In this document: positions 1 to 64,000 of the stretch, one piece after another
How positions within the stretch are numbered: position 1 is the first letter of the stretch
Layout of the letters: every line of letters starts with the position of its first letter
Assembly: GCA_965263035.1 (NCBI GenBank)
Contig: OZ253580.1
Location: 608,001-672,000, forward strand
Direction: 5' to 3'
Length of the DNA: 64,000 bases
Origin: Acidobacteriota bacterium
Lineage (GTDB): Bacteria; Acidobacteriota; UBA6911; RPQK01; JAJDTT01
Notes under the pieces: model-generated
What the model was told of the DNA's origin: nothing
The model's input: the letters and a program-made list of their open reading frames with translations, nothing else
Database searches by the model: none
Translations under genes and position numbers: made by a program

Positions 1-1277
1 CCGGCCTGAACCGTCTTTACGGCCACGGCCGCCAAAGCCAAGGGCCCTTGGATGTCCTTGTCCTCGTCGAACGCCGCCTGGTCGCCCTCCAGGTCCGTTT
101 CTCCCCAACTTCGTGCAGACGTGGAGAAGAGCTTGGACGAGTTGTACCCGAGCGAGCTGTCGGTCACCTGCACGCTCTGAGCCATGGGGAAAAAGGTCAT
201 GACTCCACGCAGTTCATCCGTAATCGGGTGGGTCTCGTAACTGGAGACGATGGGCGCGGCCACTCCCAGGCCGAAGAGTTGCCCCACTCCGCTGGCGTCG
301 ATCACCACGTTCCCGTCCACACCCAATCCGTACTCAGCCAGAAGATCATCCATGGAGAATCTGGTCCGGGGGTCCAGCAGCAGCAGCAGCTTCCCTCCGC
401 CCTCCAGGTATTCCTTCAGGAGCCTGACTTCATTGGGGAGAAAGCTCACCGTGGGACCGGCCGAGATCAGGACCGCGGGATTCTCGGGCAGGGCATTCTC
501 CTGCGCCAGGTTGTAGCTCCGGACCACGTAGTTCTGTCTCTCGACCGCCTCCTTGACTTGGGACAACCCGTCAGGGCCGGCCTCCTCCAGACTTCGCTCT
601 CCGTGACCCGTCAAGAAGTAGACGATCTTCTGTCCCTCGCGGGTCACCTTGATGATGGCGTTGGTGATCTTAGCCTCGTCAAAATCATCCACGATCTCGG
701 TCCGGGCTCCACCGGCCACGGCGACCTGGCCAAAGCGTTCCACGTCGAACCGGGCCACGCGGCTCGGTTCCTTCTGCGGGTCCACCACCTCAAAGTTGAC
801 CCGGGTGGAGACATATCGGTACTGCTGCATCAACTCCTCAAAGACTTGGGCCTGGATTTCGTCCTGGAAGAAACCCACGATCCGGATCTCCCCTTCCAGG
901 GCCTCGACCACCTTTCGGCTCTGGCTGGAAAGGGAGTAAAGCTGGTTCTCCGTCAAGTCGATTCTCCGATTGTGGCGCAGATTGAGGAAACTCAGCAGAC
1001 AAACGATGGCGACCACCAGCACCGTGGAGGCGCCCGCGGCGGCGCCATGGCGCCCACGGCGCGAGGTCAAGCCCGACCGCAACTGCCCCAGGTTCAGGAC
1101 GATCCAGAGAATCAGCAGGCCGGCGCCGCCGTAAACGGCCGTCTGGGCCTTCCAGTCCCAGAGATTGTTGACCGAATAGTAGAAGTAGCCGCCGATCAGG
1201 CCTCCCGCGCCGGCGTAGATCAGGGTCTCGGAGGTGCCGAATGCCGAGACCAGAGGCTGAATCAGTTTCTTGAACAC
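1..1277 (-). CDS. GldG-family ABC transporter auxiliary protein (partial, runs off window start)
   Basis: Not in ORF track; manual translation from GTG at 1277 (GGAGG RBS 1285-1289): MFKKLIQPLV..., TM segments, then NLRHNRRIDLTENQLYSLS, typical of GldG N-terminus; follows ABC ATPase and permease. Confidence 0.8.
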   Translation of the reverse strand, partial: MFKKLIQPLVSAFGTSETLIYAGAGGLIGGYFYYSVNNLWDWKAQTAVYGGAGLLILWIVLNLGQLRSGLTSRRGRHGAAAGASTVLVVAIVCLLSFLNLRHNRRIDLTENQLYSLSSQSRKVVEALEGEIRIVGFFQDEIQAQVFEELMQQYRYVSTRVNFEVVDPQKEPSRVARFDVERFGQVAVAGGARTEIVDDFDEAKITNAIIKVTREGQKIVYFLTGHGERSLEEAGPDGLSQVKEAVERQNYVVRSYNLAQENALPENPAVLISAGPTVSFLPNEVRLLKEYLEGGGKLLLLLDPRTRFSMDDLLAEYGLGVDGNVVIDASGVGQLFGLGVAAPIVSSYETHPITDELRGVMTFFPMAQSVQVTDSSLGYNSSKLFSTSARSWGETDLEGDQAAFDEDKDIQGPLALAAVAVKTVQA

Positions 1278-1278
1278 T

Positions 1279-2067
1279 TCAGGACCTCCATTTCGGGGAG
1301 TTCAGGGAAACCGAAGTCAGGAAGAGCCCCATGAAGATCAGCGACAGATAGAAGAAAACGTGGCTGGTGTCCAGGACTCCCTTGGTGAAGTCTTCGTAGT
1401 GGTTCATGATGGAGAGGTAGCGCAGGACCTCGTTGCCCAGCGTCGATCCGGTTCCGGCCATCCAATCCACGACCCACAGGATGATGAAGAGACCGAAGGA
1501 GAGGATGCCCGCGACGATCTGGCTCTCGGTCAGCGAGGACGCGAAGATCCCCAGGCTCAGGAGCGCACCGCCCAGCAGGAAGGCTCCCAGGAATCCGTTG
1601 AGAACCGGGCTCAAGGGCGGCAGCGGATCGCTGTAGAAGTAGAGAAGGCACAAACTGAGGATGGTGGGGACCAGCATCACCAGAAGGAAGACCATGACCG
1701 CCGTGAACTTGCCGAGAATCAGCTGCAGGTGGGTCAGCGGTGAGGTGAAAAGGAGCTCGACGGTGCCCCGCCTCTTCTCTTCCGCGAAGACGCCCATGGT
1801 GATCAGGGGCATGACGAGCAGAAATATGGTGCTGATGACGCTCAAGATTTGGCTCATGATCACGGAGAACGCATCCACCGGGGGCGGTGCGGACCCGAAC
1901 TGTTGGGCTTGGAATCCCATTTGCTGAATCCTCTCGATGATGGAGGTGGTGATCCCGAAGAAGAAATAGCCAGATACGGCGAAGAAAACGCCCAGCACGG
2001 CGTAGGCGATGGGACTGACGAAGAAACCATACAGTTCCTTGCTGACGATGGCGAAGTAGTTTCTCAC
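1279..2067 (-). CDS. ABC-2 type permease (GldF-like)
   Basis: KELYGFFVSPIAY, EEKRRGTVELLFTSP motifs; multiple TM helices. Confidence 0.9.
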   Translation of the reverse strand: MRNYFAIVSKELYGFFVSPIAYAVLGVFFAVSGYFFFGITTSIIERIQQMGFQAQQFGSAPPPVDAFSVIMSQILSVISTIFLLVMPLITMGVFAEEKRRGTVELLFTSPLTHLQLILGKFTAVMVFLLVMLVPTILSLCLLYFYSDPLPPLSPVLNGFLGAFLLGGALLSLGIFASSLTESQIVAGILSFGLFIILWVVDWMAGTGSTLGNEVLRYLSIMNHYEDFTKGVLDTSHVFFYLSLIFMGLFLTSVSLNSPKWRS

Positions 2068-3059
2068 GATGCCACCTCCCCCTCCGGCTCCAGATCGTCC
2101 CCTTCCCGGATGGTTCCCTCCGACGTTTCTTCCTCGGTCGTCAACTCGACGAAGACGTCCTCCAGGCTGACGGACCGGACCTTCAACTCATAGAGATCGA
2201 GTCCCCCCCGAATCACCTGGCGGGCCACCGCGTGGCGGATCTCGGCCTGACCGTCCGCCTCCACCAACACGGACGAAAGGCCGTTCCCGGTCTCTTCGAC
2301 CGCCACTCTTCTCACGTGGGGGAGGGCACTCAGGAGCTCCGTCACACGGCCGGTGTCCCCGCCCACCGTCAGGTCGATCTGTTCCCCGCCCTGCACCTGG
2401 CTGGTCAGGTTCTGGGGAGTATCGACGGCCACGATGCGTCCGCGGCTGATGATGATGACCCGGTCGCAGGTCATGCTCACTTCGGGCAGTATGTGAGTGG
2501 AGAGGATGATGGTGTGCTCACCCCGGAGACTGCCGATGAGGTCCCGGAACTCGATGATCTGTTTGGGGTCCAAACCGATGGTCGGTTCGTCCAGAATCAG
2601 GACGTCCGGGTCGTGGATCAGGGCCTGAGCTAATCCGACCCGTTGCCGGTATCCCTTGGACAGGTGCTTGATCAAACGTTCGCCCTGACCCGACAGTCCG
2701 CACCGTTCCTTGACGATCTCCATTCGGCCCGGCGTGTCGGAGCTGGCCAGTCCCTTGATCGTGGCCACGAATCGAAGGTAGCTGTCCACCGTCATTTCGG
2801 TGTACAGAGGTGGACTCTCCGGCAGGTAACCCACCCGGCTCTTGGCCTCCAGCGGATGCTCGAAGACATCGTAGCCGGCCACCACTGCCCGTCCCTGTGT
2901 CGCCGGGAAGAAGCCGGCCAGAATCCGCATGGTGGTGGTCTTCCCGGCTCCGTTGGGACCCAGAAATCCAAGGATCTCTCCCTGTCGAACCTGGAAGCTC
3001 ACGTCCTCGATGGCCGCCAGCAGGCCATATCGTTTGGTCAGATGTTCCGCCTCGATCAT
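2064..3059 (-). CDS. ABC transporter ATP-binding protein (GldA-like)
   Basis: Walker A GPNGAGKT, signature LSKGYRQR, Walker B ILDEPT; start trimmed to ATG MIEAEHL; 4-bp overlap with permease. Confidence 0.92.
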   Translation of the reverse strand: MIEAEHLTKRYGLLAAIEDVSFQVRQGEILGFLGPNGAGKTTTMRILAGFFPATQGRAVVAGYDVFEHPLEAKSRVGYLPESPPLYTEMTVDSYLRFVATIKGLASSDTPGRMEIVKERCGLSGQGERLIKHLSKGYRQRVGLAQALIHDPDVLILDEPTIGLDPKQIIEFRDLIGSLRGEHTIILSTHILPEVSMTCDRVIIISRGRIVAVDTPQNLTSQVQGGEQIDLTVGGDTGRVTELLSALPHVRRVAVEETGNGLSSVLVEADGQAEIRHAVARQVIRGGLDLYELKVRSVSLEDVFVELTTEEETSEGTIREGDDLEPEGEVAS

Positions 3060-3139
3060 CTGTGTCCAATCTCCTGGGAAATTTCTCTGGGAATGAAGAA
3101 TCTTCAGGAACCGCCGGTGGCGGCTCCCGACTTGACACG

Positions 3140-4390
3140 CTACGTCGGACTCAGACTGGTGCTCCTCGAAACTTCTCGAGAGGCACCGTACCGATCCGTT
3201 ACATAATCTTCCAGTATCCGAATGAACCGGTCGGGGATCCCATCTCCCCGCAGCGTCGTGAACTGCCTTCCGTCCATGTAGACCGGCGCCTTCGGCTCTT
3301 CGCCGCTCCCCGGCAGCGAAATACCGATATCCGCATGCTTGGACTCCCCGGGGCCGTTGACGATGCAACCCATGACCGCCACCTTGAGGTCCTCGACGCC
3401 CGGATAGAGTTGCTTCCAGTCCACCATCCTAAGACGCAGGTGATGTTCGATTCGTTCCGCCAATTCCTGGAAGAAGCTGCTGGTGGTCCGACCGCAGCCG
3501 GGACAGGCACTGACCTGGGGGGTGAAGCTGCGAAGGTTCAGGGATTGGAGAATCTGCTGGGCCACACGAACTTCCTTGGTTCTGCTGGCTCCGGGCAGCG
3601 GAGTCAGACTCACACGAATGGTCTCTCCGATTCCGTCGTGCAACAGAACGCCCAGAGCTGCCGAACTGGCCACGATTCCGCGACTCCCCATCCCCGCTTC
3701 CGTCAGCCCCAGATGCAGAGGGTAATCACAAGACCGCCCCAGAACTCGATAGATCCGGATCAGCTCGGGCGCCGAGGACACCTTGGCGCTCAGAATGATG
3801 CGATTCTTGGGAAGGCCGTATTCCCGGGCCAGCTCCGCGGACTCCAGGGCACTCGCGACGATGGCCTCCTCGAGCACCGCGGCGGCGCTCCTGGGCTCGG
3901 CCCGGGCTGCGTTGACCTCCATGAGCCGTGACAGCAGATCCTGGTCCAACGAGCCCCAGTTGACTCCGATGCGAACCGGCTTGTCATATTCCAGCGCCAG
4001 CTGAATCAGCCGCCGGAAGTTCTGGTCGCGATAGCGGCCCTTTCCCACGTTGCCGGGGTTGATCCGGAACTTGCTCAGGGACCGGGCGCAGTCGGGATGA
4101 TGGCCGAGGAGCAGATGGCCGTTGTAGTGGAAATCTCCCACTATGGGTACGTCGTTCCCTTCGTCTCTCAGCCGGCGCACGATTTCGCCGACCGACCGGG
4201 CCGCGGCATTGCTGTTGACGGTGATCCGCACCAACTCGGAGCCGGCCGCTGCAAGCTCCCGGATTTGACGGAACGTGGCCCCCACGTCGGCGGTATCCGT
4301 ATTGGTCATGGACTGGACCACGATGGGCGCATCGCCACCGACCGTGACATCTCCCACCTTGACCGCAACCGTTTTCCTGCCCCTGGACAT
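3140..4390 (-). CDS. ispG: (E)-4-hydroxy-3-methylbut-2-enyl-diphosphate synthase
   Basis: [39 protein letters not shown]. Confidence 0.97.
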
Positions 4391-4615
4391 GGTCGGAATT
4401 CTACAATACGGCCCTCTTCCCCAACAAGCCGGAAAGCCCTCGGGACAGCCCGGACTCCACCCTCCGGAGGGCCGGAAAAGTTGTGATCGACGGGCCGATT
4501 CCGTATCATGAAATTGCCCACTTTGAGGCGCGGATTTGGGCCCTGAAGCGCCCATAGAGGTGCCGGGAGCGGGTTCCTGACTCGTCCATTATTCCCTCGA
4601 AGGAGTTATTCGAAG

Positions 4616-5959
4616 ATGACCGAAATCATGGAACGCCTCCTGGAAGCGTCGAGCCCAAAGGAGTTTTCGGGCTGCATGAAGGAGGCTCAGAACCATTTCT
4701 CGGCTCCCGCCGATTTCGTGGAGGCGGTGGCGGGTTACCTTCCCACCCGCTTGTATGAGAACTACTACGGCGATTCGGTTCCGCGCGGCTTCTTCGGAAT
4801 CATGGCGGCCACCGAGGCCCAGACCATTCTGCCTGCGGAAACCGGGTGGCGCCCCTACGTTCAGCAGACCTGGAGCGCCGCCAGGGAGCGGAAGCGGACT
4901 CCTTGGGAGCTGGACAAGATCGAGGCCCGCAACCACGAGAGCCTGGAGAAGCGCTGGCACCACTTCACCCAGGCGGCCGCGTCGGCCGACGTTCCCGCTT
5001 CGCTCGCATGGGCCAAGGGATTTCTTGCCAGCCCCTCGGACCGGGACTTTTTTCGGTCGCAGGGACTATCTTACGCCCTGGCCGATACGGTTCATGGAGG
5101 ATTCAAATTTCTCTATCTGCTCCAGGCCTGGAAACTGGCTCAGTCGCTCCAGTGGAAGAACCTGGAAGCGATCCTCTTCCCTGCACTCCATTTCCTGGTG
5201 GCCGGCCCCCGGGAGAAACACCTGTCGGCCCAGGTCCGGGAATACTGGCAGGCCAATCCCCTGACCGCGGCCTTGAAGAACAGCGGGACGGTTTCCGAGG
5301 AGTTTCGCGCCCGTTTCGAGCAGACATGCCTCTTCGGAGAATCGATCGAAGAGGCGTTGGATGCCGTGATGCGACTGGGTCAATCCGGCGCCAGTGTGGA
5401 AGCGATTCGGGACGTGCTGCTCCTGACTGCGGCCCAGGCCGTGGCCAACTCCCGGACCGGTCATTGGCCGGACCCGGCACGCGCCTTGAACTTCGTGTAC
5501 TTCTTGCGAGACTGGGCGAATCTGGTGGAGCCTCACCGCCGGACCTTCGCGCTGCTCCTGGGAGCCGCCCTGATCCACCGGGCCTCGACGAAGAGCTCCG
5601 AAGGCGGTGAGAACCGGGTTCTGGATCAGCTCCCCGGCCATTTGCTTCCCACAGATGCCACCAAGGTCCTACGAAGTGTCGTCAGCCATTCGGATCCATA
5701 CGCGTCCGCTACAGCGGCCAAAGTCATTCTGGACCGGGAATCCGAGAACGGCGCCGGCTTGGCGACGACTCTGATGGATCTGGCCGTCAAGAACGACGGG
5801 CACGTGTGCGGCGGAGACGACATCCTTCTGGTCAAGGTGGCGGCGGACTGCCACCAGGCCTCTTCAGCTGCCGACAGGAACCGGTATCTTGTCGCCACGG
5901 CCTTCTTTCTGGGGCGGATTCCCAAGAGCTACAAGCTGTTCGGTGCCTACGGCTTCTAG
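4616..5959 (+). CDS. hypothetical protein, 447 aa, probably alpha-helical
   Basis: Long ORF, AAGGAG RBS, natural composition; no family recognised. Confidence 0.75.
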   Translation: MTEIMERLLEASSPKEFSGCMKEAQNHFSAPADFVEAVAGYLPTRLYENYYGDSVPRGFFGIMAATEAQTILPAETGWRPYVQQTWSAARERKRTPWELDKIEARNHESLEKRWHHFTQAAASADVPASLAWAKGFLASPSDRDFFRSQGLSYALADTVHGGFKFLYLLQAWKLAQSLQWKNLEAILFPALHFLVAGPREKHLSAQVREYWQANPLTAALKNSGTVSEEFRARFEQTCLFGESIEEALDAVMRLGQSGASVEAIRDVLLLTAAQAVANSRTGHWPDPARALNFVYFLRDWANLVEPHRRTFALLLGAALIHRASTKSSEGGENRVLDQLPGHLLPTDATKVLRSVVSHSDPYASATAAKVILDRESENGAGLATTLMDLAVKNDGHVCGGDDILLVKVAADCHQASSAADRNRYLVATAFFLGRIPKSYKLFGAYGF

Positions 5960-5966
5960 GAAAACC

Positions 5967-6006
5967 GTAGGGGCGCCCTGGGAGGGGGGACATTCCTGTC
6001 CCCCTC
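5967..6006 (+). repeat. REP-like element (GTAG plus GC-rich hairpin)
   Basis: GTAGGGGCGCCC followed by hairpin GGGGGACA-TTCC-TGTCCCCC in intergenic space. Confidence 0.45.
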
Positions 6007-6064
6007 TTCATCGCCGACCCGGAACCGCGGCTGGAGAGCCGCCGCTGACACGTAAAGGCAAGAA

Positions 6065-7345
6065 TTGAGGAGAAACTCCCTTCCCGCCACGAGCGATCTT
6101 GCCATCATCGGCGCCGGTCCCATCGGCATGGAAGCGGCCAGTCGAGCCGCTCTGGCCGGTCTGAACGTCGTCGTCCTCGAGAAAGAGGCGGTGGGACACC
6201 ACCTCTCCCAGTGGGGTCACGTTCGACTGTTCAGTCCCTTTCGATCGAACCACTCGCAGTGGGGCCTGGAGCTGATCAGAGCCGCCTTTCCGAAGCTCTC
6301 CCTTCCGCCACCGGACAGCTACCCGACCGGTGCCGAAATGGTCGAGACGTACCTGAAGCCGCTGGCCCGGACTCCTCAACTCTCGGGCCGGATTCTGGAG
6401 GGGATCACCGTCCGGTCGGTGGGACGGGAGGGGTTGGGCAAAAAGGATCTCCTGGGCAAGCCGGAGCGTTCTCATCACCCCTTCAGATTGCTGGTAGAGC
6501 AAGGAGGACGGAGTTCGATCCACAGATCCCGATCCGTCGTCGACGCCTCGGGGGTCTATTCCTGTCCCCAGTACTTGGGCAACGGCAATATCGCCGCGCC
6601 CGGCGAGTGCGAGGCACAACAGGCTGCCCCGGATCATTTTCACCGGCAAATGGTGGACGTGAGTGGGAACCAACGTTCCCGGTTCGCCGGTCGCCGCGTG
6701 CTGCTGGTGGGCGGCGGCTACTCGGCGGCAACGACCCTCGAGGCCCTCCAAAAGCTGGCGGAGACGGCGCCCCGCACCCGGGTTTTCTGGGTCAATTCCT
6801 CGCCCCAGACCACCCCTTACGAGCGGTATCGGGACGATCCCTTTCCCTACCGGGACCAGATCGCCGCGTTGGCCAATTCACTGGCCCAGCGTCCACCCTC
6901 CTGGCTGTCGTATCTGGGAAGCTCCATGGTGGATGAGATTCTGTCGTGGTCCCCGCAGGGTCCCTTCCGGGTCGTGGTTGACGGAACTCGGAACGGAGAC
7001 CGGAAGCGGCGGGAGATCGAGGTGGACGAGATCGTCTCCCACGTGGGATTCGAGCCCGACAACTCCATCTACCGGCAGCTTCAAGTCCACGAATGTTACG
7101 CCACCTCCGGTCCCATCAAGCTGGCGGCCAGCCTGCTGGGTGGATCGGGCGATTGCGGCGATCAGGCCGGCCCGGACCTCGACCTCCTGAGGAATCCCGA
7201 ACCCGACTTCTTCATCGTGGGCAACAAGAGCTACGGGACCAATTCCACGTTCCTGATCCAACAAGGCGTCACCCAGGCGAGACTCATCATCGACCACCTG
7301 GCGAGCCGGCTCAAAGCCGCGCATCGCCCAATGCCGGTTGCTTGA
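6065..7345 (+). CDS. FAD-dependent NAD(P)-binding oxidoreductase / flavin monooxygenase-like
   Basis: IIGAGPIG, WGHVRLFSP, DASG, VGGGYSA, GNKSYG motifs. Confidence 0.85.
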   Translation: MRRNSLPATSDLAIIGAGPIGMEAASRAALAGLNVVVLEKEAVGHHLSQWGHVRLFSPFRSNHSQWGLELIRAAFPKLSLPPPDSYPTGAEMVETYLKPLARTPQLSGRILEGITVRSVGREGLGKKDLLGKPERSHHPFRLLVEQGGRSSIHRSRSVVDASGVYSCPQYLGNGNIAAPGECEAQQAAPDHFHRQMVDVSGNQRSRFAGRRVLLVGGGYSAATTLEALQKLAETAPRTRVFWVNSSPQTTPYERYRDDPFPYRDQIAALANSLAQRPPSWLSYLGSSMVDEILSWSPQGPFRVVVDGTRNGDRKRREIEVDEIVSHVGFEPDNSIYRQLQVHECYATSGPIKLAASLLGGSGDCGDQAGPDLDLLRNPEPDFFIVGNKSYGTNSTFLIQQGVTQARLIIDHLASRLKAAHRPMPVA

Positions 7346-7427
7346 CCAGCGCGTGGCCGGAATCTACGGTGGATTCCGACTGCACCGTCCGCTGGGGAGA
7401 CCGTCACAAGACAACCACAAGGGAGGA

Positions 7428-7452
7428 GGGCAACCACAAGGGTTGCCCCTAC
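7428..7452 (-). repeat. GTAG-type REP palindrome
   Basis: Minus strand GTAGGGGCAACCCTTGTGGTTGCCC; partial second copy CAACCACAAGGG at 7412-7423. Confidence 0.65.
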
Positions 7453-8018
7453 CGCCAGTCTCCCAGCGCGTCCAGCAGATCCTTGATCATGCGCGCGGTC
7501 AATCCCCAGACGGAGTCGCCTTGGTAGTTAAAGAAATAGACCGGAAACGGACGGCCTCCGCGATGCCGGGTTTCCACCCGGGGACGGGTGTCGCGAAAGA
7601 AGGCGTAGGGCACTTGCAGGACTCGTTCCACTTCCGCGGGACTGGGAATCAAGGAGAATCCCGGCTTCAAGTATCCCACGTAGCAGGCGACGTGGGTGTC
7701 GGTCACGGCCTGGTAATCGTGAAACCGGCCCAGTAGCTCCACATACTCCGGCTCGATCCCGACTTCCTCTCCGGTCTCCCTCAGAGCAGTCTGCCAGAGG
7801 GAGCGATCGCCAGCCTCCTCCACGCCTCCCGGAAAGCAGATCTGCCCCTTGTGGGTCGCGACTTCCCGGGTTCGCTTGGTCAGCAGGAAAGAGGGCTCGC
7901 CCCCGCCATCCAGAAGGCCCATGAGGACCGCAGCCTGAGCTTTGGATGGGGCCGGATTCCTTCGTGGCGGAATCCGCAACAGCCGGCGCCGGATCCGCTC
8001 CTTCCACACCACTTTCAA
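7449..8018 (-). CDS. Nudix CoA pyrophosphatase (NudL-like)
   Basis: LLTKR...HKGQICFPGG...TALRETGEEVG Nudix box; VWGLTARM. Confidence 0.9.
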   Translation of the reverse strand: MKVVWKERIRRRLLRIPPRRNPAPSKAQAAVLMGLLDGGGEPSFLLTKRTREVATHKGQICFPGGVEEAGDRSLWQTALRETGEEVGIEPEYVELLGRFHDYQAVTDTHVACYVGYLKPGFSLIPSPAEVERVLQVPYAFFRDTRPRVETRHRGGRPFPVYFFNYQGDSVWGLTARMIKDLLDALGDWR

Positions 8019-8039
8019 GGGGACGACTCCTGGCCCGGG

Positions 8040-8480
8040 TCAGTCGGTTGGACCGCCGGAGATGTATTGCTCCAGTTGCCTGATGGTGAACTCCTGCTCG
8101 GAGATGATGGACTTGACGACGTCGCCGATGGAGATCATCCCCACCAGTTCTCCCCCCTCCATCACCGGAAGATGCCGGATTCGCTTCTGGGTCATGAGCC
8201 CCATACACTCCTCCATGCCCTGCTCGGGCCGGACGTAGATCACCTTCCGGATCATGATCTCCCGGACTTGAGTGTTGTGGGAGGCCTTGCCCTTGAGGAT
8301 CACCTTCCTGGCATAGTCCCGCTCCGAGAAGATCCCCACCAGACGGCCCGACTCCAGCACCAGAAGAGCTCCGATGTTCTTTTCGGCCATCAGCTTGAGG
8401 GCATCCAAAACGGAGGTGCCGGGGCTCACGGACCAGACGTCGAAACCTTTGGAGTGGAGCAACTGGCGGACAGTTTTCAT
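8040..8480 (-). CDS. CBS-domain pair protein
   Basis: IGALLV, GIFSERDYARK, RIRHLPV, ISIGDVVK. Confidence 0.92.
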   Translation of the reverse strand: MKTVRQLLHSKGFDVWSVSPGTSVLDALKLMAEKNIGALLVLESGRLVGIFSERDYARKVILKGKASHNTQVREIMIRKVIYVRPEQGMEECMGLMTQKRIRHLPVMEGGELVGMISIGDVVKSIISEQEFTIRQLEQYISGGPTD

Positions 8481-8495
8481 GGCGCGCCTCTGGAT

Positions 8496-9020
8496 TCAAT
8501 ACGGACGGCTGCTGCCCGGATCATTGCCAATGATCTCTTCCTCACCGACTAGTGCCAGCACGCGACGGCGGATCGCTTCCGACATCCACATACCGGTATT
8601 CTCCAGCGAATATAGATGGGTAGCAATGCGTTCGACCAAGCCATGCGATTTCGCTTCGATGAGAACCTTCAGCGTTCCCCATACATTGAGTCCCGCAGCC
8701 TGCGCTATACGCCGCGCCTGCCTGTCATCCAGCAGAACGGTACATCCAGGATGTTCCAGCGCCAAAGCGAGTACGGCCAGCTCTCCCGCCCCCAGATCCA
8801 GATTCAGCCATTTGGACGGGATGACGCGAGGGTCAACGACCTCAAGCCACTCGTAGTCTTGCGGATCGGGAACGTCATACCCTTTCTGTTGCCCTTCCGA
8901 CAACTCCCTCACCACAGCCTGAGGAATCCGGACTTCGCCGCAAAGAATGGGAAGCCATCTCAAAGCGTCGATTCGATAAAGATACAACAGCGGTGACGTG
9001 TTGCTGATGCACTCAGACAT
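8496..9020 (-). CDS. DUF3368-type PIN-domain toxin
   Basis: ISNTSPL, LGAGE, LLDDRQAR, GTLKVL. Confidence 0.85.
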   Translation of the reverse strand: MSECISNTSPLLYLYRIDALRWLPILCGEVRIPQAVVRELSEGQQKGYDVPDPQDYEWLEVVDPRVIPSKWLNLDLGAGELAVLALALEHPGCTVLLDDRQARRIAQAAGLNVWGTLKVLIEAKSHGLVERIATHLYSLENTGMWMSEAIRRRVLALVGEEEIIGNDPGSSRPY

Positions 9021-9264
9021 GATCGCGTTCCAGGTCGTTCAGCTCCGCCTCGAGCGGGAAGACCTTGTAGCGATCGAGCGTCAGCAGGAACTCCACCCGC
9101 GCCATCCCGGCAAGTTCCGCAGCTCGCCCGGACGAAAGACGACCGAGCTCGTAGAGCTTGACCGCGGCCAGCATACCGAGTTCACGAGCAAAAGCGCGCT
9201 CGTCAGTCTTCTCGGCTAGAAGCACGCTCTCCGGAACGCTGATTGCGATTTTGCGCATTGTCAT
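9013..9264 (-). CDS. UPF0175-family antitoxin
   Basis: AVKLYELGRLSSGRAAELAGMARVEF; overlaps PIN gene; start trimmed to MTMRK. Confidence 0.85.
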   Translation of the reverse strand: MTMRKIAISVPESVLLAEKTDERAFARELGMLAAVKLYELGRLSSGRAAELAGMARVEFLLTLDRYKVFPLEAELNDLERDHV

Positions 9265-9268
9265 TTTC

Positions 9269-9946
9269 TCAGATGTCCTGTTCGAGAATTTGGCCGTGGT
9301 CCCTGAGCCAGCGCCGCGCTTTTTCCATTGTAGGAGCATGCGTCCTGACAATATTCCAGAATCGAGGCGTATGATTCGCCTCAATCAAATGAGCAAGTTC
9401 GTGCACGATGACGTAATCGATCACGAACATGGGCGCCTTGATCAATCGCCAATTCAGGTTCACGTTGTCCTTTACCGTGCAGGACCCCCAGCGGAAACGA
9501 TTGTCCACGATCCTCGCACCGGCAAAATCCACCCCGAGAGTCGCCGCAATGGATTCCACCTTCGGCAGAATCCTCTCTTTCGCTCGCTCGATGTACCAGT
9601 TGCGAAGGATTCGCTTACGCCCGCCCGTCAGGGAGGCCGGGATCAGGAAACGCCGTTCGAAGCGTATTTCCGTCGAGTCGGTCGGGATGATCTCGATTTG
9701 GTACTCGCGGCCGAGATAGAGCGTGGATTCCCCGTTCACCAACTCCTTGCCGGGCGGATGAGGTTGCTTCTCATATTTCTGGGCATGGGCCCTTTTCTCA
9801 TAAATCCACCGACGTTTTGACTCGACAATTTCCCGGATTATTTCTTCGGAAGTAGATTCGGGTGCATGCACGACAACACTGCGATCCCGTTCGACCGTAA
9901 TTGTCAGTTTCCTACGTTTCGATGAGCGTCTGATTGTGTAGGACAT
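9269..9946 (-). CDS. M48/YgjP (DUF45) metallopeptidase-like protein
   Basis: RWGSC, YVIVHELAHL, NHTPRFW; usual neighbour downstream of hsdR. Confidence 0.9.
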   Translation of the reverse strand: MSYTIRRSSKRRKLTITVERDRSVVVHAPESTSEEIIREIVESKRRWIYEKRAHAQKYEKQPHPPGKELVNGESTLYLGREYQIEIIPTDSTEIRFERRFLIPASLTGGRKRILRNWYIERAKERILPKVESIAATLGVDFAGARIVDNRFRWGSCTVKDNVNLNWRLIKAPMFVIDYVIVHELAHLIEANHTPRFWNIVRTHAPTMEKARRWLRDHGQILEQDI

Positions 9947-9954
9947 GCGCAAGG

Positions 9955-11240
9955 CTACTTTGCGTAGAGAATGATGTCGTTGTTCTTTTTCGCGATTTCC
10001 ATCACGCGGCTGATTATCTGGTTACGTTTTCTCACAAGGTTCGGTAACACCAGGAACCGAGGCTGGAGCAGCGTCTTCTGAATCTCGGCCTTCAGTCTAT
10101 TGCGTGCTGGAATACTTTCCCAAAATCCCGTCAGCTTCAACTCTCGCTCGATCACCAGTGAGGCACTCTGCGTCAATGCGACCAAGTGGCTGATCTTGTC
10201 GTCTTCGCTCAATCCGTAATGCGGACTTGTTTCAGCCACCATCAATACTTCAGTGTCTACCCCAAACAGCTCTCGTCGAAATATGCGAAAGAACGGCATT
10301 TGCTTCTTGCGGTGAAGCCCATAGGTCGGCTCCCGGCTGGCGGTGATGATCCGCCGCCGCAATTTCTCCAATTCTTCGTGAATTTTTTCCCAGTTGTCCC
10401 GGAAATCCTGAAATATCTGCGCCAGAGCTTTCGCGAAGGACGCTTGCAAGTCCGGGTCGTCATCCAACTCGATGTCGAGGTAGTGGCGGATAGCATGCTC
10501 AATCTCCGCCGCTTTGGTCTTTGTGCGACTGCGCTTGACAACGTTCTTCTGGAAGTCCTGGTCCAAAATCGAAATTGGTTCGACCATCTGATCGATACTC
10601 TTCGACTTCAGGTACTTGTCTGTAAGCACGCGCAGCTTCGGCGGGATGCCTTTCATGCTCAGGCGCCGGTCCCGGAGGTGCTTGCCTGCCAGGACGTTGA
10701 TTTCAGAGAGGGCGTTGTAGTCGCCCATGAACTTCAATGCCTGCCGTGAGGGGAAGACGAGGTTCAGGCACTTGGTGAACTTCTTGAACGCCTTCATGTA
10801 GTCAAAACGGAGGTCTTCGTCGTAAAACACATCGAAGAAGGCATCATGGTCCGTCAGATCTGTCAGGCCATGATCCTCAAGCAACGTTATAACTACCGCA
10901 TGACTATTCTTGTGATTGTGTAACTCTTCTTCGGGAAAGCTGAGGGCGTCGATGACTTCCTTCTGTTCTCGCTCGTCATAAACGTCGATGGCTCTCTTGA
11001 GGTGATGACCGATGCCGACGTAATCGATCACGAAGCCTTTGTCCTTGGCATCCCCTCCGACCCGGTTCACCCGGGCGATGGCCTGCAACAGGTTGTGGTC
11101 GGTGATGACCTTGTCCAGGTAAATAACCTGCTCCAAAGGAGCATCGAAACCGGTGATGAGCATGTTGTTGACGACGAGGATGCCCATATTCCCGGTACCG
11201 CCTCCATCTTCGCTCCCGAACGCCATCTTGAAACTCTTTG
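9955..11240 (-). pseudogene. hsdR: type I restriction enzyme R subunit, C-terminal part only
   Basis: MLITGFDAP and [10 protein letters not shown] helicase motifs V/VI present; nuclease and Walker A/B regions missing. Confidence 0.85.
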
Positions 11241-11393
11241 TGCGCGCTTGCGATCGAATTCGTCGGAAAGCCGTTTCAGAAACAGCATTCCGAAGATGAA
11301 TTCTTTGAACTCGGACGCATCCATTTTGCCGCGCAGGATGTCGGCGGCTTTGAACAGAAAGGACTCCAACCGGACCAGGGTGATTTTATTCAT
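11241..11393 (-). pseudogene. hsdM: type I RM methyltransferase, N-terminal ~50 aa only
   Basis: [38 protein letters not shown] is the HsdM N-terminal domain; then joins hsdR out of frame. Confidence 0.85.
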
Positions 11394-11481
11394 CCGTCAT
11401 CTGGGGGGACGAACCGCGACCCGTCGCCACGCGCCGTCGAAAAGTAGATGTTTGTCCTCGTCATAATTTCGAGTCAGGTGC

Positions 11482-11874
11482 TCATGTGGTGCGGTCCAGA
11501 AAGGCACGCGGGGAGAAAACCTCCACGGAGCCGTACCGCGACTCCGTGAAATCCCGGCTATTGCCAGTGATGAGAACCGCACCGCCGGCCGTTGCGGTTG
11601 CCAAGTAGACTTCATCATCCTGGTCGCTCAGGCCGAATGTCACATTCGGCGGCTCGACCAAGATGGCAACTCGTTCGAGGTGTCTGATGGCAGTCGTCAG
11701 GGAATCGCGGTAAGTGGCATGCTTGGGTCGTTCGGCGACGGTCCCGTATTCCGCTACGATGAACTCCGAAAGGACGATCTCGTGCCGACGCACTCCAACG
11801 TCGATCACCTTGTGGCACACGCCGTCAGTTCGAGCGGCCGCAACCAGAACGTTGCAGTCGATGACAACCTTCAT
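11482..11874 (-). CDS. PIN-family toxin of a TA pair
   Basis: KVVIDCNVLV, DQDDEVYL, LITGNSRDF. Confidence 0.85.
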   Translation of the reverse strand: MKVVIDCNVLVAAARTDGVCHKVIDVGVRRHEIVLSEFIVAEYGTVAERPKHATYRDSLTTAIRHLERVAILVEPPNVTFGLSDQDDEVYLATATAGGAVLITGNSRDFTESRYGSVEVFSPRAFLDRTT

Positions 11875-12164
11875 TCCTCGCGTTTGCGGCGCTCTCGGCG
11901 GGACGCGGCGATGTCGGCGATGGTGTCTTCCATGATCTCGTCCTCGGAGCGGCCAGCGTCTTCGGACGAAATCTCCACCGCCGCGAATTTGGCGGCGATA
12001 CGGTCGGCGGCGGAATTTCGGTCCACAACGCCCATGGGCCGAAGGAGGATGCCGTCTCCGACTACGGTGACCTCCATGATGTCGCCTTCACGCAGATTGA
12101 TGCCTCTACGCAACTTGGCGGGAATAGTGACCTGGAACTTCGGCTTCACTGTGACCAGCGGCAT
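11871..12164 (-). CDS. AbrB/MazE/SpoVT-family antitoxin
   Basis: KFQVTIPAKLRRGINLREGD; ATGA overlap with PIN gene. Confidence 0.88.
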   Translation of the reverse strand: MPLVTVKPKFQVTIPAKLRRGINLREGDIMEVTVVGDGILLRPMGVVDRNSAADRIAAKFAAVEISSEDAGRSEDEIMEDTIADIAASRRERRKREE

Positions 12165-12489
12165 GGCGACCCGATATCGAAGTCAGATAATCATATATTC
12201 AATACCGTAGGGTGTGCCCATCCGCAATCCAGGCACGGGGGACCTTGGCAGGGTCGGACCAAGCGTGCGGAGTGTGGGTCTTGCTGACCGTGCAACGCCA
12301 CTCAGCAGCCCCCAGATCAATTTCCGGCCACTTGCGCGGCACAACTCTCACCAGGGCTGCACGACGACGAGGAGAGCCGACCGCAATCAGCGTCCCCTGG
12401 TACCCTTCGCTCTCAGCAACGCGGCAATCTGAATGCCTTCGCCAGAACCCGATGGAGGGGTGGCAGTAGCGAATCGTTGGATGTGGGAC

Positions 12490-12577
12490 TGGTGCCGGAG
12501 GCGGGATTCGAACCCGCACACCCTGTCGGGCGCCACCCCCTCAAGATGGTGTGTCTGCCAAGTTCCACCACTCCGGC
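12490..12577 (-). tRNA. tRNA-Leu(GAG)
   Basis: GCCGGAG acceptor stem, anticodon loop TTGAGGG, long variable arm, GGTTCGAATCC, encoded CCA; canonical position after secG. Confidence 0.97.
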
Positions 12578-12583
12578 ACGTAC

Positions 12584-12901
12584 CTACTGCTGGTCCTCCG
12601 GCACCGCCTCGGCCGGCGGGGTTTCCGGAGCCTCTCCCGTCACCGGCACGTCCTCCATCACCGTGGACTCCGTCCCCTGCGTGAAGAGGATCGCCAATCC
12701 CAAAGAGGTCACCATGAAGATCACGGCACACACGGCGGTCCCCTTGGTGAGAAGCGTCGCCGCTGACCGGGCGCCGAACGCCGCCTGGCTGGTGGTCCCG
12801 CCGAACGCGGAAGCCAAGTCTCCCGCCTTGCCCGACTGCAGGAGCACGACCAGAATCAGAATCATGCAGGCGAATATGTGGAAAATCGTCAAGAAGGTCA
12901 T
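12584..12901 (-). CDS. secG: preprotein translocase subunit SecG
   Basis: VLLQSGKAGDLASAFGG; two TM helices; synteny with tpiA and tRNA-Leu. Confidence 0.95.
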   Translation of the reverse strand: MTFLTIFHIFACMILILVVLLQSGKAGDLASAFGGTTSQAAFGARSAATLLTKGTAVCAVIFMVTSLGLAILFTQGTESTVMEDVPVTGEAPETPPAEAVPEDQQ

Positions 12902-13014
12902 TTTGCTCTCTCAATGCCTCTGCGGGCCGGGCGCCAAACCGGGCGGCCAAGTCCCAAATCAGCGAACTACTGTCCTCTTCGGTCTCCAAAAAACGGGCCG
13001 TGGCCCCATTATAC

Positions 13015-13785
13015 TCATTTGAACTCGACAATCCGCGCGAAAGAGCCGGCGTCAAGACTGGCGCCACCCACCAGGGCGCCGTCGATGTTCTCCCGGCTCA
13101 TCAGCTCTCCCGCGTTGGCCGGCTTGACACTCCCGCCGTAAAGAATCCTCACCGCTGCCGCCATGGCCGCCGAACAGCGCCGGGCCAACCACTCCCGGAT
13201 CATGCCATGCACCTGGTCGGCGATGTCCGGAGTCGCCGTCATTCCGGTGCCGATGGCCCAGACCGGCTCGTAGGCCACCACCAAGCCACCCAGACACGAG
13301 GCATCCACCCCTGCCAGCGCTCCCGACAGCTGTGCCTGGATCACTGCTTCCGCCCGGCCGGCCTCCCGCTGGGCCAGAGACTCCCCCACGCACAGGATCG
13401 GGATCAGAGGAGTGGAGAGCACGGTCCTGAGCTTGCGGGAGACGGCCTCATCCGTTTCGAAGAAACATTGGCGCCTTTCCGAGTGTCCCAGCAGGACGTA
13501 CCTGCAACCGCAATCCAGGAGCATCCCGGCCGAAATCTCACCAGTGAAGGCGCCCTCGTCCTCCCAGTGGAGGTTCTGTCCTCCCAATTGGATGCCGGAC
13601 CCGGAGAGAGCCTCCTTGACGGCCGCCAACGCGGTAAACGGCGGGCACACGACCACCTCGCGAGACTGCAGCGCAGGCCCGCCGGTCAAGAGCAACTTCA
13701 ACTGCGCCGCCGTTCCCATCGCCTGGGAAATCGTCTTGAACATCTTCCAGTTCGCGGCAATGATGGGTGTTCTCTGATGGCTCAA
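13015..13785 (-). CDS. tpiA: triose-phosphate isomerase
   Basis: ANWKM, GHSERR, AYEPVWAIGTG, LVGGASL; TTG start with GGAGG RBS. Confidence 0.97.
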   Translation of the reverse strand: MSHQRTPIIAANWKMFKTISQAMGTAAQLKLLLTGGPALQSREVVVCPPFTALAAVKEALSGSGIQLGGQNLHWEDEGAFTGEISAGMLLDCGCRYVLLGHSERRQCFFETDEAVSRKLRTVLSTPLIPILCVGESLAQREAGRAEAVIQAQLSGALAGVDASCLGGLVVAYEPVWAIGTGMTATPDIADQVHGMIREWLARRCSAAMAAAVRILYGGSVKPANAGELMSRENIDGALVGGASLDAGSFARIVEFK

Positions 13786-13820
13786 CTTGATCCCTCCACT
13801 GATCTCACCTTCCGCAGGCG

Positions 13821-15014
13821 TCAGGTCCTCCCGGTCAAGGCCACAACCCCGGGCAGGGTCTTTCCGGCCAGATAGGCCAGGGACGCTCCTCCACCGGTGG
13901 AAACGTGATCGATAGAATCCCGGACCCGGGCCCGGCCGACTGCGGCCGCCGAGTCCCCGCCGCCGACGACCGAAAAGGCTCGGGAAGCCCCCACCGACCG
14001 GGCCACCTCCAGCGTCCCGGCGGCGAACTCCTCCACTTCGAATACACCGAGTGGCCCGTTCCAAATGACGGTTTCGGCCTTTTCGATCTCCTGGCGGAAA
14101 CGCCGGCGGGTTCCGGGTCCGATATCCAACCCCATCCGATCGGGCGGAATCGACTCTACCGGGACCGTCCAAGTCTCCTCTCCAGAAGCGCACTTGCGGG
14201 CAACCACGACATCCTCGGGAAGCATCAGGCGAGTCCCGCACTCATCGGCGTGCCGGAGTGCTCTGCGGGCCGTCTCCAGGCAGGAGTCCTCCACCAGCGA
14301 GCGTCCCACATCGATTCCGAGAGCCTTGAGAAAGGTGAAGGCCATGCCCCCGCCCATCAAAATGGTGTCGGCCAAGGACAGGAAGTTCTCGATCACGCCG
14401 ATCTTGCCCGACACCTTGGCGCCTCCCAATATGGCCACCACCGGAGGACGGGGGGCGGAGAGCACCCGATCCAGGTAACGGAACTCCTTCTCCATCAGGA
14501 GTCCGGCTGCTCCGCGTCCCAGGACCTGGGGCACCCCGACGGTGGAGGCGTGTGTTCTATGGGCCGTGCCGAACGCGTCGTTGACGTACTCCTCGGCGGG
14601 AGCCGCCAGTTGGCCGGCGAAATCAAGATCGTTCTCCACCTCACCGGAATGGAATCGCAGGTTTTCCAGCAGCAGGATTTCTCCCGGCCCGAGAGAGTCC
14701 ACGGCCCGCCGGACCGGCGGGCCCACGCAATCCCCGACGAATCGAACCGAACTGCCCAACAGCGACGAGAGACACCCGGACACCGGATCCAGCGACAGGG
14801 ACGGGTCACGCATACCCTTGGGTCGGCCCAGGTGGGACGCCAACACCACTCTCGCGCCCTTGTCGACGGCAACCCTGAGGGTCGGGATCGAGGCCCGGAT
14901 GCGGGTGTCGTCGACGACCCTCCCGGTCCGAATGGGCACGTTGTAATCGACTCGGAGGAAGAGTGCTCTTCCCGTCAGCTCCAAGTCTCGAATAGATCGC
15001 TTCTGTGGATACAC
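13821..15014 (-). CDS. pgk: phosphoglycerate kinase
   Basis: RVDYNVP, SHLGRP, LENLRF, NDAFG, STGGGASL. Confidence 0.97.
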   Translation of the reverse strand: MYPQKRSIRDLELTGRALFLRVDYNVPIRTGRVVDDTRIRASIPTLRVAVDKGARVVLASHLGRPKGMRDPSLSLDPVSGCLSSLLGSSVRFVGDCVGPPVRRAVDSLGPGEILLLENLRFHSGEVENDLDFAGQLAAPAEEYVNDAFGTAHRTHASTVGVPQVLGRGAAGLLMEKEFRYLDRVLSAPRPPVVAILGGAKVSGKIGVIENFLSLADTILMGGGMAFTFLKALGIDVGRSLVEDSCLETARRALRHADECGTRLMLPEDVVVARKCASGEETWTVPVESIPPDRMGLDIGPGTRRRFRQEIEKAETVIWNGPLGVFEVEEFAAGTLEVARSVGASRAFSVVGGGDSAAAVGRARVRDSIDHVSTGGGASLAYLAGKTLPGVVALTGRT

Positions 15015-15064
15015 CTGGACTCACCTCGACAGAGCCGATCCGAGTCGCCGCTCGGGAAAGCCGG

Positions 15065-16087
<1,023 letters not shown>

Positions 16088-16210
16088 TCAGTCCTTCGAG
16101 AAACGGCGGCCAGTATAACAGTCCGGTCCAACAGTCCTGACGGCACATGGTCCGACCTGCACCCCGCCGCCGGTGCCGCCGCCCCGCAGGTACGGACCGG
16201 CGAATTTCCG

Positions 16211-17200
16211 CTATACGCCATTTCCCGGGCACCCGGCGCGGGTCTCGGCGGGGCGTGACGCAGCCCGATCTCCGGATTCCGAGTAGGGATCCGCGCCGCC
16301 GTTCCCAGTGTGGAAACGCCTGTGCCCCCAGAGCCAGCAGTGGGGAAACTCGCGAACCATCTCCTCGATGTACCGGTTGAAACGGGCGGTGTTGGTCCGG
16401 GCGTCTTCCTCGTCATTCCCGGTCCTGACCAGTGCCACCGCGGGATAGAAGCGAATCCGGTAGTAGCCCCGCCGCCGGGCCGGACAAATGAATCCGGGGA
16501 CCACGGGGTGGGAGGTCCTCAAGGCCAGAACCGCCACTCCGGCATGGGTGCTGGCCAGACGTCCGAACAGAGGGACGAAGACTCCATCCTTCCGCTGCGT
16601 GTTCTGGTCGATGAGGAGCCCCACGTCGCTTCCCTGGGAAAGCCCCCGCAATATACTTCTCATGGAATGCCGCTTGGGCAGGACCTGGTTGCCGGGCCAA
16701 CTCCGGATTCGGGTGACCCAGGATTCCAGATAGGGATTGTCGAGAGAGCGCACCACAAAGCCCAAGGGATATCCGGCAAGTGCGTGGGCCGCCGGGAGCA
16801 GTTCCCAGCAACTCACATGGGCGGTCAGGAAAATCACGGATCCGGTCCGGTTCTTGGCCTCCAGATAGTTTTCCAGCCCCCGGCCCGGCTCGTAGCTCAC
16901 CCGGCTGCGAATCTCAGAAGCCTCCTGTCGATTCAGACGACTCAATTCGACGGTGTGGTGGCCTTGCTGGCGGTAACTTTCCAGCAGGACATGCCGGCGC
17001 CAGCGCTCGTCGCTGCCGGGGAACGCGATCTTCAGGTTGATCATGCCGATACGTCGGTGCTTGGCGTCGGCGAGATAGACCAGTCCGGCGAGGCCTCGGC
17101 AGAGAGGGTAGGCGATGAACCGGGGCAAAAACCCCACGATCTCCACGAAACCGCGAACGGCGAGATAGAGCGGCAGGTCGAACCAGCGACGGGGCTTCAT
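16211..17200 (-). CDS. lipid A biosynthesis acyltransferase (LpxL/HtrB family)
   Basis: TAHVSCWE, LIDQ, WLWGHRRF; start trimmed to MKPRRW. Confidence 0.88.
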   Translation of the reverse strand: MKPRRWFDLPLYLAVRGFVEIVGFLPRFIAYPLCRGLAGLVYLADAKHRRIGMINLKIAFPGSDERWRRHVLLESYRQQGHHTVELSRLNRQEASEIRSRVSYEPGRGLENYLEAKNRTGSVIFLTAHVSCWELLPAAHALAGYPLGFVVRSLDNPYLESWVTRIRSWPGNQVLPKRHSMRSILRGLSQGSDVGLLIDQNTQRKDGVFVPLFGRLASTHAGVAVLALRTSHPVVPGFICPARRRGYYRIRFYPAVALVRTGNDEEDARTNTARFNRYIEEMVREFPHCWLWGHRRFHTGNGGADPYSESGDRAASRPAETRAGCPGNGV

Positions 17201-17271
17201 CGGACCGGACCCTTGAAAACGGGAACAACGAGGCTCCGCACCCGGGTTCCTACCGGGGCACGATCGGCCTC

Positions 17272-17737
17272 CTAGGAACCTGCGCCGCAGAAATCGATCT
17301 ACTGCGAAAGCGGTAGAATCGGTCCATATTTCCCCGATTTCTCGGCGAATAGAACAACTATGCACCTCCAAATCGAGAAAATCTGGCCTCGATTCCCCAC
17401 TTTCTCGCTACGATCATTTCTACCGCGCAGACTCCGAGGCCCCACAGTAGGCCAAAATCAAGAGTTTCACACCGCATGCCCCGCTTCAAGTCAGAGTTCC
17501 TGCGGCTCCGGCAACGGGAATTGATGACCCATTCCCCCGCAGGCGCCATGGCGACTTTCAGCCCTGATCCCCAGCAGCTCGTGGCAAACGTCGTCACGGC
17601 ATTCGACCGTCCCTGCATCGTGCGCGGACTGCGTTGCTATCGGCTCACATTCTCCCGGCAGGCTCCCTCATCGCGCTTTGTCCGGCGGGCGCAGGACCGG
17701 TCTCGGTGCTCGCGGGACTTTCACCACGGACTGCTAG
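17272..17737 (+). mobile_element. possible internally deleted IS5/IS1182-type remnant
   Basis: CTAG at both ends; right end GACTTTCACCACGGACTGCTAG recurs (20/21) at 39802-39822; frame begins MPRFK and reads DFHHGLL through the end; left and right ends match poorly. Confidence 0.35.
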
Positions 17738-17777
17738 AATTGGTCCAAGCAAGGCACCGACAGCCTGGGAACGATTC

Positions 17778-20700
17778 ATGGTCCAGTTTCAACCCGTGGT
17801 GCAGGAGTGGTTTCGAGCCCGGTTCGGCGAGCCGACCGAGCCCCAGCGTCTCGGGTGGCCCGCCATTCAGAGGGGTGAGAACGTCCTCATCGCCGCCCCC
17901 ACCGGCTCGGGGAAAACGCTGGCCGCCTTTCTCTGCGCCATTGACCGGCTCATCGGTCAGAGTACCCGCCATGAACTCTCCCAGAACACCCAGATCGTGT
18001 ACGTCTCGCCGTTGAAGGCCTTGGCCAACGACATCCGCATGAACTTGCTGGAACCCTTGGAGCAGATTCAGCAATTGGGGAATTCCCGGGGCATGGAGCT
18101 CTCCCCCATACAAGCGCTGGTCCGGACCGGAGACACCCTGGCCCGGGAACGCGCCCGAATGACGCGAACCCCTCCGCACATCCTGGTCACGACTCCCGAG
18201 TCCCTCTTCATCCTGCTCACTTCCCGTGGCGGAAGAACGATGCTGAAGGAGACCCGAACCGTGATCGTCGACGAGATTCACGCCCTGGCCCGCGACAAGA
18301 GGGGCGCTCACCTGAGTCTCTCCCTGGAGCGGCTGGAGGATCTCACCGGAAGCGCATTTCAGAGAATCGGCCTCTCGGCGACCCAGAAACCGATCCGGGA
18401 GGTGGCCGGATTTCTCACCGGACCCAATCGCCGGGCCCGCATCATCGACGTGGGTCACCGCCGGAAGATGGATCTGGCCATCGAGGTCCCCGGTGCCGAG
18501 CGGGGGGCGGTCATCTCCCACGAGACCTGGGACGACGTCTACAATCGCATCACCGAGCTCATGGAGGAGCACCGCTCCACCCTGGTCTTCGTCAATACCC
18601 GGCGACTGGCCGAACGCCTGGCACATCAACTGGCCCAGCGGGTCGGCGAATCGGCCGTTCAGGCCCACCATGGGAGCCTGTCCCGCGAGATCCGACTGGA
18701 CGTGGAGTCGCGGTTGAAACGGGGCGAACTCAAAGGAGTCGTGGCCACCGCCTCGCTGGAGTTGGGAATCGACGTGGGCTGGGTGGATCTGGTCTGTCAA
18801 ATCGGCTCGACGCGCAGCATCTCTCTCCTGCTCCAGAGAGTGGGCCGATCCGGACACTGGAAAGGCGCCATTCCCAAGGGTCGAATCTTTCCAACGACTC
18901 GGGACGAACTGCTGGAGTGCGCCGCCCTGGTCCGATCCATCCACGACGGAACCTTGGACCGCATCATCATGCCCCGGTGCCCGCTGGACATCCTGGCGCA
19001 GCAGATGGTGGCCGCCGCGGCTTCCCGGGAGTGGGGTGACGACGAAATGTTTTCCAGGTTTCGCCGAGCCGCCTCCTACCGGGACTTGAGCCGGCAGGAC
19101 TTCGACCGGATTCTGGCCATGCTCTCCGAGGGCATCTCCACCCGCCGGGGCCGCCGGGGAGCCCACCTCCACTGGGACCGGATCCGGGGAAGGATCCGGC
19201 CGCGAAGAGGCGCGGGCCTGGTGGCCATGACTTCAGGCGGAGCCATTCCCGACAGGGCCGACTTCCTGGTGAAGGAAGAGCCCGAAGATACGGTGGTGGG
19301 GACCTTGGACGAGGACTTCGCCGTCGAGAGCAGCCGAGGTGACATCTTCCTCCTGGGCAGCACCTCCTGGAGGATCCAGCGGGTGGAATCGGGAACGGTG
19401 CGGGTCCGGAACGCCCAGGGAGCCCCGCCCACCGTCCCCTTTTGGCGTGGAGAGGCTCCTGGGCGGACCTGGGAACTGTCTCATTCCCTGTCCCGGCTCC
19501 GGGAGGAGATCGTGCGGATGAGCGATGCCCGGGCCGAAGAGTGGCTCCGGAAGGACTGTGGCCTCGACCAGTTCGGCGCCATCCAGGCGATCCGATACGT
19601 CCGGGCCGGCGCCGCGGCGCTGAAAATGCCGCCGACGTTGGAATGCGTCGTGGCGGAGAGATTCTTCGACGAATCGGGCGGGATGCAGCTGGTCGTTCAC
19701 GCTCCCTTCGGCACCCGCATCAACCGGGCCTGGGGCCTGGCGCTGAGAAAGCGCTTCTGCCGTTCCTTCAACTTCGAGCTGCAGGCGGCCGCCACCGACA
19801 ACGGCATCCTGATCTCCCTGAGCGACCAGCACAGTTTTCCGTTGGAGACGATCTTCTCCTTTCTTTCCACCGCGACCGTGAAGGAGATCCTGATTCAGGC
19901 CCTGCTGGATACGCCTCTGTTCGGAACCCGATGGCGCTGGAACGCCTGCCGCGCCCTTGCGGTTCCCCGCTTTGCCGGGGGCCGTAAGGTCCCGCCGCCG
20001 CTGCAGCGCATTCGATCCGACGATCTGCTGGCTTCCGTATTTCCGGAACAGGCCGCCTGCCAGGAGAATATCCAGGGCGACATCGCCGTTCCCGATCACC
20101 CCCTGGTCCAGGAGACCCTTCACGATTGCCTCACCGAGGCCACGGACATCGAGGGCCTGGAAGAAATTCTGGCCCGAATCGAGACTGGAAACATTCGTGC
20201 TACGGCTGTGAATACGCGGGAACCGTCTCCCTTCAGCCACGAGATCCTCAATGCCAATCCGTATGCCTTTCTGGACGACGCGCCCCTGGAGGAACGCCGG
20301 GCCCGCGCCGTCCGGACCCGGCGCAGCATCCTGCCCGAGGAGGCTCGGGAGCTGTGCGATCTGGATCCCGGGGCCATTCGGGAGGTCTGCGCCCAAGCCT
20401 GGCCTGCGATACGGGACGCGGATGAGCTTCACGACGCGTTCCTGACCCTGGGCCTGATGGAGGAATCGGAAGTCGCACCCCACGCCGACCTGTTGCGGCA
20501 GCTCCTCGCGGAGGACCGGGTGCGCCGAGTTCGACTGCCGGAGACGTCCGAGGACGCTGGACCTGGCCGGGCGTCCGGTTATTTCGCGTCGGCCGAGCGG
20601 ACGAGGCTGGTCCGAACGGCCTACCCCGGAGCGCGCTTCGAGCCGGAGGGCGGGTGCGACGAGGACGAACTCGTCTGGGAGCGCGACCGGGACCTGGATC

Positions 20701-41178: not shown

Positions 41179-41421
41179 TCAACTGAAATTGGGAGGCTCG
41201 CGCATTGGTTCGCGCGGCGGCAGTTCGAGGTCCACGCCGCCGAAGGGCGCGAAGCATTCTCCGATTAAACTGGCCAGATTCTCCGGTTTGGCTTCCCGGC
41301 TGACCGCCTCGTGCAGTATGACCCTTGCCTCCTCTTCCATCGATCGACCGTTGGAGGCTGCGCGAACCCGAAGTCGGGACTTCACATCGTCGTCCAGATT
41401 GCGGATCGTGATACTTGCCAT
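41179..41421 (-). CDS. FitA/StbC-like ribbon-helix-helix antitoxin
   Basis: MASITIRNLDDDVKSRLRVRAASNGRSMEEEAR. Confidence 0.88.
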   Translation of the reverse strand: MASITIRNLDDDVKSRLRVRAASNGRSMEEEARVILHEAVSREAKPENLASLIGECFAPFGGVDLELPPREPMREPPNFS

Positions 41422-41590
41422 TGTGCCGTCTCCCCGCATGGAAGTAGCGTACGCTCAAGGGACCGAGGGTAGCATCGTGGGCTGAATGACGCACCGAGAT
41501 CCACTACGGGATTTTCGACTTGCCCGGGCGAGGGCGCCCAGACCTCCCTATCGAACAGATGGTCCTTCCATGTCGTCGCTGTCATGGCCT

Positions 41591-42760
41591 TCAGGTCAAC
41601 GCGTCGAGAGCATCCAGGAGCCGAAGGATCTCCTCCTGAGTGTTGAAGGCAGCGACGGAAACTCGCAGCGACGGCCGCTCCGGCTGGTACTTGACCACGA
41701 TCCCCTGATCCAGGAGATCGTCTATGAGTCTCCGCAAACCGATTTCTTCCAGCTCTTGGAACTCCAGCGCCACGAGACCCGAGGCGAGCCCCGGCTTGGT
41801 GGGAGTGACGATCCGGATCCCGGGCCGGGCCTTCAGTTCATCGAAAAGAAACTGGACCAGTTCCTGTACGTACAGCTCGATCCGGTCGGGACCCAGTGCA
41901 TCCATGATCTCCAGCGCTCGGCCCAGCCCGATCCGCAGGGCATAGTTGTGGGTTCCCAATTCGGAGCGCAATGCGGCCGTGACTGGCGGAGGGGGATCCT
42001 CCGGCTTCAACCAGGCGCTGGAATCGGGGATGAAGTCGGGGCGAAACTCGGTGAGCCAATCCGGAGCCACCCAGAGAAACCCGACTCCCAGGGGTCCGAG
42101 CAGCCACTTGTGACCCGAGGCGATGTAGTAGTCGCAATCCAGGGCCGGAATCTCCACCGGAAACTGTCCCGCTGCCTGGGCACCGTCCAGCATCAGGGGA
42201 ACCCCTCTCGAACGGGCCAATCCCGCCGCTTCTCGGGCGGGCAGCCTCCGGCCGTCGAGGGTGGAAACCTGGCTGAGACAGACCAGCCGCACCGGACCTT
42301 CCAGCGCCGCCTCCAAACCGCTGAGGAGAGCGTCGTCCCCGAATTCCGCCGGGAAGGTTTTGACCACCACTCCCCGATGACGCTCCAGCGCCCGGCAGGC
42401 GTCTTGTGTGCTCACGTGCTCGGCCGAGGAGACGACGATTTCGTCTCCGGCCCGCCAGTCCACGCTGCGCAGGACGCGTTGCATGGCCTGGCTGGTGTTG
42501 GAGGTCCAGGCCAGATGCTCCGGCAGAACCCCCAGGATTTCGGCCAGTTGCGTACGGACCCGTCGCTCCTGATCGAGCAAAATACCGGTCACCCGCGGCG
42601 AGGCCGACCCGTGACGGCTCTGAAATGCCATCGTCTCGGCGACCACCTTGAGCACCGAATCGGGGGTCGGTCCGTAGGAGCCGGTCTGGAAATAGGCCAG
42701 CCGCCGGGTCAGGGGCAGATCTTCACGGAGTTGTCGGAAGCTCAGGGGGGCTTGGGTCAC
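41591..42760 (-). CDS. aminotransferase class V, PLP-dependent (copy 1, intact)
   Basis: AEHVS, LDGAQAAG, SGHKWLLGP, LRVS. Confidence 0.88.
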   Translation of the reverse strand: MTQAPLSFRQLREDLPLTRRLAYFQTGSYGPTPDSVLKVVAETMAFQSRHGSASPRVTGILLDQERRVRTQLAEILGVLPEHLAWTSNTSQAMQRVLRSVDWRAGDEIVVSSAEHVSTQDACRALERHRGVVVKTFPAEFGDDALLSGLEAALEGPVRLVCLSQVSTLDGRRLPAREAAGLARSRGVPLMLDGAQAAGQFPVEIPALDCDYYIASGHKWLLGPLGVGFLWVAPDWLTEFRPDFIPDSSAWLKPEDPPPPVTAALRSELGTHNYALRIGLGRALEIMDALGPDRIELYVQELVQFLFDELKARPGIRIVTPTKPGLASGLVALEFQELEEIGLRRLIDDLLDQGIVVKYQPERPSLRVSVAAFNTQEEILRLLDALDALT

Positions 42761-43899
42761 GCCGTTTCGACCCCGTCACCGCCTCGCGCCAGCGTGCGGA
42801 CCGCACCCCAGAGATTGAGACGCTCGATGCTGTCGGCCCGGTAGACGCCCACCTCGTCGGCCCCAGCCGCCAAGGCGGCATCAGCACCCTGCCGGAGCAG
42901 ATCCGGAGTCACCAGCTTGGGAGGTCCCCAGCAGACCAGTTGGGCCACCAGGGGGACCCGACCGGCGACGGCCCGGGCAGCCGCGCGCGTGTCCTCGATG
43001 ATGTGAGCCAGATTCCCGGTGAGGTGCCGGATGTGGATCTCGTCCACCAAGCCCTCACGGACCCACGTCGGCCAGTCCTGAAGACGCTTCCAGGTCGTCT
43101 CGGGATTGGATGCCACCGCCACCGTCAAGAACACTTTCCGCTCCAGGGCATCCAGCTGCCGCTTAAGCTCCCGCACGAAGCGGGTGACGTACCCGGCCCG
43201 GAACAGCGTCCACTCCCGATCATGATTGGGTCCGGCCATGGGGTCCCGGCCCGTCTCCCGGCGGTAGTCCTCGACGATGGCCCTCTCGTAGCCGTAGACC
43301 ATCACCCCGTGATCGTCCACCTGCCCGGGAACCGATTCGATCTGGAATTCCAGTTGGACACCGTCCACGGCGTAGTCCCGGGCCATTTCCAGAAACGGTC
43401 GCTGCTCGTGGAGGCGAGCCTCACGCGTCCCGTAACTGAGGACCACCGACCCCGAAACGTCGAAGCAGGTCTTTCCGTCCCGCCGCCTCATCCAGAGTTC
43501 GGGGTGATCGTTTGCGAACCGGGTCAGGCGCCATTCGGGCAGCCGGGTTCCGCTCTGGTAGTCGATGCCGGTCATTCCGGTGTAACCGACGGCGTTGTAG
43601 GGATGGACCTCGATTCTTCGCCGATGGGCCTCCTCCACCAGGAACGAGAGGGGGTCCCAGCCGTGAACGGAGTAGAAGCCGGGCACCACGGCGAGGATGT
43701 CTGCCGGATCGTGTCCTCCGCGGCCGTGTTCAAAGCGAAGGCACATCTCCCGGTCTGGGGTATAGCCGGGTATGAAACGGCTCACTCCGGCTTCGCCGCA
43801 TTGGTCCAGAAAGTCGCAGACCATTTCCCGGTTTCCCTCAGTGGGAAATACGCCGTTGTATCCTCCGATCCCTCCCCAGATAGTCAACCGTCTCGACAT
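42757..43899 (-). CDS. GHL10 (family 10 glycosyl hydrolase-like) TIM-barrel protein (copy 1, intact)
   Basis: WDPLSFLVEEAHRRRIEVHPY, YAVDGVQLE, QDWPTWVREGLVD. Confidence 0.72.
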   Translation of the reverse strand: MSRRLTIWGGIGGYNGVFPTEGNREMVCDFLDQCGEAGVSRFIPGYTPDREMCLRFEHGRGGHDPADILAVVPGFYSVHGWDPLSFLVEEAHRRRIEVHPYNAVGYTGMTGIDYQSGTRLPEWRLTRFANDHPELWMRRRDGKTCFDVSGSVVLSYGTREARLHEQRPFLEMARDYAVDGVQLEFQIESVPGQVDDHGVMVYGYERAIVEDYRRETGRDPMAGPNHDREWTLFRAGYVTRFVRELKRQLDALERKVFLTVAVASNPETTWKRLQDWPTWVREGLVDEIHIRHLTGNLAHIIEDTRAAARAVAGRVPLVAQLVCWGPPKLVTPDLLRQGADAALAAGADEVGVYRADSIERLNLWGAVRTLARGGDGVETA

Positions 43900-43959
43900 G
43901 GATCATTCTCCTGATCACCGGGCGTAACGCACCTTGAAGCCTTCGTCAGAAGGAACGAT

Positions 43960-45096
43960 TCGAGCAACTGCCCGCCGGGACAGTGAAAGCCGTCCCGCTC
44001 CTCGTCGTAACCAAAGGCCGCCTTCACCAGGCGACGGTCACTCTCGTCCAGGCCTCCCTTCCCTTGCTTCTCTCCACGGTCCGTCGCGATGTACGCTTCC
44101 AGCTGACGATCCGACGCCTCCTGCAGGTTGTTCCCCGAATAGTAGCCGTTGTCCAGGCTCAGCTTCTCCGGCAACCGACCGCTCGTCTCCTCCATCTCAT
44201 CCAAGGCTGGAGCCACTTCCTGGGCATCGTTCGCCTGCTGGCTCACGTGCTGACCCACGATCACCTGCGACTTGCCGTCCACGCTGATCTGTGCGTTGTA
44301 CGCGTACTCGAAGTCCCCTTTTTGCTTCATGATCCGCGCCTCGGGGTCCGCAAAGCTGATCTGCTTCTTGTCCTCGATCTTCTGACCCGGTCGAAGCTCC
44401 TGCTCCCGCGCTTCCAGCGCCTGCTTCATCTCCCGAACCTTCTTCAACCGCTGCTTCTTGTCGCGCAGGTCATCGGGCAGCTCATACCCGGTCCGCTCCT
44501 GGTAGACCCGATCCTCTTCCTCGTCGCAGCGGTCCGCCTGCCGGGTCAAGGCTTCGATCTCCTCGCACAATTCCTGCTCCTTCTCCTTCAGCCGTCCGTA
44601 GCTCATCGCCTTGTGCTTCGAGCTGTTCGCCTTGAACTTGGAGCCGTCCAGACTGACGTGTCCCAAACTCACCAGCCCCAGCCCCAGCCCCAGCCCCAGC
44701 GCCAGCGCCAACTGCACCGTCTGTTTGAAGCAAGCTCGGAAGAATTCCCCGCGGTCCTTCCGGAAATCACTCAACACCCGGAAGTTCGGGCAGTTCCTCC
44801 CCGCCAGGTACATGAAGCCGAGATCTTCCCGGCAGCGCTGCTCGATCTGCCGCGAGCTGAACACGCCGTGACTGTAGGCGTAGATCAGGATCGAAACGAT
44901 CTGGCGCGGCGCGTAGGCCCGCTGACCCCGGTGGCTGTACCGCGCCTCCACTTCCGACGTGTCCAGTGGCTCGAACAGTTCCTGATAGAGGAAACATTCG
45001 TGATCTTCCGGCAAGAGGTCGAACACGTTGGTCGCAAACAACTGACTCTGGCAATAGTCTTTTCGATAGGGCTTGAATCGGGGCGCCCTCCGACAT
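43960..45096 (-). pseudogene. IS1182-family transposase, C-terminus missing
   Basis: YAYSHGVFSSRQIE, PNFRVLSDFRK, LDGSKFKAN, DPEARIMK, YNAQISVD, DNGYYS; homology stops at CPGGQLL; ATG at 45096 appears out of frame with PRFKPY. Confidence 0.85.
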
Positions 45097-45553
45097 TCTC
45101 CTGATGATCTGTTCCCCGTATTCTAGGGAGTATCCATGTTGCAAGTGGTGGGTGCTAATCGGTGTTTCCATCCCGTGTCGTTAGTACGTGATCTGTCCGG
45201 TCCAAGAGGCACAGGGTTAGGAGGAGCGTTCTTCCGCCAGAGGTGAGGCGGAGATCGAGCTGGATCCAGCGGGCGCCGTGGAGGGGGCGATGAGTGGACG
45301 GATCAACTGGATCGAGGGGCCTGAGATCGTCGACGTCAGTCCTCCGGGAGGTCCGGATACGCCCTGGGGAGCGCCGGGTCAAGCCTCCGGCTCCTCCGCT
45401 TCGCCGCGGCCCTTCGGGTGACCCGGCGCTCCCCAGGGCGTGAAGAGCTTTCATGGCCGTAAGCAAGCTTCCGGCCAGACCTGACCGGAAGTTCGACAGA
45501 CGGCCATCAGGGGGTCCACACGCTCCCTTTCCTCACGGGGTCTCTCCGTGGCC

Positions 45554-46503
45554 TCAGAAGGTCGCTCGGGGCGCTACGGGCAACCAGGTGCGGTCCTGCC
45601 GGACGAGGGTGTTGGCCAGGACGATGAGCTTGCGCATGACGGCGACGAGGGCCACCTTGCCGGGCTTGCCGCGCTCTCTCAGCCTCCGGTATACACCTCG
45701 GCCAAGTCGGGGTTCCAGCGCAGGGCGGACACGGCCGGCATGTACAGGAGCCGTCGCGCCCGCGCCCGTCCGCCCCGGATGAAGGCCCGGCCCTGCCAAG
45801 TCCCGGACTCGCGGGGAACGGCGGCCAACCCGGCCAGACTGGCGGCGGCCTTGCCGCTGAGGGCGCCCAGCTCGGGCATCTCGGCCAGCAGACCGGCGGC
45901 GGTGGTGGCCGCGATCCCGGGAATGGAGGTGAGGATCTCCAACTTGCGGGCCCGCGCCTCGTCGGCCGCAATCAGCTGCTGCATTTTGCGGTCGATGGCG
46001 CGCAGGTGGCGCTCGAACAAGTTGATCTGGGTCTGGTTCTGCTGTTTGAGAAAGGGTTCGCGGAGCTGTTGGCGGCGGTTGAGCAGGGCCGTGCGCTGGC
46101 GGATCAGCGCGTCCCGGGCCGTCTGCAGTTCCTGGAGCCGGCGTTGCGTTTGGGACGGGGCCGGGGTCCGGCGCGGATCCAGGCTGGCGGCCATCTGGGC
46201 CAGTTTCCGAGCGTCTACGGCGTCGATCTTGGCACGGCTCCCGGTCGCCCGGGCGAAACACCGGGCCTGCCAGGGGTTCACCTTGGCCAACGGTAGCTTC
46301 GCTTTGGACAGTGCTTCCTCGAGGTCCCGGTGGTAGGGGCCGGTGGCCTCGTAGGCGACGCACTCGACCGGAGTTCCGATCCAATCGATCAGCGCCCGGA
46401 AGCCGGCCGGGTCATTGTCGAACTGGGCGGAATGGCCGTCGGCCAGCCGGTGCGCGTCCAGGTGCGCTTTCGAGATGTCGATGCCTACGGTATGCTGTTT
46501 CAT
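45554..46503 (-). pseudogene. IS110 recombinase/transposase, frameshifted near 45690
   Basis: GIDISK, YEATG, AKIDAVDA (DEDD), SIPGIA, ESG; tail ALVAVMRKL in another frame; GTGTATACCGG vs expected GTGTACCGG. Confidence 0.88.
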
Positions 46504-46675
46504 CTTTCCTGTCTCCTGTGCTTGTCATTCGGGCCTTGATGCCCTCGTATCCATTCAGGACATCGGGAAAGACGGTGGCCGACCTCACTCCCAAACGGTT
46601 CCTAACAGTCCGCGTCGGTACGGTCCAGCCACCGCCGTCCGGGTCGCTCATGAGCGACCCGGACGGGCCTATTTA
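46504..46675 (-). ncRNA. IS110 bridge RNA (predicted)
   Basis: 5' hairpin 46635-46666, then target guides ACCGACGC and GGGAG, then donor guides ATGGATAC and GACAAG, all matching the element junctions; RNA ends approximate. Confidence 0.82.
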
Positions 46676-46717
46676 AACAGACAAGCGTCGGTGACGGCTC
46701 CATTCTCGGACAGGCTC

Positions 46718-47629
46718 CTAGACAGTACTGATGTGAGGATTTTTCCCTCGCTTGTTCCCCTGGCAGATCGCCTCGATAGCGTCTGTACGCCAACATAGGC
46801 CCAGCGCTGCTTCGCTTGCGTTTGCCCCGGCGCGGCCGCTGTAACAGCCGACAAACTGCGTGCCTTGGCTCCCCCAAAGTGCTAAGTCTTTCCTTTTCCA
46901 AAACCCTGGTTCGTTTGGGTCGACTTCCCGGTAAGGATGTTGCATATCCCACGCACCATGATAGCGAGCAAACACGGGAGACCCCGACATGCCAGCTCGT
47001 GTCAGTGTGTCTATGAAGAACGCCGGTATGCGGCGGCCGCCTTTGAGCCCACCGTAACCCGACAACCTGCCGCCAAGTGTGACATTGAAATGCGGCTCCG
47101 AAGCGATATACCCAGACTTCCATAACGGCAGCCCGAAGCCAACGCTGAGCGAGCGCGGAAAGCCGATCACGAAGACAGTAGATCCAGGCACCATGGGTAT
47201 ATTGTCCTTGCTTATGAGATTTGCCGCATTGTGCATGAAATCTGGACATGAAGCCGGTCTTGCCATGGGGATGGCAACCACATCACATAATGCGCTGAGT
47301 TCCGGATGTTCAAACCACACTGGCTGTTCTCCGCGATAGAGTCGTATGGGGTACGGTGCGATTCCAAACGTGCCGCGTTGTCGGTCACCAACTGCGTACG
47401 AGGACAATTTGGCCGCCAGACTAAAAGGCTCAATGAACGGGTGGACCAACGGTTGGCGGGTCAGAAAGTGACGACCGCTGACGACGTGCCAATTGGTGAT
47501 GATGAACCACCTGCTGTCCATTTCGAAGAAAAAGGCGCTGGCAGCGGAAAGGACAGTCCCATCTTGACCGCATATCAGCAGCTGAAATGGGCATTGGGAA
47601 AAGGTGCTCCTGATACCATGCTCTGGCAC
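46718..47629 (-). CDS. trypsin-like serine protease domain protein
   Basis: ITNWHVV, CDVVAI, VFVIGFP, GMSGSPV triad motifs. Confidence 0.75.
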   Translation of the reverse strand: MPEHGIRSTFSQCPFQLLICGQDGTVLSAASAFFFEMDSRWFIITNWHVVSGRHFLTRQPLVHPFIEPFSLAAKLSSYAVGDRQRGTFGIAPYPIRLYRGEQPVWFEHPELSALCDVVAIPMARPASCPDFMHNAANLISKDNIPMVPGSTVFVIGFPRSLSVGFGLPLWKSGYIASEPHFNVTLGGRLSGYGGLKGGRRIPAFFIDTLTRAGMSGSPVFARYHGAWDMQHPYREVDPNEPGFWKRKDLALWGSQGTQFVGCYSGRAGANASEAALGLCWRTDAIEAICQGNKRGKNPHISTV

Positions 47630-47928
47630 GAGTTGTACGACCTCCGCTAGCAGCGTTCATCCATAAGTCTAACGTAAGCTGGGCTACATTGTGCTTAGAT
47701 TTACCTTGATGGGTTTCCGAATTCTAGGGAACTGAGGAGAATCTAATCGAGGCATCTGTTCGGATGACCGTTTGTGAAGCGCCTACTCACCGAGTATGAA
47801 ACCCTTGAGGACGATGCGGGCCGATCTGAAGTGTACTCGGAGAACTGCAACCAGAGGCGGATGCACTGCAGCCGATTGCTAGACTGTCGAAATCATGCGA
47901 TCATCGGAGATTCGAAAAGGAGACGACG

Positions 47929-48201
47929 ATGGAGTTCGAGGAGCTTTCCAAGAAATTGAGTGATACCTACTCTTTGGGTTACGGGGATCGGGACAAGGCG
48001 CTCGGAGACTTTGGTCGGAAGTACAGTGGCGATCTAGTGGCCATGGAGGAGCAGAACCATACGATAGAGGACATTCTGGAGGCGGCACATATAGGGTCTC
48101 CGGTGTACTGGGCGAAGGCAATTAGACAGGGCATGGATGTCCAGGACCGTTTGCGAATCCTTGAACATCGCGTAGGAGAAATGAATCGGGAGAGCGGTTG
48201 A
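47929..48201 (+). CDS. small hypothetical protein (HTH-like)
   Basis: AGGAG RBS; FGRKY..I..ILEAA pattern recalls small HTH-like proteins of restriction islands. Confidence 0.55.
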   Translation: MEFEELSKKLSDTYSLGYGDRDKALGDFGRKYSGDLVAMEEQNHTIEDILEAAHIGSPVYWAKAIRQGMDVQDRLRILEHRVGEMNRESG

Positions 48202-48228
48202 CGGTCTCCACAATAGGTTTTTGCCTAG

Positions 48229-48337
48229 GAGGCTGTCCGAGAACTCGAAAAATCACGGTCCCGAAAAAACTATCCCCTTATAATTCAATAACTTAAAGAT
48301 ATCGATTTGGACAAAAACCGAATCCTCGGACAGCCTC
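48229..48337. mobile_element. 109-bp MITE, copy A
   Basis: TIR GAGGCTGTCCGAG / CTCGGACAGCCTC; CTAG at 48225-48228 and 48338-48341; AT-rich core. Confidence 0.9.
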
Positions 48338-49205
48338 CTAGTGCGAACATGATCGCCAGCGCTCGGCCCAAACCGATCCGGAGGGCGTAGTTGTGGGTCC
48401 CCAGTTCGGAACGCAAGGCGGCCGTGACCGGCGGTGGAGGATCTCCGGGTTTCAACCAGGTGCTGGCATCGGGGATGTAGTCGGGGCGAAACCCGGCGAG
48501 CCGATCCGGCGACACCCAGAGAAACCCGACTCCCAGGGGTCCGAGCAGCCACTTGTGACCCGAGGCGATGTAGTAGTCGCAACCGAGGGCCGGAATCTCC
48601 ACCGGATACTGCCCGACGGCCTGGGCCCCGTCCAGCATCAAGGGAACTCCCCTTTCCCGGGCCAAGCGCGCCGCTTCCCGGGCGGGCAGCCTCCGGCCGT
48701 CGAGGTTGGAAACTTGGCTGAGACAGACCATCCGTGCCCGACCCTTCAGCATCGTCTCCAGGCCGCTGAGCAGAGCGTCGTCCCCTTCTTCCGCCGCGAA
48801 GGTCCAGATCACCACCCCCCGGTGCCGCTCCAGCGCCCGGCAGGCGTCCTGTGTGCTGACGTGCTCGGCCGAGGAGACCAGGATCTCGTCTCCGGGCTGC
48901 CAGTCGACGCTCCGCAGGACCCGCTGCATGGCCTGGCTGGTGTTGGAAGTCCAGGCCAGTTGCTCCGGCTGGGTTCCAAGGAAGTCGGCCAGTTGATGCC
49001 GGACCCGATGCTCCTGATCCAGCAGCACGCCCGTCATCCGCGGAGAGGCCGACCCGTAGCGGCTTTGATAGGCCATCCTCTCGGCGACCACCTTCAGCAC
49101 CGAATCGGGAGTCGGCCCGTAGGAGCCGGTCTGGAAATAGGACAGCCTCCGAATCAGGGGCAGATCTTCGCGGAGTTGGCGGAAGCTTATGGAGGCTAGT
49201 GTCAC
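48338..49205 (-). pseudogene. aminotransferase class V (copy 2), truncated at MITE
   Basis: Close paralog of 41591-42760 up to GRALAIMFALG, then MITE; last ~80 aa absent. Confidence 0.88.
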
Positions 49206-50347
49206 TCCGTTTCCACCCCGGTGTCGCCACCGCGAGCCAAGGCGCCGACCGCGCTCCACAGATTCAGCCGCTCGATGCTGTCGGCGCGATAGACACCCGC
49301 CTCGTCGGCGCCGGCAGCCAGGGCGGCATCAGCTCCCTGCCGGAGCAGATCCGGAGTCACCAGCTTGGGCGGTCCCCAGCAGACCAGTTGGGCCACAAGG
49401 GGGACCCGGCCGGCGACGGCCCGGGCAGCCATCCGCGTGTCCTCGAAGATGTGGGCCAGATTCCCGGTGAGATGACGGATGTGAATCTCGTCCACCAGAC
49501 CCTCCCGGACCCAGGCCGGCCAGTCCTGAAGGCGCTTCCAGGCCGTCTCCGGATTGGATGCCACCGCCACCGTCAAGGAAACTTTCCGCTGCAGGGCATC
49601 CAGCTGCCGCCTCAGCTCCCGCACAAAGCGGGTGACGTATACGGCCCGGAACAGCGTCCACTCCTGATCATGATTGGGTACCGCCATGGGGTCCCGGCCC
49701 GTCTCCCGGCGGTAGCCCTCGACGATGGCCGTCTCGTAACCGTAGACCATCACCCCATGATCGTCCACCTGCCCGGGAACCGATTCGATCTGAAATTCCA
49801 GTTGGACGCCGTCCACGTCGTAGTCCCGGGCCATCCGCAGAAACGGCCGCTGCTCGTGGAGGCGAGCGTCGCGTGTCCCGTAGCTGAGGACCACCGACCC
49901 CGAAACGTCGAACGACGTCATGCCGTCTTGGCGCCGCATCCAGAGCTCGGGGTGATCGTTTGCGAACCGGGTCAGGCGCCATTCGGGCAGCCGGGTGCCG
50001 CTCTGTTAGTCGATGCCGGTCATTCCCGTGTAACCCACGGCGTTGTAGGGATGGATCTCGATCCCTCTTCGATGAGCCTCCTCCACCAGAAACGAGAGGG
50101 GGTCCCAGTCGTGAACGGAGTAGAAGCCGGGCACCACGGCGAGAACGTCCGTCGGATCGTGTCCGCCGCGGCCGTGGTCAAAAAGAAAGCACATCTCCCG
50201 GCCCGGGGTATAGCCGGGAATGAAACGGCTGACTCCGGCTCCGGCGCACCGATCCAGAAAGTCGCAGACCATCTCCCGGTTCCCTTCCGTGGGAAACACG
50301 CCGTTGTTTCCTCCGATGCCACCCCAGATGGTGAGCCGTCTCGACAT
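49202..50347 (-). pseudogene. GHL10-like protein (copy 2), nonsense mutation
   Basis: Close paralog of 42757-43899; TAC to TAA at 50006-50008 (GIDY to GID*). Confidence 0.88.
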
Positions 50348-50628
50348 GGGCCTGTCTCCTGATCACCGAGCGGTCAGACGCTGGAAATCCCGGTTACGGC
50401 GACCGATTCGCATGAGGCGAGCCATGATGACAGCCGACAACAGACTCTGCCAGAGACGGTCTGGAAACTGCGGTCGTCCGGGCCAGCTATATTCGCAGGA
50501 TCGTACCGTGCCACGGATAATTGGCGGAAAGTGGCCCTGGGACTGGCATGGATAGCAGTTCGCAAATCCAGCATTCGTACGACACCAAGAGGAGAAGCGA
50601 ATTTCAAATCATAGGCATTTACAAGTAG

Positions 50629-50691
50629 GCCGGCAAACTTGCCGGCTAATCGAACACGTATTGAATTTGCACCAATTTAGTCTGGTAGAAT
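50629..50691 (+). promoter_or_regulatory. putative BREX promoter with operator-like inverted repeat
   Basis: GCCGGCAA-AC-TTGCCGGC (50629-50646); extended -10 TGgTAGAAT (50683-50691) 7 nt before ATG. Confidence 0.45.
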
Positions 50692-50698
50692 CTTTCCA

Positions 50699-51484
50699 AT
50701 GCTGAAGTTTCCCGTTGATTCGCAACTAACTCAGTCCGCGGTGAAGGCCGGGCTTCGATACGGTAACAAAAGCACTCACACCAGTCGGACGATGATGCTG
50801 GCCGAACTGAGCGAGCTTCTGGCGACCGTTCCCCCCGATGCTGAACGCGCTGACTACGCGGCGGCCATTATCGACGAGAACGTCCTCGGCAAGGCAACGG
50901 CAGCGACGCGACGTCTGACGAACCAGCGATTGGGTGAGCTTTTTGCGCTCGACTCGCGCGTCCCCATTTTTCGGGTTCTGCGCAAACTCTGGCCGGTGGA
51001 CGCGGCCGGGCGGCCCCTGCTATCAATGCTGTGCGCTCTGGCACGCGATCCGCTGCTGCGTTCGACGGCCGCGTTGGTGCTCGAGTTGCCGGTGGGCGCC
51101 GAACTGATTCGGGCGCGCCTGGTCGACACCATCCGTCAGGCTGTAGGACAGCGCCTCAATGACGCCGTGGTTGACAAGGTGGCCAGAAACAGCGCGAGTT
51201 CCTGGGCCCAGGCCGGCCATCTTGTCGGTCGCGTTCGTAAGACTCGCAGACGAGTGGCCCCGACGCCCGGAACCCTGGCAATGGCATTCTGGCTGGGTAT
51301 GGTCGAGGGACTCGCCGGCAGAGCCCTGCTCGACAGCCGGTGGGCGCAAGTGCTCGATCGAAGTGGAGTGGCGCTGATACCGGTCGCTTTGCGGGCGAAG
51401 CAACTGGGCCTTATTCACGTGCGAACCGGAGGCGACGTCGTCGAGATTGACGCGCGATGGCTGGATCCGGCGATGGAGGTCTGA
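50699..51484 (+). CDS. brxA: BREX BrxA-like protein
   Basis: HTSRTMML, ENVLGK, ARDPLLR, SSWAQAGHL; first gene before brxB-brxC. Confidence 0.72.
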   Translation: MLKFPVDSQLTQSAVKAGLRYGNKSTHTSRTMMLAELSELLATVPPDAERADYAAAIIDENVLGKATAATRRLTNQRLGELFALDSRVPIFRVLRKLWPVDAAGRPLLSMLCALARDPLLRSTAALVLELPVGAELIRARLVDTIRQAVGQRLNDAVVDKVARNSASSWAQAGHLVGRVRKTRRRVAPTPGTLAMAFWLGMVEGLAGRALLDSRWAQVLDRSGVALIPVALRAKQLGLIHVRTGGDVVEIDARWLDPAMEV

Positions 51485-51486
51485 AG

Positions 51487-52044
51487 ATGGGCAAGATCGA
51501 GGATCTGGCGGCAGTCTACGAGCAGCATGTGAGCGTACCCTGGCAGCGAACCTTGGCGGGCGCGCAACGGGTGATGTTGGTAGTCTACGAAAAGGAATCG
51601 GAGCGGACCATGCGAGCGCGCATCGGGGAGTTCAAACAGGCGACCGAGCGTAGCGGGCACCGTTGGACGCTGGTCGATTGCACACGCTGGTTCACCCAGT
51701 GGCTGGCCGGGGACGAGTACCGGGAAGCTTGGTTTGAAAATCCGGGACTCTTGGGAATGAAAATCGAAGGGGAGTTCCGCGGTCAAGCGGTGCGTAGGCT
51801 AGCGGCGGAGTTGGAGAACGCCGGCGAAGACACCGTGGTGGCGCTCCTGGGGGTAGGTTCACTCTATGGCTTTCTGCGCGTCTCCGATCTGATCCGCTCC
51901 GTGGAGCAATCGATCCGGGGCCGGCTCGTCGTCTTTTTCCCCGGCACCAAGAACGACAACAACTACCGGTTGCTCGACGCACGTGACGGCTGGAGCTATC
52001 TGGCGCAGGGCATCACACTCCACGGCGGAGGTCTGATCCCGTGA
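51487..52044 (+). CDS. brxB: BREX BrxB (DUF1788)
   Basis: GSLYGFLRVS, GRLVVFFPG, NYRLLDARDGWSYLA. Confidence 0.85.
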   Translation: MGKIEDLAAVYEQHVSVPWQRTLAGAQRVMLVVYEKESERTMRARIGEFKQATERSGHRWTLVDCTRWFTQWLAGDEYREAWFENPGLLGMKIEGEFRGQAVRRLAAELENAGEDTVVALLGVGSLYGFLRVSDLIRSVEQSIRGRLVVFFPGTKNDNNYRLLDARDGWSYLAQGITLHGGGLIP

Positions 52045-55000
52045 AGATCCATGAGGTACTCGATCGCGATCCCCGCACGGCACGTCTCGCCAACAACGGC
52101 CAAGCGCGGATCACGGAGACGGCGGACGAACAGGAAATGGCCGAATTACGCGCCGAGCTTGAAACCTTTGTCTGCGACGGACAGTTTGGCGATGCTCTCC
52201 AGCGGATACTGGACAGCTACCTTTCCAACATCGGGAATCCCCGCCAGGACTCGGCCTGGGTCAGTGGCTTCTTTGGTAGCGGCAAGTCCCACCTGCTCAA
52301 GATGCTGACCCATTTGTGGGTGAACACACGGTTTCCCGACGGCGCCCGAGCCCGCGCCCTGGTGCGCCGAGGACTTCCGGACGAGATCCAGGCGCAGCTT
52401 CGCGAACTCGACATCCAGGCACGCCGCACCGGCAAGGCTCCAGTGGCCGCGGCCGGCACGCTCTTGGGAGGCAGTATCGACCACGTGAGGAGCACGGTGC
52501 TCTCGATACTGTTGCGCGCCCGCGGCTGGCCCGCACAGTACCCTCAGGCCCAGTTCTGCTTCTGGCTACGGGAACAGGGTCTCCTGGAAACCGTCCGCGG
52601 CGCGGTCGAAGCGGCAGACAAGGTTTGGCTCAGCGAGTTGAACAATCTGTATGTCAGCCCGGTGATCGCTCGCGCTTTGATCGACGCCGACCCGGGCTTC
52701 GCGGCCGACCTCCAGAGCGCTCGCCAAGTGCTGATTCATCAGTTCCCCCAGCTCACCACTGATATCAGCACCGAGCAGTTCATCGAATCGGCTACAAAGG
52801 CGCTCGCCGATGATGGGTCGCTGCCGTTGACCGTCCTGGTTCTGGACGAGGTCCAGCAGTACATCAACGAGGTGCAGGACCGATCGGCCGCCATCACCGA
52901 GGTCGCCGAGGCGGTCCAGACGGAGTTCGACAGTCGCGTCATGCTGGTCGGGGCCGGCCAGTCGGCCCTTTCCGCCGACACGCACGCCCTGATGTGGTTG
53001 CGCGACCGTTTCCGGATCGCGGTGGAGTTGAGCGACTCGGACGTCACGGCGGTGACCCGCAAGGTGCTGCTGCACAAGAAGCCGAGCGCCGTCCAGGAGG
53101 TCGAGCGGATGTTCGAGGCGCACTCCGGCGAGGTGGCGCGCCATCTCCAGGGTACCCGTCTCGGGTCACGGACCGAAGACCGCAGGATCGCACCCTCGAC
53201 TACCCGCTGCTCTGTTCCAGGCGCCGCTTCTGGGAGGCCTGCTTCCAGGCGGTCGACACGGCCGGGAGCCAGAGCCAACTCCGCTCGCAACTCCGTATCC
53301 TTCACGACTCGCTCCACCGAGTCGCCGAACGGCCCCTCGGCGGCACCATCCCGGCAAGCGATCTCTTCGACGCGCTGGCGCCGAGTCTGGTTAACACCAG
53401 CGTGCTCCTGAACGAGATCAACACCCGCATCCGGAAACTCGACGACGGCACGGAGGAAGGCCGCCTCCGGTGTGATCTGTGCGGGCTCGTCTTCCTGATC
53501 GGCAAGCTCCCGCGCGAGGCGCTGGTGGACGCTGGGGTGCGGGCGAACGCCGTCACGCTGGCCGACCTGCTGGTTGTCGACGTGACCGCCGACTCCGGTC
53601 CATTCCGCAAGAGGGTGGCCGATACCCTGGACGGCCTGGCCCGCGAAGCCATCATCATGCGCGTGGGGGACGAATTCCGCCTCCAGACCACCGAGGGCGC
53701 CGAATGGGACGGGGAGTTTCGCGCGCGGCAGGCCGCGCTAAGACAGACCGAGGTCGAAATCGCGTCCCGCCGCGATCAGCATTTCGGCGCTGCGGTCCAG
53801 GAGATCCTGAACGGAATCAGACTCATCCACGGGAAACCCAAACTCCGGCGTACACTCTCGCTGCACGTCGGCAGCGACCTTCCCGGACCGGGAGGCGACA
53901 AAGTCGCCGTGTGGCTGCGCGACGGCTGGTCGGCGCGCCCATGGGATATGGAAAGCGAAGCTCGGCGGCTGGGGACCGAGGATCCGATCCTCCATGTCCA
54001 TCTGCCCAAGAAGAACGCCGATCTGCTTAAGGATCGGATCATCGACATCGAGGCCGCCCGCCAAGTCCTCGACCACTATGGGACACCGACGTCCTCCGAG
54101 GGCAAGGAGGCGCGTGAGAGCATAAAGAGCCGGCAAGCACTTGCCGAGCATGAGCGGGACGACATTATCGGCGAGATCATCCGCTCCGCGACAGTCCTCC
54201 AAGGGGGTGGCAGCGAGATCTTCGGGACGGACCTCTCGGAGAAGCTGACTACCGGCGCCAAGGCGTCCCTTGCGCGCCTCTTTCACCGGTTCGGCGACAG
54301 CGATCACAAGGCATGGGAAGCCGCCCTGCACCGCGCCAGGGACGGTTCGGACCAGCCGCTTAAGGTGGTCGGTTGGGATGGCGCTACCGATGCCCACCCT
54401 GTGGCCAAGGAAGTGCTCAGCGTCATCGGCACGGGCGCGCGCGGCACGGCGATCCACAAGAAGCTCAAAGTGGCTCCTTATGGCTGGCCCCAAGACGCCA
54501 TCGATGCGGTGCTGATCGCGCTTCACCGCGCCGGATACCTGCGCGTCACTCGAAACGGGCAGCCCGTACCCACGGGTGGGCTCGACCAAGCCGGGATAAA
54601 GGGGGCGGAGTTCCGCCCAGAGAAAGTCCGCCTGACGACGAGCCAACGGATCGCCCTTCGCGGCCTATTCGCTAAGCTCGACGTGACGACAAGACCGGGG
54701 AAGAGGAGATCCGCGCGCCCGAGTTCCTCGATGCCCTCGCCGATCTCGGAGGCCGCGCGGGCGGCCCGGCTCCGCTTCCAGCCGTACCGGACACCACGTT
54801 CGTCGATGACCTGAAGCTTCTGGCCGGCAGCGAGCAGCTCGCCGCCATTCACACCAGCAAGGATCATCTGGAGCAACAGATAGAGGTCTGGACCGAGCTG
54901 GAGAGAAGGGCTCGCCGCCGCAACCCAACTTGGAACCTCGCGACCGCACTTCGCCGCCACGCCGACGGACTTCCGGTGGCCGCTGAAATCGGACCGGATC

Positions 55001-55509
55001 TCGACGCCATCCATGCACAACGTTCGCTGCTGGCCGAGACCGACCAGGTCCGGCCGCTTGTAGCGACCCTTGCAGGCGCATTGCGCGATGCCCTAAGTGG
55101 GATGCACTTAAAGCTGACCGGGAAGATCAAGACCGCTGGAGCCACGCTGGTCAGCGACGCCAGTTGGTCGGCGTTGGACGCCCGTGATCAACAGGAGATC
55201 CGCCGTCGAACCGGCCTCGAAGCGCCGGCGGCTCCCGCCATGGCGACGGACGACGATTTGAGAAGGACACTCGACGCCCGCCCGCTCGACGCTTGGCGCG
55301 CCGAGATCGACGCCGTGACTGCACGGATCGACCGGGCAATGGAGGAGGCCGCCAAGCGGCTGCAGGAGATTAAGCCGGACCTTCGCACGACGACGGTCAA
55401 GGTTCGCCGGGGAACCCTGGCCGATGAGATGGCGGTGCGGAATTGGTTGCAGGAGCAGGAGGAGAAACTGGTCGAAGCAGTAAAGAACGGACCTGTGATC
55501 GTACGTTGA
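52041..55509 (+). pseudogene. brxC: BREX P-loop ATPase BrxC with two frameshifts
   Basis: WVSGFFGSGKSH, LDEVQQY, DYPLL, APYGWPQDA; reading frame shifts near 53184 and 54700. Confidence 0.88.
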
Positions 55510-55539
55510 TTGCGATGCATGGACACAAGGAACGGCAAC

Positions 55540-55900
55540 ATGCTCGGCACGCTCAAACTGGACAATTTTCGCGGATTCGACGCGTACGAATTGACTGATC
55601 TGACACGCGTCAATCTGCTCGTCGGCAAGAACAACTGTGGTAAGACGTCGATTCTCGAAGCGATACATCTTCTCGTTTCGGGCGGCGATCCCCTCGTCCT
55701 TGTGCGGATGGCGAATCGGCAGGGTGAAGTGAGTGACACGGACGCTGCGTCCGGACGAGGATGGGAACCCGACATCTCCCACTTCTTCTCCGGTCATCGT
55801 GTGACGCCGGGCATGGGTTTTCGTCTTTCTTCAGGTGACGGGAACGGAACGTACGGACAAGTGTCCGTCATGGTTGAACATGCCGCCCTTGAAGACCCGG
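55540..55900 (+). pseudogene. AAA_15/AAA_21-type ATPase, N-terminal fragment
   Basis: LDNFRGF, VNLLVGKNNCGKTSILEAI; no Walker B follows; ORF continues to 56307 in apparently unrelated sequence. Confidence 0.65.
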
Positions 55901-56594
55901 TCCAACGTGACCTTGGTCAAAAATATGCTGCAACGCTTGGCAACACCGCATCCGACTATGCAAGCGATCAACGCGCTCCGTTCATGAATCCTGCGCGTGC
56001 TGACGCTCTTCAATCTCGATGCGGAAGCTGGGTCGGCAGAATACTCACGCAATACGAGCCTTCTTTGGCCTCTAAGACTATAGTCGACGTGAAACGAGGG
56101 AGCTTGAACGCCGCCAAGAGGCTGATGGATTGGGCTCGCGCATCTCCCGTCTCCGGTTTTCCGGACGGTCAAAAGAAGGAGGGATATGAAGTCCCTCATC
56201 GAGACATGAAGCCCGTTGTTGAGTCGACGACCGCGCCCTTGGTGGCGACAGACAACGACCTGAGACGGCCGCTCCCGATTCGACGGGGTTGGTGTTGTGA
56301 AAGCTGAGCGTGCTGATTGGGCAGAACGGATCCGACAAGTCGAGAGCGCCGCTGGCATGGCCGTGTATTCTTCCAGGCCGTGGCGTGTGCCGGTGATTCG
56401 CTGACCACACTTTCGCCAGAGGTCAAACAACGGCGAAGCACATGGATGATGCAAGAGACGGAAACGAGAAACCCCGTCGCGATCTCGGTACGGGATCAAA
56501 TAGGACTGGACGCCAGAACGTTGATGCCCATTATTTAGTTTAGTGGAAATTCTGTCGCGCACAACCGCACCCAATAAGAATCAGGAGCAATTTC

Positions 56595-58367
56595 GTGGAC
56601 CACGGTTGGTTTGAAATGCGCGCGGTTCGCCGCCGTAAACTCGCAAATGCAGTGTGGATACCATTAAGAGCTATCCACCGCATCGAAGAAATCGGACGTA
56701 AAGGACACGCTGGATACAGGACGGAGTTTTATGGCGTTGGAACTTTGGCCGTTCCTACAAAATACAGGCGAGATGCCGAGAAGCTAGGATGGAGCGAGAT
56801 CGGGATAAGGTACCAGCATTCCGGATGTGTCGACAACGGCAAGTATCTTCCCGCAGACACATATAACGATTATCGTAGCGAGCTGTCCGGCATACATTTG
56901 GTACTGCATCAAGTTTTCAATAGTGTAGATCCTTCGGAATGGCATCTACATCAGGACTTGGTTATTACGCTCGGGCTGAAGCGAGAAGGCGATGTCTGGG
57001 TTCGTCCAGATGAAGGTTACGATTCGATTGCCCGGCTCTCCAAGGGAGAAGACGGCACCCCCTATCTTCTCGAAATACGTTCATCACACTTGAGAGATTA
57101 TCTCTCCGCCCGCGGGATGGGCCTGTATGTCACGTCCTATCGTGAACGAGTCGAGATACGTGAAGAGGTCGGGCAAACAGCATGGGCGGAGAAGCAGGCC
57201 GATGAAGTTAGCAGTAACGATCGTTGGCAGGGTCGTATCCTGACAATACATGAAGGTGGCATGCCTTATGGTGAAAAAACAGCCGTTATCCATGTCGCCA
57301 GAACCGATGTGGATCCAAAAGAAGATGTTCCGGTTATTTGCGGGCCACCGACGAACGATAAAGTAACCTCGCAGTCATGGACCGTAGAACACACTGGGGC
57401 AAAGCTGTATCGGGTCACCGGAGAATTGTGGCGTACTGAGTGGATCGAACCTTTGTCTCGCAGTCCGATTGTTCGCGGTGATGACGTATCACCGACGGTC
57501 TTCTTCATCACCGATGCAGAAGGGAAGCGAGAGAACAGAGAAACATTGGTTGAAGGAGGGCGATGGCTTTGGTTTCGTCCCGAGGTAATGACCGCGCTTG
57601 CACATCGGAGAGGAGGCTCGCTCAATTGGTACACAAAGGATACGGGAGGAGTAGGCTGCTCGCCGGACAGCACCGTGCACTTTGGGGTCAACTCTCTTGG
57701 TTTGATTAACGTCTATGCAAAAGATATAGCGATTTTACCCGAGTGGGAGCAGAAAATCTGGGCTGGCTACAACATAAGCCCCGAAGGCAAAGTTTCTAAT
57801 GAGTTACTCGCATCGCAAGTCAAAGCCGATCCAGCGAACACACAAGCACCAGAAAATTTTTTGGACAAGAGTTTATCCAGGTTAAATGACCTTGCAAACG
57901 AAAAACTCGGAATCGATCTGATCAGACCGCACAAACAGATTCCACACCTGATTACACGTGCCCATCGTTTTCGAGCTACGGACCAAGACGGGCTATTTGC
58001 ATTGGGGAAAGATCTGACCCGGCTAACAGCCGATAGCCTTGATACCGCTGAACTCAAGAAACTAGTAGTCCCTCCTGAGGGTAAGAAATGGGGCTCCCTC
58101 AAGTTGTTGCAGAATCTTCTAGCGACCAAGATTCCCCCGGAGTCTGCCCAAAGAATTCTGAGTCCACTATTTTGGATATACGAACTCCGGCTTGCAGATG
58201 CACATCTTCCCAAGCAGAGGCTTGGCGATGTCTTGAGTTCATTGGGAGTGGATCAAGACGCACCCTACGTTATCCAGGGCTATCAGCTATTACACGCTTG
58301 TATCAGCAGCATTTATAGCATTTGTCAAGTTATTGAGAACTGGTGTGACGAAGAAATTGAGTCGTAG
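56595..58367 (+). CDS. hypothetical 590-aa protein inside BREX locus, possible C-terminal HEPN-like domain
   Basis: Intact long ORF, lower GC than flanks; helical C-terminus with RLADAH. Confidence 0.8.
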   Translation: MDHGWFEMRAVRRRKLANAVWIPLRAIHRIEEIGRKGHAGYRTEFYGVGTLAVPTKYRRDAEKLGWSEIGIRYQHSGCVDNGKYLPADTYNDYRSELSGIHLVLHQVFNSVDPSEWHLHQDLVITLGLKREGDVWVRPDEGYDSIARLSKGEDGTPYLLEIRSSHLRDYLSARGMGLYVTSYRERVEIREEVGQTAWAEKQADEVSSNDRWQGRILTIHEGGMPYGEKTAVIHVARTDVDPKEDVPVICGPPTNDKVTSQSWTVEHTGAKLYRVTGELWRTEWIEPLSRSPIVRGDDVSPTVFFITDAEGKRENRETLVEGGRWLWFRPEVMTALAHRRGGSLNWYTKDTGGVGCSPDSTVHFGVNSLGLINVYAKDIAILPEWEQKIWAGYNISPEGKVSNELLASQVKADPANTQAPENFLDKSLSRLNDLANEKLGIDLIRPHKQIPHLITRAHRFRATDQDGLFALGKDLTRLTADSLDTAELKKLVVPPEGKKWGSLKLLQNLLATKIPPESAQRILSPLFWIYELRLADAHLPKQRLGDVLSSLGVDQDAPYVIQGYQLLHACISSIYSICQVIENWCDEEIES

Positions 58368-58400
58368 GGGTTTTTCCGGTCGCCGTTTGCGTAAGTCAGT

Positions 58401-61400
58401 ATGTTGATGAACACAATGTCACCAAGTCTACGAAAGCAACTCGAGCGGACTGTCGTTGACGCCCGCGAGGTTGCGGAGACCGGCGCTCGTGCGGCGCTGG
58501 AGGCGCTCGCCGTGCACCAGCACAAACCCTACAAACCCATGGCACCTAAGCAGCGCGGCCTGCGCCGACGACTACGCGCTCATGGCCGGCAGCTTGGCGA
58601 CCGGCGCGACGGGCGTGGAACCCAGACCATCGACCGCTTGGCGCATGAATGCGCGTATGAGCACTGGCACCGGATGTTGTTCGCGCGCTTCCTGGCGGAG
58701 AACCAGCTTCTGATCGAGCCGGATTCGGGCGTTGCCATTTCGCTGGACGAGTGCGAGGAGTTGGCACGCGAGCGGGCACAAGATCGCTGGACCCTAGCTG
58801 GTCGCTTTGCCGAACGGATGTTGCCGCGTATCTTTCGGCCCGACGCCCCCGCTCTTGAGGTCAGGCTTGCTCCGGAGATCCGACAAGCACTGGAGCGGCT
58901 GGTTGACTCGCTGCCGGTCGAGGTGTTTGCGGCGACGGATTCTCTCGGTTGGGTCTACCAGTTCTGGCAGTCCGAGAAGAAGAAAGAGGTGAACCGCTCC
59001 GAGGTCAAGATTGGGACGGACGAACTGCCTGCCGTGACGCAACTGTTCACCGAGCCGTACATGGTGAGTTTCCTGCTCGACAACGGCCTCGGAGCCTGGT
59101 GGGCGGCCCGCCGTCTCAACGATGCCGACCTGGAGAAAGCCGGATCCGAAGCCGAATTGCGCCGAAAAGCTGCGGTCCCCGGGGCGCCACTCGATTACCT
59201 GCGCCTAGCGCGACACGAAGACACCACAGGAACGACAAGGTGGCGACTCGCCCCCGGCAACTTCGACGGCTGGCCGGAGCATCTTGGGGAGCTGAAGATC
59301 CTGGACCCCTGTTGCGGTTCAGGGCATTTCATGGTCGTCGCCTTCTCGATGTTGGTTCCCATGCGCATGGCGCGGGAGCATCTCACGGCTCCCACCGCTG
59401 TAGATGCGGTATTGCGAGAGAACCTGCACGGCCTGGAGTTGGACCCGCGTTGCGTCGAGCTGGCCGCGTTCGCACTCGCTCTCGCCGCATGGACCTATCC
59501 CGGCGCCGGAGGGTATCGGCCACTGCCGGAGCTGAACCTCGCCTGCTCGGGTCTGACGCCCAACGCGACGAAGGAACAGTGGCTGGCGTTGGCGGAGCCG
59601 GCCGCGGCCGCCGGCGGGATGCCGACGGAGCGGAACCTGTTCGCCGTGCGGGATTCGCTGCTCTCCGCACCGCTCCGTAACAGCTTGGCCGCGCTCTACG
59701 ATCTTTTCTCGCAGGCCCCAGAACTAGGTTCCCTTATCGGGCCGCATGCTCTGAAGGCCAATCTCTTCCAGGGTGATTTCGAGTTGGTTCGGGGCCTGTT
59801 GGCAGCCACGCTGGAACAAGAGCGAACGACCGAGGAGCAGGCCGAGCGCGCCGTGGCTGCTCAGGGGATGGCGCGCGCAGCGGAATTGCTGGCGGGTCGT
59901 TACCACTGGGTGATCACGAACGTTCCCTACCTCACTCGCGGCAAGCAGGACGAAAAGCTGCGCACCTTCTGCGCGCAGCACTACCCCGCCTCCAAGAACG
60001 ATCTGGCCACGGTGTTCCTCGAGCGCTGCTTGGAGCTGTGCACGGAAGGCGGAACTGCCAGCCTCGTGCTGCCGCAGAACTGGCTGTTTTTGACCAGTTA
60101 CCGGAAGTTGAGGGAAAAACTGCTAAAGACGGAGATTTGGCATTTGCTCGCTCGGCTGGGTCCAGGTGCTTTCGAGACCATCAGCGGTGAGGTCGTCAAG
60201 GTGATCCTGCTCACCCTGATCCGCGGCCATCCCGCCGGCCACCCGATCGGTTTGTCAGACGAAACAAAGGCGTCCGGAATAATGTACGGCCTGGATGTTT
60301 CCGAATCCCGCACCGCTGGCGAGAAAGCTGCGCGGTTGCGGGTGGCGGAAATCCAAAGAGTTGAACAGGCCAGACAATTGAATAATCCGGATGCGCGGAT
60401 GGCATTGGAAGAGATCCCCACCGAAGCAAGATTGGATAACTATTGCGCAAGCATTGAAGGCCTGACAACCGGGGATATGGAGAGATTTGTCAGTAAATTT
60501 TGGGAGGGAGCACTTTCAAGAGGTTGGGACCCATACATTCAAAACGTAGATTACAATACACATTTCGGAGGCCGTACCGATCGTATTCTGTGGGAAAAAG
60601 GAGACGGTGTATTGTCCCGATTTCCGACCGCACATAATTTTCCCGGAGAAATCATGAATGGAAAGAGGATTCTGGGAAAATCCGGACTACGCGTTACCCA
60701 AATGAGAAAACTCCCTGTAACAATTTATACGGGTGAGGTATTTGGGAAGAGCGGAGCAACAGTAGTACCGGACGATTTGAAACATCTTCCTGCCATATAC
60801 TGCTTCTGCTCCTCCCCAGATTACAACCAGTTGGTGCGGCAAATCGACCAGAAACTCAACGTCACGAACGCCACGCTGGTCAAGGTCCCCTTCGACCTCG
60901 ACCGCTGGACCAGAATCGCACGAGAGAGATACCCCAACGGCCTCCCCTGCCCCTACTCCGATGATCCCACCCAATGGATCTTCCACGGCCACCCCTGCGG
61001 GTCTGTGGTCTGGGACGAGACGGAGAAACGAACCGAGCAGGGTCCGATTCGCACAGACTCAACAGTGTTGCAGATCGCCGTCGCCCGGCTGCTAGGAGGC
61101 TGTCCGAGAACTCGAAAAATCATAGTTTTTGAAAACTTAACCCTTTATAAATCAATAGTTTACAAACAAGACTTTTTTAAAATAGTCTATTCTCGGACAG
61201 CCTCCTAGGCTACCGCTGGCCCGCAGAGCAGGATGTCGATATGGAGTTGGCCACAGAGCAACGCGAATGGGTCCGGAGCTGCGACGCTTTGCCTGCCTGC
61301 GCGGACAAGGATGGCATCGTCTGCGTCCCATCGGTGCGAGGCGAGCCACCGGCCTGGGAACGGCTGCTCCGATTGCTGTCAACCTCCTACGGAGATTCAT

Positions 61401-62134
61401 GGAACGACGCTGTGCTCGGCAAACTGCTTTCCGGAGCAGGCAGTCCAAATCTTGATGAGTGGCTGCACGACCGTTTCTTCGACCAACATTGCAAACTGTT
61501 CCGCCAGCGCCCCTTCATCTGGCACGTCTGGGACGGCCGGCGGCGTGACGGCTTCCATGCACTGGTCAACTCCCACAAGTTGGCCAAGAGCGGCGGCAAA
61601 GGCCGCCGATGCCTGGAATCCCTCACCTACAGCTATCTCGGCGACTGGATCAACCGGCAGCAGGACAGCGTGAAACACGGCGAAGGCGGCGCGGAAGGCC
61701 GGCTGGACGCGGCACTGGAACTGCAAAAGCGGCTCGTTGCCATTCTTGACGGCGAGCCGCCCTTCGACATCTTCGTCCGCTGGAAATCCATCGACCAACA
61801 GCCCATCGGCTGGGAGCCGGACATAAACGACGGCGTGCGGCTCAACATCCGCCCATTTATGGCCGAAGACATCCCCGGCGGGAGGAAGGGCGCCGGCATC
61901 CTGCGCACCAAGCCGAACATCCACTGGCGAAAGGATCGCGGAAAAGAACCCTACCGTGAGAAGGAGTATTTCCCCTGGTTCTGGAATTGTCCCGGCAACG
62001 GCACACGCGCCGAGCGAGTCGACTTCAGAGGTCGCCGTGACTTCGACGGCAATCGCTGGAATGACCTGCACTACACGAACGCCGCCAAGACAGCCGCGCG
62101 GTCGCGAAGGGCGGCCGAGGCCGCGACCTCGTGA
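58401..62134 (+). pseudogene. pglX: BREX adenine methyltransferase PglX, interrupted by MITE
   Basis: AYEHWHRMLFARF, TQLFTEPYMV, DPCCGSG, TNVPY; MITE splits ARLLG/YRWPAE; C-terminus RPFIWH, DINDGVRLNIRPF. Confidence 0.9.
61096..61204. mobile_element. 109-bp MITE, copy B
   Basis: TIR GAGGCTGTCCGAGAA / TTCTCGGACAGCCTC; CTAG duplication 61092-61095 and 61205-61208. Confidence 0.93.
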
Positions 62135-62700
62135 GGACGCCGTTGTTCACCGAAGTCGAGTTTCGAGATTTCCTCTCCCGAGGAGCGGACCCGTTTCTGG
62201 AATTCAAGTCGGCACGGAACCGGGGTGACGCGAGGTCGGGACAAGTCAGTCCATCCGCGGGTCGAGATGCAATGGCTGAGTCTGTCCCGGCTTTTGTCGA
62301 TGCCGATGGCGGCCGATTCTTGATCGGCGTCGAGAAAGATGCCCCGCCCACGGGCCTCGAACATGCGAAGACAGTCATCACGGAAGGAATCGTCGACCAA
62401 GTCAGACGCGCAGCTACGCAACGGCTGCTCCTCCTGCCGCACGCAGTTCGTCAGATGGCCCACCCGGACAGAATGATCACACCAGGCGAGATCCGAGCGG
62501 TCATCGAGCAGGGTGCCATCATGGAGGATTGTCCGGGGGATTCACGCGGCCACAGTGGCTTGCTTAATGGACGAGGAAACAAAGGGCGGAACATCGACGT
62601 GGTCTGCTCTCCCAAGGAAGACTTTCTCGCCATCATCATAGCGTATCTTCCTTCGCAGAAAGAAAGGGAGCGAGGGCTGAGCACGAGGAAAACGTTATGA
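62131..62700 (+). CDS. chimera: Schlafen/AlbA_2 N-terminal fragment fused to DUF4258-type toxin
   Basis: FLEFKS..AFVDADGGRFLIGV, then PHAVRQM..IMEDCPGDSRGHS..VVCSP..IIIAYLP. Confidence 0.65.
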   Translation: MRTPLFTEVEFRDFLSRGADPFLEFKSARNRGDARSGQVSPSAGRDAMAESVPAFVDADGGRFLIGVEKDAPPTGLEHAKTVITEGIVDQVRRAATQRLLLLPHAVRQMAHPDRMITPGEIRAVIEQGAIMEDCPGDSRGHSGLLNGRGNKGRNIDVVCSPKEDFLAIIIAYLPSQKERERGLSTRKTL

Positions 62701-62924
62701 ACTACTTCCACTGCCGCGGAGAAATGCAGCGCTCGACGGCACCCTTCCACGTCATTCGGAACAGTTACCATTTGGCACTCGACAGCGTCCCCGCCTGGGT
62801 CTGCAACCAGTGCGGTGAAACATATTTCGAGGAACCGGAGGTGGTCGCCATCCAGACGGCGATCCGCACTCTCGATGACCAGACCCGACAACTTGCGGCA
62901 GAACCGGCAAGGCAAGATCGATGA
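62697..62924 (+). CDS. YgiT-type zinc finger (MqsA-like) antitoxin
   Basis: VPAWVCNQCGETYF; ATGA overlap with the DUF4258-like gene. Confidence 0.8.
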   Translation: MNYFHCRGEMQRSTAPFHVIRNSYHLALDSVPAWVCNQCGETYFEEPEVVAIQTAIRTLDDQTRQLAAEPARQDR

Positions 62925-63099
62925 CGGGCGAAAAAGAAGCGCCGGGTCTCATTCCCCGCCAGGCTCGAGGATGACTGACAGGAGCCGCTCTGGACGGATA
63001 GATTCAGTGGCTGTTCAGGAATCCTGTGAAGTTAATGCTCACACGCAGGTCCCTGTCGTCATTCGTTCAGTGCCTTGTTCCGTGGACCTGGGCGACAAG

Positions 63100-63365
63100 C
63101 TCGAAGATTATACGTGGCTGCGGAAGCGTCCCGGCGCCGACACAGGAGTTGAGTGCACCAACTTTCCCGGCGGCCGCGACTTCGACGGCAACCGCTGGAA
63201 CAACTTGCACTACACATACGCCACTAAACGAGTCGCACGTTCGCAACGAGCCGCCAAGGAGGGATCACCATCTTGAGGACGTTAGGATCCACGGACGTGG
63301 AGTGTCGCGATCTCTTTTCCCGCGGCCACGACCTGTTCTCCCAGTTGCAGTTAGTCAGGAATCTG
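63100..63365 (+). repeat. diverged direct copy of pglX 3' end and start of next gene (~61960-62225)
   Basis: RDFDGNRWNNLHYT vs RDFDGNRWNDLHYT; MRTLGSTDVECRDLFSRG vs MRTPLFTEVEFRDFLSRG. Confidence 0.8.
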
Positions 63366-63679
63366 AATGGCTACAGGCCGACCGAGAACATACTCCAGGT
63401 GATTCGAAACACGATTGCCGAGATGTACGAAAGAAATCCGGAATTAAGCCCACGGTATCACCTCGTCCCAGCGTGTTTCATTACATTGCGGTCACGACGT
63501 ACTCGGCGCCGAGCTGCATTCCTGCTCGGCAGACAGATCTTCTTAAGGCTCCAATCCACCAGCAAGATTCGATCTCACTTTTTCCTGAACGAAGACGAGT
63601 CCCCGGGAGAACAGGTCAACGACATGCGTATAACGACTGCGAGACAGTAAATGCAGCGCCCACGAGTCGAGGCACAATC

Positions 63680-64000
63680 ATGACATCCGTTCAAAGCCGA
63701 AATTGGCGATACCCGGGAGCCCGTTGGTGGAAGTTTGACTTCCACACGCATACGCCTGCCTCACACGACACACATTGGTACAGAAGCAACCAAAACAGAC
63801 TGACGCCGCATCAATGGTTGCAACGCTTCATGGATGCAGGAATTGATTGTATCGGCGTAACCGATCACAACAGTGGAGCCTGGATCGACGAACTCAAAGC
63901 TGCTTATGAGGAAATCCAACAGGACAGAGCGGATGGGTTTCGAGAACTGCATCTCTTCCCAGGCGTGGAAATTTCCGTCAACGGCGGCTTCCACCTATTG
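63680..64000 (+). CDS. PHP-domain protein, probably PHP+ATPase (TrlF/Ppl-like); partial
   Basis: Not in ORF track; manual translation YPGARWWKFDFHTHTPAS..VTDHNSG..LFPGVEISVNGGFHLL. Confidence 0.82.
   Translation, partial: MTSVQSRNWRYPGARWWKFDFHTHTPASHDTHWYRSNQNRLTPHQWLQRFMDAGIDCIGVTDHNSGAWIDELKAAYEEIQQDRADGFRELHLFPGVEISVNGGFHLL

Follow-up and report, generated by a model that had tools for sequence, protein, structure and literature searches.

A one-base guide difference between two sub-lineages of an IS621-like bridge-RNA element and the probable retargeting of one of them to IS1182

Descriptions of bridge RNAs date from 2024 onward, and covariation of guides with targets between distant orthologues has already emerged from large surveys. 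Certain insertion sequences of the IS1111 type, which have their RNA downstream of the gene, a reverse guide order and subterminal repeats, reportedly have their target inside a Tn3-family inverted repeat. The element described below is likewise a DEDD-recombinase element with a specific target in the end of another transposable element, located 17 bp inward of the IS1182 repeat instead of within the repeat itself.

The bridge recombinase and bridge RNA of IS621 from E. coli have been established experimentally (Durrant et al., 2024, PMC11208160; Hiraizumi et al., 2024, PMC11208158). As described in the relevant parts of these papers, the target loop comes before the donor loop, and the two target guides pair with opposite strands, the left one with the bottom strand (so that it equals the top strand) and the right one with the top strand; the handshake rule, concerning the base after each right guide, comes from the second of them (PMC11208158). 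Differences in guides are known from the pairs ISEc11/ISXne4 and ISEc21/ISMch6, in which the insertion sites vary in step with the guide segments; the partners have about 72% protein identity, reside in different hosts and have many guide positions changed (Siddiquee et al., 2024, PMC11187229). ISPpu9 and ISPpu10 of Pseudomonas putida are described as IS110-family elements in REP or other repeated intergenic sequences.

Here we report an element of this type in the window, by which we mean the whole 64,000-nucleotide stretch of Acidobacteriota DNA that was analyzed. Its ends, gene and left-end motifs identify the minus-strand interval 45129-46683 as one copy of a bridge-recombinase element of the IS110 family that resembles IS621. 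It has in common with IS621 a homologous recombinase, a left-end RNA (here a predicted one) in which a hairpin precedes the target loop and the donor loop comes last, a CT core, a handshake base after each right guide, a REP-like target (here the ancestral one), and a right-end -35-like and a left-end -10-like hexamer that circularisation would join. Unlike in IS621, the left guides pair with the first core base only (they read C-G, not C-U), the right target guide covers the core plus three bases, the target loop has a weak inner stem, the element resides in an uncultured Acidobacteriota, and one sub-lineage is aimed at the IS1182 end and not at REP. IS621 is experimentally established, whereas the window element is known here from its sequence. 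We consider it highly probable that this is a bridge-RNA element in which a C-to-A guide change aimed a sub-lineage at IS1182, where it inserted at least twice. The majority sub-lineage resembles ISPpu9 and ISPpu10 in its choice of repeats, with a different host and different targets. Compared with ISEc11/ISXne4 and ISEc21/ISMch6, the two sub-lineages are co-resident, have about 96-97% DNA identity and differ by one left-guide base. A literature search, with the supplementary catalogues of PMC11208160 and PMC11187229 outside its scope, returned no IS110-type bridge element aimed at IS1182.

The element, its recombinase and the interrupted IS1182

The element occupies 45129..46683 on the minus strand (1555 bp, from the left end TGTCT... 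to ...ATGGATA plus one CT core); its boundaries were set by 13 aligned copies with differing flanks and by uninterrupted target sites. Its flanks read ...GTCACCGACG-CT-[TGTCT...ATGGATA-CT]-CCCTAGAAT on that strand, and therefore the target ACCGACG-CT-CCCTA and the circle junction ATGGATA-CT-TGTCT, which an earlier note on this DNA had reconstructed, both hold. The left target ACCGACG (46692-46686) and its core CT (46685-46684) are IS1182 sequence outside the IS110 element. The right target CCCTA was read at 45124..45128 (minus strand), followed by the -10-like hexamer TAGAAT (45125-45120), and the corresponding position in other IS1182 copies is CCCTAAAAT. Twelve of the 13 copies keep both ends, all starting with CT-TGTCT and finishing with ATGGATA-CT; the thirteenth consists of a left end only. 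As is usual for IS110, there are no terminal inverted repeats, insertion is site-specific and a short core stands on both sides, the flanks belonging to two target classes. The non-coding right end (45131..45553, minus strand) holds the left donor ATGGATA (45137-45131), a TTGCAA hexamer and a palindromic stretch of 76 bp (about 45363-45438) that is absent from three other copies. One RNA-library contig has a joint skipping 45362-45439, which is this palindromic stretch.

The recombinase gene (45554..46503, minus strand) is broken in the window copy. Its open frame runs from 46503 to 45679 (274 aa), and a 2-bp insertion at 45690-45689 puts the last ~43 codons in another frame that ends at 45554. 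A frameshift had been implied earlier and is thus located; the two base pairs are missing from the other copies and from the contigs of 4/4 sequencing runs. Because of this frameshift the window copy is probably non-autonomous, and it could now move only with recombinase from other copies. Both of its ends are intact, the left one matching that of an intact sister copy at every position. The protein matched Pfam PF01548 (E 1.4e-21) and PF02371 (E 6.9e-19), as well as NCBIfam NF033542, "IS110 family RNA-guided transposase" (172.7 bits, cutoff 140). When the intact sister recombinase was searched against the PDB, residues 3-299 matched IS621 (8wt6, E 4.6e-32) and ISCro4 (9t56, E 2.7e-35). The ISCro4 transposase was the best match among solved structures, with the GID, EAT, KTDAVDA and ESG motifs conserved in the alignment, a likeness read from the protein sequence only.

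The host element is an IS1182, as had been proposed: its transposase carries DUF772 and DDE_Tnp_1 and matches NCBIfam transpos_IS1182 (NF033551) with 281.4 bits (cutoff 270) over model positions 13-379 of 488. Comparison with the ends of four intact 1779-bp copies assigned the left 36 bp of the interrupted copy to 46686..46721 and its 19-bp terminal inverted repeat, CTAGGAGCCTGTCCGAGAA, to 46721-46703 (both minus strand). The body lies at 43963..45128 on the same strand and is 3'-truncated at about 43963, where the alignment stops; the start codon of the other copies reads AGG in the window copy. The target site comes after the terminal inverted repeat and ahead of the transposase start codon, and the 17 bp that the earlier note had placed between repeat and target correspond to the 17 bases from the inner repeat edge to the CT core.

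A predicted bridge RNA in the left end

The left end would encode a bridge RNA of ~170 nt, in which a 5' hairpin is followed by the target-binding loop and finally by the donor-binding loop. Every motif listed in the earlier note was found at its position on the minus strand. A perfect 32-nt palindrome (46635..46666), read directly and also seen as a self-match in the alignment, forms the 5' stem-loop. It is followed by the left target guide ACCGACGC (46612..46619), equal to the left target plus the first core base, and by the right target guide GGGAG (46592-46588), the reverse complement of CT-CCC, with handshake positions UG (46587-46586). Further on come the left donor guide ATGGATAC (46547..46554), equal to the left donor ATGGATA plus C, and the right donor guide GACAAG (46526-46521), the reverse complement of CT-TGTC, with handshake positions CA (46520-46519). 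The left donor guide ATGGATAC and the right end are conserved in 13/13 copies, and the donor loop, with AUGGAUAC and GACAAG, would recognise the element's own joined ends ATGGATA-CT-TGTCT. Each loop has the top strand of the left half on its 5' side and the reverse complement of core plus right half on its 3' side; set against the published description of IS621, both the order and the strand polarity claimed previously agree.

The right guides end in AG and cover the full core. The left target and left donor guides read C-G, whereas IS621-type guides and the relatives L031, L035, L094 and L041 read C-U, and therefore the second core base is left unpaired by the left guides. In both loops the first handshake base is compatible with pairing, and it covaries, as C-G in Acidobacteriota and A-T in Alphaproteobacteria. 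In the target loop, the U after the AG of the right target guide is invariant in 14/14 rows and can pair with donor position 7, an A. The handshake base of the donor loop is C with G at target position 7 in the Acidobacteriota rows, and A with T in L041 and L048. To measure chance agreement, the 180-nt left end was shuffled 200,000 times: 0.42% of the shuffles contained ACCGACGC, 0.18% contained ATGGATAC, 0.0025% contained both, and all four motifs were present in 0/200,000.

As expected of the IS110 family, the recombinase gene is preceded by a 180-nt left end whose fold (z = -5.65) comprises a 5' hairpin and two stem-closed internal loops. A consensus fold of 14 sequences places the guides in internal loops closed by conserved stems, which is where the earlier reading needed them to be. 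It contains 24 pairs, of which 9/24 show compensatory changes; the fraction of paired cells is 95.5%, compared with 32-52% after sliding the partners, and the observed covariation score was reached by 0/500 shuffles. Helix 1, the 5' stem-loop (46635..46666), has compensatory changes in 3/4 scored pairs. Helix 2 belongs to the 60-nt target-binding domain (46574..46633, minus strand; outer stem GGUGGCUGGACC / GGUCGGCCACC) and comprises 13 pairs, 96.2% paired, three of them compensatory. The donor-binding domain (46510..46562, minus strand), with the outer stem UGUCCUG / CAGGA(GA)CA in minimum-free-energy folds and an inner stem-loop GGGC-AUCAAG-GCCC (46544-46531), contributes helices 3 and 4, both 100% paired, with one and two compensatory pairs. 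Within the target loop, the inner stem is weakly paired and variable, and no single inner stem fits all variants; relatives L093, L115 and L094 have a clear 5-bp stem there, and the window element does not. When the whole left end was folded together with its flank, the minimum-free-energy structure paired the right donor guide with the first bases of the element. This pairing was set aside because it is built in by the complementarity of the guide to that end; folds from nucleotide 21 onward give the loop architecture.

It could be argued that the matches between flank and left end are DNA-level repeats, either protein-binding sites or a by-product of end formation, and that no RNA is involved. 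The bridge RNA of this element is a predicted transcript, and a search of 44000-48000 against all 4227 Rfam families (E up to 10) gave no bridge-RNA family match, the matches obtained being chance microRNA-like or snoRNA-like ones on hairpins. Nevertheless, polarity, order and loop placement are those of the experimentally established IS621 bridge RNA, the stems keep their pairing through compensatory changes, which indicates selection for RNA or single-strand structure, the recombinase is homologous to proteins solved in complex with bridge RNA, and contigs from RNA libraries cover the region (a weak hint). A purely DNA-level origin is thus extremely unlikely.

The circle-junction promoter proposed earlier is a weak candidate. 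The -35-like TTGCAA of the right end (45144-45139, minus strand) and the -10-like TTAAAT of the left end (46676-46671, minus strand) would be 17 nt apart across the junction; they match the consensus at only 8/12 positions and fall below the scan threshold. By analogy with IS621, such a promoter would drive transcription of the bridge RNA. Sigma-70-like promoter scans found none in the integrated copy and none in the left end of intact IS1182. The TAGAAT described earlier as the -10 box of the IS1182 transposase is present, and since the scan of that left end was empty it remains a bare hexamer. Contigs of the sequencing runs at the locus list no joint for a circle junction or an empty site. 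Loose ends at 46684 (run X1) and 45129 (run X2) resemble uninterrupted IS1182 ends and may stem from other IS1182 loci. Two 81-nt contigs of RNA run X15 cover 46564-46644 with word depths of 954 and 810, against 65 for a coding-region contig, a mere hint given that contig depth cannot rank gene parts and that DNA may be present in RNA libraries.

Guides and insertion sites across copies and relatives

Copies with a left end number 13 in this genome: three have the guide ACCGACGC (the window copy among them) and ten have ACCGCCGC. The other copies were found where their own guides predict. The insertion site of every A-guide copy (3/3) is ACCGACG-CT-CCC, within IS1182 copies and 37 bp in from their left end. 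All ten C-guide copies sit in the REP-like (A/G)CCGCCG-CT, which reads ACCGCCG-CT in nine and GCCGCCG-CT in one. The fifth base of the left target guide (A in three copies, C in ten) agrees with the flank in 13/13, although copies of one genome are related and so these are not 13 fully independent trials. The sequence ACCGCCGCTCC was found 91 times in the genome, against 11.9 expected.

Agreement on the right side is looser. The guide GGGAG faces CT-CCC in 7/9 copies and CT-CCT, with a G-T wobble, in 2/9, and the single copy with AGGAG faces CT-CCT. GCAG replaces GGAG in the right target guide of three copies, and the right flank is mismatched in both that could be judged. The site of the 2.496-Mb copy (ACCGCCG-CT-CTCGAG) matches the left half only.

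Four further guide variants, from related genomes that include Alphaproteobacteria, obey the rule linking guide to flank as well. Among these relatives, copies with the guide GUCGCCGCU sit in GTCGCCG-CT in 3/4 cases, the fourth having one mismatch, and 2/2 copies with ACCGCCGC sit in ACCGCCG. GUAUGC is found in GGTATG-CT and UGGUCGCU in GGGTCG-CT, while the alphaproteobacterial guides UCGUGUCU and UUGUGUCU are found in TCGTGT-CT and TTGTGT-CT, respectively.

Intact IS1182 targets exist as well. Uninterrupted ACCGACGCTCCC is present in two IS1182 ends (genome positions 1954209 and 4173832), where ACCGACG-CT runs straight into CCC..., so the target is not part of the IS110 element. These are two of the five unoccupied exact ACCGACGCTCCC sites in the genome, and relatives have IS1182 ends with ACCGACG-CT at six places in four genomes. 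Surviving left ends of IS1182 with ACCGACG are occupied in 3/5 cases and those with ACCGAAG in 0/4, a contrast that is not significant alone (Fisher p about 0.12, hand-calculated). Four IS1182 copies, 99-100% identical, carry ACCGAAG-CT-CCT, which mismatches the guide; they are unoccupied and form the sole lineage that looks recently active. A sixth IS1182 copy has lost its left end and has an IS110 right-end remnant at the same site.

Origin and meaning of the IS1182-directed sub-lineage

The ancestral, majority guide ACCGCCGC would aim the element at a REP-like hairpin repeat, and a single C-to-A change at guide position 5 would have founded the three-copy sub-lineage matching ACCGACG-CT-CCC. 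Across 15 genomes, A occupies this guide position in 3/20 target loops, all three in this genome, and the three A-guide copies form one clade (support 92/93) nested among C-guide copies. Judged by this tree and distribution, the A-guide is derived. The earlier suggestion of an RNA-guided parasite of IS1182 therefore needs narrowing: one derived sub-lineage targets IS1182, and the main family targets the REP-like repeat.

The A-guide sub-lineage would have entered IS1182 ends independently at least twice, probably three times. A single insertion into IS1182, followed by multiplication of an IS1182::IS110 composite through IS1182 transposition or duplication, would leave the three copies with no information on repeated targeting. 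The hosts at 3.695 Mb and 1.127 Mb are 98.6% identical and their inserts 98.8%, and this pair could indeed represent one event. Left and right IS1182 flank types are also mixed between loci: the 1.125-Mb copy has a 37-nt left fragment that matches that of the window and a right side that matches the 3.695-Mb copy, and recombination has therefore shuffled flanks. However, identity to the other two hosts is only 89.6-89.9% for the IS1182 body of the window, against 98.6-99.1% among the A-guide inserts, so the insertions were independent. The host flanks diverge within the first 10 nt past the junction, and a third host type at 4.205 Mb, 95.1% identical to that of the window, has an IS110 right-end remnant at the same site. 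Passive multiplication would, moreover, leave the match of the guide base to the new site unexplained, and we regard it as unlikely.

Retargeting by the guide change also has to be weighed against the reverse order of events, in which an element with the ACCGCCGC guide entered IS1182 through a tolerated mismatch or through recombination at a half-matching site, and the C-to-A change came later without causing the insertion. The IS1182 and REP sites differ at one of seven left-target positions, one copy tolerates a mismatch at position 1, and the left-half-only site of the 2.496-Mb copy resembles a "half-match" insertion, a term we take from the relevant part of a preprint (10.64898/2026.08.31.748434). 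Yet 0/10 C-guide copies lie in IS1182 ends, though suitable ends exist, while 3/3 A-guide copies do, in diverged hosts. This order also needs the coincidence that the mutation that became fixed is the very base restoring a perfect match, and it appears very unlikely.

Retargeting through the guide thus remains our preferred reading. A further idea, conceivable but doubtful, is that the A-guide sub-lineage acts as a hyperparasite that disables the IS1182 copies it hits, and that IS1182 may escape by target mutation. Insertion between the IS1182 repeat and the transposase start would then uncouple the transposase from upstream signals, and the genome would host an arms race, guide versus target, between two transposons. 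It would also offer a natural example of one bridge-RNA base change giving access to a new niche.

The element is a member of a known bridge-RNA element type and a clean natural case of single-nucleotide retargeting. Each sub-lineage was found solely at the site that its own guide predicts, a natural counterpart of laboratory reprogramming, which suggests that the step to a new bridge-RNA target can be small. The locus supplies two guides, two targets and intact natural recombinases, one of which is the 315-aa copy at genome positions 3,695,849-3,696,796. For annotation, it illustrates that the target of an IS110 element can be read from its left end, which separates sub-lineages that are lumped by protein similarity. 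Because the new target belongs to the end of another insertion sequence, the locus may also bear on competition between mobile elements.

The left end and its predicted bridge RNA

Read on the minus strand, the IS110 element and its flanks take the form ...GTCACCGACG-CT-TGTCTGTTTAAAT ... CACTTGCAACATGGATA-CT-CCCTAGAAT.... The left end carries, on the same strand, a perfect palindrome of 32 nt (46666-46635), the left target guide ACCGACGC (46619-46612), the right target guide GGGAG (46592-46588), the left donor guide ATGGATAC (46554-46547) and the right donor guide GACAAG (46526-46521). Every motif from which the earlier note had read a bridge RNA was found in place. When the 180-nt left end was shuffled 200,000 times, both 8-mers occurred together in 0.0025% of shuffles and all four motifs jointly in none.

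The left-end fold lay far below those of shuffled controls (z = -5.65). When folding began at nt 21, all variants gave three domains: a 5' hairpin, a domain of 60 nt with GGUGGCUGGACC / GGUCGGCCACC as its closing stem, and a domain closed by UGUCCUG / CAGGA(GA)CA with the inner hairpin GGGC-AUCAAG-GCCC, in which the donor guides lie on opposite sides of an internal loop. A consensus structure derived from 14 sequences in three groups contained 24 pairs, 9 of them with compensatory changes; 95.5% of cells were paired, compared to 32-52% with partners slid by 1-3 columns, and the observed covariation score was reached in 0/500 shuffles. In this element the target loop has only a weak inner stem. 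All four guides fell in unpaired stretches enclosed by consensus stems, as the earlier note had expected of guides in internal loops.

In the IS621 bridge RNA, as described by Hiraizumi et al. 2024 (PMC11208158), the target loop (nt 34-98) precedes the donor loop (nt 110-177), and each right guide is followed on its 3' side by two "handshake" bases, which pair with positions 6-7 of the other DNA once strands have been exchanged. According to Durrant et al. 2024 (PMC11208160), the left target guide pairs with the bottom strand, the 3' side of the loop pairs with the top strand over 4-7 nt, and every pairing includes the core. By base complementarity, the first handshake base would fit in both loops of this element: the U after GGGAG, invariant in 14/14 rows, can pair with donor position 7 (A), and the C after GACAAG with target position 7 (G). 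In two Alphaproteobacterial rows the base after the right donor guide is A and target position 7 is T. The left guides of this element differ in ending C-G instead of C-U, so only the first core base can pair; the C-U ending is present in several relatives. One of these two IS621 papers also describes a promoter rebuilt across the joined ends of the circular form. Here, the joined ends would give the candidate hexamers TTGCAA-17 nt-TTAAAT, which match only 8/12 consensus positions, and a promoter scan of the integrated IS110 copy scored no site; a junction promoter is therefore compatible but unproven.

The recombinase open reading frame (46503-45679, minus strand) contains both IS110 domains and scored 172.7 bits against the NCBIfam model "IS110 family RNA-guided transposase" (cutoff 140). 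Residues 3-299 of an intact sister copy align with the IS621 and ISCro4 transposases, for which bridge-RNA complexes have been solved. Ten of the 13 copies in the genome encode an intact recombinase (315 aa in nine, 314 aa in one). In the window copy, a 2-bp insertion at 45690-45689 introduces a stop after 274 aa; this insertion was absent from the contigs of all four public runs aligned to the region. Two other copies share an early frameshift. The interpretation of the earlier note is supported: this is a typical IS621-like bridge-RNA element.

Guides and insertion sites

Copies were counted across the single 6.2-Mb contig of which the window is positions 608,001-672,000. Thirteen IS110 copies retain a left end: nine are full-length (1561-1564 bp, measured from the start used in the earlier note), three have a 76-78-bp deletion in the right end, and one breaks off at 1132 bp. 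Two remnants add to these, a 34-bp left end near genome position 5,976,163 and a right end at 4,205,113-4,205,364. The latter belongs to a structure (4,205,113-4,205,530) in which the 252-bp right end and an inverted 84-bp right-end fragment (80% identity) surround a palindromic stretch, joined to an IS1182 body without left end, which suggests that copies have rearranged with one another.

When the 13 left ends and their flanks were aligned, two guide classes emerged, with A or C at position 5 of the left target guide. The A-guide ACCGACGC is found in the first loop of three copies (the window copy plus two at genome positions 3,696,985 and 1,125,863), all within IS1182 ends with ACCGACG-CT to the left and CCC to the right. 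The C-guide ACCGCCGC is found in the other ten, flanked by ACCGCCG-CT in nine and GCCGCCG-CT in one; in eight of these ten, the flanking sequence makes up the 3' arm of a short REP-like hairpin (tcggcgg-n3-gaaa-ccgccg-CT-cc). Genome-wide, ACCGCCGCTCC is present 91 times (11.9 expected). One guide base and one target base thus covary without exception in 13/13 copies, so that the sites of all the other copies, which the earlier note had proposed to inspect, agree with their own left guides at this base.

The right guide follows its flank like the left guide, but less strictly. GGGAG faces CT-CCC in 7/9 copies and CT-CCT (a G-T wobble) in 2/9, and AGGAG, present in a single copy, faces CT-CCT. 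GCAG, found in three copies, is mismatched to the flank in both that retain a right end. The GCAG copy at 2.496 Mb matches its site in the left half only and resembles what a preprint (10.64898/2026.08.31.748434) terms a half-match insertion.

This rule extends beyond the genome to six guide variants, each matched to its own flank. In same-genus genomes, GUCGCCGCU lies in GTCGCCG-CT in 3/4 copies (the fourth with one mismatch) and ACCGCCGC in ACCGCCG-CT in 2/2. More distant elements carry GUAUGC in GGTATG-CT (genomes G006 and G007) and UGGUCGCU in GGGTCG-CT (genome G023), and Alphaproteobacterial elements carry UCGUGUCU in TCGTGT-CT and UUGUGUCU in TTGTGT-CT. Despite only 40-44% protein identity, the Alphaproteobacterial and Acidobacteriota elements share the donor ends ATGGATA-CT-TGTCT. 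One alphaproteobacterial MAG carries 41 of the 57 loci found for a related IS110 element.

Parts of the stretch are present in twenty listed public runs; four of these are recorded as RNA, two of the four labelled sponge metagenome. The four runs compared consist entirely of contigs, which reveal neither transcript ends nor levels. Both guide variants were found in runs X2 and X15, an RNA-library contig of X15 was identical to the A-guide target loop, and right ends in run contigs were joined to REP-like sequence.

Origin of the A-guide copies

As to the direction and INDEPENDENCE of retargeting, A occupies guide position 5 in 3 of 20 target loops from 15 genomes of the family, all three in this genome, and C in the other 17. 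A maximum-likelihood tree groups the three A copies in a single clade (support 92/93), nested among C-guide copies of this genome and G007, with the G003 and G004 copies outside. The A-guide is thus derived, with a single origin. Four other genomes of the genus have IS1182 ends with ACCGACG-CT and none of them has the A-guide, which indicates that the target is older than the guide.

The three A-guide copies are 98.6-99.1% identical to one another. The IS1182 body in the window shares only 89.6-89.9% identity with the other two hosts and 95.1% with a fourth, which bears an IS110 right-end remnant at this site; host sequences diverge within 10 nt of the junction. An IS1182::IS110 composite spreading as a unit would give equal divergence in both parts, unlike the inserts and hosts compared here. 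Sequence comparison thus points to at least two separate insertions at the IS1182 site, and probably three; a single event may account for the pair of hosts at 3.695 Mb and 1.127 Mb, which share 98.6% identity. Left and right flank types are mixed among loci, so recombination between copies also happened. At the 1.125-Mb copy, a 37-nt IS1182 left fragment (genome 1,125,832-1,125,871) is identical to window 46684-46721, and on the right the IS1182 body instead resembles that of the 3.695-Mb copy (98.6%). Flanks were therefore swapped, presumably when IS110 copies underwent homologous recombination.

Within the IS110 right end, window 45363-45438 is a palindromic stretch of 76 bp shared by the window copy and the full-length C-guide copies; the other two A-guide copies lack it, as does the copy at 2.496 Mb. 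Several unrelated loci match parts of the right end (query 1182-1350) at 72-94%. These observations suggest that the right end contains a small nested repeat and that the sub-lineages have exchanged sequence.

IS1182 as host and target

The DNA on either side of IS110 is an IS1182-family element (281.4 bits, cutoff 270) with a 19-bp terminal inverted repeat at 46721-46703 (minus strand). By hand reading, the CT core corresponds to IS1182 positions 37-38, 17 bp inward of the terminal repeat, with the start codon present in other IS1182 copies about 40 nt further downstream. Model score and inverted-repeat mapping thereby bear out the host and target position first proposed. The window's IS1182 copy, truncated at 43963 and with AGG in place of its start codon, is already dead. 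A trypsin-like peptidase gene (PF13365, 303 aa, 46718-47629, minus strand) terminates at the terminal repeat, its stop codon overlapping the initial bases of IS1182. Segments 41903-43924 and 48348-50372 form a direct 2-kb duplication (87.8% identity) containing a GHL10-like glycoside hydrolase gene; 39 bp separate the truncated IS1182 end from the nearest edge of a duplicate.

Unoccupied ACCGACGCTCCC remains at five genome sites, three elsewhere and two in IS1182 ends, where the earlier note had proposed to look for uninterrupted targets: one at 1,954,209, in a divergent copy, and one at 4,173,832. The IS1182 copy at the latter position is itself split 15 bp beyond the target by an unrelated 1.76-kb IS (4,172,064-4,173,823; 7-8 copies, 98.6-99.6% identity), so two different elements hit the same 30-bp stretch of IS1182 end. 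Four near-identical, apparently young IS1182 copies carry unoccupied ACCGAAG-CT-CCT. This fits escape by target change, yet is not significant alone. A promoter scan of the intact IS1182 end scored none, and silencing of IS1182 by IS110 insertion is thus only inferred. The reading as a parasite of IS1182 would concern only the derived A-guide sub-lineage, whose exact targets are in part unoccupied.

A MITE-like repeat of about 167 bp with the ends CTAGGAGTCTGCGCGG...CCGCGCAGGCTCCTAG gave more than 150 BLAST matches at 90-99% identity (for example, genome 5,428,831-5,428,996 and 104,493-104,659, and beside the IS1182 copy at 144,279-146,059, L118). Over its first ~10 bases it matches the terminal repeat of IS1182. 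In full length (19 bp), that terminal repeat is present 51 times, far above the number of IS1182 copies, often solo and adjoining the MITE-like repeat.

Insertion into the ends of another mobile element has a precedent in the IS1111 group, where IS4321/IS5075 are described in Tn21-family ends, and natural redirection between more distant relatives has been reported (PMC11187229). The interest of the present case lies in natural single-nucleotide retargeting between two co-resident sub-lineages and, further, in a new target that belongs to another insertion sequence.
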